Assembly (NCBI GenBank): GCA_965208535.1
Contig: CBDBOU010000002.1
Location: 2,883,701 to 2,947,700 of the forward strand
Length of the DNA: 64,000 nt
Origin: Vicinamibacterales bacterium
Lineage (GTDB): Bacteria > Acidobacteriota > Vicinamibacteria > Vicinamibacterales > UBA8438
Direction: 5' to 3'
Positions 1 to 64,000 of the stretch are shown here, piece by piece (position 1 is the first letter of the stretch; each line of letters begins with the position of its first letter). The position numbers were made by a program, and so were the translations under genes. The notes under the pieces are model-generated. The model searched no databases. It was not told where the DNA came from and saw only the letters and a program-made list of their open reading frames with translations.

Positions 1-447
1 GATCTCGACCGCCTGGACCGCCTGGAGCTGGTCGTGCACGGCGAGGTCGTCGCCACCGCCCCCGCCGAGGGCCGCGACCGCGTCCGGCTCCGGACGACGG
101 TGACTACCGACCGGAGCCTGTGGCTGGCGGTTCGGGCGTTCGGCGAGCGGCAGGAACCGGACAATCTCACCGTTGCCCACAGCGCCCCCATCTTCGTGAT
201 CGTGGAGGGCCGGCCGTTCTACCGGGATGAGCGTGTCCCCGAGCTGGTCGCCCTGCAGCGGACCCGGCTCCAGGAGCTGCTGACCGAGGCGGTCGATCCG
301 GATCGCGACCTCGAGCCGTGGGATACGCGCAGCCTGCTGTCGGAGATGTGGCCCGGCCAGCGGCGCCTGCTCGAACCCCGCGTCGAAGAGGCGGATGCGC
401 GCTACCGGGCCCTCCTGGCGGCGGTCGAGGAAGCGGGACGACCGTAG
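1..447 (+). CDS. C-terminal fragment of a hypothetical protein; the 5' end lies outside the window
   Basis: Frame 1 is open from base 1 to TAG 445-447. The ORF track piece is 34..447. No family is confidently recognised. Confidence 0.5.
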   Translation, partial: DLDRLDRLELVVHGEVVATAPAEGRDRVRLRTTVTTDRSLWLAVRAFGERQEPDNLTVAHSAPIFVIVEGRPFYRDERVPELVALQRTRLQELLTEAVDPDRDLEPWDTRSLLSEMWPGQRRLLEPRVEEADARYRALLAAVEEAGRP

Positions 448-457
448 CGAGCTGCGG

Positions 458-1737
458 TCACAACGACGAACCGTACCCCGAGCTGCCGAGGTCGGTGTCG
501 TGTTTGAAGAACATCACCGTGTAAGTCGCCCCCAACTGGAAGTTGTCCCGGTAGCGCCGGGTGAACGAGTTCGCGAGCGCCAGGTAGTCCGACTTCCCGC
601 GCGTCGAGATCAGGCGGATCGGGCCGAAGTCGGGCCGCGGCCGCCCGAACCGTGCCGGGGGCAGGTTGAATCCGGTCGCCTCGTCGTAGAAGACGTTGGG
701 GTCGCTCTGCGTCTCTTCGAACCGGCCCTCGTTGTAGATCAGATCCGAATCGAACGCCATGACCTCGTTCAGCTGCACCTGGAACCCGAGGTTCGACTGC
801 CAGACGTACGGCATCTGGGCGTCGTGGGCGATCACGTTGACGCTCTGCGGCGCCAGCGGGACTCGACCGGAGATGATGTCGTCGAAGGTGGCGCCGCGTT
901 GCGGATCTGGCCCGCCAATGCGTTCGGCGAAACCACCGTCGTCCCCGGCTCGCGCTCGCGCTCGTACGAGAAAAAGTAGTGCGCCTTGTCCTGGACGATC
1001 GGCCCACCGATGGTGCCGCCGATCTGCTAGTTCTCGTAGGGCAGCACCTCGCCCGTGAACGGGTCCGCCGCGTTGAACCTGTCGTCGCGGAAGTAGCCGT
1101 AGAAGGTGCCGCTCGTATCGTTCGTCCCCGACTTCGTGATCGCGTTGACCTGGAGCCCCGCCGATCGCCCCTGGGTCACGTCGAACATGTCGGTGATCAC
1201 CTCGTACTCCGCAATGGCGTCGCGGCTCATCCCGGGCTGCCCGAAGCTGGTGACCGAGGTCTGCTGAGTGATCTCCTGACCGTCGAGGTTGAGCTGGAAC
1301 CGCGACAACTGGTCGATCCCGGGCGTGTTGCCGACGGTGTTGTTGGTGACTCCCTTCACCAGCATCGTCAGCTCCATCCAGTTCCGCCCGCTGATCGGAA
1401 TCATGTCCATCTGGCGGCGGTCGACGTTGCCGCCCACATCGGCCTGTTGGAAGTCGATCAGCGGCGCTTCACCGGTCACCGTGACCGTCTCCTGGACCGT
1501 GGCCAGGCCCATCGTGAAGTCGAGAGTCGCGTTCTGCCCCACGAGCAGCTCTATGTCGGTGAGCACGACCGTAGCGAACGCTGGCAGCTCTGCCGTCAGG
1601 TCGTAGGTTCCCGCGGGCACCGACTGGACGCGATACTGTCCGCTTCCATCGGTGAACGCGGCCAAGGTCAGGCCGGTCGAAGGGTCGACGGCCGTGACTG
1701 TCACCCCGGGGAGCACGAGTCCGGACTCGTCCACCAA
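458..1737 (-). pseudogene. TonB-dependent receptor remnant (CarboxypepD_reg + plug region plus a mid-barrel piece)
   Basis: ORF 1027..1737 reads VDESGLVLPGVTVTAVD...GQYRV...TYDL, a typical carboxypeptidase-regulatory/plug N-terminus, but has no signal peptide upstream. An in-frame TAG at 1027-1029 is followed in the same frame by QIGGTIGGPIVQDKAHYFFSYERERE. A frameshift near 900-960 leads into ORF 458..835, which carries the RGKSDYLALANSFTRRY..QLGATYT barrel motif. The total is about 430 codons versus roughly 1000 expected. Confidence 0.75.
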
Positions 1738-1850
1738 GAAGACCGCCGGTCGCGAACGGAAGTGCGGCGTATCGTTGGTCGGCGCCGAGTCGTCACCCGG
1801 CAGGGAGGTTCTGGAGATTGTGCTGAAGTCGGGCTCAAGACGGACCGCGA

Positions 1851-3560
1851 GTGGACCCTATGTGGACCCTAACCCGGAAGATTCGCGGCGGGTGTGATTT
1901 TCGGTACAGACACAAGAGCCTCCGCGTGGTACAAGTGTAGTGGCAACAAGCACTTACACCACCACGGAGGCCCCTGCGTGACGACCGACACTGTATCACA
2001 GACTGTTCTGTTCCCGGATCTGTTCGACAAGCCGCTGTTCGCCCAGTTCAACCAGGAGCAGGCCAGCTCCGACGGCGGGGCGGTTCTGCTGAAGGCCGCC
2101 GAGCGCGTCTACGGTCTGGTCAAGGCGTTCGCCGGGTGCCTGTTCGACAAGCGGGCGCCGGACAAGACCCGTCACACGCTCGCGGACCTGGTCGGCCAGC
2201 GCATCTTCGGCATCGCCTGCGGCCATCCCGACTGCAACGACGGCGACCACCTCGCCGACGACCCGGTGCACAAGCTGTTGCTCGACAGAGACCCGGTTTC
2301 GGGTGAGCGCCTGGCATCGCAGCCGACCCTGTCGCGGTTCGAGAACGCGTTCAACCGCTGCGCGCTCTACCGCATGGCGGACGAGTTGGCGACGCGGGTC
2401 ATCGAGCGCCATCGCCGCCGTCTGGACGGGCAGGCGCGGTGCATCACCATCGACCTGGACCCGACGGACGACCCGACGCACGGGGCGCAGCAGTACACCC
2501 TGTTCAACGGGTACTACGACAACTGGTGCTACCTGCCGCTGCTGGCCTTCCTGCGCTTCGACCGCGAATCCGAGCAATATCTGTGCGCGGCGCTGCTGCG
2601 GCACGGCAAGGCGGTCGCCTCCGACGGAACGGTCGGGCTGTTGTCGCGTTTGCTGCCGCTGGTGCGCCGGGCGTTTCCGCGGGCACGCATTCTCGTTCGG
2701 CTCGACGGGGGCTTTGCCAGCCCGGCGGTCTTCGACTTCCTGGAGGCGCAGCCGCGGCTCGATTACGTGGTCGCGATGGCGAAGAACGCGGTCCTGCTGC
2801 GACACGCCGAGCCGGCCATGCTGGTGGCGCGGGCGCGCACTTGGCGCAGCGACCAGACCGAGCACGTCTACACCGAGACCGACGAGTATCGGGCCGGCAA
2901 ATGGAGTCACGCGCGCCGCGTCGTGATCAAGGCCGAGGTCGTTCGCCTCGGGGACCGCGAGCCGCGGGACAACCCGCGCTTCGTGGTGACGAACCTGCGG
3001 CAGACGCCGCGCTTCATCTACGAGAAGGTCTACTGCGCGCGCGGCGACGTCGAGAACCGGATCAAGGAGCTGAAGGCCCTGCAGATCGACCGCACGAGTT
3101 GCCAGAAGTTCTCACCGAACCAGTTGCGCGTCCTGCTGACGGCCGCCGCCTACGTGCTGATGCAGGAGTTGCGGTTGCGCGCCGCCGACACCGCGTGTGC
3201 CCGCGCACAGGTGCCTTGGCTGCGCGACCGGCTGCTGAAGCTCGGCGTCCAGGTGGTGCGCTCGGTGCGTCGCATCGTCCTGCGCCTGCCGCGCGCGACA
3301 CCGGACTTGGTGGCGTGGCGACAGATCGCGTTCGCGCTCGGGGCGCGCACCGGATAGCGTTCTGTCGCACGTCATATCGCTGCCGGCCGGTCGGCTGCCA
3401 AGCGCCCGCAACGGGGACGTGTGTGCAGCTATCGTCTTCGGCACCCGTCATCACGTCCATGGGGCGCTCAACCACGCCGCCACGCGTGGTTGAGGACGTT
3501 CCGGGGGCCACCCGCCGGTCACTACCCGCCGTCGGTGACCGAATCCGGTCTCGTCACCGC
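1851..3560 (+). mobile_element. IS1380-family insertion sequence; boundaries are approximate and unresolved
   Basis: Contains a complete IS1380-type DDE transposase gene. It is flanked by a truncated receptor pseudogene on the left and tRNA-Lys on the right. I could not identify convincing terminal inverted repeats or a target duplication. A 10-bp tandem duplication GTGGACCCTA is present at 1851-1860 and 1862-1871. Confidence 0.45.
1978..3357 (+). CDS. IS1380 family DDE transposase
   Basis: 459 aa from GTG 1978, with GGAGG 7 nt upstream. The N-terminal pattern FDKPLFAQF..SSDGGAVLLKAAE.., then GHPDCNDGDHLADDP, LASQPTLSRFEN, and RGDVENRIKELK near the C-terminus are typical of IS1380-family transposases. 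Confidence 0.85.
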   Translation: MTTDTVSQTVLFPDLFDKPLFAQFNQEQASSDGGAVLLKAAERVYGLVKAFAGCLFDKRAPDKTRHTLADLVGQRIFGIACGHPDCNDGDHLADDPVHKLLLDRDPVSGERLASQPTLSRFENAFNRCALYRMADELATRVIERHRRRLDGQARCITIDLDPTDDPTHGAQQYTLFNGYYDNWCYLPLLAFLRFDRESEQYLCAALLRHGKAVASDGTVGLLSRLLPLVRRAFPRARILVRLDGGFASPAVFDFLEAQPRLDYVVAMAKNAVLLRHAEPAMLVARARTWRSDQTEHVYTETDEYRAGKWSHARRVVIKAEVVRLGDREPRDNPRFVVTNLRQTPRFIYEKVYCARGDVENRIKELKALQIDRTSCQKFSPNQLRVLLTAAAYVLMQELRLRAADTACARAQVPWLRDRLLKLGVQVVRSVRRIVLRLPRATPDLVAWRQIAFALGARTG

Positions 3561-3649
3561 CTCCCGGAGGCCGAGTCCGGGACGTCGTGCATGATGCGGG
3601 CTAACAGCGGGAACCCGAGCGGTAAGGTGGATTGAGTGCCCGTTTCTAT

Positions 3650-3724
3650 TGGTGGGCCGCGCTGGGATCGAACCAGCGACACCCTGATTAAAAGTCAGGT
3701 GCTCTACCACTGAGCTAGCGGCCC
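3650..3724 (-). tRNA. tRNA-Lys (anticodon TTT), CCA encoded
   Basis: The reverse complement GGGCCGCTAGCTCAGTGGTAGAGCACCTGACTTTTAATCAGGGTGTCGCTGGTTCGATCCCAGCGCGGCCCACCA folds as a cloverleaf. The acceptor is GGGCCGC/GCGGCCC and the anticodon loop is CTTTTAA. Confidence 0.95.
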
Positions 3725-3761
3725 GACGGGCGGGCCGCGGCCGGGGAGGCCGCGACCCGTC
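3725..3761 (-). other. GC-rich hairpin between the DUF2911 gene stop and the tRNA-Lys 5' end
   Basis: GACGGG/CCCGTC (3725-3730 with 3756-3761) plus an inner stem CGCGGCC/GGCCGCG (3736-3742 with 3748-3754). There is no U-tract, so it may be an attenuator or a processing structure. Confidence 0.3.
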
Positions 3762-3796
3762 GGAAGCAGGCGGCGGGCCGAGCGCCGCCGCCGGAA

Positions 3797-4438
3797 TCAG
3801 TGCACCATCAGGGGCACGCTGGCCGTCAGCGTCCCCCATTCGAATCCGAGGTTGCCGTCTTCGATCGAAATCACGAGCTGCTCGGCCGGCGGGTCGACCT
3901 CGCCGACGGTCATCGGAACGTGCACGAGGTCGTGCTCCGAGTTGTACGCCGTGCCCCACTGGCCGGTCTCGCTGTTGACGATCAGGTGGAACTCGTCGCC
4001 GGCCTGCATGGTCCACAGCGTGTACTCGCCGGCCGGGATGGTCGCGGCGCCGAGCATCAGCTCGCGATCGGTGGTCAGCGTGGTCGCTTCGTCCGCGCCC
4101 AGGCGCCAGACCGAATCGGCCATCGGCTCGACGCTCTCGCCGACGACGCGGCCCTTCAAGTACGGCCGGCCGTAGTCGATGGTGATGTTGCCGCCGTCGA
4201 CGCTCCAGTGGACGCTCACGTGCGGGCTGCCGGCGGCCCCTTCGTGGACGGGAGTCACGTGGCCGCCGCCGAGCATCTCCATGCCGCCCGCATCGGCCGC
4301 CACGGCGTCCATGTCGGCGCCTTCGTGATCCATCGCTTCCGATTCGGGCGCCTCACCGCCGCCGCCGCCGCAGGCCGCGACGAATGTCACCGCAAGAAAC
4401 CCCAGAAACAAGGCGAACAGAAACTGACGAGCGTTCAT
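3797..4438 (-). CDS. DUF2911 domain lipoprotein
   Basis: Start ATG 4438 is preceded by AAGGGAGA. The signal peptide MNARQFLFALFLGFLAVTFVAAC carries a lipobox. The C-terminal half (ITIDYGRPYLKGR..WRLGADEATTL..AGEYTLW) resembles DUF2911. Confidence 0.75.
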   Translation of the reverse strand: MNARQFLFALFLGFLAVTFVAACGGGGGEAPESEAMDHEGADMDAVAADAGGMEMLGGGHVTPVHEGAAGSPHVSVHWSVDGGNITIDYGRPYLKGRVVGESVEPMADSVWRLGADEATTLTTDRELMLGAATIPAGEYTLWTMQAGDEFHLIVNSETGQWGTAYNSEHDLVHVPMTVGEVDPPAEQLVISIEDGNLGFEWGTLTASVPLMVH

Positions 4439-4595
4439 GAAGTCTCCCTTCTGTCGGTAGATCAGCGAAGAATAGCACGTGGGTCGTCGTCCCTTCACGT
4501 AGGAAACCGCTCGCAGTTGCGCTTCAGCCACGGGTGGAGTCGGCTACCCGGACCCGCCGCCGGGCGGAAGACGACTGTTCCGGGGCGCCACCGGG

Positions 4596-5504
4596 CTAGA
4601 GAATCCGGAGACCCAGCGCGGAGAGCGCCAGCTCGACGCCGAGCTCTGCTGTGGCGTTGCGGTCGTCGAGCGTGGGGTTGAGCTCGACCAGGTCGAGTGC
4701 ACGCAGCCTGCCGCTGTCGGCGACGGTCTCCATCACCAGGTGGGCCTCGCGGTAGCTGAGGCCGCCGCGGACCGGGGTGCCGACGCCGGGCGCGATGCCC
4801 GGGTCGCAGACGTCCAGGTCGAACGAGACGTGCAGGGCGTCCGCGTCGCTGCCGGTCAGCTTCAGGGCGCGCTCGGCGACGGTCGCCATGCCGAGGCGGT
4901 CGACATCCTTCATCGTGAAGACGTGGATGCCGGAGGCGACCACGTGCTTGCGTTCGGCGGGATCGAGGTTGCGGACGCCGATGAGGACGGTGCGAGCGGC
5001 ATCGACCGCCGGGGGCACTCCGCCGATGCCGGACAGCTCGGCCGGCTCGGGACCCAGCAGCGCCGCGAGCGGCATGCCGTGGACGTTGCCGCTGGGACTG
5101 ATCCGCGGCGTGTTCATGTCGCCGTGCGCATCGATCCAGAGGAGGCCGAACTGCTCGTTGTGTTCCCGGGCCGAGGCGGCGCTGGCGGCGACGGATCCGG
5201 CCGACAGGCTGTGGTCGCCGCCGAGGACGAGGGGCAGGGTCCCCGCGGCGAGGGATGCGGCGGCGGTATCGAACAGGCGCCGGCAGATGCTGGCGATGTC
5301 GTCGATGTACTTCTTGCCGGCATCCCCCGGGCGCCTGGTCTCGCGGATCGGCGCTTCGAGGTTTCCCCGGTCCGTTACCGCGTAGCCCAGCGCGGCGAGG
5401 CGGTCGCCGAGGCCGGCGATGCGCAGCGCGGAGGGACCCATGTCGACCCCGCGCCGGTCGGCGCCGAGGTCGAGCGGCACGCCGATGATGTCGACCGCCT
5501 TCAT
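4596..5504 (-). CDS. rocF: Arginase
   Basis: 302 aa beginning MKAVDIIGVPLDLGADRRGVDMGPSALR. The ureohydrolase metal motifs GGDHS, DAHGD and SFDLDVCDP are present. Its ATG overlaps the hemY stop (ATGA at 5501-5504). The long N-terminal extension in the ORF track is rejected. Confidence 0.9.
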   Translation of the reverse strand: MKAVDIIGVPLDLGADRRGVDMGPSALRIAGLGDRLAALGYAVTDRGNLEAPIRETRRPGDAGKKYIDDIASICRRLFDTAAASLAAGTLPLVLGGDHSLSAGSVAASAASAREHNEQFGLLWIDAHGDMNTPRISPSGNVHGMPLAALLGPEPAELSGIGGVPPAVDAARTVLIGVRNLDPAERKHVVASGIHVFTMKDVDRLGMATVAERALKLTGSDADALHVSFDLDVCDPGIAPGVGTPVRGGLSYREAHLVMETVADSGRLRALDLVELNPTLDDRNATAELGVELALSALGLRIL

Positions 5505-6922
5505 GGTGCGCTCCCGGCGGCGGCCGCCGCCGCGGCGCCGGCGTCCCGGCCGGCGGCTACGCAGTCGCCGATGCCGACGCCGCGAAAGGCGGCGCCGACG
5601 ATCCGCAGCCCGGGCAATCGCGCCAGCCGCCGGTCGATCTCCGCCACGCGCTCCGGATGACCCACCTGGTGCTGCGGGTTCGCCCGCGGCCAGCGGTAGA
5701 CGCGCGCCAGCACGGGATCGTCGGCGATGCCGAGCAGCCGGGTCAGATCGCCCCGCACGGTGTCGACGAGGGTTGCGTCCGGCAGCGCCGGCGCGTCCGG
5801 GCGGCGCGCCCCGCCCACGAAGCCGCGCAGCAGGACGTGATCGCCGGGCGCCCGGCCCGGCCACTTGGACGAGATCCATGTGGCGGCGGTGATCGAGAGG
5901 CCCGGCTCGACGCGCGGAACCACGAAGCCGCTGCCGCGCAACGGGTGGAGGACGGCGTCCCGGGGAAAGGCCAGCACCACGATGGCGGTGGACGTGTCGG
6001 TGAACGACGCGCACAGGCGCCCGAGCACGCCGTCGACACCGGCCACCAGAGGCGCCGCGGCGTGCGCGGGAAGGGCCAGGACCACCTGGTCCGCCGTGAT
6101 GCGCGATCCGGCGCCGGTCTCCAGTGCGTAGGGAGGCCCGCCCTCGATGCCGGTGACCGCGATCCCGCGGCGCACCGAGTGCCCCGGCAGACGTGCTCCC
6201 AGGGCGCGGGGGAGTGTCTCGAGTCCCTCCGGGAACGAGCGGAACGGTCCCTGTCCTTCCGTCGTGGAGGCCCGCGCGGCCGCGTTGCGCCGGAACGCCC
6301 GGATCACGCTTCCGTGGGACCGCTCGGCCTCGACGAACTGCGGGAACAGGGCCCGCATCGAGAGCCGCTCCACGTCTCCCGAGTGAATGCCGGCCAGCAG
6401 CGGTTCGGCCAGGTAATCGGTCGCCTCCGCCCCGAAGCGGCGGCGGAAGAAGGCCGCTATCGACTCGTCTCGCGAGATCTCCTCCGGGCTCTTCCTTGCG
6501 GGGTTGCCCCGATTGCGGGGCGCGAGCAGCTCGAGGCCCAGCCGCAGGCGGCCGCGCCAGGAAAGAAGCCGCTGGGCGGCCAGCGGGCCTATTCCCGTCG
6601 GAATGCCGAAGACCGACCCGGGAGGCAGCGGGTGGAGCACCCCGTCACGCACCACGTACGCGGTGCGCGGCGTCCGGGTCGGGATGAGGCGGGCGGCGAG
6701 ACCCAACTCCCGGCACAGGGCGATCGCCGCCGGCTTCTGCGTGACGATGGAATCGGGCCCGGCGTCGATGGTGAAGCCGCCGGCCTGTTCGGTGCGGATC
6801 ACGCCGCCGAGCCGCTCGGACTTCTCGATCAACACGAAAGGCGTGTTCCGCCGGTGGAGCTCGTACGCCGCCGACAGCCCGCTGATGCCTCCGCCCACGA
6901 CGGCGACCGCCACGTCGCTCAC
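5501..6922 (-). CDS. hemY: Protoporphyrinogen/coproporphyrinogen oxidase (HemY/CgoX type, FAD-dependent)
   Basis: N-terminal Rossmann motif VAVVGGGISGLSAAYEL, ~473 aa, similarity across the full length to HemY-type oxidases, and adjacent to hemE. Confidence 0.85.
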   Translation of the reverse strand: MSDVAVAVVGGGISGLSAAYELHRRNTPFVLIEKSERLGGVIRTEQAGGFTIDAGPDSIVTQKPAAIALCRELGLAARLIPTRTPRTAYVVRDGVLHPLPPGSVFGIPTGIGPLAAQRLLSWRGRLRLGLELLAPRNRGNPARKSPEEISRDESIAAFFRRRFGAEATDYLAEPLLAGIHSGDVERLSMRALFPQFVEAERSHGSVIRAFRRNAAARASTTEGQGPFRSFPEGLETLPRALGARLPGHSVRRGIAVTGIEGGPPYALETGAGSRITADQVVLALPAHAAAPLVAGVDGVLGRLCASFTDTSTAIVVLAFPRDAVLHPLRGSGFVVPRVEPGLSITAATWISSKWPGRAPGDHVLLRGFVGGARRPDAPALPDATLVDTVRGDLTRLLGIADDPVLARVYRWPRANPQHQVGHPERVAEIDRRLARLPGLRIVGAAFRGVGIGDCVAAGRDAGAAAAAAAGSAP

Positions 6923-6998
6923 GCTGCGCTCCCGACCGGGCGCGGTCCGCGTCCCGGTCCGCTCCCGCGGAGCATTGGCCGCGCGCTGCCGGGGCGGC

Positions 6999-7106
6999 CA
7001 GCGCCCCGAAACCCCTCGCCGGCTCGGCGTTTCGGCTCATCCCCTCCGCTCCATGAGCCTGCGCCGCAGAACGCAACGGAGCGCGTTCTGCGGCGCGGCC
7101 TGCTAG
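6999..7106 (-). repeat. Composite palindromic repeat R1 (two hairpins), starting at the hemE stop codon
   Basis: The reverse complement CTAGCAGGCCGCGCCGCAGAACGC..GCGTTCTGCGGCGCAGGCTCATGGAGCGGAGGGGATGAGCCGAAACGCCGAGCCGGCGAGGGGTTTCGGGGCGCTGG aligns at roughly 80% by eye with 60401-60509. Confidence 0.7.
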
Positions 7107-8125
7107 CTGCACTCGTGCACGAAACGCGCGAGGGTCTGGACATGCGAGACGGGGGTCTCCGGGAGGATGCCGTGGCCGAGGTTGAAGATGTGGCCCGCCC
7201 GTCCCCCGGCGCGCTGCAGCACCTCCTCCGCCCCGGCGAGCAGGCGGTCGATGCGTCCAAGAAGCAGCGTCGGGTCCAGGTTTCCCTGCACGGCGCGATC
7301 CGTTCCGATGCGCGCCCATGCATCGTCCAGCGGCACGCGCCAGTCGACACCGATGACGTCGCCCCCGGCTTCGGTCATCGCCTCCAGCAGGGTGGCGGTG
7401 CCCGTGCCGAAGTGCAGCACGGGCACGCCGGTTGCGGCGACCGCGCTCAGCACCCGCCGGGTGTGGGGCAGTGCGAACTCGCGGTAGTCACCCGGGCTGA
7501 GTGCCCCGACCCAGGAGTCGAACACCTGTATGGCCTGCGCGCCGGCCTCGACCTGGGCTACCAGGTAGTCGGCCACCGCCTCGGACAGCTTCTCGCACAG
7601 GCGATGCCAGGCGTCCGGCTCGCCGTACATGAGGGCCTTGGTTCGGGAGTAGTGGCTCGAAGGGCCGCCTTCGACAGCGTAGGACGCCAGCGTGAACGGG
7701 GCGCCTCCGAAACCGATGAGGGGCACCCGGTCGGCGAGCTCGCGCCGCAGCAGCCCGATGGTCGCGAGCACGTGGCCGAGCGATTCGCGCGGCTGGAGCG
7801 TCCGCAGCCGGTCGATGTCGCCCGCCGTGCGGAGCGGCTCGTGGATGACGGGTCCTTCGCCCTTGACGAAATCGAAGGGGATCCCGAGCGGCTCGAGAGG
7901 CAGGAGCAGGTCCGAGAAGAGGATGGCGGCGTCGACGTCGATCCGGTCGACGGGTTGCAGCGTCACCTCGGCGGCCAGCTCCGGCTGCCGGCAGATGTCG
8001 AGCAGGGAATGCCGCTGCCGAATGGCGCGGTACTCGGGCATGTAGCGCCCCGCCTGGCGCATGAACCAGACCGGCGTGCGGTCGACCGGTTCGCGCCGGC
8101 AGGCGCGCAGGAATCGATCGTTCAC
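7103..8125 (-). CDS. hemE: Uroporphyrinogen decarboxylase
   Basis: N-terminus MNDRFLRACRREPVDRTPVWFMRQAGRYMPEYR is the canonical HemE signature; 340 aa. Confidence 0.95.
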   Translation of the reverse strand: MNDRFLRACRREPVDRTPVWFMRQAGRYMPEYRAIRQRHSLLDICRQPELAAEVTLQPVDRIDVDAAILFSDLLLPLEPLGIPFDFVKGEGPVIHEPLRTAGDIDRLRTLQPRESLGHVLATIGLLRRELADRVPLIGFGGAPFTLASYAVEGGPSSHYSRTKALMYGEPDAWHRLCEKLSEAVADYLVAQVEAGAQAIQVFDSWVGALSPGDYREFALPHTRRVLSAVAATGVPVLHFGTGTATLLEAMTEAGGDVIGVDWRVPLDDAWARIGTDRAVQGNLDPTLLLGRIDRLLAGAEEVLQRAGGRAGHIFNLGHGILPETPVSHVQTLARFVHECS

Positions 8126-8213
8126 CCGCCGATCGTACTACGAGCACCGGCCGCCGACGCAGTCGGGCCGGTCGCCGCGCCGGCCGGCACTCGTGCTAGG
8201 ATGCGCCGCTGCC

Positions 8214-8627
8214 ATGCCGTATCTGCGGTTCTCTCGTGACGAGCGAGGCTACGAGCACACGTATCTGCTCCACGGGCTCCGCAGCGGTTCCCGGCCCCGG
8301 CTGCTGTACTGGTTCCGCACGCCGCCCAACGTCGGCATCGGGCGTTTGCCGCTCGACGGGGAAGCGATGCAGGCCATCGAGGACGCCAATGCGGACCTCA
8401 CATTCGACTGGGCCAGGATGCTGCGGGTGAAGCCGAAGACTGCCTCGTCGCGCGCGGGTGGAGGGGAGAAGGGCGGGCCGGGCGGCGAGCGGTTCGAGGC
8501 CACCGTGGCGGCCATCCGGGAGGAGCTCGGACGCCGCCGCAGGCGCTCGTCGCGGGGCCGGCGCGGCAGTCCGCGCGCGCGGGTTCCGGAGCAGGCCGAC
8601 GAGCGTGGAGAAACCGCGTCGGAGTAG
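8214..8627 (+). CDS. Hypothetical protein with an Arg-rich C-terminus
   Basis: ATG 8214 gives MPYLRFSRDERGYEHTYLLHG.., divergent from hemE. No family is recognised. The upstream part of ORF 8061..8627 overlaps hemE and is rejected. Confidence 0.5.
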   Translation: MPYLRFSRDERGYEHTYLLHGLRSGSRPRLLYWFRTPPNVGIGRLPLDGEAMQAIEDANADLTFDWARMLRVKPKTASSRAGGGEKGGPGGERFEATVAAIREELGRRRRRSSRGRRGSPRARVPEQADERGETASE

Positions 8628-8651
8628 CGTGGACAGGGTCGCTTTGCTATC

Positions 8652-10025
8652 ATGCAAGGCATGATGACGCGCATTCCTCGACAGCAATGTTGCGGCTGGG
8701 TTCGTACGGCCGGGCTGATCGTGGCGCTTGGTGTCATGGTTGGCGTTCCGGCGCGGTCCCAGGAATCCTCGGCTCCGGATCGACAACCGTCGAGCGGCGA
8801 CCCGACGACCGTCTTCCGATCGGGCGTCACGCTGGTGACCACCGACGTCATCGTGCGCGACGGCAGCGGCGTCTTCGTGCCCGATCTGACCGAGAGCGAC
8901 TTCCGGGTCTACGAGGACGAGCAGCCGCAGGACGTCGCCTCGCTCGTCCTGGTGCACGGCGGGCGGGTTTTCAACCAGCTCGTGCCGCCGCCGGTGGCCC
9001 AGGAGGGGATCATCCTGCCGCCGACCCGTGCCGTCAACGACACGGCGGGGCGGATCTTCGTCATCCTGGTCGATGACCTCCACATCGAGACGAGCAGGAC
9101 GCCGCGCGCGCGCGCCGTCTTCGAGCAGTTGATGGACAACCTCATTCACGAGGGCGACATGTTCGGCATCGTCTCGACGGGACCGTCGTCGATCCGGGTC
9201 GACATGACCTACGACCGCAGTCTCATCAAGTCGTCGGCGGATCGCCTCACCGGGGACGGTTTCAACCCGAACGAGATGATCCGCTTCCTGGCCCCGGGAC
9301 CCCGCGGCCCGAGCGAGCTGTCGTGGCGCGCCCATGTGGCGTTCAAGACGATGCGCGACGTCGTCCGGAACCTCGAACGGGTCCAGAACCGGCGCAAGGT
9401 GGTCATCTACTTCAGCAGCGGCTACGACTTCAACCCGTTCGCGCACGAGCGCGTGTTCGGGCGGTCACCCATCTACGAGGACATGCGCAACTCCGGCCGG
9501 TGGGGCTCCATGTTCGGCCAGGACCAGGTGGCCGGACTGTACGAAGGGATCGGCGATCCGATGATGGATCCCTTCGAGCGCATCTCCCGGCAGGGCGAAG
9601 TCTTCAGCGACGCCGATCTGGCATTGGAGATCGCCGAGCTGACCAAGGCCGCGAACCGGGCCAACGCTTCGTTCTACACGGTGGACCCGCGCGGGCTCGT
9701 TGCGGGGCCGGACCCCGACTACAGCGGACCGCGGGAGGCGTTCAACGACTTCCTGTTCACCACGCAGAACAGCCTCCGCTCGCTGGCCGAGCTGACCGGC
9801 GGCCGCGCGATCGTCAACCGCAACGACTTCGACGACGCGTTCCGGGAAATCGATGCCGAGACGAGCGACTACTATGTCGTCGGCTTCTACTCGAGCAATC
9901 CCGATCCGACGTTCCGCACGCGGCGCCTGCGGGTCGAGGTGAATCGCGACGACCTCGACGTGCAGCATCGGACCCACTACACGTACGCACGGAGCAGCGA
10001 GAACGCCTCTCCTCCGGTCCCCTGA
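8652..10025 (+). CDS. VWA domain-containing secreted protein (VWFA-related acidobacterial-type domain)
   Basis: Signal-like N-terminus, then FRSGVTLVTTDVIVRDGSGVFVPDLTESDFRVYEDEQPQ and IFVILVDDLH, which are typical of TIGR03436-like VWFA-related proteins. Confidence 0.8.
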   Translation: MQGMMTRIPRQQCCGWVRTAGLIVALGVMVGVPARSQESSAPDRQPSSGDPTTVFRSGVTLVTTDVIVRDGSGVFVPDLTESDFRVYEDEQPQDVASLVLVHGGRVFNQLVPPPVAQEGIILPPTRAVNDTAGRIFVILVDDLHIETSRTPRARAVFEQLMDNLIHEGDMFGIVSTGPSSIRVDMTYDRSLIKSSADRLTGDGFNPNEMIRFLAPGPRGPSELSWRAHVAFKTMRDVVRNLERVQNRRKVVIYFSSGYDFNPFAHERVFGRSPIYEDMRNSGRWGSMFGQDQVAGLYEGIGDPMMDPFERISRQGEVFSDADLALEIAELTKAANRANASFYTVDPRGLVAGPDPDYSGPREAFNDFLFTTQNSLRSLAELTGGRAIVNRNDFDDAFREIDAETSDYYVVGFYSSNPDPTFRTRRLRVEVNRDDLDVQHRTHYTYARSSENASPPVP

Positions 10026-10101
10026 GGGGCGGGGTGGGAGACGGAAGATCCGAGACCCAGGGGCTCACCCACGCCGGGTGGGCCTTTCCTTTGTGTGCAA
10101 C

Positions 10102-11220
10102 ATGACGGACGCCAGACGACAGAAGCGCGACTCCCGTCCGTCCGGGCTGGTCCTGTTCCTGGTCTCGCTCGGTGCGTTCTTTCTCGCGCTCGGCCGGGTG
10201 CCCGATCCGAACCCGACGCCGGCGGCGATTCCGCCTGGCGCGGCACTCGAGCCGGTTTCGGAGTCGGCGCCGGAACCGCCTTCTCCGGCAGGGCCGGAGG
10301 CGGCCCCGGTCGAGGCCGCAACCACCGCACCGGCCCTCGCCGCAACGTCGGTGGCGGGCTCTACGGCCGCGCCGGAAGTCGTTGCGGAGGCTGGGCCCGA
10401 GCCGCCCGCGCCGCGGATTCGCGACATCGGCGACCTGCGGCGACCTAGGATCCGGGCCGCCGCGGGCATGCTCTACAATCCGCGCACGGACGAGGTCCTC
10501 TGGGAGAGACGCGGTCTGGACCAACGTCCCATCGCCAGCATCACGAAGGTGATGACGGCCCTCGTGCTGCTGGACCAGGAGCCGGAGCTCTCGCGGGACG
10601 TCGTCGTCTCGCGGCGCGACGTGCGCCGGGCCTCGACCACCTACCTCGCACGCGGCGAACGGGTCACGCTCGATGCGCTGCTGCACCTGGCGCTCATCGC
10701 GTCGGACAACGTCGCGGCGCGCATACTGGCCCGTGCGTCGGGTTGGGGCACACGCCGCTTCGTGGAGCAGATGAATCTGAAGGCGGCGGCGCTGGACCTG
10801 CACGGCACCAGCTTCGTCGAGCCGTCCGGGCTGGACGAGCGCAACGTGTCGACGCCGTACGACATCGCCCGTCTGATAGCGGTAGCCGGCGAGGTGCCTG
10901 CGCTGTCGCGCATCATGCGCAAATGGACGCATCGCCTGCGCACCGATCGGCGCCGGATGAACATTCGCAACACAAATCGGCTGCTCCGGTCCCCGCACGC
11001 CATCCAGGGCGGAAAGACCGGCTACATCGACGAGGCCGGGTTCTGCCTCACCGCTCTGGTCGAGCTGCCCGGCGCCGATCCGATTGCGCTGGTCGTGCTC
11101 GGGGCCGGCTCCAACGCGGGGCGCTTCAGCGAGGCCCGCCGGCTCATCGACTGGGTCTCGACGACGGGCCGTTCACTGCTCGAGCCCGAGGAGCGCGTAA
11201 CCAGGGAGTCTGCACAGTAG
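10102..11220 (+). CDS. D-alanyl-D-alanine carboxypeptidase (S11 serine peptidase) with a TM anchor and a Pro/Ala-rich linker
   Basis: The motifs SITK, SDN and KTG occur in the expected order. The start is ambiguous (10078 or ATG 10102). The last codons (RESAQ-stop) lie in a half copy of the hairpin-B repeat. Confidence 0.8.
   Translation: MTDARRQKRDSRPSGLVLFLVSLGAFFLALGRVPDPNPTPAAIPPGAALEPVSESAPEPPSPAGPEAAPVEAATTAPALAATSVAGSTAAPEVVAEAGPEPPAPRIRDIGDLRRPRIRAAAGMLYNPRTDEVLWERRGLDQRPIASITKVMTALVLLDQEPELSRDVVVSRRDVRRASTTYLARGERVTLDALLHLALIASDNVAARILARASGWGTRRFVEQMNLKAAALDLHGTSFVEPSGLDERNVSTPYDIARLIAVAGEVPALSRIMRKWTHRLRTDRRRMNIRNTNRLLRSPHAIQGGKTGYIDEAGFCLTALVELPGADPIALVVLGAGSNAGRFSEARRLIDWVSTTGRSLLEPEERVTRESAQ
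11201..11220 (+). repeat. Half copy (5' arm) of hairpin-B repeat, covering a stop codon
   Basis: CCAGGGAGTCTGCACAGTAG compares with CCAGGAGTCTGCGCCGTAG at 37325 and at 57243 (minus strand). No clear 3' arm follows. Confidence 0.4.
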
Positions 11221-11307
11221 AAGCGGCGACGACGCCTGGCTGGCCCGCGACGCGGCGCGACCGCGGGGCCACCGCCGTCGAGGGGGCACGGAGGGAAGAA
11301 CGCACCC

Positions 11308-12282
11308 ATGCGAGAAGTGATCATCATCGGGTCGGGACCCGCGGGTCTGACGGCCGCTCTCTACACCGCGCGGGCCAACCTGAAGCCGTTGCTCATCGAG
11401 GGTCTGGAGTCGGGGGGACAGCTCATGCTGACCACCGACGTCGAGAACTACCCGGGATTCCGCGACGGCATCCTCGGACCGGCTCTCATCGGCGAGATGC
11501 GGGCGCAGGCCGAGCGGTTCGGCACGGAGATCGTGCAGGGCGACGTGACGGCTCTCGATCTTCAGGGGCCGCCGTTCCGGATCGCCACCAGCGGCGGCGG
11601 CTACGAGACGCGGGCGCTGATTCTCGCGACCGGGGCGTCCGCGCGGCTGCTGGGGCTCGAATCCGAGCGGGCCCTGATGGGGCACGGCGTGTCGACCTGC
11701 GCCACCTGCGACGGCTACTTCTTCCGCGGCAAGCCGATAGTGGTGGTCGGCGGCGGCGATTCGGCGATGGAGGAGGCGACGTTCCTGACGAAGTTCGCGT
11801 CCGAGGTGACCATCGTGCACCGCCGCGACGCGTTCCGCGCGTCGAAGATCATGCAGGACAAGGCGCGCGCCAATCCGAAGATCTCGTTCGAGCTCGACAC
11901 GGTGGTGGACGAGGTGCGCGACGTCGACAAGGGGGTCGTCACCGGCGCCGTCCTGCGCAACGTCAGGACGGGCGCGGTCAAGGAGCTCGCCGTGGAAGGC
12001 GTCTTCGTCGCCATCGGGCATATCCCGAACACGAAGCTGGTCGAGGGGCGGGTGAATCTCGACGCGAACGGCTACATCGTGCCCGTCCGGGGAACGGCCA
12101 CCAACGTGTCCGGCGTGTTCGCCTGCGGCGATGTGCAGGACCACGTGTACCGGCAGGCGATTACCGCCGCCGGATCCGGGTGCATGGCGGCCATCGACGC
12201 CGAGCGCTACCTGGAGAGCCTGCCCGCCGAGGGGCCGCGGGCGGTCGGGGCCGTCTCCGCCCACCAGGAGTCTGCGCGGTAG
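11308..12282 (+). CDS. trxB: Thioredoxin-disulfide reductase
   Basis: [15 protein letters not shown] motif, CATCDG redox centre, 324 aa. The last 5 codons plus the stop lie in a hairpin-B repeat. Confidence 0.95.
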
Positions 12283-12325
12283 AACCGTGCGGACGCCGAG
12301 TCGGCGAGGCGTTTCGGGGCGCCGG
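12264..12325 (+). repeat. Hairpin-B repeat followed by the distal R1 module
   Basis: CCAGGAGTCTGCGCGGTAGAACCGTGCGGAC, then GCCGAGTCGGCGAGGCGTTTCGGGGCGCCGG. It sits between convergent trxB and mnmA. Confidence 0.6.
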
Positions 12326-12357
12326 GTGCGCCGCCGCAAGACGGGCCGGTCCGGCGT

Positions 12358-13431
12358 TCAGTCGATCCAGCCGCCGCCGAGCACCACGTCATCCTCGTAC
12401 ACCACGACGGCCTGACCCGGGGTGATGGCCGGTTGCGGTTCGTTGAACTCCAGGCGCAGGCCCGCGTCGCCGAGGGGCCACACGCGCGCGGGCGCCGGCG
12501 CATGATGGTGGCGAATCTGCGCCGTGACCGGGCTTGCGGGCCGGGGCGGTCCTTCGATCCAGTTCACGCCGCCCGCGGTCAGCGCAGTCCTCTCGAGGGC
12601 GGTGCGAGGGCCGACGGTAACCGTTCCCGACGCCGCGTCGAGGGCGGTGACGTACAGCCGCGCGGGGCTCGAGACGCCGAGCCCCTTGCGCTGGCCGACG
12701 GTGAACCGGTGCACGCCCTGGTGGTGGCCGAGCACGTTGCCGGCAGTATCGACGACCCTCCCGTCACGCGGACCGCCGGGCAGGCGCCGCGCCACGAACG
12801 ACGCGTAGTCGCCGTCCGGCACGAAGCAGATCTCGTGGCTGTCCGGCTTGTCCGCCACGATCAGGCCGCGGTCGCGCGCGTAGTCCCGCACCTCGCTCTT
12901 CAGCATACCGCCCAGCGGGAAGCTGGCCCGCGCAAGCTGCGACTGCGTCAACGAGAACAGAAAGTAGCACTGGTCCTTGGTCCGATCGATCGCGCGGCGG
13001 AGCCGGCGGACGGTCCCGTTTCCGTTCTCTCGGGGCAGGGTCTCCAGCCGGGCGTAGTGACCGGTCGCCACGTGTCCGGCGTCCAATCCGTCCGCTCGGT
13101 CGAGCAGGCTCGCGAACTTCAGGTCGCTGTTGCACCGGACGCAGGGGATGGGGGTGCGCGCCGCCGCGTAGTCGGCCACGAATGGAGCGACCACGCGCTC
13201 CTCGAAGTGGCGCTCGAAGTTGACGATGTAGTGCGGGATGCCGATGCGCCGGGCGACGCGTCGCGCGTCGTGCAGGTCGTCGAGTGTACAGCACGACCCG
13301 AACGACTGCGTGCCGTCCCGCTGGTCGTAGAGCTGCATGGAAAGCCCCACGACGTCGTGCCCCTCGGCCGCTAGCAGCGCGGCTGCCACGGACGAGTCCA
13401 CGCCACCCGACATGGCGGCGACGATGCGCAT
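12358..13431 (-). CDS. mnmA: tRNA 2-thiouridine(34) synthase
   Basis: MRIVAAMSGGVDSSVAAALL PP-loop; 357 aa of MnmA-type sequence. Confidence 0.95.
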   Translation of the reverse strand: MRIVAAMSGGVDSSVAAALLAAEGHDVVGLSMQLYDQRDGTQSFGSCCTLDDLHDARRVARRIGIPHYIVNFERHFEERVVAPFVADYAAARTPIPCVRCNSDLKFASLLDRADGLDAGHVATGHYARLETLPRENGNGTVRRLRRAIDRTKDQCYFLFSLTQSQLARASFPLGGMLKSEVRDYARDRGLIVADKPDSHEICFVPDGDYASFVARRLPGGPRDGRVVDTAGNVLGHHQGVHRFTVGQRKGLGVSSPARLYVTALDAASGTVTVGPRTALERTALTAGGVNWIEGPPRPASPVTAQIRHHHAPAPARVWPLGDAGLRLEFNEPQPAITPGQAVVVYEDDVVLGGGWID

Positions 13432-13478
13432 CGATCCATCCAGTGTACATGCAGGCCGGGCGGAGCGCGCCGTCGCCT

Positions 13479-14654
13479 TCAGGCGTGCGCGTGCGCCCGG
13501 GTGCGGGACAGTGCCCGCAGCTTGGCCACCAGCGGAGGCAGCACGTCGAGCACTCTTTCCACATCGGCGTCGGTGTTCCCGAGCCCCAGACTGAAGCGAA
13601 TGGAGCTCTGGGCGCGCCGCGGCGTCAGCCCCATCGCCCTGAGCACGTGCGACGGCTCGAGCGTGCCCGACGAGCAGGCGGAGCCGGTCGAAACGGCGAC
13701 TCCCTCCAGGTCCAGCGCAATCAGCAGCGCTTCGGCCTCGACACCGGGGAAGCTGATGTTCGTGGTGTTCGGCACGCGTTCGCCGCTTCCGTTGGCGGTC
13801 GAGTCCGGTACTCGTTCGAGCAGCCCCGCTTCGAGCCGGTCGCGAAGCAAGCCGAGCCGCGTCGCTTCACCGGCCAGCTTGCCGGCGGCGAGACCGGCCG
13901 CCACGCCGAGCCCGATGATGGCGGGCACGTTCTCGGTGCCGGCGCGGCGATTCCGTTCCTGCCGGCCGCCGGTCAGCGGAGCGACCAGGCGCATGCCGCG
14001 CCGGACCCACAGTGCGCCCACGCCCTTGGGGCCGTTGAACTTGTGGCCCGAGATGGACAGCAGGTCGACTCCGAGCGCAGTCACGTCGACCGGCAGCTTG
14101 CCGGCTGTCTGCACGGCGTCGGTATGGAAAAGGGCGCCGTGGCGGTGCGCGATGTCGGCCAGCTTCGCTATCGGCTGCAGCGTGCCGATCTCGTTGTTGG
14201 CATGCATGACGGAGACGATCGCGGTCCGGTCGGTGATGGCCGCCTCCAGATCCGCCGGATCGACGACGCCGGCGGGACCGGCGGGGAGCAGGGTGGATGT
14301 CCAGCCGCGCTTCGCCAGGGCCTTCAGGGTGTTGAGGACGGCCTCGTGCTCTATTGCCGAGGCGATGAGATGACGCCGGTCGGCCGGCAGCGCCGCCTCG
14401 GCCACGCCGCGAATGGCCAGGTTGTCGGCCTCGGTACCGCTTCCGGTGAAGATCACGTCGTTGGGCCGAGCGCCCAGCAGACCGGCCACCGCGGAGCGCG
14501 CGTCGTCGAGGGCCGCCTTGGCCGCCTGGCCGAACGCGTGGATGCTGGAGGCGTTCCCGAAGCATCCCCGGACCGCATCGTGCATGGCGTCGGCCACGCG
14601 GGGATCGACCGGCGTCGTGGCGTTGTGGTCCAGGTACACGCGCATCCGAATCAT
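13479..14654 (-). CDS. iscS: Cysteine desulfurase (class I, IscS/NifS type)
   Basis: YLDHNATTPVDPRV.., SGHKFNGPKGVGAL (PLP Lys), and the GSACSSG active-site loop. The start is ATG 14654 or ATG 14645. The longer ORF-track N-terminus is rejected. Confidence 0.9.
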   Translation of the reverse strand: MIRMRVYLDHNATTPVDPRVADAMHDAVRGCFGNASSIHAFGQAAKAALDDARSAVAGLLGARPNDVIFTGSGTEADNLAIRGVAEAALPADRRHLIASAIEHEAVLNTLKALAKRGWTSTLLPAGPAGVVDPADLEAAITDRTAIVSVMHANNEIGTLQPIAKLADIAHRHGALFHTDAVQTAGKLPVDVTALGVDLLSISGHKFNGPKGVGALWVRRGMRLVAPLTGGRQERNRRAGTENVPAIIGLGVAAGLAAGKLAGEATRLGLLRDRLEAGLLERVPDSTANGSGERVPNTTNISFPGVEAEALLIALDLEGVAVSTGSACSSGTLEPSHVLRAMGLTPRRAQSSIRFSLGLGNTDADVERVLDVLPPLVAKLRALSRTRAHAHA

Positions 14655-14709
14655 CGTAGCCCGAAAACCGTCGCCGGTGGCTCCGTTTTTGGCCCAACCC
14701 CAGACCTCT

Positions 14710-14746
14710 CCGGGAGTCTGCACCGCGGAACCGTGCAGACTCCCGG
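14710..14746. repeat. Hairpin-B family copy (perfect 14-bp stem) in a divergent intergenic region
   Basis: CCGGGAGTCTGCAC-cgcggaacc-GTGCAGACTCCCGG. The flanking intergenic DNA also carries R1-like fragments (GGAGCGGAGGGGAT at 14856-14869). Confidence 0.7.
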
Positions 14747-14873
14747 CACCCGCGCCGGACGCCGGCAACGATCCGCCGTACACGACGAACGCCCGTTTCG
14801 GTATACTTGACCCGGCCAAATCAGCGCTCCGATTTGCGGCTTGTGTGTTCGTACGGGGAGCGGAGGGGATTTC

Positions 14874-15455
14874 ATGTGGAAACGTGACGAGGTCGTCCGC
14901 CCGCCTGCCGACAGTGCCGACGTGGAGGAGCACCCTCTGGCCGGCCTGGCCAGCGCCGGCGGTTCGAGACGTGCGTCAGAAACGGAAAGGCCGGCTTCAA
15001 GAGACGTGGTCAACATCGGCAAGTCCGTCGTCATCAAGGGCGAGTTGAGCGGAAGCGAGAACCTGACCATCGAGGGGCAGTTCGAGGGCAAGATCGACTT
15101 GCGGGACAACGCGTTGACGGTCGGTCCCAACGGCAAGATCAAGGCCGAGCTGCTGTTCGCCAAGTCGGTGGACATCCTGGGCCGTGTCACCGGCAAGATC
15201 ACCGCGGTCGACATCGTCAGCATTCGAGAGAACGGAGCGGTGGACGGCGACATCACCGCGCCGCGTATCGCCATTGCCGACGGCGCGCACTTCCGCGGCA
15301 GTGTCGACATGAGCCGCGACGGCGCAGAGCCCAAACCGAGGGAAACAGCCGCCGCGAAGCCCCCGGCCCCGGCCAAGACGCCTGCTCCGCCTCCCCAGAC
15401 CAGCGCGTCGGCGCCGAGAGTGGGACGCCCGGCAGGCGGCCGTCAGGGACGGTAG
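14874..15455 (+). CDS. Bactofilin (polymer-forming cytoskeletal protein) with a Pro/Ala-rich tail
   Basis: ATG 14874 follows GGAGGGG. The beta-helical repeats VIKGELSGSENLTIEGQFEGKIDL..VGPNGKIKAEL..ILGRVTGKI..GAVDGDITAPRIAIADGAHFRGSV are typical of DUF583. Confidence 0.85.
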   Translation: MWKRDEVVRPPADSADVEEHPLAGLASAGGSRRASETERPASRDVVNIGKSVVIKGELSGSENLTIEGQFEGKIDLRDNALTVGPNGKIKAELLFAKSVDILGRVTGKITAVDIVSIRENGAVDGDITAPRIAIADGAHFRGSVDMSRDGAEPKPRETAAAKPPAPAKTPAPPPQTSASAPRVGRPAGGRQGR

Positions 15456-15530
15456 CCGGCCGAGCCGTCGCGCCGCCGCGGGTCGCGACCGTGCTCGGCT
15501 GGACGACCCGCGGCTCCAGGAGGTTTTGCA

Positions 15531-16256
15531 GTGGCTGGAGGCGCGCGTCCCCGCGGCCTCTCAGGTGTCGGAAGCCGGTTCCAGAGCGGGCGATCCGGTT
15601 CGTGGGGTCGGTCGTCGCAGGACGGCGATGCGCTTTCGGCTCCCGAGAGGCTGGTTCCGACGCGGGCCATCGGCATCCTTGTCGATGTGCTGCGAGCCAG
15701 GCAGTCGCCGGTGGTGCTCGACCTCGGACGTGTAGTCGGCGGCAACGTCGCGTTTCTCACCTCCGAGTTCGGGTGCAAGCTGGTGGTTGCCGACCTGTTC
15801 GCCGATCTGGGTGCCGGGGCGGGTGATGCGGAGCGCTCCGAGGAACAGATAGGGGCTTGGCTGACCGCGCGGATCGGGCAGGACGCCGAGTGCGTGGACG
15901 CGGTGCTCTGCTGGGATGTGTTCGAGCACCTGACGGTGACCGAAGCACGTCTGCTGGCCTCGCGCATCACCGCCATGTTGCGGCCTCACGGCGTGCTGGT
16001 GCTGGGCTTCAGCGGGGAGTGGCGGAGCGAAGCGGGCTACGCCACCTATGAGATTGTCGACCGGGAAACGTTGCGCCGCCAGTTTCATCCCAGCCCGTCA
16101 CGGCAGGCGCGGGTTCTGACCAGCCGGGAGGTCATGGAGACGTTCCGCGGGCTCGCGGTGGTCGACACGTTCCTGCTTGCAACGCGCGCGTACGAGATGT
16201 TGTTCCGCAAACCGTCCCAACCGACCTGGCAACGCGGCTCCGCCCGCACGCCTTGA
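15531..16256 (+). CDS. Putative class I SAM-dependent methyltransferase-like protein
   Basis: GTG 15531 follows AGGAGG. VLDLG..GGN motif I-like and a CWDVFEHL motif-like segment are present. Similarity is weak. Confidence 0.55.
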   Translation: MAGGARPRGLSGVGSRFQSGRSGSWGRSSQDGDALSAPERLVPTRAIGILVDVLRARQSPVVLDLGRVVGGNVAFLTSEFGCKLVVADLFADLGAGAGDAERSEEQIGAWLTARIGQDAECVDAVLCWDVFEHLTVTEARLLASRITAMLRPHGVLVLGFSGEWRSEAGYATYEIVDRETLRRQFHPSPSRQARVLTSREVMETFRGLAVVDTFLLATRAYEMLFRKPSQPTWQRGSARTP

Positions 16257-16274
16257 GGTGCAAGTCTCCACAGG

Positions 16275-17066
16275 ATGGCCCGACCGATTGTCGCCCTGCT
16301 GACCGATTTCGGCACCAGAGACCACTACGTGGGCGCGATGAAGGGCGTCGTGCTGGGCATCTGCCCGGACGCGGCCCTTGTCGATATCTCGCACGATGTG
16401 CCGGCTCACGACGCCCTGACCGCAAGCCTCGAGCTGGCCGCGGCGTACCGGTACTTTCCCGCCGGCACGGTGTTCCTGACCGTGGTCGATCCGGGCGTCG
16501 GATCGTCGCGGCGCGGCCTGGCGGCAGAAGCGGGCGACTATCGCTTCGTAGCGCCGGACAACGGCGTGCTGACGGCGGTCTTTCAGGAAGCGCCGCCCAG
16601 GCGCCTGGTCGAGTTGACGGAGCGCCGGTACGCCCGGCCCACCGTGAGTCGGACCTTCGAAGGGCGCGACCGCTTCGCTCCCGGCGCGGCATGGCTCGCG
16701 AAGGGAATCCAGTTGACGGCCCTCGGCCGGCCGCTCAGCGAGTATTGCCGCATCGACATTCCCACCCCGCAGGTGGAGGACGGAAGAATCGCGGGCGAGG
16801 TGTTGCGGGTCGACAAGTTCGGCAATCTGGTCACCAACATCGACCGGAGGGCGTTTGAGGGCCTCTGTCGCGGCGGCGCCATCCAGATCGAGGTGGGTGC
16901 CGAGACCATCGGACGCCTCGTGGAAACCTACGCGGACATCGGTCCCGACGAGGTGTGCGCGCTGATCGGCAGCACCGACCACCTGGAGTTTGCGGCGAAC
17001 TCCACCAGCGCCGCGGCCCGTCTGTCTCTCGGTCGGGGTGCGCGGGTCGTCATGAGCCGCACATGA
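16275..17066 (+). CDS. SAM hydrolase / SAM-dependent halogenase family protein (DUF62)
   Basis: IVALLTDFGTRDHYVGAMKGV.. and TVVDPGVGSSRR..APDNGVL are hallmark motifs of the family. Confidence 0.85.
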   Translation: MARPIVALLTDFGTRDHYVGAMKGVVLGICPDAALVDISHDVPAHDALTASLELAAAYRYFPAGTVFLTVVDPGVGSSRRGLAAEAGDYRFVAPDNGVLTAVFQEAPPRRLVELTERRYARPTVSRTFEGRDRFAPGAAWLAKGIQLTALGRPLSEYCRIDIPTPQVEDGRIAGEVLRVDKFGNLVTNIDRRAFEGLCRGGAIQIEVGAETIGRLVETYADIGPDEVCALIGSTDHLEFAANSTSAAARLSLGRGARVVMSRT

Positions 17067-17187
17067 CGGGATCGGGGCAACACCACGGGTACGCGCCAGC
17101 GGCCTGGGCGCCCCGTACCAGCGGCCTGAGTAGGCGACGGGATCCAGGCAACGCGGCGGGTACGCAGACGAGGGGACACAGACGCAT

Positions 17188-18402
17188 ATGTTGGATCTGG
17201 AGCTGACCGAGGAACAGAGGCTGTTGGAGCAGTCCGTGCGCGAATGGGCGGGGCGCGAGGTCGCGCCCCGGATTCGCGAGCTGGATCGCGAGCATCGATT
17301 CGATCCGGCCATCCTGACGCAGATGGCGGATCTCGGCCTGCTGGGTATGTGCGTGCCGCGGGAGTACGGCGGCGCCGGCATGGATTACCTCAGCTACGGG
17401 CTGGCGTGCGAGGAGACCGAGTACGTCGACACGTCGTTGCGCGTGATCCTGTCGGTGCACCTCGCGTTGAACTCGTTGACGGTGCTGACCTGGGGCACGG
17501 AGGACCAGAAGCGGCGCTACCTGGTGCCGCAGGCCGAGGGCCGGAAGATCGGAAGCTACGGGCTCACCGAGCCGGGTGCGGGCAGTGACGTCCGCGGGCT
17601 GCAGACGACGGCCGTCCGGCGCGGGGACCGGTACGTGCTCACCGGCGAGAAGATGTGGATCTCGCTTGCGGACGTGGCCGATCACTTCCTGGTGTTCGCT
17701 TACACCGACCTCGAGAAGAAGCAGAAGCGCGACGTTTCCGGGATCAGCGCGTTCATCGTCGAACGCGGCTTCCCGGGGTTCTCGAGCGGAACCCTCACCG
17801 AGAAATGGGGGATTCTCGCCGGCAACACGGGGTTCTTCAAAATGGACGAGGTCGAGGTTCCCGAGGAGAACCTGCTCGGCCGCGAGGGCGAGGGGTTCAA
17901 GATCGCCATGTTCGCGCTCGACCAGGGGCGCCTGAGCGTTTCGGCGGGCGCGACCGGGTTGGTCCGGGCGTGCCGGGACGCGAGCGTGGCGTATGCCAGG
18001 GACCGCAAGACGTTCGGCGTGCCGATCGGGCAGCACCAGCTCGTCAAGGAGATGATCGCCCAGATGGAGTCGGACTACCAGGCGGCGCGGCTGCTCTGGA
18101 TGCGTTCGGCCTGGCTGAAGAACGTGGGACGGCGCAGCACGCGCGAGACCGGTCTCGCCAAGTGGTTCGCCACCGTCGCATCCGAGCGCGCGGCGGGCGA
18201 TGCCGTGCAGATTCACGGCGCCAACGGCTATTCCGACGAGTATCCCGTCGGCCGGTTCTATCGGAACTGCAAGGGGGCCGTGATTTACGAGGGCACGCGC
18301 GAGATCCACAAGATCATGCAGGCCGACTACGCGCTTGGATACCGGGTGGACAAGCCGACGCGGTGTCGGTTGCCCGCCTACCGGGAGGCGGTGCAGGCGT
18401 GA
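17188..18402 (+). CDS. Acyl-CoA dehydrogenase
   Basis: 404 aa with [10 protein letters not shown], the WISLA region, and the C-terminal [12 protein letters not shown] motif. Confidence 0.9.
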
Positions 18403-19391
18403 CGACCACGAACGAGGAGCTGGCGTACGACTTTCTCGACGTCGTCGAGCAGGCGGCGATTGCCTGCGCGCACACGATGGGGCTCGGTGACCGCCATCGC
18501 TCCGACCGCGTCGCGGTGGAGGCGATGCGGGCCCGGCTCGACCGCGTCCCGATAGACGGCCGGGTCGTGATCGGTGAAGGGGAGCGCGACAAGGCCCCGA
18601 TGCTGTACATCGGGGAGCGGGTCGGGCGGGGCGCGAACGGCGAGGACGGGTTGCCGGAGATCGACATCGCCGTCGATCCGCTGGAGGGCACGAATCTGTG
18701 CGCAACCGGGGCGCCGCGGGCCATCGCGGTGTTGGCCGCGTCGGAACGCGGCGGCCTGCTGCACGCGCCCGACATCTACATGCAGAAGCTGGTGGTCGGC
18801 GCGCAGTCGAAGAACTCCGTGAATCTCGACGCGCCCGTCTCGCACAACCTCAAGCAGATCGCCCGCTGCCTCGACCGCGACGTAGAGGACCTCGTCGTGG
18901 TCGTGCTCGACCGCAAGCGCCACGAGCCGCTGATCGCCGAGATCCGGGAAACCGGCGCGCGCATTCGCCTCATCGGCGACGGCGATCTGACCGCGGCCAT
19001 CGGGGCAGCGGTGGTCGGCAGCGGCATCCATGCGGTGATGGGCAGCGGCGGGGCGCCCGAGGGAGTGCTGGCGGCGGCGGCGATGCGCTGCCTCGGGGGG
19101 GAGATCTTCGCACGCCTGATCATCGACACGCCGGAGAAGGAAGCCCGTGCGAAGTCGATGGGCATCGATGAGCCGCGCAGGGTCTACACGTCGGCGGACC
19201 TGGCATCCGGCAAGCAGCTCACCTTCGCCGCGACCGGCGTGACGGAGGGGGCGTTGATGAAGGGCGTGCGGTTCTTCGGCGAGGGGTGTCGCACCAGCTC
19301 GGTCGTCATGCAGACGAGCCCCCATCGTGTCCAGTTCATCGACACGATTCACGTCAAGGAGCAGGCCGGTCGCCGGGGGTTGCGTTTCTAG
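18399..19391 (+). CDS. glpX: Class II fructose-1,6-bisphosphatase
   Basis: GTG 18399 overlaps the upstream [46 protein letters not shown] match GlpX. Confidence 0.9.
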
Positions 19392-19477
19392 CAGTCCGTG
19401 GTGAAACCCCCGCGTCGCACCGAGAGCGGCGAGGCGCCCGCGTGGCAAGGCGCGACGAGGGACCATATTGGGCATAT

Positions 19478-19551
19478 TCGACCGAGGAGCAACGCAGTCC
19501 ACGCGGGATGCATCGCCGCTCGAATGCCGCGAAGCTTTTGCCACGGGCTCC
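19478..19551 (+). repeat. Repeat E copy
   Basis: TCGACCGAGGAGCAACGCAGTCCACGCGGGATGC..TTTGCCACGGGCTCC aligns at roughly 75% by eye with the reverse complement of 53689-53765. Confidence 0.6.
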
Positions 19552-19606
19552 TAGGAGCTTGCGCCGCGGAACTCAGGCCGCTGCGTTCTGCGGCGTAAGC
19601 TCCCGG
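19551..19606 (+). repeat. R1 first-hairpin module (CTAG-anchored)
   Basis: CTAGGAGCTTGCGCCGCGGAAC..GTTCTGCGGCGTAAGCTCC. The first 22 nt are identical to 60401-60422. Confidence 0.6.
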
Positions 19607-19764
19607 GTAGGTGGTGGCTGGGGCCAGGCACGGAGCCCTGCGACGGGCTTGGCGGCGCTGACGATTTCAGCCGGCGTTGGGGTCCCCGTCCTTGCGATGC
19701 TTGCGGCGGCGGAAAGGGCGTCGGGTCTTGTCCTCGTGCGCGCCGCCCTTCTGCCGCGGGAGAG

Positions 19765-20475
19765 GTGCGCGGACGCTCGGCTTCCGTGGCCGCGAGGGCG
19801 TTCGGGGTGATTGACGTGACGTCATGGCGAGCTCGTTCCACGCTGCCGAAATGGCTGTCTCTCGACCCGGAGCGACCCGATCCGGAGGCCCTGCGCCCGG
19901 CGGTCGAGGCGTTGGCCGCCGGAGAGGTAGTCGCGTTTCCGACGGACACGCTCTACGGGCTCGCGGTGGATCCCCGACGGCCGGACGCAGCCCGCAGACT
20001 GTTTGCGCTCAAGCGCCGCCCGGCCGGTCAGGCCGTGCCGCTGATTGCCGCAGACAGCAGTCAAATCGACCTGATCGCCCGCGACGTGACCCCGCTCGCG
20101 CGGCGGGTGGCCGATCTCTGGTGGCCAGGTCCGGTCTCGGTGGTGCTCGACGCCTCCCCGGCGATCGATCCCGAACTGATGACCGCAACCGGCACCGTGG
20201 CCGTCCGGGTACCGGCGCAGCCGCTGGCGCGCCGGCTCGCGGCGAACTTCCAACACCCTATCACGGCCACGAGCGCGAATCGCAGCGGCCGGCCGCCGGC
20301 CGCCGATGCGGCCGCCGTGGCTGCCGGTCTCGGACCCGAGCTGGCCGTGCTGGTCGACGGAGGACCGGCCCCGGGCGGTGCGCCGTCGACGATCGTGGAC
20401 GTCCGCGGCGACGTACCGGTGCTGGTGCGGGAGGGGGTGGTCGCGTGGGACCGCGTGCTACAATCGCTGGCGTGA
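19765..20475 (+). CDS. tsaC: L-threonylcarbamoyladenylate synthase (YrdC/TsaC family)
   Basis: VVAFPTDTLYGLAVDP, KRRPAGQAVPLI, SANRSG, STIVD motifs. The start is uncertain (GTG 19765, 19807 or 19816). Confidence 0.85.
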   Translation: MRGRSASVAARAFGVIDVTSWRARSTLPKWLSLDPERPDPEALRPAVEALAAGEVVAFPTDTLYGLAVDPRRPDAARRLFALKRRPAGQAVPLIAADSSQIDLIARDVTPLARRVADLWWPGPVSVVLDASPAIDPELMTATGTVAVRVPAQPLARRLAANFQHPITATSANRSGRPPAADAAAVAAGLGPELAVLVDGGPAPGGAPSTIVDVRGDVPVLVREGVVAWDRVLQSLA

Positions 20476-20640
20476 ACGGCTCCGCGGTGGCGGCCCGCCG
20501 CGCAAGCGCGCATGACCGGGCGGCGATCGGCGGCCCCACACTCTCGTCGCGGCATTCAGAGCGATCCTCGAAGAGGTAACCGCCGCCGATTCGGTGTGCC
20601 GCCGGCAGCGGGGCGTCTGGCCCGAGCAGGAGCATCCATC

Positions 20641-21996
20641 TTGAGTTTGCGTGCAGCGGCCGGTACGTCGATGGCTGCGGCCCTGTTCCTGACTGGTTGC
20701 GCCGCGCGTGTGCCGATCGTGACGACGGAAGCGTACCCGGACTTCGTCTTTCCCGCCGTCCCGCCCGCGTTGGCGGCCGGGGACGTCGAGGGCCGGCAGC
20801 ACGACGCCTGGACGTTTCTTCAGGCGGGCCAGGTCGAACAGGCCGAGCGGCGGTTCGCCGAGTTGATCTCCCGGGACGCCGCGTTTTATCCGGCTGCCGC
20901 CGGCCTCGGCTGGGTGGATGTTGCGCGCGGCAGTTTCGGAAACGCGGTCGACCACTTCGACGAAGTGCTCGGTCGGGCCGCCGACTATGTTCCGGCACTG
21001 GTAGGGAGGGGCGATGCGCTGCTGGCGAGCGAGGACGTCAGTGCGGCGCTCGAAAGCTTCGAGGCGGCCTTCGCGATGAACACGGGACCGGCGCGCGTCG
21101 AACGGCTCGTCGGCGAGCTGCGGTTCCGGGTGATGAGCGAGCGCTACGCGGATGCCCGAGCCGCGGTCGAGGCGGGCCGTCTGGACGATGCCGAAGCCGC
21201 GTACGCGGACATGATTGCCGCTTCTCCCGACAGCGCATCCCTGTACCTGGAGCTGGCGGAGATCAAGCAACGGCAGGGCGATCTGCGCGACGCGCTTGTC
21301 CGGACGCGCCGCGCCCGGAGTCTGGATCCGAACGACGCCGAAGCCGTCCTGATGGAAGCCGGGTTGCTCGAAGGACTCGGAGACCTGGAGGCTGCGGAGC
21401 ACGTCTACGAGCTCGCCGAGACCGTGAATCCGACGGACGAGTCGGCGGAAGGACTGATGCGGGTGCGCCGCGCCCTGCAACTCGCGCGATTACCGTCCGA
21501 GTACCGTGGAATTCCGGCCGCGGCGTCGACGACGCGCGGGGATCTGGCGGCGCTCATCGGCGTGCGGCTCGAGGAGTTGCTGGGGGACGCGGCGTTCGGC
21601 ATGGCGACGCCGATTCTGACGGATACGCGTGACCATTGGGCGAGCCGCTGGATAGTGGAGACGGTGCGGGCCGGGGTCATGGAGGTCGGCGCGGGCAACC
21701 GGTTCGAGCCGGAAAGGGCCGTGCGCAGGGGCGATCTGGCCGATGTGGTGGCCGTGGTGCTCGATCTGATCGGCGACTTCGATCCGGATGCGGCGCGGCG
21801 CTGGAGGGCAGCGCGTGTCCGGTTCTCGGACATGAGCCCGGGCCATCTCAACTACGACAGCGCCACGATGGCGGTTGCCGCGGGTGTGATGCGCACCTTC
21901 GGCAATCAGCGTTTCGATCCGACCGGATCGGTCAGCGGATCGGATGCCGTGGGCGCCGTCGAGCAGCTCGTGCGGCTGGCCGCACGTGTCGGGTGA
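20641..21996 (+). CDS. TPR-repeat lipoprotein with C-terminal SLH-like repeats
   Basis: TTG 20641 gives the signal peptide SLRAAAGTSMAAALFLTGC (lipobox). TPR-like helical repeats follow, then F.P...V.RGDLA-type SLH-like segments. The start is not certain. Confidence 0.65.
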   Translation: MSLRAAAGTSMAAALFLTGCAARVPIVTTEAYPDFVFPAVPPALAAGDVEGRQHDAWTFLQAGQVEQAERRFAELISRDAAFYPAAAGLGWVDVARGSFGNAVDHFDEVLGRAADYVPALVGRGDALLASEDVSAALESFEAAFAMNTGPARVERLVGELRFRVMSERYADARAAVEAGRLDDAEAAYADMIAASPDSASLYLELAEIKQRQGDLRDALVRTRRARSLDPNDAEAVLMEAGLLEGLGDLEAAEHVYELAETVNPTDESAEGLMRVRRALQLARLPSEYRGIPAAASTTRGDLAALIGVRLEELLGDAAFGMATPILTDTRDHWASRWIVETVRAGVMEVGAGNRFEPERAVRRGDLADVVAVVLDLIGDFDPDAARRWRAARVRFSDMSPGHLNYDSATMAVAAGVMRTFGNQRFDPTGSVSGSDAVGAVEQLVRLAARVG

Positions 21997-22002
21997 CGCA
22001 CG

Positions 22003-22560
22003 ATGTCGGCGCTGACGACCGCCAATCAACTCACGTTGCTGCGGCTGCTCGCCGTGCCCTGCGTCGTCATCCTCGTGCTGTACGGCTTCGATGGCTGGGC
22101 GCTGATCGTGTTCGCTGTCGCGGGGATCACCGACGCGCTCGACGGCGTGATCGCGCGACGCTCGGGACAGCCGACGAGCCTCGGCGCCTTTCTCGATCCG
22201 ATGGCCGACAAGCTGCTGCTCGTGTCGACGTTCGTGGTTCTGACGCTCGAGCGCGACCCGCCGATGCCGAACGCGCTGCCGGTCTGGCTGACCGTCCTCG
22301 TGATCAGCCGCGATGTCGTGATCGTGCTGACGGTGGCGGTCGTGAATCTCGCCATCGGACGCCGCGAGTTCCATCCGTCGGCGCTAGGCAAGGTGGCGAC
22401 GTTGCTCTACGTGCTGACCTGCGCCTTCGCCCTCCTGTTCAATTACCTGGGACACCCCTCCGTGGTCGTCGATTTCATGGTATATACCGCCCTCGCCGTG
22501 ACCGTGGTTTCCGGACTGCACTACATCATGCACGTCGCGCGCCTCGTCAACGAGGCGTAG
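22003..22560 (+). CDS. pgsA: CDP-alcohol phosphatidyltransferase (PgsA-like)
   Basis: The D-G-x2-A-R-x8-G-x3-D-x3-D motif is present as TDALDGVIARRSGQPTSLGAFLDPMADK. Confidence 0.85.
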   Translation: MSALTTANQLTLLRLLAVPCVVILVLYGFDGWALIVFAVAGITDALDGVIARRSGQPTSLGAFLDPMADKLLLVSTFVVLTLERDPPMPNALPVWLTVLVISRDVVIVLTVAVVNLAIGRREFHPSALGKVATLLYVLTCAFALLFNYLGHPSVVVDFMVYTALAVTVVSGLHYIMHVARLVNEA

Positions 22561-22580
22561 CGGTCCGGCGGCCGAACCGG

Positions 22581-23528
22581 TCAGCGTGTCTCCGCGGTGG
22601 CCAGCGCCGCGCGGAAGTAGTCGATGGTCTTCTCCAGTCCTTCGGCCAGCGAGACCCTCGGCTCCCAGCCCAGCAGCGTTCTGGCGCGCGTGATGTCCGG
22701 CTGGCGCACCTTGGGGTCGTCGACGGGAAGCGGCTTGCGGACCACCCGCGACCGCGAGCCCGTTGCGCCGATGATGGCGTCGGCGATTTGGCGAATCGTC
22801 ATCTCGGCCGGGTTGCCGATGTTGACCGGCTCGTTCACATCGGACTCGGCGAGCGCGATGATGCCGCGCACGAGGTCGCTCACGAAGCAGAAGCTGCGGG
22901 TCTGGTCGCCTTCGCCGTACACCGTGACATCCTCGCCGCGCAACGCCTGCGTGATGAAGTTGGGAATGGCGCGGCCGTCGTGAAGCCGCATGCGCGGACC
23001 GTAGGTGTTGAAGATGCGGACGATCTTCGCGTCCAGCCCATGGTAGCGATGGTAAGCGGTGGTGATCGCCTCGGCGAAGCGCTTGGCTTCGTCGTAGACC
23101 CCGCGCGGTCCGATCGGATTGACGTTGCCCCAGTAGGTCTCCCGTTGCGGATGCTCCAGCGGGTCGCCGTAGACCTCCGACGTCGAGGCGAGCAGGAAGC
23201 GCGCGTTCTTGGCCTTTGCCAGTCCCAGCGCCTTGTGCGTACCCAGCGCGCCTACCTTCAGGGTCGGAATCGGCAGCTCCAGGTAGTCGACCGGACTCGC
23301 CGGGCTCGCCCAGTGCAGCACCAGGTCCACCGGTCCCGCGATCGCGATGTCGTTGGTGACGTCGTGCTCGAGAAACGTGAAGTCCCGCTCGCGGAGATGC
23401 CGGATGTTGGCGAGGCTGCCGGTCAGCAGGTTGTCGATTCCGACTACCGAATAGCCGCGATGGAGCAGGCTGTCGGCCAGGTGCGAGCCGATGAATCCGG
23501 CCACTCCGGTAATGACGGCGCGCGGCAT
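22581..23528 (-). CDS. UDP-glucuronate decarboxylase (UDP-xylose synthase)
   Basis: [66 protein letters not shown], and GDQTRSF are characteristic of UXS-type SDR enzymes. Confidence 0.9.
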
Positions 23529-23541
23529 GGCGCAGTTGCGA

Positions 23542-24978
23542 TCAGTACGCGTGGCGGTGGAACGAGAGACGCAGGACGGTGAGCCACATGATCTTGAAGT
23601 CGAGCGCGACGGACCAGTTCTCGATGTAGTAGAGGTCGTACTCTATGCGCTTTTCGATCGAGGTATTGCCGCGCAGGTCGTTCACCTGCGCCCAGCCGGT
23701 GATCCCCGCCTTCACCTTGTGCCTGAGCATGTACTCCGGGACGCGGTCCTTGAATTGCTCGACGAAGTAGGGCCGCTCGGGTCGTGGTCCGACCAAGGAC
23801 ATCTCGCCGCGGAGCACGTTCCAGAACTGCGGCAGCTCGTCCAGGCTGAAGCGGCGCAGCACGCGGCCGACCGGTGTGCAGCGCGGATCGTCCTTGCGCG
23901 TCCAGACCGGCCCCGTGCCGCGTTCGGCGTCGTCGAACATCGAGCGGAACTTCAAGGTCGTGAAGGAACGGCCGTCCAGTCCCATGCGTTCCTGCCGATA
24001 GAGTGCCGGCCCGGGCGAGGTGAGGCGGATGAGGGCGGCGATCGCACCCATGGGGAGCGCCAGAAGCGCCAGGGCCGCGCTCGAGCAGGCGATGTCGATG
24101 AGACGCTTGATCGCGCTGTTCAGCCCCTGCAGGGGGACGTCGTTCACGTTGATCAGCGGGAGGCCGTCGAGCTCCTCGAGACGTGCGCGCAGCGTGACGA
24201 ACTGCAGGAGTCCGGGAACCACCTTGACGTCGATGCATTCGCGGTTCGCCACCTCGATCAGGCCGAGCATCTTCACGTGCTCTTCCAGCGGCAGCGCCAC
24301 GTACAGCTCGTCGATGCGCTCGCGGCCAACCACGTCTCGCGCGTCGGCCAGCGTTCCCAGCAGCGGCAGCCCGCGGTAGCCCATGTGGTCGTCGGCGGCG
24401 ACGTCGTCGATGAATCCCACGACCCGGTAGCCGAACTCGGCGTGGCGCAGGAAACTGTCGGCGACGTGACGCGCCAGCTCGCCGGTGCCCGCGACGAGCA
24501 CGCGCCGGAGCCCGACCCCGGCTGTGAACCGGCGGCGCATGTAGCGGCGCACGACGTCCCGAGAGGCGTAGGTGAGGCTGACGTTCAGCACGACGAAAAG
24601 CCCCCAGACGAGTCGGGAGACTTCGAAAGTGCCGGCATTCCGCGTTTCCGGAGAAGTCGTGTAGACCTGAACGTAGAGCGTCCCGAGCAGGCCGGCGACC
24701 ACCGCTATCAGCGTGCCGACGAGCACGTTGAAGAAATCGTCGACGCTGGTCCGGTGGCGATGCAGCCGGTAGGCGCCGGTCAGGTGAAACGCCAGGACGA
24801 CCAGCAGGCCGACGAACGGCATCAGAACCAGGTACTGCGCGAACGGCGGCAGTCCCTTGGTAATCTCGAACACGCCGAGATTGAACCGGACCAGGTAGGC
24901 AAGCGCGAACGATCCCATCCCGAGCACGAGGTCGAGGACGACATGGAAGGCGAGGAGTACTCTGGTCTGCCGCGTCAT
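23542..24978 (-). CDS. Undecaprenyl-phosphate sugar phosphotransferase (WcaJ/EpsB-type priming enzyme)
   Basis: Multi-TM N-terminus and the C-terminal bacterial sugar transferase domain KRLIDIACS..., [31 protein letters not shown] 24978 overlaps the upstream stop. Confidence 0.9.
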
Positions 24979-26162
24979 TGCGCGAGCCGTTCTTCGTTCG
25001 TGCCGCAGGCCTCCGACAGGGGAGCGGCAAGGTCCTCGATGGACGCGCGCATCCGCTCCAGAAATCTGGTCCGGGCGAAGCGCAATGCGGAACGCCGCAG
25101 CCGCGCCGGATCGAACTCGTGTTCTTCGAGCGACTGGATGGCGTCGGCGAACGCGCCGGCCGCCGCCTCCGTCACCAGCAGGCCGGTGGTGCCGTGGACC
25201 ACCGTTTCGCACGCCCCGCCGCGGGCCAGGGCGATGACGGGCCGCCCACAGGCCTGCGCTTCCACCGGAGCGATCCCGAAGTCCTCCTCGCCCGTCAGCA
25301 GGAGCGCTCTTGCGCCCCGGTAGATGCTGCGCAGCTCGGTCTGCGAGCAGTGCTCGATGAACTCGACGCCGGCGCCCGCCCGCCTGCGCAACCGGCCGGC
25401 CTCGGGGCCGTTGCCGACGATGCGCAACGGCACGCCGGCGAGGCCGCATGCCTCGATCGCGAGATCGACCCGCTTGTAGGGCACCAGCGCCGAGACGGTG
25501 ATGAAGTAGTCGCCGGGCGCCGACCCGTCGGGGCGATAAAAGCTCGTGTCGACTGGCGGTTCGATCACGTCCGCAATCCGATTATAGTATCGGCCAATCC
25601 GGGCCGCCACGTAGTGCGAGTTGGCGACATAGCGATCGACGCGGTCCGCGGTCGCCGCGTCCCACCGCGCCAGATGTCGCAGGGCCAACCCGTACAGGCG
25701 GCTCTTCAGCCTCCCGACCCGCGCCGGGCCGAAGTAGGCGTCGAACTGATCCCAGGCGTAGCGCATCGGCGTGTGGCAGTAGCAGAGGTGGCGTGCCCGG
25801 CCGGTGGGCACGACGGCCTTGGCCGCGCAGTGACTCGTGCTGATGACGATGTCGGTGTCGTCGAGGTCGAACTGCTCGATGGCGAAAGGAAACACGGGCA
25901 GGTACTGTCGGTACCGGGTCCGCGCCAGGGGCAGACGCTGCACGAGGGACGTGCGCGGGTCGTGAGACTCGATATGCGGCGCGACGCTTCCCCGGACATG
26001 CACCAGCGTCAGCAGCCGGGCGCCGGGAACGAGCTCGAGAATCGCCTCGAGGACCGCCTCCCCGCCTCGCATGCCGGTCAGCCAGTCGTGGACGACGGCG
26101 ACGCGGCGCCCGCCGACGTCGGCCGGAGCTGTCGCCGGTGGAGCGACCGTTCCGCCGTTCAA
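24975..26162 (-). CDS. Glycosyltransferase family 4
   Basis: The C-terminal motif EEDFGIAPVEAQACGRPVIA is present. Proposed start TTG 26162 overlaps the upstream TGA (TTGA). The stop overlaps the next start (ATGA). Confidence 0.85.
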   Translation of the reverse strand: MNGGTVAPPATAPADVGGRRVAVVHDWLTGMRGGEAVLEAILELVPGARLLTLVHVRGSVAPHIESHDPRTSLVQRLPLARTRYRQYLPVFPFAIEQFDLDDTDIVISTSHCAAKAVVPTGRARHLCYCHTPMRYAWDQFDAYFGPARVGRLKSRLYGLALRHLARWDAATADRVDRYVANSHYVAARIGRYYNRIADVIEPPVDTSFYRPDGSAPGDYFITVSALVPYKRVDLAIEACGLAGVPLRIVGNGPEAGRLRRRAGAGVEFIEHCSQTELRSIYRGARALLLTGEEDFGIAPVEAQACGRPVIALARGGACETVVHGTTGLLVTEAAAGAFADAIQSLEEHEFDPARLRRSALRFARTRFLERMRASIEDLAAPLSEACGTNEERLAQ

Positions 26163-27274
26163 GTCTCGCCCTCGATTTCCCCGTAGATGCGCCGGACCTC
26201 CCGCACGGACTGCTCCCATGAGAAACGGCTGGCTCTTGCGAGGCCCTTGCGGTGCAGGTCCGCACGCAGGCCGGCATCTTCGAGGATCCGCGTGATTCCC
26301 TCGGCGATGGCCGTGGCGTCGAGCGGGTCGACGAGCACGGCTGCGTCTCCGAGCACCTCCGGCAGCGACGACACGTCGGAGGCCACCACAGGGGTGCCGC
26401 TCGCGATTGCCTCCAGCGGAGACAGGCCGAAGCCCTCGTACAGGGACGGGAAGACGAACACGTCGGCCAGGCGATAGAGGACGGCCAGGGTTTCGGTGGT
26501 CTGATAGCCCAGAAAGCGGACGTGCTTGTGCAGGTTGTAGCGATGGACGGCGCGTCGGAGCGTGGTGTAGTGCGACACCTCGCTGCCGCTGAGCAGCAGG
26601 CCGAGGTCGTCGAACCCGCGCCGCCGGACGGCCACGAAGGCGTCGATCAGGCGTTCGAGGTTCTTGTGCGGCTTCACGTTGCCCGCGTACATGATGAACC
26701 GCCGGGGGAGCTGGTACCGTTCGCGGACGCGCACGAGGTCGGCCTCCGCAGGCGTCTGGTGGAAACGCTCGTCAATGGCGTTCGGGATCACCGTGACCTT
26801 CGATTCCGGCACGTCGAAGAAGCGGACGATGTCCTGCTTGGAGGCCTGCGACACGGTGAGCACGCGGCGCGCGCGGCGAGTCGCGGACCAGATCTGCGCG
26901 CGGGCGTAGACGTACGCCAGCCGGTTCGGCAGGTACTGCGGAAATCGCAGATGAATGCAATCGTGGATGGTGACGATGGCCCGGCAGGGAGTCAGCGGGG
27001 GCAACACGTAGTGCGGCGCATGGAACAGCGTGGCGCCGCTGCGGCTCAGACTCAGCGGCACCATCAGTTGTTCGCTGACGGAGTAGTTGGCGGCCCTCTG
27101 GGTCACGGTCCGGAAGTTCTCGCCCAGCGACGCGGCGAGTCCCGCGTCGCGGCTCCCGCAGAGCAGCACGTATTCGGTCTCGTGGTCGATGCGAGCCAAC
27201 TGGTGGAGGAGGTTGCGCACGTACGTGCCGATTCCGAAGTCGTGCAGTTTGCGGGCGTCGATTGCTACACGCAC
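26159..27274 (-). CDS. Glycosyltransferase family 4
   Basis: VRVAIDARKL N-terminus and the FPSLYEGFGLSPLEAIASGTPVV motif. The start is GTG 27274 (or TTG 27283), immediately beside the left end of the IS. Confidence 0.85.
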   Translation of the reverse strand: MRVAIDARKLHDFGIGTYVRNLLHQLARIDHETEYVLLCGSRDAGLAASLGENFRTVTQRAANYSVSEQLMVPLSLSRSGATLFHAPHYVLPPLTPCRAIVTIHDCIHLRFPQYLPNRLAYVYARAQIWSATRRARRVLTVSQASKQDIVRFFDVPESKVTVIPNAIDERFHQTPAEADLVRVRERYQLPRRFIMYAGNVKPHKNLERLIDAFVAVRRRGFDDLGLLLSGSEVSHYTTLRRAVHRYNLHKHVRFLGYQTTETLAVLYRLADVFVFPSLYEGFGLSPLEAIASGTPVVASDVSSLPEVLGDAAVLVDPLDATAIAEGITRILEDAGLRADLHRKGLARASRFSWEQSVREVRRIYGEIEGET

Positions 27275-27283
27275 GGGTGTCAA

Positions 27284-29083
27284 CTATATAGTGGCAGCCA
27301 GAAAACCCCCGTTTCGAGCGAGATTCTGAGACGAATTCGTGGATCGTGGACGTGATTTCGGGGGCGAATCCGGCCGCGAGGGAGGCAGTCCGGCCAGACT
27401 GCGGGTAGCGAAGAGCAGGAGATCAGCCCGGATGCCCTATTCCAAGGACAGTAACACCCTGCCGTCTTGCGGCGGCAGCAATCCGATGGTACTTGCAAGA
27501 ACCGGCTGAGTCAGGCGACGCGTTGTCGTCGTTTGCGCTCACGCTTCTGCAGAAGCAACCCGATGCGATGCAGGTTGGCCGCCAGCACCGACAAGGAAAC
27601 CGTGCGCGCAAACCCATCCGCGCCATGGCTTCGAACACGGTCGAGTCCGCGATGCTCCAATCCATTGATGGCAGACTCGACCGCCGGATGCGCACGCCGC
27701 GCCGCCACAAACGACTCCTCCGCTTCCCGCTCCTGGTTGGCCTTCGAAAGATATCCTTTGCCCGGCAAGGCGTTGACATCAAGCAGCCCATCGAGCCGGA
27801 CCCGGTTGTCAGGACTGTGAAAGCCCCGGTCGAAACTGCACGCCCGCAACTCCGGATACCGCGCCTGCGCTTCCTGCACCATCGGCACCGCCACGTCCAC
27901 ATCCTCGCCCTTCCACAGAACCTCATGGTGAAGGATGAATCCAAACTGGTCTTCGATCAGGGCGACAGGAACTCCGAGTTCAACCGGCGTCCCCGCCTTG
28001 CCTTTCGAAATCCATCGCGTGTGCTCCTGGAAAATCGAAAAGACCTTCTCCGAGTGAGGAATCGTCTCGTCACGCAGAAGCCGCCGCTCCACCTGATCCA
28101 TCTGCCGGCGCGCATGCGCGACAAAGCCGGCAATCGAGCAGCAGGTGATTTCCGCCGCGCCCTGATCCCGCAACGCGTCCAGCGTTGAATCCGCGCGCTC
28201 AACCAGCCCCCGGCAGCGCTCCACATACGCCTCCACCCGCTCCGGGTGCCGCTTCGCTCGCCGCGTCGAGCGCACCCTGTTGAACAGGTTCCTGACCTCT
28301 CGCGTCAGGTGGCTCCACTGACGCCAACCGCGCACCCCGTGCTGCGCAGCCGCCCGTCCGGTCTCCCGCACCAGACAACGCACCGCGTCCCACAACAGGC
28401 TGACATCCGTGGGATAGTGCACGTCGGTTTCGACCACGAACGAATCACACCGCCCGCGCAATGGCTCGCCAGGCTTTTTTTTAGCGACCTTGTGACCACT
28501 CTCCACCACCAGGCGCCCCACCGCCGACAACAACTCCGGCGTCAACAACGACACGTTGTCAACCACCGTCTGGTACTCGTAATGCGTCTCGTCACCGAAG
28601 TCGCTGTGGCCCAGGAATGCGCGTATCGTATCGTGATGGTTCGTCAATTCATGAAGACGGTCGAAGTCGCAGCCCAACCCCTGCTTCAGGACTCCCAACA
28701 CAAGGATCTGCCACAGGTCCATTCCCGGACGCCCGACCGTGCGGTCGGCCTCCGGCAGAATATGCTCGTCCAGCAGCGCATACAACTGCTCGCGCAATGC
28801 CTCGTCAGACCAGATGTGTTGCAGCCCTTTCAGCACCGCGGGAATATCGTCCCGCGACTTCGGGTTGATCCGGATCTTGTCGATGGACACCTCACCGAGC
28901 TGGAGCTGTGACCTGTGAACTTCTCTCATGATGTCAATGTCGCGAAGATCTGCCCGAAATGGGCCGATTCTTGGGGAATCACCCCCAAAGAATACGGGAT
29001 TCGGGCGATCTTCGCCACCTGAAATCCGCGAGATATCCCGTAGAATCAACAACTTGAGGGGTTTTCTGCCGGACACTATATAG
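27284..29083 (-). mobile_element. Intact IS (IS4/IS5-superfamily, ISNCY/ISKra4-like transposase); coordinates include the 8-bp target duplications
   Basis: Perfect direct repeats CTATATAG at 27284-27291 and 29076-29083. The element proper is 27292-29075 (1784 bp) with TG..CA termini. Terminal IRs TGGCAGCCAGAAAACCCC / TGTCCGGCAGAAAACCCC match 15 of 18. It carries a single transposase ORF. Confidence 0.8.
27511..28929 (-). CDS. DDE transposase (IS4/IS5 superfamily; family assignment tentative)
   Basis: 472 aa from ATG 28929. Candidate catalytic segments are CDSFVVETDVHYPTD, SFDRGFHSPDN and AVESAINGLEHRGLDR. The ORF track fuses it artefactually to upstream sequence (27511..30129). Confidence 0.8.
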   Translation of the reverse strand: MREVHRSQLQLGEVSIDKIRINPKSRDDIPAVLKGLQHIWSDEALREQLYALLDEHILPEADRTVGRPGMDLWQILVLGVLKQGLGCDFDRLHELTNHHDTIRAFLGHSDFGDETHYEYQTVVDNVSLLTPELLSAVGRLVVESGHKVAKKKPGEPLRGRCDSFVVETDVHYPTDVSLLWDAVRCLVRETGRAAAQHGVRGWRQWSHLTREVRNLFNRVRSTRRAKRHPERVEAYVERCRGLVERADSTLDALRDQGAAEITCCSIAGFVAHARRQMDQVERRLLRDETIPHSEKVFSIFQEHTRWISKGKAGTPVELGVPVALIEDQFGFILHHEVLWKGEDVDVAVPMVQEAQARYPELRACSFDRGFHSPDNRVRLDGLLDVNALPGKGYLSKANQEREAEESFVAARRAHPAVESAINGLEHRGLDRVRSHGADGFARTVSLSVLAANLHRIGLLLQKRERKRRQRVA

Positions 29084-29903
29084 AAGGCGGTGGAAACCTC
29101 CCCCGCGCGCGCAGGTAAAGGCGCAGCACCCCGGCCCACCACGGACGGTGCTTGACGTAGAACGCGATCTGGCTGCGCCGGTAGGCCGCATCGGCGGCGA
29201 CACTGTGGGCCACTCGGGATCGCCCGCGCAGGTGGACGACCTCGGCGTCGGGCGTGAACAGAATCCGGTGCCCGGCGCCCCGCAGCGCCGCGCAGAAGTC
29301 GACGTCCTCCCCGTACAGGAAGAAGCGTTCGTCCAGCCAGCCCGCCGCGGCGCCGGCGTCGCGCCTTACGAGGAGACAGGCTCCGCTGACCCAGTCGGGA
29401 TGGTGCTCCATCGTGACCCGCCGGTCGAACCAGCGGGTAAGCGGGGGGATGGCCGCCGAGAGGCCGAAGGCGATGAGTTTCTGTCGAGCCTCGTTCCACG
29501 GTGAGAGCATGCGGCCGAAAGACAGCTCGACCCGTCCGGCGGGGTCGACGAGGCGCGGTCCTGCCGCCGCCGCCGCGGCATCCCGCTCGAGAGCGGCGGC
29601 CAGGCGGTCGATGCTCCCGGGAGGAACGAGCGTGTCGCTGTTGAGGAGCAGTACCAGCTCGCTGTCGCAGGTTCGGATTCCGGCGTTGGTGGCCGCCGCG
29701 AAGCCGGCGTTGCGGCCCATCTCGATGACGTGCACGTCGGGCCACGCGGTGCGCACGGCGGCCGCGCTGCGGTCGGCGGAACCGTTGTCGACGACCACGA
29801 TGGCGTGCGTCAGAGCGGGTGGGGCGGCGTGCAGCGACTCGAGGCAGGCGTGGAGATGCCGCCGCGTGTTGAAGCTCACGATCACGATGGCCAGGCGGGT
29901 CAT
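29076..29903 (-). CDS. Glycosyltransferase family 2
   Basis: IVIVSFNTRRHL, VVVDNGSAD, NAGFAAATN and the LLNSD motif. Its TAG stop (29076-29078) lies inside the right copy of the IS target duplication. Confidence 0.85.
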   Translation of the reverse strand: MTRLAIVIVSFNTRRHLHACLESLHAAPPALTHAIVVVDNGSADRSAAAVRTAWPDVHVIEMGRNAGFAAATNAGIRTCDSELVLLLNSDTLVPPGSIDRLAAALERDAAAAAAGPRLVDPAGRVELSFGRMLSPWNEARQKLIAFGLSAAIPPLTRWFDRRVTMEHHPDWVSGACLLVRRDAGAAAGWLDERFFLYGEDVDFCAALRGAGHRILFTPDAEVVHLRGRSRVAHSVAADAAYRRSQIAFYVKHRPWWAGVLRLYLRARGRFPPPSI

Positions 29904-31027
29904 GATCGCGACGCGGCGGCCTCCTGCAGGATCGTGAACGTATCGGCCGCGGCCCTCGCCCACGTGTAGCGGGCAAGGACCGGTCTCGCCTGTTCGAGCA
30001 GGGTCTCGCGGAGGCCGCGGCGGGTGAGCAGCTCGACGATCGCCGCCGCGACGGCCCCGGGATCGTCCGCCGGCACGCGCCGCGCCGCCTGCCCATAGAC
30101 CTCGCGCGCGACGGGCGTGTCCGCGGCAACCACCGGCACGCCGGCCGCCAGCGCCTCGAGAGGCGTCAGACCGAACCCCTCGTACTCCGAGAGCCACGCG
30201 AAGACCGCCGCCCGCCGGTACAGCGCGGCAAGTTCCGCATCTGCAACGTAGGACAGGAACGCCACCCGCGAGGCGACGCCGCTGGCCTCGGCCATGCCCC
30301 GCAGGTCTTCCGGCGGGCGGGTCCGGTCGGGACCGACGATCGCGAGCTCGGCGCGGGGTACCTCGCGCACTACGCGCTCGAACGCGGCGATCAGCACGGG
30401 GAGCCGCCGGCGTGTGAACAGGGCGCCAACATGGAGGATCAACGGGGCGGCGCCCGCGTCCCGCGTGTCCGCCGGTCGGCGTTCCGTCCGGGCGAGCGCG
30501 GTGACGCCGTTGTGGACGACTCGAACCCGTGTCGGGGCCGGGTTCAGATACGTGAGGATCTCCCGGCGCGAGAATTCGGAGACGGCTACGACGGTGCGGG
30601 CGGCAGACGCGGCGCGGGCGGCCAGCCAGCGGCGGCGAGGTCCTTCGCGCCACCCGAACCACTCGGGATGGGCAAGGAAGGAAACATCGTGCAGAGTGAC
30701 CACCAATGGGATGGCGAGGGCGAGGGGAACGGAATAACCCGGTCCGAAGAACACGTCGAGGCGATCGGCTGCCGCGCGGCGCGCCAGTGCCGTCTGTTCC
30801 CACCAGAGGCCGCCGCCGCCCGGTACGGTGACGCCGGTCAGTCGCGCACCGGCGGCCGAGGAAGCGGACTCGTACGTAGCGGGAGGTGCGTCGCGCGGTG
30901 TGTACACGAGCAACTCATGCCCGGCGTACGACGGCGAGCCGGTCCACTCGCCGCACAGGTTCGCGAGATAGCGCCCGACGCCGGTGGGCCGACCGAGAGA
31001 TTCCCGGCCGTCGATGCCGATCCTCAT
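29900..31027 (-). CDS. Glycosyltransferase family 4
   Basis: MRIGIDGRE start at 31027 and the SEYEGFGLTPLEALAAGVPVV motif. The stop overlaps the GT2 start (ATGA). Confidence 0.85.
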   Translation of the reverse strand: MRIGIDGRESLGRPTGVGRYLANLCGEWTGSPSYAGHELLVYTPRDAPPATYESASSAAGARLTGVTVPGGGGLWWEQTALARRAAADRLDVFFGPGYSVPLALAIPLVVTLHDVSFLAHPEWFGWREGPRRRWLAARAASAARTVVAVSEFSRREILTYLNPAPTRVRVVHNGVTALARTERRPADTRDAGAAPLILHVGALFTRRRLPVLIAAFERVVREVPRAELAIVGPDRTRPPEDLRGMAEASGVASRVAFLSYVADAELAALYRRAAVFAWLSEYEGFGLTPLEALAAGVPVVAADTPVAREVYGQAARRVPADDPGAVAAAIVELLTRRGLRETLLEQARPVLARYTWARAAADTFTILQEAAASRS

Positions 31028-31147
31028 GCGGCCGGTCCCGGTCCGGCCGCCCGATCTGTCGTGCGGCAGCATGCCGGCCGATACTCAGTGCAGACGCGCA
31101 TACCGCAGCGGATCGTACCATACGGTGGCCGGGCGGACGATTGCCGT

Positions 31148-31200
31148 CAATGACCCATAAAGTAGGGTAAGTCCCAATTTAGTAGTGGTTTAACAGGCAT
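31148..31200. promoter_or_regulatory. AT-rich island in the divergent GT-operon / ugd intergenic region (probable promoter/operator zone)
   Basis: CAATGACCCATAAAGTAGGGTAAGTCCCAATTTAGTAGTGGTTTAACAGGCAT is strikingly AT-rich for this DNA. I could not assign precise -35/-10 boxes. Confidence 0.3.
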
Positions 31201-31253
31201 CCGAGTGGCGTCGGCAACGTTGTGCCGACCAGAGCGGCGGCGGGGGGCGGTAG

Positions 31254-32549
31254 ATGAAGCTGGCGGTCGTCGGAACAGGCTATGTCGGACTGGTCGTCGG
31301 AGCCTGTTTCGCGGAGAACGGCAACGACGTCATCTGTGTCGACAGCGACGTCCGGAAGGTCGAATCGTTGAAGCAGGGTCGGCTACCGATCTACGAGCCC
31401 GGCCTCGGAGAGCTGGTGACCCGCAACGGAGCGGAGAACCGGCTCCGGTTCGCAACCGAGCTGGCGCCCGCGGTCGCGGGTGCGCAGGTGGTCTTCATTG
31501 CCGTGGGCACGCCGCCCGGAGAGGACGGCTCCGCGGATCTGACGCACGTGCTGGCCGTGGCGCGCGATCTGGCCCGCGCCATCACCGGCTATACCGTCAT
31601 CGTCACCAAGAGCACCGTGCCGGTCGGTACTGCGGCACGGTTGCGTGGGGTCGTGGAGCAGGAGACTGCACACCCCTTCAGCGTGGTCAGCAATCCCGAG
31701 TTTCTCAAGCAGGGCGCGGCGATAGACGACTTCATGCGGCCGGACCGGGTGGTCATCGGCGCCGAGGATCAACGGGCGGCGGCGTTGATGCAGACGCTGT
31801 ATGCGCCATTCACCCGCACCGGCGCTCCGATTCAACTCATGGATTGCGCCAGCGCCGAGCTGTGCAAGTACGCCTCGAACGCCATGCTGGCCACGCGTGT
31901 CTCCTTCATGAACGAGATCGCAACGGTCTGCGAACTGTTCGGCGCCGATGTCGACAAGGTCCGCCGCGCGATGGCCGCCGACCGGCGGATCGGGCCTTCG
32001 TTCCTGTTTCCGGGCATAGGCTACGGAGGGAGCTGCTTTCCCAAGGACATCAAGGCCTTGGTCAGCTCTTCGCGCGCCGCGGGCTACCGTTGCCGGATTC
32101 TCGAAGCGGTCGAAGCGGTCAACGCCACGCAGAAGTTGCGCCTGGTGGAGAAGATGCGCACGCACTTCGACTCGCTGGAGGGAAAGACCATAGGGGTGTG
32201 GGGACTCTCGTTCAAGCCGCGGACCGACGACATGCGGGAGGCGCCGTCGGTGCCGACAATCGAGGCGCTGCTGGTTGCCGGTGCGACCGTACGGGCGTAC
32301 GATCCACAGGCCGCGCGGGCGGCTCGTGGGGTCTTCGGCGACCGCATCACCTATGCGCAACGCGGCTACGACGCGCTCGACGGGGCCGATGCGCTCGCGA
32401 TCGTCACCGAGTGGAACGAGTTCCGCGAGCCGGATTTCGCTCGCATGCGCTCGCTGATGCGGACACCGGTGATCTTCGACGGGCGCAACGTCTTCGACGT
32501 CGAACAGATGCGCACGGAAGGCTTCACCTACTACTCGATCGGGAGATAG
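31254..32549 (+). CDS. ugd: UDP-glucose 6-dehydrogenase
   Basis: MKLAVVGTGYVGLVVGACFAENGN.., GGSCFPKD catalytic Cys motif, 431 aa. Confidence 0.95.
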   Translation: MKLAVVGTGYVGLVVGACFAENGNDVICVDSDVRKVESLKQGRLPIYEPGLGELVTRNGAENRLRFATELAPAVAGAQVVFIAVGTPPGEDGSADLTHVLAVARDLARAITGYTVIVTKSTVPVGTAARLRGVVEQETAHPFSVVSNPEFLKQGAAIDDFMRPDRVVIGAEDQRAAALMQTLYAPFTRTGAPIQLMDCASAELCKYASNAMLATRVSFMNEIATVCELFGADVDKVRRAMAADRRIGPSFLFPGIGYGGSCFPKDIKALVSSSRAAGYRCRILEAVEAVNATQKLRLVEKMRTHFDSLEGKTIGVWGLSFKPRTDDMREAPSVPTIEALLVAGATVRAYDPQAARAARGVFGDRITYAQRGYDALDGADALAIVTEWNEFREPDFARMRSLMRTPVIFDGRNVFDVEQMRTEGFTYYSIGR

Positions 32550-32553
32550 ACGC

Positions 32554-34473
32554 TTGCGTTCCCTGGTTCGGCTCGCCCGCTACGCGATTCCGCACCGGTG
32601 GCGGTTCGGCTGGGCGGTGGCGGCCATGGGGATCTACGCGGCAGCGTCGGTGGCGCTGGTCACGCTCATCGACCCGATCTTCAACGACGTCCTCGGGCCG
32701 GAAGGCGCAGCCGCCGGGCAGTCGCGGTTCTGGGTCGTCGCGGCGGCCCTCTTCGGGGAGGCTGCCGTCGCGGAGTTCCGCGTCGCCATCGGGTCGCAGT
32801 TTCGGATCATCGCCCTGATGATTCTGGGCCTTGCCCTCGCGAAGGGCGTCGGGAGCTTCTTCTCGGAGTTCCTGATGGCGGACGTCGGGCAGCGGCTGGT
32901 GCGCGATCTGCGCAACGATCTGTTTCGCCACACGCTGGGTCAGTCGGCGGGCTTCTTCGCGCGACACACCACCGGCGGTCTGATGTCGCGCATGATGCAC
33001 GACATCACCCGTGTCCAGCAGGTGGTCACGGTCACCCTGGGAGATCTGTTGCGCGAGTCGATCACGGTCTTCGGACTGGCGATCTGGCTGTGCTTCCTCG
33101 ACCTGCGGCTGGCGCTGGTGGCAATGAGCTGCGCTCCGCTGATCATCTATCTGCTGGTGCGGCTGGGACAGCGGGTGAGGCGCAACACGTACCGCGTGCA
33201 GGAGGAGCTCGGCCGGTTGTCCCACGTGACCGCGGAAGCCTTCACCGGACACCGCATCGTCAAGGCGTTCGCGGCCGAGCGGTTCGAGGGGCGCCGGTTC
33301 GCGCGCACCGCGCAGCGTGTCTACCGGATCACGATGAAGGTGACCAGCACGCTCTCCGTGCTGCCGCCGCTCATGGAATGGCTCGGGGCGTTCGCAGTCG
33401 TCGGTGTGCTGTGGTACGGCACCACCCGAATCGAGGGCGGCGAGATGACCGCGGGCGGCTTTACGGCGTTCGTCGCCGCCCTGCTGTACATGTACGGGCC
33501 GATCAAGAAGCTCAGCCGGGTGAACGCGCATCTGCAGCAGGCGGGTGCGGCGGCCGAGCGCGTCTTCGAGCTGCTCGATACGCGTAGCGAGGTGGCGGAT
33601 CGTCCGTCCGCCGGTGCCCTGCCGTCGCTGCGGTCCGCCATCAGCTTCCGGGACGTGAGCTTCGCGTACGACGACAACACCGCGGATCCGGTCCTGCGCG
33701 GCGTGTCGTTCGATGTCGAAGCAGGCCAGGTGGTTGCCATCGTCGGTCTGAGCGGAGCGGGCAAGACGACTCTGGTCAATCTCCTACCGCGCTTCTACGA
33801 CGTCATCGACGGAGCCATCCTGATCGACGGCGTCGACATCCGCGACGTCACCCTGCGGTCGTTGCGCGAGAGCATCGGCATCGTCACCCAGGACACGGTG
33901 CTGTTCGACGACACGATCGCGAACAACATCGCCTATGCTGCGCCGGCCGCGGATCGGGCCATGGTCGAAGCGGCGGCCCGGGCGGCCCATGCCCACGAGT
34001 TCATCGCCGCCCTGCCGTCGGGCTTCGACACCACGATCGGCGAGCGCGGCCAGCGGCTGTCGGGCGGCCAGCGGCAGCGCATTGCGATCGCCCGCGCCCT
34101 GCTGAAGAACTCGCCCATCCTGATTCTGGACGAGGCGACGTCTTCGCTGGACGCAGAGTCCGAGCTGCTGGTGCAGGATGCGCTGGCGCAACTGATGCTG
34201 AACCGCACTTCCTTCGTCATCGCGCACCGTCTGTCGACGGTCCGCCGGGCCGACGCGATCATCGTGCTCGACGATGGCCGCGTGCGCGAGATAGGGCGGC
34301 ACGAGGAATTGCTGGCCGATCCGGACAGCCATTACGCTCGGCTCTACGCGATGCAGTTCTTCGAGCGGACGGCGTCCTCCGCTCCGGTCGGAACGGCGGT
34401 CGGCGTGCTGGAGGCGGCTCGTGGTTGGGCGTCCGAACCGGATGCGCCCGGGCCCGCCGACAGTGACCGCTAG
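32554..34473 (+). CDS. ABC transporter, fused permease/ATPase (MsbA-like exporter)
   Basis: Six-TM N-terminal domain, Walker A GLSGAGKTT, signature LSGGQRQR, Walker B ILILDEATS. TTG 32554 lies 7 nt after GGGAGA. Confidence 0.9.
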   Translation: MRSLVRLARYAIPHRWRFGWAVAAMGIYAAASVALVTLIDPIFNDVLGPEGAAAGQSRFWVVAAALFGEAAVAEFRVAIGSQFRIIALMILGLALAKGVGSFFSEFLMADVGQRLVRDLRNDLFRHTLGQSAGFFARHTTGGLMSRMMHDITRVQQVVTVTLGDLLRESITVFGLAIWLCFLDLRLALVAMSCAPLIIYLLVRLGQRVRRNTYRVQEELGRLSHVTAEAFTGHRIVKAFAAERFEGRRFARTAQRVYRITMKVTSTLSVLPPLMEWLGAFAVVGVLWYGTTRIEGGEMTAGGFTAFVAALLYMYGPIKKLSRVNAHLQQAGAAAERVFELLDTRSEVADRPSAGALPSLRSAISFRDVSFAYDDNTADPVLRGVSFDVEAGQVVAIVGLSGAGKTTLVNLLPRFYDVIDGAILIDGVDIRDVTLRSLRESIGIVTQDTVLFDDTIANNIAYAAPAADRAMVEAAARAAHAHEFIAALPSGFDTTIGERGQRLSGGQRQRIAIARALLKNSPILILDEATSSLDAESELLVQDALAQLMLNRTSFVIAHRLSTVRRADAIIVLDDGRVREIGRHEELLADPDSHYARLYAMQFFERTASSAPVGTAVGVLEAARGWASEPDAPGPADSDR

Positions 34474-34500
34474 CGCTTCGAGCGGGAGGAGCCTGCGCGC

Positions 34501-35388
34501 GTGATCAAGTCCATGACCGGCTTCGCGTCCCTGACCCGCGAAGACGAGGCCGTGACGGTGAGCGTCACCGCGCGCAGCGTGAATCATCGGTACCTCGATC
34601 TGCAGATCCATCTTCCACAGAACCTGCTGCGGTTGGAGCCGCGTGTCCGTGAGCTGGCGCAACGCCGTGTCGCTCGCGGCAGGCTGGAGCTCAGGATCAC
34701 GGCTCGCCGCCGCACCCCCGTTCCCGTCGAGGTGGAGGTGGACGAGGGGTTGGTCGCGGCCCTGGTGGAGGTCGCCGGGCGGCCCGACATCGTGCGCGCG
34801 ACCGGCGGGGGCTGGACCGTCGGCGAGCTGCTGGGGTTTCCCCGGGTCCTGACGATAGAGGAGCGGACCGGCGAGTCGGAGGCGGATCCGGATGTCGACG
34901 CGACGATCGCCGCGGCCGTCGGCGAGGCGTTGGACGAGCTGGATCGCATGCGCGCGAACGAAGGCGGGCATTTGCGCCGCGATCTCGAGGCGCGCCTGGC
35001 TGCGCTCGACCGGCTCGTCGATCGCATGGAAGGGAGCGCTGCCGCGGCGGCGGAGACGCTCGGGCAACGGCTCGAGGCGAGACTCGCCGAAATGGGACCG
35101 GACGTGCAGGCCGACCCGGCCGCGTTGGCGCAGGAGGTAGTACGCTTCGTGGCGCGCTCCGACATCCACGAGGAGATAACGAGATTGCGGGCCCACGTCT
35201 CGCACTGGAGCTCGCTCGCGGATGGACCGGAGCCGTGTGGTCGAAAGCTCGATTTCCTGTTGCAGGAGATGAACCGCGAGGTCAACACGATCGGGTCCAA
35301 GGCGGATGGTACCGAGACGCCGGAGCTGGTCGTGGCGGCCAAGGCGGAGCTGGAGAAGCTGCGTGAACAGACCCAGAACGTGGAGTGA
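34501..35388 (+). CDS. yicC: YicC family stress-induced protein
   Basis: MIKSMTGFA.., SVNHRYLDL.., and the C-terminal EMNREVNTIGSK and EKLREQTQNVE motifs. Confidence 0.9.
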   Translation: MIKSMTGFASLTREDEAVTVSVTARSVNHRYLDLQIHLPQNLLRLEPRVRELAQRRVARGRLELRITARRRTPVPVEVEVDEGLVAALVEVAGRPDIVRATGGGWTVGELLGFPRVLTIEERTGESEADPDVDATIAAAVGEALDELDRMRANEGGHLRRDLEARLAALDRLVDRMEGSAAAAAETLGQRLEARLAEMGPDVQADPAALAQEVVRFVARSDIHEEITRLRAHVSHWSSLADGPEPCGRKLDFLLQEMNREVNTIGSKADGTETPELVVAAKAELEKLREQTQNVE

Positions 35389-35442
35389 TGGGTGTGGCGC
35401 CGCGACCTCCGTGGTGCCGCGGCACTGCCGGTTGGAGCGGGC

Positions 35443-36099
35443 ATGACCCGCCGCGGGCGCCTGATCGTCGTGTCGGCGCCGTCGGGAACCGGAAAGACGA
35501 CCCTGGTCCGCCGGCTGGAAGAACGCGTGCCCGGTCTGGTCCGATCTCGGTCGTACACGTCACGCGCGCCGCGGCCGGGCGAAGTCGATGGCGTCGACTA
35601 CCATTTCGTGGCGCCGGACCGCTTCCGTGACATGATCGAGGGAGGCGAGTTCCTGGAATGGGCCGATGTCTTCGGGCGCTTGTACGGGACGGGCGCCGCG
35701 GAGACGGAGCGCTGCCGGACGGCGGGTCTCGACGTCGTGCTGGTCATCGACGTACAGGGGGCCCGGCAGGTGCGCCGCAGAGTACGGGAGGCGGTGGGCA
35801 TATTCGTGCTGCCTCCGTCGTTCGGGAATCTGGAGGAGCGGCTCCGCGGCCGGAGCAGGGACGCGTCGGACGCAGCGGATCTGGAACGGCGACTCTGCAC
35901 CGCGCGGCAAGAGGTCGGGATGGTCGACGAGTACGACTACGCGGTGGTCAATGACGACATCGACGCGTGCGTCGACCGGCTCTGCCACATCGTGCTTGCC
36001 GAGCGGTCCCGGGTGGCGGCCATGAGCGACACTATCCGCTCGGTCGTCGAGACCTTCGACGGCGTCGACCCGGCCGCGGGACCCCAGGGCGGGGACTGA
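35443..36099 (+). CDS. gmk: Guanylate kinase
   Basis: LIVVSAPSGTGKTTL P-loop and SRSYTSRAPRPGEVDGVDYHF. ATG 35443. Confidence 0.9.
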   Translation: MTRRGRLIVVSAPSGTGKTTLVRRLEERVPGLVRSRSYTSRAPRPGEVDGVDYHFVAPDRFRDMIEGGEFLEWADVFGRLYGTGAAETERCRTAGLDVVLVIDVQGARQVRRRVREAVGIFVLPPSFGNLEERLRGRSRDASDAADLERRLCTARQEVGMVDEYDYAVVNDDIDACVDRLCHIVLAERSRVAAMSDTIRSVVETFDGVDPAAGPQGGD

Positions 36100-36104
36100 C
36101 CGCG

Positions 36105-37343
36105 ATGGCGCTGGTCGCGCTCGGCGTCAGCGGCGGGATAGGGGCGTACAAGGCGGTCGAGGTCGCCCGCGGGCTCCAGCAGCGCGGGCACGACGTGGCC
36201 GTGGCGATGACGGCCAACGCACGGCGGTTCGTGGGGCCGTTGACGTTCGAGGCGATTACCGGGCGCCGGGTCGCGGCCGATCAGTTCGCGCCCGGGGTGA
36301 ACTCCGACATCGACCACATCGCCCTGGCCTCGACGATCGATCTCCTGCTGGTCGCCCCGGCCACCGCCAACGTCATCGGCAAGTTCGCGAACGGGATTGC
36401 CGACGACTTCCTGTCGTCGCTGTACCTCGCGACCACCGCACCGGTGCTGGTCGCCCCGGCCATGAACACCAACATGCTCTCGCACGCCGCGGTTCGCGCG
36501 AACCTCCACACGCTGGACGCGCGAGGCGTCCGTTTCGTCGAGCCGGGCGACGGCTATCTCGCCTGCGGCTGGGTGGGGCCCGGCCGGCTGGCGGAGCCCG
36601 AGGCGATCGTGGAGGCGGCGGACGGACTTCTGCGCGGCGGCGGCGCTTGGGCGGGGCGCTCGATTCTGGTGACCGCCGGCCCGACCTGCGAGGATCTCGA
36701 TCCGGTTCGCTTTCTGGGTAACCGGTCGACCGGGCGCATGGGTTACGCGGTGGCGGCCGAGGCGGCCGCGCGTGGCGCGCGCGTCATGCTGGTCAGCGGG
36801 CCGACCACGCTCGATCCACCGGCCGGGGTGGAGGTGACCGCGGTGCGCAGCGCCGACGAGATGTACGCGGAGGTCGTCCGGCTGGTCTTCGCGGGCAAGG
36901 TGGACGCGGTGGTGATGGCGGCGGCGGTGGCGGACTATACGCCCGCCGCGGGTGCGCAGCGCGCCAAGATCCGGAAGTCCGACGACGACCTGGTGCTGGC
37001 GTTGCGCCGTACGCCGGACGTTCTGGCGGAGCTGGGGGCGCGGCGCGGGAACGCGGCGAAACCGGTGCTGGTCGGTTTCGCGGCCGAAACCGGCGATGCG
37101 GTGGAGCGGGCCCGCGCGAAGCTCATCCGCAAGCAGGTCGACATGGTCGTCGCGAACGACGTGACCGAGCCGGGAGCCGGCTTCGGAGTGGACACGAACG
37201 TGGCGACGCTGGTGAGCGCCGAGAGCAGTGAGCCGGTCTCGCGGCGGTCGAAGCGGGATCTCGCCCGCGTGATTCTCGATCGGGTCGAGGCGCGCCTGGG
37301 CGTATCTCGATCGACTGCGGGACGCCAGGAGTCTGCGCCGTAG
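36105..37343 (+). CDS. coaBC: Bifunctional phosphopantothenoylcysteine decarboxylase / phosphopantothenate-cysteine ligase
   Basis: GVSGGIGAYK, PAMNTNM, TAGPT.E.LDPVRFLGNRSTGRMG. The last codons RQESAP-stop lie in a hairpin-B repeat. Confidence 0.95.
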   Translation: MALVALGVSGGIGAYKAVEVARGLQQRGHDVAVAMTANARRFVGPLTFEAITGRRVAADQFAPGVNSDIDHIALASTIDLLLVAPATANVIGKFANGIADDFLSSLYLATTAPVLVAPAMNTNMLSHAAVRANLHTLDARGVRFVEPGDGYLACGWVGPGRLAEPEAIVEAADGLLRGGGAWAGRSILVTAGPTCEDLDPVRFLGNRSTGRMGYAVAAEAAARGARVMLVSGPTTLDPPAGVEVTAVRSADEMYAEVVRLVFAGKVDAVVMAAAVADYTPAAGAQRAKIRKSDDDLVLALRRTPDVLAELGARRGNAAKPVLVGFAAETGDAVERARAKLIRKQVDMVVANDVTEPGAGFGVDTNVATLVSAESSEPVSRRSKRDLARVILDRVEARLGVSRSTAGRQESAP

Positions 37344-37412
37344 CAACGGCGCAGAGCTCCTGGCCAGGCCAGGTTGGGCGGCAATCGGAGCCGCAGGCGA
37401 CGATTGTCGGGC
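37325..37412 (-). repeat. Hairpin-B plus module-D repeat
   Basis: CCAGGAGTCTGCGCCGTAGCAACGGCGCAGAGCTCCTGG, followed by CCAGGCCAGGTTGGGCGGCAATCGGAGCCGCAGGCGACGATTGTCGGGC. The latter is the reverse complement of 57158-57205. Confidence 0.7.
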
Positions 37413-37421
37413 GAGGAGTCC

Positions 37422-38314
37422 GTGGTGCCGGACCGCGATCAGGTCGTCGAACACCTGAAGTTCTTCGGAGAGCTCGGTGCGGAAGGGATCAGCCGGGATC
37501 CGCGCTGGCGCACCCGTCCCTGCGAGCAGGGGACCGGCGGAACGCGGCACGGCGTCGAGAGCGATGCCGCGGAGATTGGCGGTGCGTTCGCCGATTCGCA
37601 GGCGACGGCGGCTTCCGATCCGGAGCAGGCGAGGGCAGGGTCCCCCACCCGTGCGGCGCGACCGGCCGCGGACCCGCCGGTCGAGCTCACGCCGTCGTGG
37701 ACCAGCGACTCGTTGTGGGACGCTCCGGCGGCGGCGCAGGGGGCGGGCGATGTCGCGCCGACCGAGCGCTTGCGGAGCATCCGGGACGAGCTGGGCGACT
37801 GCACGCGCTGCAGGCTGCACGGCGGGCGCTCCCATCTGGTGTTCGGCGTCGGCAGACCGGACGCGGAGCTCATGTTCGTCGGCGAGGCGCCGGGGCGGGA
37901 CGAGGACCTGCAGGGAGAGCCGTTCGTCGGCCGGGCCGGACAGTTGCTGACGAGGATCATCGAAGCGATAGATCTGCGGCGCGAGGATGTCTACATCGCG
38001 AACGTCATCAAGTGCCGTCCACCACAGAACCGCAATCCGGAACGGGACGAGGTCGAGACCTGCCGTCCGTTTCTCTTCGCACAGATCGATGCGGTCCGGC
38101 CGCGGGTCGTCGTCGCCCTGGGATCGTTCGCGGTTCGCACGTTGCTCGACGACGATCGCCTGCCCATCTCCAGGGCTCGCGGCCGGGTCTACGCGTGCCG
38201 GGGGGCGAAGCTCGTCCCCACGTTTCATCCGGCCTTCCTGCTGCGGAGTCCCGATCGCAAGCGCGACGTCTGGGAGGACATGAAGCGGGTGCGCTCCCTC
38301 CTGCGCGGCGACTG

Positions 38315-38315
<1 letters not shown>
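37422..38315 (+). CDS. Uracil-DNA glycosylase, family 4, with an N-terminal extension
   Basis: C.RC.L cluster ([10 protein letters not shown]), GEAPG..ED, GRAG, and HPAFLLR at the end. The start is GTG 37422 or 37425 after GAGGAG. Confidence 0.85.
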
Positions 38316-40576
<2,261 letters not shown>

Positions 40577-40597
40577 GAGGAGTCGCGCGCCGTGTGC

Positions 40598-41485
40598 TCA
40601 AGGCTCGGTCAGGAGGCCCTCGATCCGGATCGGCGCGGGCGTGAAGCAGAGGATGAAGATGGCGGCCGTGGCCAGGGCGACCCAACGGCGCCGGTTGTCC
40701 AGCGGTACGTGGTCGTCCAGCGTGCGCGGATGGCGGGGGCCCATGAAGATGAGCATGGTCACCATCAGCACGGCCCACAGGAGCCAGCTCAGAGAGACGA
40801 AGGTGAGTCCCACGACGACCAGGACGCCGCCGAGGGTAAGGCCGGTCGAGCGGGCTCCGAGCGCCGCGTACGAGATGTGTCCGCCGTCGAGCTGCCCGAT
40901 CGGAAACAGGTTCAGCGCCGTCATGAGCAGCCCGAACCAGGCGGCGAAGCCCATCGGATGCAGGTTGATCGCGTGACCGTCGGGCAGCGCGCCCCAGACC
41001 AGCCACGCGGCCGCCTGGAAGAGCAGGGGTTCGCCGAGGATGACGACCGCCGCCGTATCGGCGGCCGGAAGCGGCGTTACCCGCGAGAGCGCGACGCCCG
41101 CGAAGAGCGCCGGCACCGCCACGACGAAACCCGCAATCGGTCCTGCGGCGCCGATGTCGAAGAGCATCGCCTTGGTCGGTATCCGCTGGCGGATGCGGAT
41201 GAAGGCGCCGAACGTTCCGGTCGGCACCAGGGGAACCGGAAGGAAATAGGGCAGGGAGGCGTCCACGCGGTAGTAGCGGCAGGCCCAGTAGTGGCCCAGC
41301 TCGTGAATGCCGAGGATGGCGAGGATCGTGAGGCTGTACCAGGCGCCTTGCAGCAGCTCGATGCGAGGGAGGTCGTCCGAGAAATCGGCGAGAAAGCCCG
41401 CATGATGGTATGCGCCGTTGTACATGGTGGTAGCGAGCGTGGCGAGGAACAGCGCCACGTGCAACCAGATTCGATCGCTACGCAC
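40598..41485 (-). CDS. Site-2 protease family (M50) membrane metalloprotease
   Basis: HELGH zinc motif in a polytopic membrane protein; 295 aa. Confidence 0.8.
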   Translation of the reverse strand: MRSDRIWLHVALFLATLATTMYNGAYHHAGFLADFSDDLPRIELLQGAWYSLTILAILGIHELGHYWACRYYRVDASLPYFLPVPLVPTGTFGAFIRIRQRIPTKAMLFDIGAAGPIAGFVVAVPALFAGVALSRVTPLPAADTAAVVILGEPLLFQAAAWLVWGALPDGHAINLHPMGFAAWFGLLMTALNLFPIGQLDGGHISYAALGARSTGLTLGGVLVVVGLTFVSLSWLLWAVLMVTMLIFMGPRHPRTLDDHVPLDNRRRWVALATAAIFILCFTPAPIRIEGLLTEP

Positions 41486-41750
41486 GGATGTTCTGAAGGT
41501 CCTTGCCCGGCTTGAAGCGTATGGTGCGACCGGGCGGGATGCGGACTTCCTTGCCGGTGCGCGGGTTGCGGCCGATGCCGCGCTTGCGCGGCTTGACCTG
41601 AAACACGCCGAATCCGCGGAGCTCGATGCGCTCGCCGCGCTGCATCGACACGCGCATCGCTTCGAAGACCGCGTCGACGGCTCGTTCCGACTTCACCTTG
41701 GTGATGTCCGCAGCCTTGGAGACCTGGTTGACGATGTCCACCTTGATCAT
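41478..41750 (-). CDS. HU/IHF family DNA-binding protein
   Basis: 90 aa from ATG 41750. ELRGFGVFQVKPRKRGIGRNPRTGKEVRIPPGRTIRFKPGK is the HU/IHF arm. The longer ORF-track version is rejected. Confidence 0.85.
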   Translation of the reverse strand: MIKVDIVNQVSKAADITKVKSERAVDAVFEAMRVSMQRGERIELRGFGVFQVKPRKRGIGRNPRTGKEVRIPPGRTIRFKPGKDLQNIRA

Positions 41751-41780
41751 GTCCCACCGCGCTCCAGAAAGTGTATAACT

Positions 41781-41810
41781 AGCATAGATACTGTAACTTA
41801 CGGCTGTCAA
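41781..41810 (-). promoter_or_regulatory. Candidate sigma70-type promoter for the HU/IHF gene
   Basis: On the minus strand: TTGACA (41810-41805), an 18-nt spacer, then TATGCT (41786-81), about 30 nt before the ATG, inside an AT-rich island. Not validated. Confidence 0.35.
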
Positions 41811-41841
41811 GAGCCGCGCGGCGGCGGAGTCGAACCCCACC

Positions 41842-43233
41842 ATGCCGGAAAGGACCAACCCTGGCGCGCGCGTCGTGCTCGCCGGACGCCCGAACGTCGG
41901 CAAGTCGACGTTGTTCAACCGCTTGTCGGGCACCCGTCGCGCGATCGTGGCTCCGCTGGCCGGGACCACCCGCGATGTGATGCGGCACCCGGTCGAATGG
42001 CTTGGGACCACGTTCGAGCTCGTCGACACGGGCGGCGTGTTCGGCGCCAGCGCGGATCCGCTGCAGGCCGCGGTCGCCGAGCGGGGCCTGCGAGAGCTGG
42101 AGACCGCCGCGGCCATCGTGGTCATCGTCGATGCGCGGGAGGGACTGGTGCCCGCCGACGAGGTGGTCGTCCGGAGGGTGCGGCGGACCGGGATCCCGAT
42201 GGTGCTCGCCATCAACAAGGTCGACGATCGCCGCGCCGGCGCTGCCGCGGTGGAGTTCGAACGCCTCGGGGTATCGCCGGCGTTGTCCATTGCCGCGGAG
42301 CACGGCCTGGGCGTGGGCGATCTGCTCGATGCGGTGGTCGAACGCCTGCCCGGGCGTCCGCGTCGCGAGGCGGAGTCGGAGCCGTCCTCGCCGGACCACC
42401 CGGATCGCGAGGTGAGCATCGCCATCGTCGGACGCCCCAACGTCGGCAAGTCGTCGCTCGTCAATCAACTCGTGCGCGAGGACCGCGTGCTGGTGAGCGA
42501 AGTGGCCGGAACGACGCGGGATGCCGTCGACACCGTCATCGGCTGGCATGGCCGGCGCATCCGGCTCGTGGACACGGCGGGCATCCGGCGTCCCGGCCGG
42601 GTGGCGCGGGCGGGAGGGGTCGAGGCGGTCAGCGTCGTGCTCGCGCGGCGGGCGCTGGCACGGGCCGACGTGGCGGTGCTGCTAGTGGACGCTACGGGCG
42701 CCGTGACGCGACAGGACGCGGTGATCGCCGGCGAAGCCGAAAAGACGGGCTGCGGCGTGGTCATCGCGGCGAACAAGTGGGATCTGGTGAAGGATCGGGG
42801 ACCGTCGTTCTCGAAGACCTTCGACGCGGACCTGCGCCGGGCGCTGCGGTTCGCGGAGTTCGCTCCTATTCTGCACGTATCGGCGCTGACCGGTCAGCGG
42901 GCGCCTCGCGTGATCGAGCGGGCGGTGGACGTCGCCGCCGCGCGGGCGACCCATGTCGGGACCGCGGAGCTGAACCGGGTGGTGGCCCGGATCACCGCGC
43001 GGCATCGTCCGGCGAGTCCCGGCCGCCACGCCGTGAAGATTCTCTACGCCGCGCAGATCGGCGCACGACCTCCCTCGTTCGTCTTCTTCACCAACGTCGC
43101 AACGCGGTTCCACTTCTCGTACGAGCGCTATCTGCGGAACCAGCTTCGCGATGCCTTCGGTTTCGAAGGATCGCCCATACGGGTCAAGGCGCGGGCACGG
43201 CGCGAGCCGCCCCGGCGCGGCCGTCGCGGGTGA
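41842..43233 (+). CDS. der: Ribosome biogenesis GTPase Der (EngA)
   Basis: Two tandem GTPase domains (GRPNVGKSTLFN and GRPNVGKSSLVN) plus a KH-like C-terminus. Confidence 0.95.
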   Translation: MPERTNPGARVVLAGRPNVGKSTLFNRLSGTRRAIVAPLAGTTRDVMRHPVEWLGTTFELVDTGGVFGASADPLQAAVAERGLRELETAAAIVVIVDAREGLVPADEVVVRRVRRTGIPMVLAINKVDDRRAGAAAVEFERLGVSPALSIAAEHGLGVGDLLDAVVERLPGRPRREAESEPSSPDHPDREVSIAIVGRPNVGKSSLVNQLVREDRVLVSEVAGTTRDAVDTVIGWHGRRIRLVDTAGIRRPGRVARAGGVEAVSVVLARRALARADVAVLLVDATGAVTRQDAVIAGEAEKTGCGVVIAANKWDLVKDRGPSFSKTFDADLRRALRFAEFAPILHVSALTGQRAPRVIERAVDVAAARATHVGTAELNRVVARITARHRPASPGRHAVKILYAAQIGARPPSFVFFTNVATRFHFSYERYLRNQLRDAFGFEGSPIRVKARARREPPRRGRRG

Positions 43234-43318
43234 TCGGTGCGTCGGGTCGGCCCCCGCGGGTGGCGTTCCAACGCCGGAGACTGCGCTATACTGCCTAGTC
43301 AGACAGACGAAGGGCACG

Positions 43319-43705
43319 GTGCCGACCGTCGATATCGAGATTCCCGACCGGCCGCTGTTCAAGGCTGCGGAAGTTTGCTCCATCGCCAGGGTGCAGCCGT
43401 ACGTGCTGAAGTCCTGGGAGGGCGAGTTTCCGACGTTGGGTGCGTCGACCAACAGCGGCGCCCGTGTCTATCGGCGAGCGGATGTCGAGCTGGTGCTCGA
43501 GATTCGACGATTGCTCTTCGACGAAGGACTGACGCTCGGGGCGGCCCGGCGGAAGTTGACGAGCGCGGAGCACGCGGACCCGGAGCCGACTGCAGGCGAC
43601 CTGTTGGCTCCGGACGTTCGGGAGCGGCTCGAGGAGGTCAAGCAGGGGCTCCGTTCAATTCTCGATCTGCTGTCGGCGGACGGCGGCACGCGGCGCGGCG
43701 CTTGA
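43319..43705 (+). CDS. MerR family transcriptional regulator
   Basis: GTG 43319 follows GAAGGG. LFKAAEVCSIARVQPYVLKSWEGEFP..RVYRRADVELVLEIRRLLFDEGLTLGAARRKL is a MerR-type HTH. Confidence 0.8.
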   Translation: MPTVDIEIPDRPLFKAAEVCSIARVQPYVLKSWEGEFPTLGASTNSGARVYRRADVELVLEIRRLLFDEGLTLGAARRKLTSAEHADPEPTAGDLLAPDVRERLEEVKQGLRSILDLLSADGGTRRGA

Positions 43706-43744
43706 CCGTCGGCTGCCGTCTTGCGAATGTTGTAGCGGATTCGT

Positions 43745-43821
43745 CGGGATGTGGCGCAGTCTGGTAGCGCACCTGACTGGGGGTCAGGGGGTCGCTGGTT
43801 CAAATCCAGTCATCCCGACCA
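43745..43821 (+). tRNA. tRNA-Pro (anticodon GGG), CCA encoded
   Basis: CGGGATGTGGCGCAGTCTGGTAGCGCACCTGACTGGGGGTCAGGGGGTCGCTGGTTCAAATCCAGTCATCCCGACCA folds as a cloverleaf with anticodon loop CTGGGGG. Confidence 0.95.
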
Positions 43822-43873
43822 TACTTCCGCTTTCGCCGGCGAAGGTGGAAGGCTCGCGGGGAGGAGATCCCTC

Positions 43874-44902
43874 ATGCATCATCGATCCCGATGGCTTCCT
43901 TCCGTCGCGGCGGTCGTGATGGCCGCGGGCGTCTGGCTGATGCCGGGCGCCGTCGAGGCGCAGGCGTCCGGCGTGGCGCAGGAAGCGGAGTCCTACACCG
44001 TCCCGCGGACCGCCGACGGGCATCCCGACCTGCAGGGATTCTGGACGAATCAGACCTATACGCCGCTGGAGCGGCCGGAGGGCGTGGACAAGGCCTTCTA
44101 TACCGTCGAGGAGGTGGCCACGATCGAGTCGGGCCGGGCCTCCCGCGAAGCGGAGCTGACCGTTCCCGGCACGATTCCCGACGTGCACTACGACTTCACG
44201 CAGTTCGGGCTCGACCGCAGCCAGTCGCCGTTCGCGCGCAACCTGCGCACCTCCCTGATCGTCGATCCGCCCGACGGCCGGATGCCCCCGGTCAACGCCG
44301 AGGGACGCCGGCGCGCGGCCGAAGCGGCGGCCGAGCGCGAACGGGTGGGACGCTGGGATTCGGCCGAGGCCAACCAGCTCGACGACCGCTGCATCATCAT
44401 GCGCGGCGCCGGTCCGCCGATGATGAACGCCGGCTACAACGCCAACTACCAGGTCGTCCAGAACCGCGACTACGTGATGATCCTGGTGGAGATGATCCAC
44501 GACGCGCGCATCATCCCGCTGGACGGCCGCCCGGCGCCTCCGGAGCCGGCGCGGCAGTGGATGGGCATGTCCCGCGGCCGCTGGGAGGGCGACACGCTGG
44601 TGGTCGAGACGACCAACATCAACGGCAAGAATCCGTTCAACGGATCGAGCGATCGGATGCGCGTCACCGAGCGCTTTACCCGCGTGGCGGACGACACCAT
44701 CATGTACCGGTTCACGGTCGACGATCCGCTGACGTGGGACCGGCCCTGGACGGCCGAGATGCCGATGAAGGAGACCATCGGCCCGCTGTTCGAGCACGCG
44801 TGTCACGAGGGCAATTACGGCCTGTACAACACCCTGGTCGGGGCGCGCCTCGAGGAGCAGCGGGCGGCCGAGGCGGCCGCGGGAGAGGAGTCGCAAAGAT
44901 GA
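43874..44902 (+). CDS. Secreted protein of unknown function (paralog A)
   Basis: ATG 43874 follows GGGGAGGAG. A signal peptide ends AVEAQA. Conserved blocks are shared with the next gene: YTVPRTADGHPDLQGFW, RGRWEGDTLVVETTN, VTERF..DDPLTWDRPW. Confidence 0.7.
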   Translation: MHHRSRWLPSVAAVVMAAGVWLMPGAVEAQASGVAQEAESYTVPRTADGHPDLQGFWTNQTYTPLERPEGVDKAFYTVEEVATIESGRASREAELTVPGTIPDVHYDFTQFGLDRSQSPFARNLRTSLIVDPPDGRMPPVNAEGRRRAAEAAAERERVGRWDSAEANQLDDRCIIMRGAGPPMMNAGYNANYQVVQNRDYVMILVEMIHDARIIPLDGRPAPPEPARQWMGMSRGRWEGDTLVVETTNINGKNPFNGSSDRMRVTERFTRVADDTIMYRFTVDDPLTWDRPWTAEMPMKETIGPLFEHACHEGNYGLYNTLVGARLEEQRAAEAAAGEESQR

Positions 44903-45735
44903 AGGCGCTTCCGACGAGACCGCACCGGCTGTTCGCGTGGGCCGTGACGGCTGCCCTGGCGGGGGTCGCGTTCGGACTTCTTCCAGGAGCCGCGGTTGCC
45001 CAGGAAACCGGCTACACGGCGCCCCGTACGGCGGACGGGACGCCCGATCTGAACGGGATCTGGCAGGCCCTGAACAACGCGCACTGGAACGTCGAGCCCC
45101 ACTCGGCGGACTTCAGTCCGGTGCGCGAGCTCGGTGCGCTCGGCGCGGTTCCCGGCGGACTCGGCGTGGTGGAGGGCGGCACGATTCCGTACACGCCCGA
45201 GGCCCTGGAGCAGCGCGACGACAACTTCGCCAACCGCCTGGAGCGGGATCCGGCCATCAAGTGCTACCTGCCGGGCACGCCGCGCGCCACCTACATGCCG
45301 TATCCGTTCCAGATCATCCAGAGCCGCTCGCACATCATGATCATCCACGAGTTCGCCGGCGCGGTACGCACGATCTACATGGAAGATCAGATGGAGTCGC
45401 CGGCCGATACCTGGATGGGGTGGTCGAACGGACGTTGGGAGGGCGAGACGCTCGTGGTCGAGACGAGCGGCTTCTACGGGGAGACGTGGCTCGATCGGGC
45501 GGGGAACCATCACAGCACGGCGCTGCGCGTCGTGGAGCGGTTCACCCCGCGCAGCCCCGAGACGCTGGACTACCACGTGACGCTCGAGGATCCCAACGTC
45601 TACACCCGCCCCTGGAGCATGCGCATGCCGCTCTACCGGCGGGTGGAGCCGGACGCGGAGCTGATGGAGTTCCGCTGCGTCGAGTTCGTCGAGGATCTCA
45701 TCTACGGGCATCTTCGCAAGAAGGTGGATCAGTAG
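44899..45735 (+). CDS. Secreted protein of unknown function (paralog A')
   Basis: The ATG overlaps the upstream TGA. A signal peptide ends AAVAQE. Blocks: YTAPRTADGTPDLNGIW, NGRWEGETLVVETSG, WLDRAGNHHSTALRVVERF, LEDPNVYTRPW. Confidence 0.7.
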   Translation: MKALPTRPHRLFAWAVTAALAGVAFGLLPGAAVAQETGYTAPRTADGTPDLNGIWQALNNAHWNVEPHSADFSPVRELGALGAVPGGLGVVEGGTIPYTPEALEQRDDNFANRLERDPAIKCYLPGTPRATYMPYPFQIIQSRSHIMIIHEFAGAVRTIYMEDQMESPADTWMGWSNGRWEGETLVVETSGFYGETWLDRAGNHHSTALRVVERFTPRSPETLDYHVTLEDPNVYTRPWSMRMPLYRRVEPDAELMEFRCVEFVEDLIYGHLRKKVDQ

Positions 45736-45759
45736 CGGGTGCGGACAAGGAGGAGTCTC

Positions 45760-46170
45760 ATGCGTCTCTTGCGAATCGACCGAGCCGTCGCCGTCATCGG
45801 CGCAGCCGTGTTGCTGGCCACCGTCCCGCTGTCCGGGCACCATGCCTTTTCGGCCGAGTTCGACATCGAGCAGCCGCTGACGCTCGAGGGCAAGCTCGTC
45901 AAGTGGGAGATGATCAACCCGCACTCGTGGTTCCACATCGACGTGGAAGCCGAGGATGGGACGATCTCCACCTGGCTGGTCGAGGGCGGAAGCCCGAACG
46001 AGCTGATCCGGCAGGGCGTCAACCGGAACACGGTGGAAGTCGGGACGTTCCTCGCCGTCGAGGGGTACCGGGCCAAGGACGGGACCGAGAAGGCGGTCGG
46101 CCGGAACTTCATACTCGAGAACGGAGAGCGGCTGTTCCTGGGCGGTTCTGCAAACCGTATTTCCAGGTAG
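45760..46170 (+). CDS. DUF6152-like small secreted protein
   Basis: ATG 45760 follows AAGGAGGAG. The signal peptide is followed by GHHAFSAEFD..., then W.MINPHSWFHIDV..W.VEGGSPNEL. The family call comes from motif memory. Confidence 0.65.
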   Translation: MRLLRIDRAVAVIGAAVLLATVPLSGHHAFSAEFDIEQPLTLEGKLVKWEMINPHSWFHIDVEAEDGTISTWLVEGGSPNELIRQGVNRNTVEVGTFLAVEGYRAKDGTEKAVGRNFILENGERLFLGGSANRISR

Positions 46171-46279
46171 TCGAGGGCAGGTGATGCGGGGCGGTCCGAG
46201 GATTTCGGATCGTGCGTGAAACGGCTTCGTCGGGTCGTCGGGCCGAGGCCCGCGGCTCCGGGCGGTTGGGAGCAGGTCG

Positions 46280-49200
46280 ATGAGAACGACATCCGGGCGC
46301 GTGCGTTATCTGATTCCCGTGGTTGCCATGGCGGCCTGCGGGTTCCTGCCGGCGGATGCCTTCGGGCAGAACGCGGCCCAAGGGGAGCGGGTCGTCGACT
46401 TCGCCCGTGAGGTGCGGCCGATCCTCTCGGACAACTGCTTCTCGTGCCACGGACCGGACGAGGCGGCGCGCCAGCGCGGCCTCCGGTTGGACATGCGGGA
46501 AGGGTTGTTCGAGGACCGGGGCCGCCTGGGCGGTCCCGCGGTGGTGGTCGGCAACGCGGAGGAGAGCCGCCTGTACCAGCGGCTGGTCACCGGGAGCAGC
46601 CGCCTGCGCATGCCGCGCGGCGCCGATGCGCTGACCGACGAGCAGATCGAGACGGTGCGGCTGTGGATCGATCAGGGTGCGGAATGGGAGTCGCACTGGG
46701 CGTTCATCCCGCCGGAGCGTTCCGCCGTGCCGCCGGTCGCCGACCCGGAATGGGTCCGCAATCCGATCGATAACTTCGTTCTCGCGCGCCTGGAGGCGGA
46801 GGGCCTGGGACCGTCGGCAGAGGCCGACCGCGCGACCCTGCTGCGGCGGGTGACCCTCGACCTGAACGGGCTGCCGCCGACACCGGACGAGCTGGCCGCG
46901 TTCCTCAACGACGATTCGCCGGACGCCTACGAGAAGGCGGTCGACCGGCTGCTCGGCTCATCGCGTTACGGCGAGCGGATGGCGACCGAATGGCTGGACG
47001 CGGCCCGTTACGCCGACACGAACGGGTACCAGACCGACGGCGAGCGGACCATGTGGCGCTGGCGCGACTGGGTGATCGACGCCTACAACGCGAACATGCC
47101 GTTCGATCGGTTCACCATCGAGCAGCTCGCCGGCGACATGTTGCCGAACGCGACGCGCGACCAGCGCATCGCCACCGCGTTCAACCGGAACCACAGCCAG
47201 AACGGCGAAGGCGGCATCGTCGTCGACGAGTTCCTGGTCGAGTACGCGGTCGACCGGGTGGAGACCACATCGACCGTCTGGCTCGGTCTGACGCTGGGCT
47301 GCGCCCGCTGCCACGACCACAAGTTCGACCCGCTCTCGCAGAGGGAGTTCTACGAGGTTCTCGCCAACTTCAACAACATCCCGGAGCGGGGCAAGGCGTT
47401 CAAGTACGTCAACTCGCCGCCGCTCATCACCGCGCCCACCGTCGAGCAGGAGGCCGAGCTCGCCGAGCTGGACGAGAAGCTGCGGGAGGCCCGCGAGGCG
47501 TTCGCCGCGCTGGAGGCGGACGCGGAGGCGGCGCAGGCGGCGTGGGAGTCGTCGCTCCACAACGCCGGGCGCGTCGACTGGACGCTGCGGGACGACCTGC
47601 TGGCCCACCACGCCCTCGACGGCGACATCGCCGGGGTCCACAACGGTGCTTTCGTGACCGGGGTGCTCGAGGACGGCCAGCCGCAGTTCGTCGACGGCCG
47701 CATCGGGGACGCTGCCGCTTTCGACGGGCAGCGCTTCATCAACGCCGGCCTCAGCCCGAGGGTCGGCTACGACGATCCGTTCACCCTCGCGGCCTGGATC
47801 TACCCGACCGCGTCGAGCGGCGTCATCGTCTCGCGCGCCGACGCGGGCGACCAGGGCGAGGTCGGCTGGGGGCTCTACCTCGAGGAGGGCAAGCTCCGGT
47901 TCAACATGTCGACCCGGATCCTCGACGACGGGGTCAGCGCCGAGACGCTGGCGGACGTGCGTCTCGACGAGTGGCAGCACGTGCTGGCGACCTACGACGG
48001 CTCGAAGACGCCGGGCGGCATCGGCATCTATGTGAACGGCGAGTCGTGGGAGACGAAGCCGATGCTCGACCTGGTCGGCAACCGGATGCCGCAGCGCTAC
48101 CCGCTGCGCATCGGCGCCAGCGGGTCGACCAAGCCGCGCTTCGAGGGGGTCATCGACGACGTCCGGATCTACGGTGCGGAGCTGAGCCCGGAGCTGGTCG
48201 GAGTGGTCGCCACGGCCGAGCCCATCACCGCCATTGCCCGGATTTCTCCTGACCGGCGCACGCCGGCCCAGGCCGAGAAGTTGCGCCTGGCGTTCCTGAA
48301 CCAGTACGCGCCGCCGGAGATCCTGGAGGCGTGGCGTGAAGTGGCGACCCTCGAGCGGGACCGCGAGGGCCTGTGGGCGAGCTTCCCGACCGTCATGGTG
48401 ATGGAGGAGATGGCCGAGCGCCGCTCCACGTTCCGGCTCAACCGCGGGGCGTACGACAACCCGGCCGAGGAGGTCTTCCCCGGCGTTCCGGCCGTGCTGC
48501 CGCCGCTGCCGGAAGGGGAAGAGGCCAACCGTTTGACTTTCGCGCGCTGGCTGGTCGATCCCGGTCATCCGCTCACCGCGCGGGTCACCGTCAACCGCTT
48601 CTGGCAGATGTACTTCGGCACGGGCCTCGTCAAGACGGCGGAGAACTTCGGCACGCAGGGCGAGTACCCCAGCCATCCGGAGCTGCTCGACTGGCTCGCC
48701 ACCACGTTCATCGACTCGGGCTGGGACGTGAAGGCGCTGCAGAAGGCCATCGTCACGAGCGCCGCCTACCGGCAGGCGTCCAAGGTGACGGCCGAGGAGT
48801 TCGAGGCCGACCCCGAGAACCGGCTGATCGCGCGCGGGCCGCGCCTGCGCCTGCCGGCGCAGATGATCCGCGACCAGGCCCTGGCCGTGTCCGGGCTGCT
48901 CGTCGACCGGCTCGGCGGTCCGTCCGTCAAGCCGTACCAGCCGGAGGGGCTCTGGGCCGACATGGTCGAGGGCGGTTACGGCGACTACGTCCTGGGCGAG
49001 GGCGACGATCTCTACCGCCGCAGCCTGTACACCTTCTGGAAGCGGACGCTGGGCCCGCCGTCGTTGATGACGTTCGATTCGTCCACCCGCGAGACCTGCA
49101 TCGTGCGCACGGGCCGGACGAACACGCCGCTGCAGGCGCTGAACCTGATGAACGACGTGACCTACGTCGAGGCGGCCCGCCGGCTCGCCGAGAGGATGAT

Positions 49201-49471
49201 GACCGAGGGCGGCGAGACCCCGGCCGATCGCCTGGGCTTCGCCTACCGCCTCGCCACCGCGCACCGGCCGTCGCCCACCGCGGAGGAGATCCTCGTCGAC
49301 GGCTTCGAGCGGCACCTGGAACGCTATCAGGCCGACCGCGGGGCGGCGCTGGAGCTGATCACCCAGGGTGAGTCGCCGCGCGACGAGACGCTGGACGTGG
49401 CGGAGCTGGCCTCCTACACGATGGTGGCCAACCTGATCCTGAACTTCGACGGAACCATCACCAAGGAATGA
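46280..49471 (+). CDS. PSCyt1 (planctomycete cytochrome c) / DUF1549 / LamG-like / DUF1553 protein
   Basis: Signal peptide; CFSCHG heme-c motif; a DUF1549 region ([35 protein letters not shown]); a concanavalin/LamG-like insert at about 47600-48150; and DUF1553 ([12 protein letters not shown] is upstream, [16 protein letters not shown] near the end). Confidence 0.9.
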
Positions 49472-50931
49472 CGATGAATACGCCTCTCGAACACTGGTTG
49501 ACCCGGCGGCGTTTCCTCGAGCTTGCGGGCACCGGCATCGGCACGGCGGCGCTGGCGACGGTCTTCGGGCAGGATTTGGCCGCCCAGGCGCCCGGCGCGT
49601 CCCCGGCCGCGGCCGGGGGGTTGCCCGGCCTGCCGCACTTCGCGCCCAAGGCCAAGCGGGTGATCTACCTGTTCCAGTCGGGGGCGCCGTCGCAGCACGA
49701 GCTGTGGGACTACAAGCCGAAGCTGGCGGAGATGGTGGGGGAGGACCTGCCGCCGTCGGTGCGCGGCAACCAGCGCGTCACCACCATGACCGCGGCGCAG
49801 GAGCGTTTTCCCCTCGTGCCGTCGAAGTTCCCGTTCCGGCAGCACGGCGAGTCGCAGACGTGGGTCAGCGACCTGATGCCGCACACCGCCGGGATCGTCG
49901 ACGAGCTGTGCTTCATCAAGTCGATGCACACCGAGGCGATCAACCACGATCCGGGCATCACGTTCTTCCAGACCGGGGCACAGCTCGCCGGACGGCCCAG
50001 TATCGGTGCCTGGCTGTCGTACGGCCTCGGGACGATGAACACGGATCTGCCGACGTTCGTGGCGATGATCTCGAAGGGCTCCGCCCAGACCGGGCAGCCG
50101 CTCTACGACCGGCTCTGGGGCAGCGGATTCCTCCCCACGCGCTACCAGGGGGTCAAGTTCCTCTCGACCGGCGACCCGGTCCTGTACCTGTCGAACCCGC
50201 CGGGCGTGGACCAGGGGACGCGGCGCCGCTTCCTCGACGACCTCGGCGCGCTGAACCGGTTGAAGGAGGAGGAGTTCGGGGACCCGGAAACGAGCACGCG
50301 GATCGCCCAGTACGAAATGGCCTACCGCATGCAGAGCTCGGTGCCGGAGCTGACCGACCTGTCCGACGAGCCGGACAGCGTCTTCGATCTCTATGGCCCG
50401 GATGCCCGCACGCCCGGCACGTTCGCGCGCAACTGCCTGCTGGCGCGCCGGCTCGCCGAGAGGGGCGTACGGTTCATCCAGTGCTTTCACCGAGGGTGGG
50501 ACCAGCACACGCGGCTGCCCACGGGCATCGAGCGGCAGGCCCGCGATGTCGACCAGCCGCAGGCCGCGCTGGTGCAGGACCTGAAGAACCGGGGTCTGCT
50601 GGACGAGACGCTGGTGGTCTGGGGCGGCGAGTTCGGCCGCAGCGCGTACTGCCAGGGCGTGTTCACCGAGGAGACCTACGGCCGCGACCACCATCCGCGC
50701 TGCTTCACGATCTGGATGGCGGGCGGCGGCGTCAAGCCGGGCACGACCTACGGTGCGAGCGACGACTTCTCGTACAACATCGCCCGGGACCCGGTGCACA
50801 TCCACGACCTGCACGCGACGATGCTGCACCTGCTCGGCATCGACCACACGAGGCTGACGTACCAGTACCAGGGTCGCGACTTCCGTCTCACGGACGTCCA
50901 CGGGAGAATCATCGACGACATCCTGGCCTGA
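49468..50931 (+). CDS. DUF1501 domain protein (sulfatase/alkaline-phosphatase-like) with a Tat signal
   Basis: Twin-arginine [19 protein letters not shown]; conserved WDQH, GGEFGR, GRDHH blocks. The start overlaps the upstream stop (ATGA). Confidence 0.9.
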
Positions 50932-50993
50932 GCCGCAGGCGACGCGACCGCTGGAACCAACGCTGGTTCACGGCGGCAAGCCAACACGGCCGC

Positions 50994-51045
50994 AAAAAAA
51001 TGCGGCATCCCGGGCACGGGCCCGGGATGCCGCATTTTTCTTTTC
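50994..51045. terminator. Bidirectional intrinsic terminator
   Basis: A7 run, a perfect 16-bp stem ATGCGGCATCCCGGGC / GCCCGGGATGCCGCAT (51000-51015 with 51020-51035), a 4-nt loop, then TTTTCTTTTC. It lies between convergent genes. Confidence 0.8.
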
Positions 51046-51217
51046 TGCTGGTGGGCCGAAGAGGCGCCCGTGTTCTGGCAGTCCGCAGGTTGTCAGGGGC
51101 GGCCGGGCGACTCGAGGCGCCGCGCGCGGGCGAGGATGCCGGTGAGCCCGTAGCCCCCCTCGTGACACCGCGCCGCGATTGGTCCGGTCGCCGCCGGAAC
51201 GGTAGGGCGCTGCCCGG

Positions 51218-52531
51218 TCACTCGTTCTTCGCGTCGCCTGCCGGCTTCGAAGCCGATGCGTCCGATGCTCCGCTCTCGGCGGCTGACGCTTGTTCGGATT
51301 CGCTCGACGCACCCTCGGGTCCCTGCGCGTCGGAGCCGGCACTCTCCGGTGCGGATGCGGTCTCGGCAGCGGCGCTGGCCCCCTCGTCGGCAGCCGGCTC
51401 GGCGGCGTCGGATTCCGCTTCCGCGGTGGCGGCCGCTGCCGGCGTAGCCCCGGATTCCGCCCGGGTATCCGTTTCGGCCGCGGCGGCGTCGGCTTCCGCT
51501 GCAGACGCTTCAGTTGCTTCCGGCTCGGCTGCCTCGGCGGCACTCTCCGAGGACGGCTCTTGCGGTTGTTCGGCTGCCGCCTCAGCACCAGACTCCGCAG
51601 CGCCCGTAGCCGCCGGCCCCTCCTCGACTTCGGCGGCACTTGCGCCGGCCGGTGCTGCTTCGACCGCCGCGGTTTCCGCGGAGGCTGTCGCCGGCTCGCC
51701 GGCCGGCTCGGCCGCGGCTTCTTCCGCGGGCTGTTCGGCCGGCGCTGCGGCCGAGGCCGGCTCGGCCGGTGCGCCTGCGGCTGCCTCGGCGGCAACCTTT
51801 GCCGGCGCGGCTTCGGGCTCCTCGTCGACCGGAACCGCCGCGAAAGGCGGGGCCGCGTCCGTCATCTCGTCCCGGCGGGCCGCCGAGTAGACGAGCAGGC
51901 CGCTGCCGGCGAACAGGAGGATCCAACCCCATTCCCACTGAATCGAGGCCATCGTCGCCGGCGCCAGACCCTCGTGGGGATTGCCGGCCAGCGTGGGGCT
52001 CCCGCCGGAGCGGGCGTCGGAAATCGTCTCCTGCACTCCGAGGAACGTCCACAGGACGACGGCCAAACTGCCGAGCGCGGGTACGATCACCTGCTTCCAG
52101 CGGCCCGTGAAGGCGAGGGCCAGCGACGACGCGGCCATCAGGAGCAGGATGTAGCCGTCGCCGTATCCCGAGCGGAAGAAGTCGATGTCGCCGACGAACG
52201 AGAACGACACGATCGGGCTGAAGATGCCGACGAGCAGGAGAATCGCCGCCGTGACGGCCAGCGTCTGCCGGCCGGGCCGCGTGTCGACAGGGCGTTCGGT
52301 GAAGAAGAGCCGCGCCGCTACCCAGTACAGGACGAGGACGACCGCGAGCCATTTCAGAAAGCCGTAGTGCACGACGTCGTCGGGCTGGAACCTCGCCATC
52401 AGGACGTTCGGATACAGCGCCACGATGTAGAACAACAGGGCGCCGAGAATCCACAGGACGATGCGTTGCGGCAGCGTGGGACGAGCGGGTGTGTCGGGCA
52501 CTCGGAGTTCCTCCCCTGGAGCGGTAAGCAT
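51218..52531 (-). CDS. Polytopic membrane protein with a ~210-aa polyanionic Ala/Glu/Pro/Ser-rich C-terminal tail
   Basis: ATG 52531. About 6 hydrophobic helices occupy the first ~220 aa. The tail is low-complexity with many E/D and almost no K/R. No family is recognised. Confidence 0.7.
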   Translation of the reverse strand: MLTAPGEELRVPDTPARPTLPQRIVLWILGALLFYIVALYPNVLMARFQPDDVVHYGFLKWLAVVLVLYWVAARLFFTERPVDTRPGRQTLAVTAAILLLVGIFSPIVSFSFVGDIDFFRSGYGDGYILLLMAASSLALAFTGRWKQVIVPALGSLAVVLWTFLGVQETISDARSGGSPTLAGNPHEGLAPATMASIQWEWGWILLFAGSGLLVYSAARRDEMTDAAPPFAAVPVDEEPEAAPAKVAAEAAAGAPAEPASAAAPAEQPAEEAAAEPAGEPATASAETAAVEAAPAGASAAEVEEGPAATGAAESGAEAAAEQPQEPSSESAAEAAEPEATEASAAEADAAAAETDTRAESGATPAAAATAEAESDAAEPAADEGASAAAETASAPESAGSDAQGPEGASSESEQASAAESGASDASASKPAGDAKNE

Positions 52532-52589
52532 GCCCCTGCCGGCTGCACGGTGTCAAACGCCGCGGGTTCGCGCGCCGGCGGTATGATCG

Positions 52590-53138
52590 ATGTCCATGGT
52601 ATGTCGCCCCGGCGAGCCCGCGCTTCCCTTCCGGCTGTCGGACCATGAGGGCCGTCTGCATACGCTGGAGGGATGCAGCGGGCGTTGGCTCCTGCTCGTG
52701 TTCCATCGTCACCTGCGTTGACTGCCGTGCCGCAGGCACCTGCTGCAGTTGCGGCAGGCGGAACGGGAGCTGGACGCGCTGGCGGTCCGTGTTCTCGTGG
52801 TGACGTTTGAGCCCCCTGCGGCCGCTCGCGCATACGTCTCCGAGACGAAGACGCGCTGGCCGGTGCTCAGCGACGAGTCGCGTTCGCTCTACCGGGAGTA
52901 CGGGATGGGCCGCGCGCGGTGGCGCCACCTGCTCGGGCCGGCCGCTCTGCTCGCGTACGTCCGTGAAGCCGCGCGGGGACAGCTCCCGCGCTGGCCGGCC
53001 TCCGATCCGATGCAGCAGGGGGGCGACGTTCTGGTCGATCCGGGCGGCATCGTGCGGCTGGTGCACGTCGGAGCGGGACCTGGTCACCGGCCGCCGGTGG
53101 AGCGGCTGCTCGCGGTGTGTCGCGCGGCCGGGCACTGA
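52590..53138 (+). CDS. Peroxiredoxin-like (AhpC/TSA_2-type) thioredoxin-fold protein; candidate selenoprotein with in-frame TGA at 52719-52721
   Basis: One frame reads MSMVCRPGEPALPFRLSDHEGRLHTLEGCSGRWLLLVFHRHLR-TGA-LPCRRHLLQLRQAERELDALAVRVLVVTFE...QQGGDVLVDPGGIVRLVH. The TGA sits at the first Cys of the family motif F.RH.GC..CR. The ORF track only calls 52749..53138 from a TTG. Confidence 0.6.
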
Positions 53139-53176
53139 TCTGCTGATCGGCCACGGTCGTTTCCCGTGGTTCCGCT

Positions 53177-53776
53177 TCAGGGAGCGTAGGCTCGGCGGTC
53201 GGCCTGGAGTAGCACGCCCCACGTCTCGTTGAAAGGGTGTACTCCGCGCACGGCGGTGTCGCCGCGGAAGAGAGGCCGGTCCTCGTTCGCCCAGCGGAAG
53301 ATCGATCCGCTCAGGTTGTGGACGTCCGCGAGCCCGCGCTCGCGGAGCGCCGCCACCAGGCGGGCGGAGCGGAATCCGACCGAGCAGTACGCCACGACGG
53401 CGGCGCCCGCGGGCGCCGCGCGGAGAAGCTCCTCGGCGTGATCCGGCGACGCTGCCCGCACGGCATCCTGCAGGTGGCTCACTGCGAATTCATCCGCCTG
53501 GCGCACGTCGAGCAGCAGGAGGGAGCGCGTCGGATCCTGCATCATCCGGCTCAGGGTGGCGGGGTCTACGGAGGGAACGTCGGGGAACGCTTCCTGGATG
53601 CGTGCTTCCACTCCCGTCCAGGTGATGTCGGACGTCGGGCTCCCGCAGGCGGCCAGTGCGACCAGAACGGCGAGCAGAACGCTTCCCGGGAGTCCGCGGC
53701 AAGACCCCCGCCGCTGCGTTCGCGCGGCGCGGCATGCCGCGTGGACGGCGTTGCTCTTCGGTCGACCGTGGTTCAT
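53177..53776 (-). CDS. Rhodanese-like domain lipoprotein
   Basis: Lipobox LAAC; rhodanese fold with active-site loop YCSVGFRS. The start is uncertain (ATG 53776, or ATG 53797 overlapping the upstream stop). The N-terminal codons lie inside repeat E. Confidence 0.75.
   Translation of the reverse strand: MNHGRPKSNAVHAACRAARTQRRGSCRGLPGSVLLAVLVALAACGSPTSDITWTGVEARIQEAFPDVPSVDPATLSRMMQDPTRSLLLLDVRQADEFAVSHLQDAVRAASPDHAEELLRAAPAGAAVVAYCSVGFRSARLVAALRERGLADVHNLSGSIFRWANEDRPLFRGDTAVRGVHPFNETWGVLLQADRRAYAP
53689..53765 (-). repeat. Repeat E copy (overlaps the 5' end of the rhodanese ORF)
   Basis: The reverse complement TCGACCGAAGAGCAACGCCGTCCACGCGGCATGCCGCGCC..GTCTTGCCGCGGACTCC aligns with 19478-19551. 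Confidence 0.6.
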
Positions 53777-53793
53777 CGCACGGGGACGCAGGA

Positions 53794-54972
53794 TCATGGC
53801 AGCTCGCCGCCGCCGGCCCGCCGCACCGCGCGCTCGAAGAAGCGGGCGCCGACCGCGAGCACGCCCTCGTCCACGTTGAAGCGGGGATGGTGCAACGGAA
53901 TGTACTCACCGTCGGCGCTCGCCCCGAAACGCACGTAGCATCCGGGCGTATCCTGCAGGAAATAGGAGAAATCCTCGGCGCCCATGCTGGGATGCTCCTG
54001 CCGGACGATGCCGCGGTCGGAAACGACGTCCCGTGCGGCGGCGGCCGCGACGGTGGTCTCGCGCTTCGTATTGACGACCGCGGGGCAGCTTTCGCCGATG
54101 GTGACCTCTATCCGGGCCCGGTAGAGCTCGCCGAGCGACCGCGCGGCGCGGTGTATTCCGTCGACGATCTCCTCGCGCGTCTCGGGCCGGGTCGTGCGGA
54201 TGATGCCTTCGAGCACGGCGTGGCCGGCGATGATGTTCGCGGCGGTTCCCGCGTGGACCGACCCGATGGTGATTACGGACGGTGACACCGGGTTCACGTG
54301 GCGCGACACGAGGGACTGCAGGGCGGTGATGAGGAATCCCGTCACCACCACCGCATCGATGGCTTCATGCGGGCGCGCACCGTGTCCGCTCTCGCCGTGG
54401 ACGTCGATGCTGAAGCGGTCCGAGTGGGCGGTGATGGTCCCGTCGGCCACCATGATCTCACCCACCCGGTACTGCGTCGTGACGTGTCCCGCGAAGATGG
54501 CGTCGACGCCTTCCAGGGCGCCGGCACGCACCATGACCCTGGCGCCGTTGCCTCGCTCCTCGGCGGGCTGGAACACGAAGACGACCGATCCCGGGGGCGG
54601 ATCGGCGGCCAGACGCGCCGCCGTGCCCAGCACCATCGCCATGTGGACATCATGGCCGCAGGCGTGCATGCGGCCCGGAACCGCGGAGGCGAACGGCAGG
54701 CCCGTCTCCTCGGAACAGGGGAGCGCGTCCATTTCCGCGCGCAAGGCGATGCGGGGACCGGGATCCGTGCCGGCCAGGCGCCCGATGATGCCGCCTCCCT
54801 TGCCGCCGTACTCGTACGGGATGCCCAGTCGCTCGAGCTCCGCCATGATGGTCCGCGCCGTCTCGACCTCCTCGTAGGCCAGCTCCGGTCGAAGGTGGAA
54901 GGTCCGGCGCAGCTCCCGCATGCGCGCAACAGTCGATTCCAGCGGCGGGACCGTGACGGCAGTGTCGGACAT
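53794..54972 (-). CDS. M20 family amidohydrolase (N-acyl-amino acid / hippurate hydrolase type)
   Basis: ELRRTFHLRPELAYEE, RAEMDALP, MHACGHDVH, and FQPAEE are hallmarks of the M20D subfamily. Confidence 0.9.
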   Translation of the reverse strand: MSDTAVTVPPLESTVARMRELRRTFHLRPELAYEEVETARTIMAELERLGIPYEYGGKGGGIIGRLAGTDPGPRIALRAEMDALPCSEETGLPFASAVPGRMHACGHDVHMAMVLGTAARLAADPPPGSVVFVFQPAEERGNGARVMVRAGALEGVDAIFAGHVTTQYRVGEIMVADGTITAHSDRFSIDVHGESGHGARPHEAIDAVVVTGFLITALQSLVSRHVNPVSPSVITIGSVHAGTAANIIAGHAVLEGIIRTTRPETREEIVDGIHRAARSLGELYRARIEVTIGESCPAVVNTKRETTVAAAAARDVVSDRGIVRQEHPSMGAEDFSYFLQDTPGCYVRFGASADGEYIPLHHPRFNVDEGVLAVGARFFERAVRRAGGGELP

Positions 54973-55005
54973 CGGTTCTATTCTACGGGGCCGCGGAAAC
55001 CCGCG

Positions 55006-56463
55006 TCAGGCACGGAGGAGCCGCGGGAGCGTTTCGTTGACCGCCCGCTCTGCCGCATCCTGCGTATCGCCCAGCGCGATGACGTCGAACTTGCCGAACC
55101 TGGCCAACGGACCGACATTGTAGAAGATGAAGCGGCCGGTTCCCCGGGCCGGGTCGAATGTCTCGTTCGCAACCAGTTCCAGCAGGTGCTCGAAGCATGC
55201 CCCGACCAGGCGCCGGACGGTCAGGTCCTGCGCGCGATAGGGAGGCCGCGCGCCGCGGGTGCGGGTCACCAGTCGGTCGACGAGCTGCATCGGCGTGCTG
55301 GTGCCGCCCCAGCGGCCGTTGCATTCGGTAAACCGGATGCGGAAGTCGCCGTGCGGGTCGCCCAGCACGAGGTGGTCGAACGAGCAACGGCCGACGTAGC
55401 CGAGCGCCTGCAACCCCTCGGCCACCCTCCGGGCCGCTTGCGCCAAGCGGCCGTTGAGGCGTCCCGGCAGGGTGCTCGGTCGGCTGCCGACGAAGACCTT
55501 CCGCTTGCCCTCGAGGATCTGTTCGTAGATTCCGTCGAGACGCGGCGGGCCGGTCGCGGCGGGCGGGATCCACCACTGGGTCGACGGCGACGACGAGGCT
55601 GTTTCCCAGGCGACTGCCAGCACGGTCTCGCCCGCTGTCCACTCCGTGCGTTCCAGGAACGCGGCGACCATCCGTGCGACCGCTTCCGGCGACCGATCGC
55701 GCAGTGCGGCGCTCTCGAAGACCTCGTTTCCCATCGCCGACGCGCAGCGGGTTCGCTTCAGGCCGACCGCGGCGTGGGTCGAGGCCAGCGCCCGCAGCTC
55801 GGCCGCTATGGCGGGGACCGTGTTGCCGCGGCGGGTCTCCGGCGTCCAGCCTGGACCGAGGACCGCGCAGACCACCTCGTCGAACAGCGCCTTGTCGTTG
55901 GCGATCCAGGTGACCGGCGGCGGAGGACCCAGCACGCTGACGCTGGCCGCAGCCCGATCGTCGACGCGCCGGGCGAGCTCCCAGACCGGCTCGATCGCCA
56001 TGTACGGATGGATCACGAGCCGGCCGCGGTGGCGGGCGAGGTCCGTGATCCGGTCGAAGGCTTCACCGGCCATGCAGCCCTCGGCCACCGCCAGGGGCGA
56101 GGTGGCCCGGACCGTGTTCGTGGCGATGCGGGTCGCCGGACCGAGACGAAGGTGGTCGGCGCAGTAGGTCTCGTAGACCTTCTCGGCTCCTGTCACCGTG
56201 GCGTACGCATCGCCTGGCGCTGCGCGCACCCTGGCCCGATGCTGATACTCCTCGACGCCGGCGATGCCGGAGAGGAAGGGAATCGCCGACACGTCCTCCA
56301 GGTGGAGCGTCGGCGCCGGCGGTCCGTCGGGCCGCCAACGAAGGCTCGCGTACGGGCGTACGCGCTCGGCCAGCCCCAGCCGGTCTGCAATGTGTCCTAC
56401 CCGATCGGCGGCTGTCGACGGCGCTGGTCCCAGAACTCCGCCTCGCGGCGTTCTGCGGCGCAA
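55006..56463 (-). CDS. ATP-grasp fold protein, PGM1-like peptide-ligase family (tentative)
   Basis: The C-terminal block ALGYVGRCSFDHLVLGD..IRFTECNGRWGGTSTP fits the ATP-grasp Mg/ATP site pattern (E.N.R..G). The family name is recalled from memory and not verified. The start is uncertain. Confidence 0.6.
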   Translation of the reverse strand: MRRRTPRGGVLGPAPSTAADRVGHIADRLGLAERVRPYASLRWRPDGPPAPTLHLEDVSAIPFLSGIAGVEEYQHRARVRAAPGDAYATVTGAEKVYETYCADHLRLGPATRIATNTVRATSPLAVAEGCMAGEAFDRITDLARHRGRLVIHPYMAIEPVWELARRVDDRAAASVSVLGPPPPVTWIANDKALFDEVVCAVLGPGWTPETRRGNTVPAIAAELRALASTHAAVGLKRTRCASAMGNEVFESAALRDRSPEAVARMVAAFLERTEWTAGETVLAVAWETASSSPSTQWWIPPAATGPPRLDGIYEQILEGKRKVFVGSRPSTLPGRLNGRLAQAARRVAEGLQALGYVGRCSFDHLVLGDPHGDFRIRFTECNGRWGGTSTPMQLVDRLVTRTRGARPPYRAQDLTVRRLVGACFEHLLELVANETFDPARGTGRFIFYNVGPLARFGKFDVIALGDTQDAAERAVNETLPRLLRA

Positions 56464-56467
56464 TCTC

Positions 56468-56893
56468 CTACCCTCGCTTGCTGCGCTCGTGCCGGAAGAC
56501 GGCGAACGCGGCGTCGGTGCGGGTCGGATTGACCTTGCCCTGAAAGAAAGCGCCGTCGGCGATCACGAGCCGTTCGGTGAGGATCTGGGCGTCGACGACG
56601 GTCGCCCCCTTCGCAAGCTCGACGCGGTCGGCGACCAGCCGTCCGGTCGCCCGGCCGCGCACCGTGATGTGGCGGGCGAGCAATTCGCCACTCACCCTGC
56701 CGCTGCGGCCAATCGCGACGTCATGGTCCGGAATGAAGATTCTGCCGTCGAACACACCTTCGACGATCAGGTGCTCCGCCGCCCGGATCTCGCCGGTCGC
56801 CTCGAAGCCGTCTCCCAGCGACGAGATGCCTTCCGGCAGGTCGAACTCGGGGAGCGAGCCGGGGCCGCCGCTCACCGACCGCGGTGTGGACAT
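56468..56893 (-). CDS. Bactofilin
   Basis: ATG 56893 lies 8 nt after the tRNA-Gly 3' end. HLIVEGVFDGRIFIPDHDVAIGRSGRVSGELLARHITVRGRATGRLVADRVELAKGATVVDAQILTERLVIADGAFFQGKV matches DUF583 repeats. The ORF-track N-terminus overlapping the tRNA is rejected. Confidence 0.8.
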   Translation of the reverse strand: MSTPRSVSGGPGSLPEFDLPEGISSLGDGFEATGEIRAAEHLIVEGVFDGRIFIPDHDVAIGRSGRVSGELLARHITVRGRATGRLVADRVELAKGATVVDAQILTERLVIADGAFFQGKVNPTRTDAAFAVFRHERSKRG

Positions 56894-56900
56894 GGGGTGC

Positions 56901-56975
<75 letters not shown>

Positions 56976-57091
56976 TCGTCCGAGGCATGATCTCATTCTA
57001 GCACCCGCGACAGGCGGAGCGTCCTGACCTGCCTCGCGCCGGGCCGGGAGCGGTCGCCGCAGACGCCGGCGGCGCTGAGCCAAGTGCCGAG

Positions 57092-57243
57092 GCGCAAGGT
57101 TATGGAGCGGCGGGATGGGCCGAAACGCCGGAGCGGGGAGGCGTTTTCGGGGCGCTGGCCCGACAATCGTCGCCTGCGGCTCCGATTGCCGCCAACCGGG
57201 CCTGGCCAGGAGTCTGCGCCGTTTCTACGGCGCAGACTCCTGG
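57092..57243 (+). repeat. Composite repeat: R1 distal hairpin + module D + hairpin B
   Basis: GCGCAAGGTTATGGAGCGGCGGGATGGGCCGAAACGCCGGAGCGGGGAGGCGTTTTCGGGGCGCTGG (as in 60440-60509), then GCCCGACAATCGTCGCCTGCGGCTCCGATTGCCGCCAACCGGGCCTGG (reverse complement of 37364-37412), then CCAGGAGTCTGCGCCGTTTCTACGGCGCAGACTCCTGG. Confidence 0.75.
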
Positions 57244-58601
57244 CGCCGGATGATGGAAAGCACCTCGTCGCGCTGCCGTTCCATTTGGGCCCGACTCGTT
57301 GCCTCCAAGTTGAGGCGAATGAGCGGCTCCGTGTTCGAGGGGCGGACGTTGAAGTGCCACGTGTCGTACTCCACCGAGACGCCGTCCAGCCGGTACACAT
57401 GTCCGTCCCGGTAGCGCGCGGCAAGCCGGTCCATCGTGGCGTTCACGGCTTCCATGTCCGACATGCGCGTGTTTATCTCTCCCGAGATGAAGTACGTCTC
57501 TCGCAGCGGCGCCAGCAGGTCGCCGAGCGTCCGGCCGTGGACCGACATGAGCTCGAGCAGGAGCAGGGCCGGAATGAACCCGTTGTCGGCGAAGAAGTTG
57601 TCGCGGAAGTAGTAGTGTCCGGTGACCTCGCCGCCGAACAGCGCATCCTCCTCCCGCATCCTGGCCTTGAAGAACGCGTGTCCGACGCGGTTCATCAGGG
57701 CCGTGCCGCCGTAGGTCGCCACGGTGTCCTTCACCGCGTGGCTGGCGCGCACGTCGTAGATGATCTTCGCACCGGGCTGCTTGCGCAGGAAAGCCTCGGC
57801 CAGCAGCGCCGTGATGAAGTCGCCGGCGACGAACTCGCCGTCGCCGTCGACGAAGAAGCAGCGGTCGGCGTCGCCGTCCCAGGCGATGCCGACGTCCGCG
57901 CCGTCGGCCTTGACACGCGCGACGAGATCGCGCCGATTCTCCTCGATCAGAGGATTCGCTTCGTGGTGCGGGAACGTCCCGTCGACCTCGAAGCACAACC
58001 GTGTCGTGCGGCACGGCAACCGGTCGAACAGGTGCGGAGCCACCAGGCCGGCGATACCGCTGCCGGCGTCGAGCACGAGGTCGAAGGGCCGGACGGCTTC
58101 GACGTCGATGAAGGAGAAGACGTGCTCGATGTACCCGTCGAGGATGTCGGCGTGCGAGCGCCTTCCCGCAGAACGTGGCGCCGGCGGGATTCCGTCGGCC
58201 AGCACCATGTCCCGGATGTCGCCGATGCCGGCGTCGCCGCTCAGCGGCAGGGCCTGCCGCCGCACGAGCTTCATCCCGATGTACTCCTTCGGGTTGTGCG
58301 ACGCGGTGATCATCGCGCCACCGTCGAGATCGTCACGGGCGACACCGTAGTAGAGCATGTCGGTGCCGATCATCCCGTGATCGACCACGTCGGCTCCCTG
58401 CCGCAGTGCGCCGTCGATGAACGCCGCCGCGATTTCCGGGGCGCTGGTCCGCATGTCTCTCCCGACGGCGATGCGCTCGGCGCCGAGATAGGCGACAAAC
58501 GCCCGCCCGATCTGCCGCGCCGCGTCCGCGGTGATCTCGGCGTCGTACACGCCGCGCACGTCATAGGCCTTGAAGATGCTCGGATCGGTCGTGTGAGTCA
58601 T
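57225..58601 (-). CDS. Phosphomannomutase/phosphoglucomutase
   Basis: IFKAYDVRG and the ITASHNP active-site Ser loop; 458 aa from ATG 58601. The last codons RQESAP-stop lie in hairpin B. Confidence 0.9.
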   Translation of the reverse strand: MTHTTDPSIFKAYDVRGVYDAEITADAARQIGRAFVAYLGAERIAVGRDMRTSAPEIAAAFIDGALRQGADVVDHGMIGTDMLYYGVARDDLDGGAMITASHNPKEYIGMKLVRRQALPLSGDAGIGDIRDMVLADGIPPAPRSAGRRSHADILDGYIEHVFSFIDVEAVRPFDLVLDAGSGIAGLVAPHLFDRLPCRTTRLCFEVDGTFPHHEANPLIEENRRDLVARVKADGADVGIAWDGDADRCFFVDGDGEFVAGDFITALLAEAFLRKQPGAKIIYDVRASHAVKDTVATYGGTALMNRVGHAFFKARMREEDALFGGEVTGHYYFRDNFFADNGFIPALLLLELMSVHGRTLGDLLAPLRETYFISGEINTRMSDMEAVNATMDRLAARYRDGHVYRLDGVSVEYDTWHFNVRPSNTEPLIRLNLEATSRAQMERQRDEVLSIIRRQESAP

Positions 58602-59677
58602 GGCGTCGTAGAGGCTTCTCCGAAACGGGAATGGGGCGTCAGCATGGAGTCGTCGCCCAGTACCGCACCGGGGCCAAGGCGCGCGTGGTCGCCGATACGG
58701 CAACGACGGCCGACGATTGCCCCCTCCAGCGTCGCGCCGGCGCCGATGACGGACTCGGGCCAGACGACGCTGTCGCGCACCCTGGCCGCGGTCTGCACCA
58801 CGCTGTCACTTGCCAGCACGGCATGGGGGCCGACCTCGGCGTCGGCCTGCACGATTGCGCCGGACCCGACGAACGAGGGCGCCAGCAACCGCGCGGTCGG
58901 CGCTACGGTGGCGGTTGCGGATACGGTTGTCTCCCCGGGTCCGGTCAGGCCCGCGCTTCCCGCCCGGCAGCGGCCGTCGAGCAGGTCGCGGTGCGCCTGC
59001 CGGTAGGCCGCCGGGGTGCCTATGTCGAGCCAGTAGCCGCGCTCGACATAAGCTGCAAACGCTTCTCCGCGCTCGACCAGCGATGGGAAGTACAGCCGTT
59101 CTATCGAGTATTTCGCGCCTGCCGGAATCCGGTCGAACGTGTCGGGCTCGAGCACGTAGATCCCGGCGTTGATCGTGTTGCACGTGATCTGTGCCGGGTC
59201 GGGCTTCTCGAGGAACCGCGTGACGTTACCGTCGTCGTCCGTCTCGACCAGGCCGTAGCGCGCCGGATCCGCGACCGGTGCAAGCACGATCGTGGCGCGC
59301 GCGCCGCGCGTCCGGTGGCGTTCGACTACAGCGTTCAGATCCGTTCCGGTCAGCACGTCGCCATTGAAGACGATGGTCGTGCCGTCGAGGTGCGGCTCGG
59401 CGAACTTGATTGCCCCACCGGTTCCCAGCGGCTCCGGCTCGACGACATAGCGGATCGGTAGCCCGGCGTCCTCGCCCTGTCCCAGGACCGCCTCTATCCG
59501 ATCCGGATGATGGTTGAGGCTGAGGATGATCTCGTCGACTTCCGGCACCCGCCTCAGCAAGTCGATCTGGTGGTACAGAAACGGGCGATCGAAGATCGGT
59601 ACGATCGGTTTCGGCGTGTTGAGCGTGAGCGGACGCAGGCGTGTTCCGAATCCCCCCGCGAGCACGAGCGCCTTCAT
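58598..59677 (-). CDS. NDP-sugar pyrophosphorylase (mannose-1-phosphate guanylyltransferase-like) with a C-terminal left-handed beta-helix
   Basis: MKALVLAGGFGTRLRPLTLNTPKP, EPEPLGTGGA, then hexapeptide repeats. The stop overlaps the PMM start. Confidence 0.85.
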   Translation of the reverse strand: MKALVLAGGFGTRLRPLTLNTPKPIVPIFDRPFLYHQIDLLRRVPEVDEIILSLNHHPDRIEAVLGQGEDAGLPIRYVVEPEPLGTGGAIKFAEPHLDGTTIVFNGDVLTGTDLNAVVERHRTRGARATIVLAPVADPARYGLVETDDDGNVTRFLEKPDPAQITCNTINAGIYVLEPDTFDRIPAGAKYSIERLYFPSLVERGEAFAAYVERGYWLDIGTPAAYRQAHRDLLDGRCRAGSAGLTGPGETTVSATATVAPTARLLAPSFVGSGAIVQADAEVGPHAVLASDSVVQTAARVRDSVVWPESVIGAGATLEGAIVGRRCRIGDHARLGPGAVLGDDSMLTPHSRFGEASTTP

Positions 59678-59777
59678 CGATCCGGATCATAGCGCGTCGT
59701 CGCCGGGTCCCCGGCACGGCACGTCGTCCGGGGGCTCCGGGGTACAATGACGCGCGGGTCAAGCGTCGGAGCATCCC

Positions 59778-60404
59778 ATGAACCTGCCGAACACGCTTAC
59801 GTTGGCCCGGATCTTCCTCGTCCCGCTGCTGGTCGTGGTCTTGCTGACAAGGTTCGAGGCCGAGCGCATCTTCGGCATGCCGAGGGAGCTTCTCGGCGCG
59901 GTCATCTTCGGCACCGCCGCACTCACGGACTGGCTCGACGGCTATCTCGCCCGCCGCCGCGGGCAGGTGACGCAGCTCGGTCAGCTCATGGATCCGCTTG
60001 CCGACAAGCTGCTCATCACCGCCGCCCTCGTGTCGCTGGTCCAGATGGGAATGGCATCGGCCTGGATGGTCGCCGTCATCCTCGGACGGGAGCTGGCCAT
60101 CACCGTGTTCCGCAGCCTCACCTACACGCGCGGCGTGACGATTCCCGCGTCGTCCCTCGGCAAGGTGAAGATGGTCACGCAGGTGATCGCCATCCTGCTG
60201 CTGATTCTCGGCAACCAGGTCTGGCTGTTCTGGCTGCTGGGCCAGGCAGCCCTGTGGCTGGTGCTGGTAGCGTCGCTCTGGTCCGCCGTGGACTACTACC
60301 GCCGGTTCGGCGGTGTGCTGGCCCATTCGAAGGCGGCCCATCTCGATGCGCCGTCGTCTCGGGTCGACGACGCCATCGAGAAGAAGAGCGCCAACCTCGG
60401 CTAG
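59778..60404 (+). CDS. pgsA: CDP-diacylglycerol-glycerol-3-phosphate 3-phosphatidyltransferase-like
   Basis: NLPNTLTLARI.., and the TDWLDGYLARRRGQVTQLGQLMDPLADK motif. The TAG stop lies in the first 4 nt of repeat R1. Confidence 0.85.
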   Translation: MNLPNTLTLARIFLVPLLVVVLLTRFEAERIFGMPRELLGAVIFGTAALTDWLDGYLARRRGQVTQLGQLMDPLADKLLITAALVSLVQMGMASAWMVAVILGRELAITVFRSLTYTRGVTIPASSLGKVKMVTQVIAILLLILGNQVWLFWLLGQAALWLVLVASLWSAVDYYRRFGGVLAHSKAAHLDAPSSRVDDAIEKKSANLG

Positions 60405-60509
60405 GAGCTTGCGCCGCGGAACGCAGCGCAGCGGAGTGCTGCAGCGCAAGGTCATGGAGTGGGGGGGATGGGCCGAAACGCCGCGCCGGCGAGGCGTTTC
60501 GGGGCGCTG
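60401..60509 (+). repeat. Composite palindromic repeat R1 (full copy)
   Basis: CTAGGAGCTTGCGCCGCGGAACGC...GCAAGGTCATGGAGTGGGGGGGATGGGCCGAAACGCCGCGCCGGCGAGGCGTTTCGGGGCGCTG. The second hairpin is CCGAAACGCC/GGCGTTTCGG. Confidence 0.75.
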
Positions 60510-60520
60510 AGACCTGGGGG

Positions 60521-61339
60521 TTACGGGCTGTCGAGGTCCATGGCGACCTTCAGCTCAGCGATACGCAGGCTGGCGTCCTCGAGATACTCCGTAGAGGGGA
60601 ATTCGGAGACCAGGCGCTCGAACAGGGGGAGCGCCTCGGGCCCACGGTTCGTCGTCGCGAGCGCGTCGGCCAAGTGGAAGTAGACGGCGTCGCGGCGCGT
60701 GTACCCGGGATCCTCGTCGAGGATCTCGCGGAAGCGGTCGATGGCGCCCGGGTAGTAGCTGAGCCGGTAGTAGAACCGGCCGACCAGGAAATTCGAATCG
60801 CTGAGGCGGTCGCGGGCATCGCGCAGCCGCGCACGGGCGTCGGCGAGGAGCTGCGGGTTGGCGAACTCCGCGTATTGCTCGATGAAGGTCTCGAACTCGG
60901 CGATTGCGGATCGGGTCTCGGTCTGGTCCCGTTCAGGACGGCGCATCTGATTGAAATAGACCATGCCCAGCTTGAGCTGGGCTTCCGGGGCCAGCTCGTG
61001 CGTGGGCGGGTACAGGCGAAGGAACTCGCGGAGCTCGGTCAACGCCGAGATATAGGCGATGTCCGTACCCTCGCCTTCATACGAGTCGATGATGCCCAGG
61101 CGGGCCTGCGCGCGCAACGGGCTCTGCGGATAGTTGTCCCGGATCTGGACGAAGTACTCGCGGGCGGTCGACCAGGCTTCCTCGGTCAGCGCCTGCGTGC
61201 CACGCTCGAACAGGATCTGGTCGGCGTCCACTTCGGTGAGAGCGGGAATCACCAAGTCCTGGCCCCCGCAGGCGGTCAGCGCAAGCATGGCGGCGACGAT
61301 GATCGGGCGGGCCGGCGTTCGGGGGCCGGCCGGGCTCAC
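60521..61339 (-). CDS. bamD: Outer membrane protein assembly factor BamD
   Basis: Lipoprotein signal ..IIVAAMLALTAC; TPR-like repeats with the FYYRLSYYPGAIDRF block. Proposed start GTG 61339 overlaps the upstream TGA (GTGA). ATG 61369 is the alternative. Confidence 0.8.
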   Translation of the reverse strand: MSPAGPRTPARPIIVAAMLALTACGGQDLVIPALTEVDADQILFERGTQALTEEAWSTAREYFVQIRDNYPQSPLRAQARLGIIDSYEGEGTDIAYISALTELREFLRLYPPTHELAPEAQLKLGMVYFNQMRRPERDQTETRSAIAEFETFIEQYAEFANPQLLADARARLRDARDRLSDSNFLVGRFYYRLSYYPGAIDRFREILDEDPGYTRRDAVYFHLADALATTNRGPEALPLFERLVSEFPSTEYLEDASLRIAELKVAMDLDSP

Positions 61340-62286
61340 GGGGCGACGGAGAGAGACGTGGCTAGCCATTGGTACTCCGCATGAACGCCCTCCTCGAGGG
61401 GCACCTTCGGTACGAACTCCAGATCGGTCCGGGCGCGGGCGGTGTCGGCAAAGGTATCGCGCATGTCGCCCTTCTGCGGCGCTCTACGCTGTACGTCCGG
61501 CGCGCGCCCGGTGCAGTGCGCCAGGATCTCGATTGCCCGGTTCATCGAAACGCGCGACCCGCCGCCGATGTTGTAGACCGCGCCCGCAACGCCCCGTTCG
61601 CCGGCCGCCACCGTGGCGGCAACGGCGTCTTCCACAAACGTGAAGTCGCGCGTCTGTTCGCCATCGCCGTAGAGGCTCAGCGGCCGACCCGCAAGCATCG
61701 CGATCAGAAACCGGTGGAACGCCATGTCCGGCCGTTGGCGCGGACCGTACACCGTAAAGTAACGCAATGCCACCGCCGGCACGCCGCAATTCTCATGGTA
61801 GAGCATGCACAGGTGTTCCGCCGCGAGCTTGGTCACTCCGTATGGTGAGAGTGGTCCGGGGCGTGCGTCCTCGCGCATGGGGACGGCGACGCGATCTCCG
61901 TAGACCGACGAGCTCGAGGCGTAGACGAACCGTTCGAGCGGGTGGTCCCGGCAGGCTTCGAGCAGAACCTGGGTCGCTTCGATGTTGGCGGCCGTGTAGA
62001 TGGAGAAGTCTCGTCCCCAACTGCCGCGCACGCCGGCCTGCGCGGCAAGGTGGAACACGTGTGTCACGCCGTCCAGCAGAGAGGGCCATGCGGCCTGCCG
62101 GATGCTGGATTCGACGAACCGGAAACGAGCCCGTGCGCGCAGCGACACGAGGTTGGACTCCTTGACGGCGCGCGGGTAGTAGTCCGTGAAGCAGTCGATG
62201 CCGACTACCTCGTGGCCCTGCTCGATGAGTCGGTCGGACAGGTGCGACCCGACGAAGCCGGCGGCCCCGGTGACGAGAGCTCTCAT
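61336..62286 (-). CDS. NAD-dependent epimerase/dehydratase (UDP-sugar 4-epimerase-like SDR)
   Basis: VTGAAGFVGSHL Rossmann motif and a YGVTK catalytic Y.x3.K; 316 aa. Confidence 0.85.
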   Translation of the reverse strand: MRALVTGAAGFVGSHLSDRLIEQGHEVVGIDCFTDYYPRAVKESNLVSLRARARFRFVESSIRQAAWPSLLDGVTHVFHLAAQAGVRGSWGRDFSIYTAANIEATQVLLEACRDHPLERFVYASSSSVYGDRVAVPMREDARPGPLSPYGVTKLAAEHLCMLYHENCGVPAVALRYFTVYGPRQRPDMAFHRFLIAMLAGRPLSLYGDGEQTRDFTFVEDAVAATVAAGERGVAGAVYNIGGGSRVSMNRAIEILAHCTGRAPDVQRRAPQKGDMRDTFADTARARTDLEFVPKVPLEEGVHAEYQWLATSLSVAP

Positions 62287-62678
62287 GCCAGCATCGCCCG
62301 CAGGTCGGGCGGGATCCGCAGCAGCTTGCCGGAGGGGTCCATCGCCGCGTGGATTGTATGTCCTACCGCGAGCAGAGTCCGATCGACGTGCCGGCGGACC
62401 TCGTATCGAAATGCTACACGCGCCCGCGAACGCATCGCGCCCGTCGTGAGGACGTCGAGATCGTCGTCATAGCGAGCCGGGGCACGGTAGTCGCAGTGCG
62501 CCTCGACGACCGGCAACAACACCCCCTTGTCTTCCAGATCCCGGTACCGTCCGCCGAGGGAGCGCAACAACTCGCAGCGCGCCACCTCGAACCAGACGAA
62601 ATAGTTCGCGTAGTAGGCCACGCCCATCTTGTCGGTTTCCGCGTACCGCACACGAATCTGACACGAACCGGTGGTCAC
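62283..62678 (-). CDS. Acyl-CoA thioesterase (YbgC/4HBT hotdog fold)
   Basis: IRVRYAETDKMGVAYYANYFVWFEVAR is the classic YbgC-type N-terminus; 131 aa. Confidence 0.85.
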   Translation of the reverse strand: MTTGSCQIRVRYAETDKMGVAYYANYFVWFEVARCELLRSLGGRYRDLEDKGVLLPVVEAHCDYRAPARYDDDLDVLTTGAMRSRARVAFRYEVRRHVDRTLLAVGHTIHAAMDPSGKLLRIPPDLRAMLA

Positions 62679-62680
62679 GA

Positions 62681-63376
62681 CTACTGCGGGGAGCCCGCCG
62701 TCATGCCGGCCAGCGCCCGGTCGCGGAGCTGCCGGGTGGCCGCCGCCGCATCGGCGGCTCCGAAAATCGACGATGCGGCGACCAGGATCTCCGCTCCGGC
62801 CTCGACGATTCCGGCGGCGTTTTGCGGACCGACGCCGCCGTCGACCTCGACCGGCGCGCGGTTTCCGGCGCGATCCAGCAGATTCCGCACCTCGCGCACC
62901 CTGGATTCGCTCCGTGGAATGAAGAACTGGCCGGCGGCTCCAGGGTTGACCGACATCACCACGACATAGTCGACCGCGTCGGCCACCGCTTCCAGCATCG
63001 CGGTGGGGGTGCCGGGGTTGATGGCGACGCCGGCCGCGGCGCCGAGCGCCCGGATGTCGGAAAGGGTCCGATGCAGATGCGGCGATGCCTCGAGATGTAC
63101 GGACACCATCGCCGCTCCCGCCGCCACGAACGGTTCCAGATGTCGTTCGGGCTCGATCACCATCAGGTGCACGTCGAGCGGTATGGTGGCGACGCGCTCG
63201 AGCGCTTCCATGACTGGCAGGCCGATCGAGATGTTGGGGACGAATCGCCCATCCATGACGTCGACGTGCAACAGGTCGGCGCCCCCCGCCTCGACGGTGC
63301 GCACGGCGTCGCCGAGCGCTGCGAAATCTGCCGCCAGAATGGAGGGGGCGATCCGAATGTTCACGGCGGCCGTCAC
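62681..63376 (-). CDS. rpe: Ribulose-phosphate 3-epimerase
   Basis: IAPSILAADFAALG.., LHVDVMDGRFVPN and MSVNPG motifs. Confidence 0.95.
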   Translation of the reverse strand: MTAAVNIRIAPSILAADFAALGDAVRTVEAGGADLLHVDVMDGRFVPNISIGLPVMEALERVATIPLDVHLMVIEPERHLEPFVAAGAAMVSVHLEASPHLHRTLSDIRALGAAAGVAINPGTPTAMLEAVADAVDYVVVMSVNPGAAGQFFIPRSESRVREVRNLLDRAGNRAPVEVDGGVGPQNAAGIVEAGAEILVAASSIFGAADAAAATRQLRDRALAGMTAGSPQ

Positions 63377-64000
63377 CGGCTCACCTCGAGCGAGATGGTC
63401 TCGCTCTGGGCTATCTGCAGGCCGGGCTCGGGCGCCTGGCGGATGACGATGCCGGATGCCAGACCGGGATACGGGTGGTCGCCGACGACCGTCACGCGGA
63501 ATCCTCTCGCACGCAGGATCTCCGCCGCCCCGTCTCCGGCCACGCCGATCAGGTTCGGCATCACGTAGGTGCTGCCGCGTTCGCCGCGGTTGACCAGCAG
63601 GGAGACGCTCTCGCCGTTGCTGGCGGGGGGCGGCTCCTGGGCCACGACGGTGTCGGTGGGGTAGCGGTTCGAGCGGATCTCGGAAACGTTCTCCAACTGG
63701 AAGACGTTGTCCTGCAGCCGCTCCCGGGCCCCTGCCTCCGATTCGCCGATGAGCGCCGGCACCTCGCCACGGTTCGGGCCCGAGCTGAGCCAGAGCTTCA
63801 CGCTGCGCCGGCGTCGCGTCGTGAGGCCGGGAAGCGGTTCCTGCTCGGCCACCAGTCCCGCTTCGATGGCCGGGTGGATGCGGCGAAGGGACTCGATGCG
63901 CGTGTAGAGTCCGAGCTCGGCAAGTCTGCTCGCGGCGTCCTGCGGACTGATGCCGCGCAGGTCCGGCGTAGCTACTTCGCGGGTCTTCAGCGCGGCCTGC
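63373..64000 (-). CDS. PASTA-domain protein, C-terminal part (probably a PknB-type Ser/Thr kinase or PBP); the 5' end lies outside the window
   Basis: The frame stays open from 63373 to the window edge. Repeated PASTA-like units are present (VPALIGESEAGARERLQD.., MPNLIGVAGDGAAEILRARGFRVTV, TPDLRGISPQDAASRLAELGL). Confidence 0.75.
   Translation of the reverse strand, partial: QAALKTREVATPDLRGISPQDAASRLAELGLYTRIESLRRIHPAIEAGLVAEQEPLPGLTTRRRRSVKLWLSSGPNRGEVPALIGESEAGARERLQDNVFQLENVSEIRSNRYPTDTVVAQEPPPASNGESVSLLVNRGERGSTYVMPNLIGVAGDGAAEILRARGFRVTVVGDHPYPGLASGIVIRQAPEPGLQIAQSETISLEVSR

Follow-up and report, generated by a model that had tools for sequence, protein, structure and literature searches.

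IS630- and IS5-type elements use TA and CTAG as insertion targets. Closest to the repeat described here are two groups of small elements that touch the ends of genes. The termini of GTAG-tagged REPs often supply the TAG stop codon of a flanking open reading frame, and some copies are translated (Di Nocera et al. 2013, PMC3733652). The Coxiella MITEs QMITE1 and QMITE2 overlap gene 3' ends and extend them (PMC5896051).

We analysed a 64,000-nt stretch of DNA (the window; C2:2883701-2947700 of G000, an 8.40-Mb, 68.7% G+C genome in three contigs) in which a palindrome, hairpin B, overlaps the stop codons of unrelated genes. Hairpin B is likely to be the 5' module of a mobile, non-autonomous, TAG-targeting repeat of ~90 nt found in Vicinamibacterales soil bacteria. 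It resembles the GTAG REPs and BIMEs (PMC3733652) in being a short G+C-rich palindrome with tens to hundreds of copies, mostly 3' of genes, in occurring in mosaic arrays and in having termini that provide a TAG stop. It differs from them in its tag, CTAG (or CCAG/CCGG), in consisting of a fixed, oriented pair of different hairpins spanning ~90 nt, in having no RAYT that we could find, and in a second, in-frame TAG in the loop that yields a uniform pentapeptide tail. With bacterial MITEs it shares non-autonomy, presence/absence polymorphism and C-terminal overlap with protein extension, and some young insertions have (C)TAG on both sides, as a short target duplication would leave; unlike them, it has ends without inverted repeats, no parent insertion sequence that we could find and a strong sense bias. 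REP termini acting as TAG stops are already known, and what we describe is a variant of small palindromic mobile repeats with a uniform tail. A text search of the literature returned no paper on Vicinamibacterales repeats.

Hairpin B belongs to a two-hairpin unit

The original prediction was of a 38-nt repeat, forming a perfect hairpin at both 37325 and 57206. The latter copy (57206-57243) is indeed a perfect 16+16 palindrome, CCAGGAGTCTGCGCCG-TTTCTA-CGGCGCAGACTCCTGG. The former (37325-37363) has an identical 5' arm but a 3' arm (CGGCGCAGAGCTCCTGG) that is one base longer, making it imperfect; its orthologue in G012, a 99%-identical genome, is a perfect palindrome. Allowing up to three mismatches, the window contains 11 occurrences of the hairpin arm; shuffles predict 2.6, and none of 100 reached 11. 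The length of 38 nt had to be given up: the 39 nt adjoining each hairpin are also common to both copies (37377-37415 and 57155-57193, 97% complementary), and BLAST and profile searches define a unit of ~90 nt. Hairpin B is the first 37 nt of this oriented two-hairpin repeat and is not free-standing.

The consensus of the unit (BLAST, then a profile HMM built from the alignment) begins CYRG-GAGTCTGCGCCG-TAGAA-CGGYGCAGACTC-CYRG, followed by TCAGGCCCGGTTGG; its second part is hairpin 2, GCGGCAATCG-GAGCCGCAGGCGA-CGATTGTCGGGC, then C-N-A-G and frequently GAG. We number positions x1-x90, with the foot at x1-4, the loop TAG at x17-19 and the 3' tetranucleotide at x86-89. Foot and loop TAGs lie 15 nt apart and so share one reading frame. 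Hairpin 1 is a 37-nt G+C-rich palindrome with a 16-bp stem whose foot reads CCAG, CCGG, CTAG or CTGG, and GTAG is present in the loop only. The stems are followed by TCAGGCC and CNAGGAG, respectively. The commonest right end is CGAG, which is no simple derivative of TAG. Only hairpin 1 is internally inverted; the two ends of the whole element are not inverted repeats (left, GAGTCTGCGCCG; reverse complement of the right end, GCCCGACAATCG). A second two-hairpin family, R1, shares the anchor CTAGGAG. The relevant features of the window are as follows.

6999..7106, minus strand: full R1 copy; its leading CTAG is the stop of the uroporphyrinogen decarboxylase gene (hemE; 7103..8125, minus)
11201..11285, plus strand: decayed full element between the Peptidase_S11 gene (stop 11218-11220, the loop TAG) and trxB
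12264..12333, plus strand: truncated hairpin 1 with decayed 3' arm; loop TAG 12280-12282 is the TrxB stop
14657..14746, minus strand: diverged full element (54 bits) in a divergent intergenic region, sense to a class-V aminotransferase gene
37325..37416, plus strand: full element separating coaBC from the following gene; CAG (37326-37328) occupies x2-4, and CoaBC stops at the loop TAG, 37341-37343
45733..45735, plus strand: empty target, the TAG stop of gene 44899..45735; filled in G012
57100..57153, plus strand: 3' half of R1, tail-to-tail with the 3' end of the phosphomannomutase (PMM) copy and sharing CTGG/CCAG (decayed CTAG)
57154..57243, minus strand: full element behind PMM, comprising hairpin 1, spacer (TCAGGCCCGG...), hairpin 2 (GGCGGCAATCG..CGATTGTCGGGC) and a CCAG end
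57206..57243, minus strand: hairpin 1 of the PMM copy, with perfect 16-bp arms and minus-strand loop TAGAAA; TAG 57227-57225 is the PMM stop
60401..60509, plus strand: full R1 copy with 5' anchor CTAGGAG; a CDP-alcohol phosphatidyltransferase gene stops at its TAG, 60402-60404

The PMM copy is matched by nhmmer at C2:2940942-2940856 (model positions 2-88, 80 bits). Gene identities were confirmed by Pfam. CoaBC (ending at 37343, plus) and PMM (57225, minus) share the ending RQESAP-stop, terminating in the loop; the tail of TrxB is HQESAR-stop and that of the Peptidase_S11 protein TRESAQ-stop, so that all four tails proposed earlier are in place, with small corrections. What had been taken for a half copy at 11201-11220 is a decayed full copy: at this site G001 has the element intact, G006 lacks it (TAGGAGTCCC-ATG) and G002 has a decayed version, as does G000. 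The supposed diverged copy at 12264 does contain hairpin 1, but joined to the CCGAAACGCC..GGCGTTTCGG tail module of the second repeat family, R1. The copy reported at 14710 proved to lie in a divergent intergenic region as described, and others occupy divergent or convergent spacers too; the likely ATG of the class-V aminotransferase gene is 4 nt beyond its end (CGGGCTACG-ATG). The 3' end of the coaBC copy, GGGCGAGGAG, directly precedes a GTG at 37422 or 37425. Its GAGGAG (in the region 37413-37427) stands 3-6 nt 5' of these two in-frame GTGs of the next gene, and the AGGAG, whether element-derived or duplicated, is probably the ribosome-binding site of that gene.

Copies end genes, in the sense orientation

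A profile search of the contigs found 91 element copies (E<1e-4). Their positions were compared with 6309 genes, called with a codon log-odds caller trained on long ORFs, for which start sites are approximate. Copies with an intact 5' end number 84, and 82 of these lie between two called genes. Sixty of the 84 have a co-oriented upstream gene, whose stop ends at x19 in 20 cases, at x3-4 in 16, at x7 in one and 5' of the element in 23; in 36 of the 60, then, the stop is either the foot TAG (x2-4, 16) or the loop TAG (x17-19, 20). A TAG at x2-4 ends the protein at the foot; with CAG or CGG there, translation adds Q/R-E-S-A-P before stopping at the loop TAG. The tails of the 20 genes in the x19 class are QESAP (five), RESAP (five) and ten variants, QESVS, QGAVP and RESPT among them. 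One five-residue tail is in this way written on ~20 unrelated proteins of the genome. Convergent genes contribute further: 7 of 22 use the CTAG at the 3' end of the element, read on the other strand, as their stop.

Between tandem genes the element is sense in 47 cases and antisense in 8 (P=8e-8). Chromosome strand makes no difference (46 plus, 38 minus; the GC skew of the contigs is positive throughout). Sixty-two copies have a co-oriented downstream gene, and for about a quarter of these the likeliest start lies ~5-15 nt past the terminal (N)AGGAG. Copies are also present in divergent and convergent spacers. In other genomes (8-kb and 3-kb loci), the stop falls at x4 (16) or x19 (6) in 22 of the 27 co-oriented ORFs next to a copy. 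The association with stop codons and the orientation bias suspected from the window are both strong across the genome, and recur in these other genomes.

One orthologue of a stop-overlapping site (locus L117, G005:C3:376790-377190) holds an element copy that lacks the loop TAG; there translation runs on through 12 codons (QGSAPENGADPW) and stops at a TGA where hairpin 1 ends.

Copies 90-99% identical to the consensus are present in 13 of 14 species of the genus searched and in three other genera of the family, and copies in different species occupy different loci. A consensus search did not find the element in the congener G013, nor in 16 genomes of other families. In the GTDB species collection, the only genomes that match hairpin 2 exactly are Vicinamibacterales or Acidobacteria MAGs.

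Element-free orthologues reveal the origin of the tail

CoaBC had a match in 25 relatives; of these, G012 alone has the element behind the gene, as G000 does, an occupancy of 2 of 15 genomes within the genus. In 12 other species of the genus CoaBC ends ...A(G/R)S-stop, the native stop aligning with x2-4, and the next gene begins 5-20 nt on (for example tcgTAGgagcgcgtgGTG in G014). In relatives that share the gene downstream of coaBC, its start is a few to a few tens of nucleotides past the CoaBC stop.

We located orthologues in five congeners for 19 stop-overlapping sites, TrxB, the S11 peptidase and two genes adjacent to R1. Most other sites are empty in four or five of the congeners. A TAG in the exact x2-4 register is found in element-free orthologues at ~16 of 18 informative sites, against a TAG share of 31% among stops genome-wide (binomial for 15 of 17, P=1.6e-6). 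PMM orthologues end ...IRR-TAG and TrxB orthologues ...SAGQ-TAG. The suggestion that elements insert at native stop codons is borne out by these TAGs and by sites that are polymorphic between 99%-identical genomes. Its companion, that the insertions replace the last residues of the protein, fits two sites only, where the element sits on a CAGGAG or GAGG inside the gene, which serves a downstream gene that overlaps it as Shine-Dalgarno region, and the last 5-8 residues have been replaced. Elsewhere the outcome is mostly a five-residue extension past the native end. These data demonstrate insertion site, register, polymorphism and the origin of the tail.

Could QESAP be a functional, conserved C-terminal peptide, such as a tag or sorting signal, with the hairpin incidental? 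The pentapeptide is common to at least 10 unrelated proteins of the genome, as such a signal might be. Its orthologues say otherwise: CoaBC, PMM, TrxB and 15 others in related species have no such tail and end five residues earlier, orthologues in other lineages also lack QESAP, and the tail co-varies with the DNA repeat, being present only where the foot TAG is lost. We give this idea practically no credence; judged from the alignments, QESAP is usually an extension and never a conserved peptide.

The foot itself differs between copies and element-free orthologues. Copies of the x19 class have CC at x1-2 where element-free orthologues have G-T, a change from GGG TAG to GGC CAG or from CGG TAG to CGC CAG seen at no fewer than five independent sites. 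In copies with a TAG foot the 3' arm is mostly CTGG, giving a T.G pair. We infer that the TAG became CAG either through the element's own CC foot or by correction of the foot against the 3' arm CTGG after insertion. TAGGAG or TAGGGAG stands at eight of ~20 empty orthologous sites, a hint of either an extended target or footprints of excision; footprints reading TAGGAGTC after precise excision would account for the TAGGAG at 'empty' sites.

Recent insertions at CTAG

Comparison with the 99%-identical G012 provides filled and empty versions of single sites. In G012 a 185-nt composite of element and R1 occupies the very TAG that ends window gene 44899..45735 and has TAGCGG on either side; the site is empty in G000. 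Another G012 copy of the element occupies a CTAG with which a convergent gene ends; its left junction is TGG and its right junction TAG. In G000, R1 has inserted at the 3' CTAG of two element copies (...GGGC TAG[...]TAG...), and an IS1182-type MITE then inserted at the next CTAG; the two R1 insertions and one IS1182-type MITE have (C)TAG on both sides. As read from their junctions, these filled/empty pairs show current mobility and a (C)TAG target.

The putative target duplication would be TAG or CTAG. A 6-bp duplication of TAGGAG was considered and rejected, a clean recent insertion having TAG-TTC at its right. In older copies the putative duplicated positions x2 and x87 are uncorrelated and, since the commonest right end is CGAG, a simple TAG duplication misdescribes them.

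Insertion sequences interrupt two G000 copies whose G012 counterparts are intact: a 2.09-kb insertion (C3:1255243-1257333) lies within the hairpin 1 loop of one, and a 1.46-kb insertion (C2:2873759-2875219) has removed hairpin 1 of the other.

A scarce tetranucleotide shared by several families

CTAG is depleted 11-fold in this genome (2146 observed, 24233 expected), and 420 of the 2146 are C-TAG stop codons; insertions into other intragenic CTAGs would be lost to selection. TTAA is also under-represented, 10-fold.

Several other repeat families follow the (C)TAG rule. The 160 R1 anchors of the genome comprise 78 CTAG, 40 CCAG and 20 CCGG, and 31 have a stop at x4. At the two R1 sites next to the CDP-alcohol phosphatidyltransferase gene and hemE, orthologues in most congeners have a stop in the same register which is TGA; the identity of the stop codon is changed along with R1 insertion at both genes. 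An IS1182/IS5-like insertion sequence of 1.49 kb (TIR CAGCCCGTGG; at least 10 copies, including C2:3239548-3242796, C3:198042-201290 and eight or more others) is flanked by CTAG, as are ~158-bp MITEs (for example C1:156275-156433). CTAG lies 5' of 108 of 401 IS1182-type termini, including those of MITEs, the rest being mostly CCGG, CCAG or CTGG. Many of these termini begin directly past a TAG stop.

Among feet of the element CCAG is far commoner than CTGG. The genome encodes two pairs of a Vsr mismatch endonuclease and a C5-methylase (C3:3016225-3017939 and C2:15762-17267). Such pairs could conceivably drive decay of CTAGG to CCAGG, a hypothesis that leaves the CCGG and CGAG ends unexplained.

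Search for a mobilising enzyme

No mobilising enzyme or transposase partner emerged from checks for Y1 transposases, a split parent, insertion-sequence termini and IS1182-like elements. The genome has one Y1 transposase gene (PF01797; C3:2233030-2233474, minus), IS200-like and flanked on both sides by CCCCGGCTTTGCCGGGG hairpins; these are unrelated to the repeat families studied, and there is no element within 8 kb. Mobilisation by a RAYT was rejected on this ground, the sole Y1 being an ordinary IS200 with other hairpins. A split parent was likewise rejected: no 5' half and 3' half pair up within 6 kb, and none flank an ORF. No insertion sequence has the hairpin arms as termini or TIR, and solo arms 0.6-3.5 kb apart enclose ordinary genes such as an MFS transporter. 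A gene bracketed by inverted element copies may, by eye, encode a deoxyhypusine-synthase-like protein. The IS1182-like insertion sequence was dismissed as mobiliser because its TIR is different and its transposase is absent from the carrier G002 and present in the non-carriers G013 and G022. A heteroduplex left by a tyrosine recombinase, with one host-type and one element-type junction, was also set aside, the classes being alike at x86-89.

Set against established classes, the element has the high-copy, mainly extragenic imperfect palindrome of a REP (16-bp stem, 91 copies). It has neither the conserved GTAG (or CGTC) at the end of the palindrome nor the single-copy Y1 (HUH) transposase flanked by repeats. 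Like a MITE it is polymorphic for presence at orthologous sites; terminal inverted repeats and an autonomous parent insertion sequence with the same termini are both lacking. Insertion is not tied to the lagging-strand template (46 versus 38), as it is in IS200/IS605-derived PATEs. A G+C-rich hairpin with a U-run, the mark of a Rho-independent terminator, is found at neither window copy. In Rfam 15 only tRNAs reach the gathering threshold, and the best matches on the element have E>4, a permissive search included. By the defining tests the element is not a REP moved by a RAYT, not a classical MITE and not an IS200/IS605 derivative.

Folding and alternative explanations

The predicted fold is stronger in the sense than in the antisense strand for two window copies (-59.3 versus -52.9 kcal/mol and, for the PMM copy, -70.7 versus -66.0) and for the consensus (-58.9 versus -47.9), an overall sense advantage of 5-11 kcal/mol, and hairpin 2 forms in the sense strand only. 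Stems contain 238 G.U against 98 A.C pairs, together with compensatory pairs such as 56-80 (C-G 55, A-T 14). This asymmetry is compatible with a sense strand that folds, be it as RNA or single-stranded DNA, or with inheritance from master copies.

One might then regard the element as a selected RNA module, either a 3' mRNA stabiliser or processing site or an intercistronic cassette bringing a stop, two hairpins and, for the next gene, the Shine-Dalgarno-like AGGAG, whose position at stops reflects function and not insertion preference. Besides the sense-only hairpin 2, the excess of G.U pairs and the compensatory changes, the 47:8 orientation in tandem pairs, the starts ~5-15 nt past (N)AGGAG at about a quarter of 62 downstream genes and the 90-99% identity of copies across species to the consensus all lend this weight. 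Occupancy tells against it: CoaBC is filled in 2 of 15 genus genomes, most sites are empty in four or five congeners, and a congener without any copy implies that the element is dispensable. The TAG stop, often with a start 5-20 nt on, was already there before insertion; copies also lie in divergent and convergent spacers, and there is neither a U-run terminator nor an Rfam family match. Because genes are not consistently occupied and the family is missing from one congener, the stop-codon pattern cannot be caused by an RNA function. Selection for a stop plus a hairpin, as the original prediction also offered, is not needed for a pattern in which genes already had their stop, G013 has no copies and no U-run follows the stems. 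We regard the RNA module as an unlikely explanation; since both hairpins would be part of transcripts at gene 3' ends and the sense strand has the stronger modelled fold, insertion may incidentally influence mRNA decay in the way that REPs do. Much less likely again is a REP/BIME family moved by a RAYT, like the proteobacterial GTAG-tagged REPs, a reading to which the 37-nt G+C-rich, high-copy palindrome of hairpin 1, the mosaic arrays with other palindromic modules, the GTAG in the loop and the published REP termini supplying TAG stops (PMC3733652) lend some plausibility. The end tag, however, is CTAG/CCAG/CCGG and not GTAG, the single Y1_Tnp gene is IS200-like with unrelated CCCCGGCTTTGCCGGGG hairpins at its flanks, and no replication-strand bias is seen.

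The account we favour, a mobile repeat inserting at TAG, has one difficulty of its own. CTAG is palindromic and cannot alone explain the 47:8 sense bias. Strand-specific homing to an asymmetric target, TAG plus a Shine-Dalgarno-like GAG or GGAG, would jointly explain this bias, the TAGGAG or TAGGGAG at 8 of ~20 empty sites and the CC foot that replaces host G-T. The target might be read by pairing with the foot of the 3' arm (CTCCTR), a DNA-guided choice, or through a link to transcription. We would put the chances of homing low, slightly under those of the RNA module.

A model for insertion, and its meaning

In the mobile-repeat account, the element integrates at (C)TAG and survives mostly where the TAG is the stop of a gene. 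Insertion is overwhelmingly in the sense orientation, placing the host TAG at x2-4, where the stem begins. About half of the copies that overlap a stop have CAG or CGG at this position, and the ribosome then reads Q/R-E-S-A-P and stops at the loop TAG. Candidate routes to a corrected foot are template switching at the quasipalindrome and T:G repair, for which Vsr and C5-methylase pairs are present. Because the element brings an in-frame back-up stop, losing the host stop would be harmless.

For annotation, this means that dozens of genes per genome in a widespread soil order have their last five codons and stop inside a repeat, and that the C-termini of close strains can differ by the presence of the repeat alone. 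The target is unusually narrow: a tetranucleotide that is rare and, where G+C content is high, persists chiefly in stop codons. Several families, with hundreds of copies between them, have a single anchor in common, and these genomes lend themselves to studying the spread of palindromic repeats for which no transposase can be recognised.
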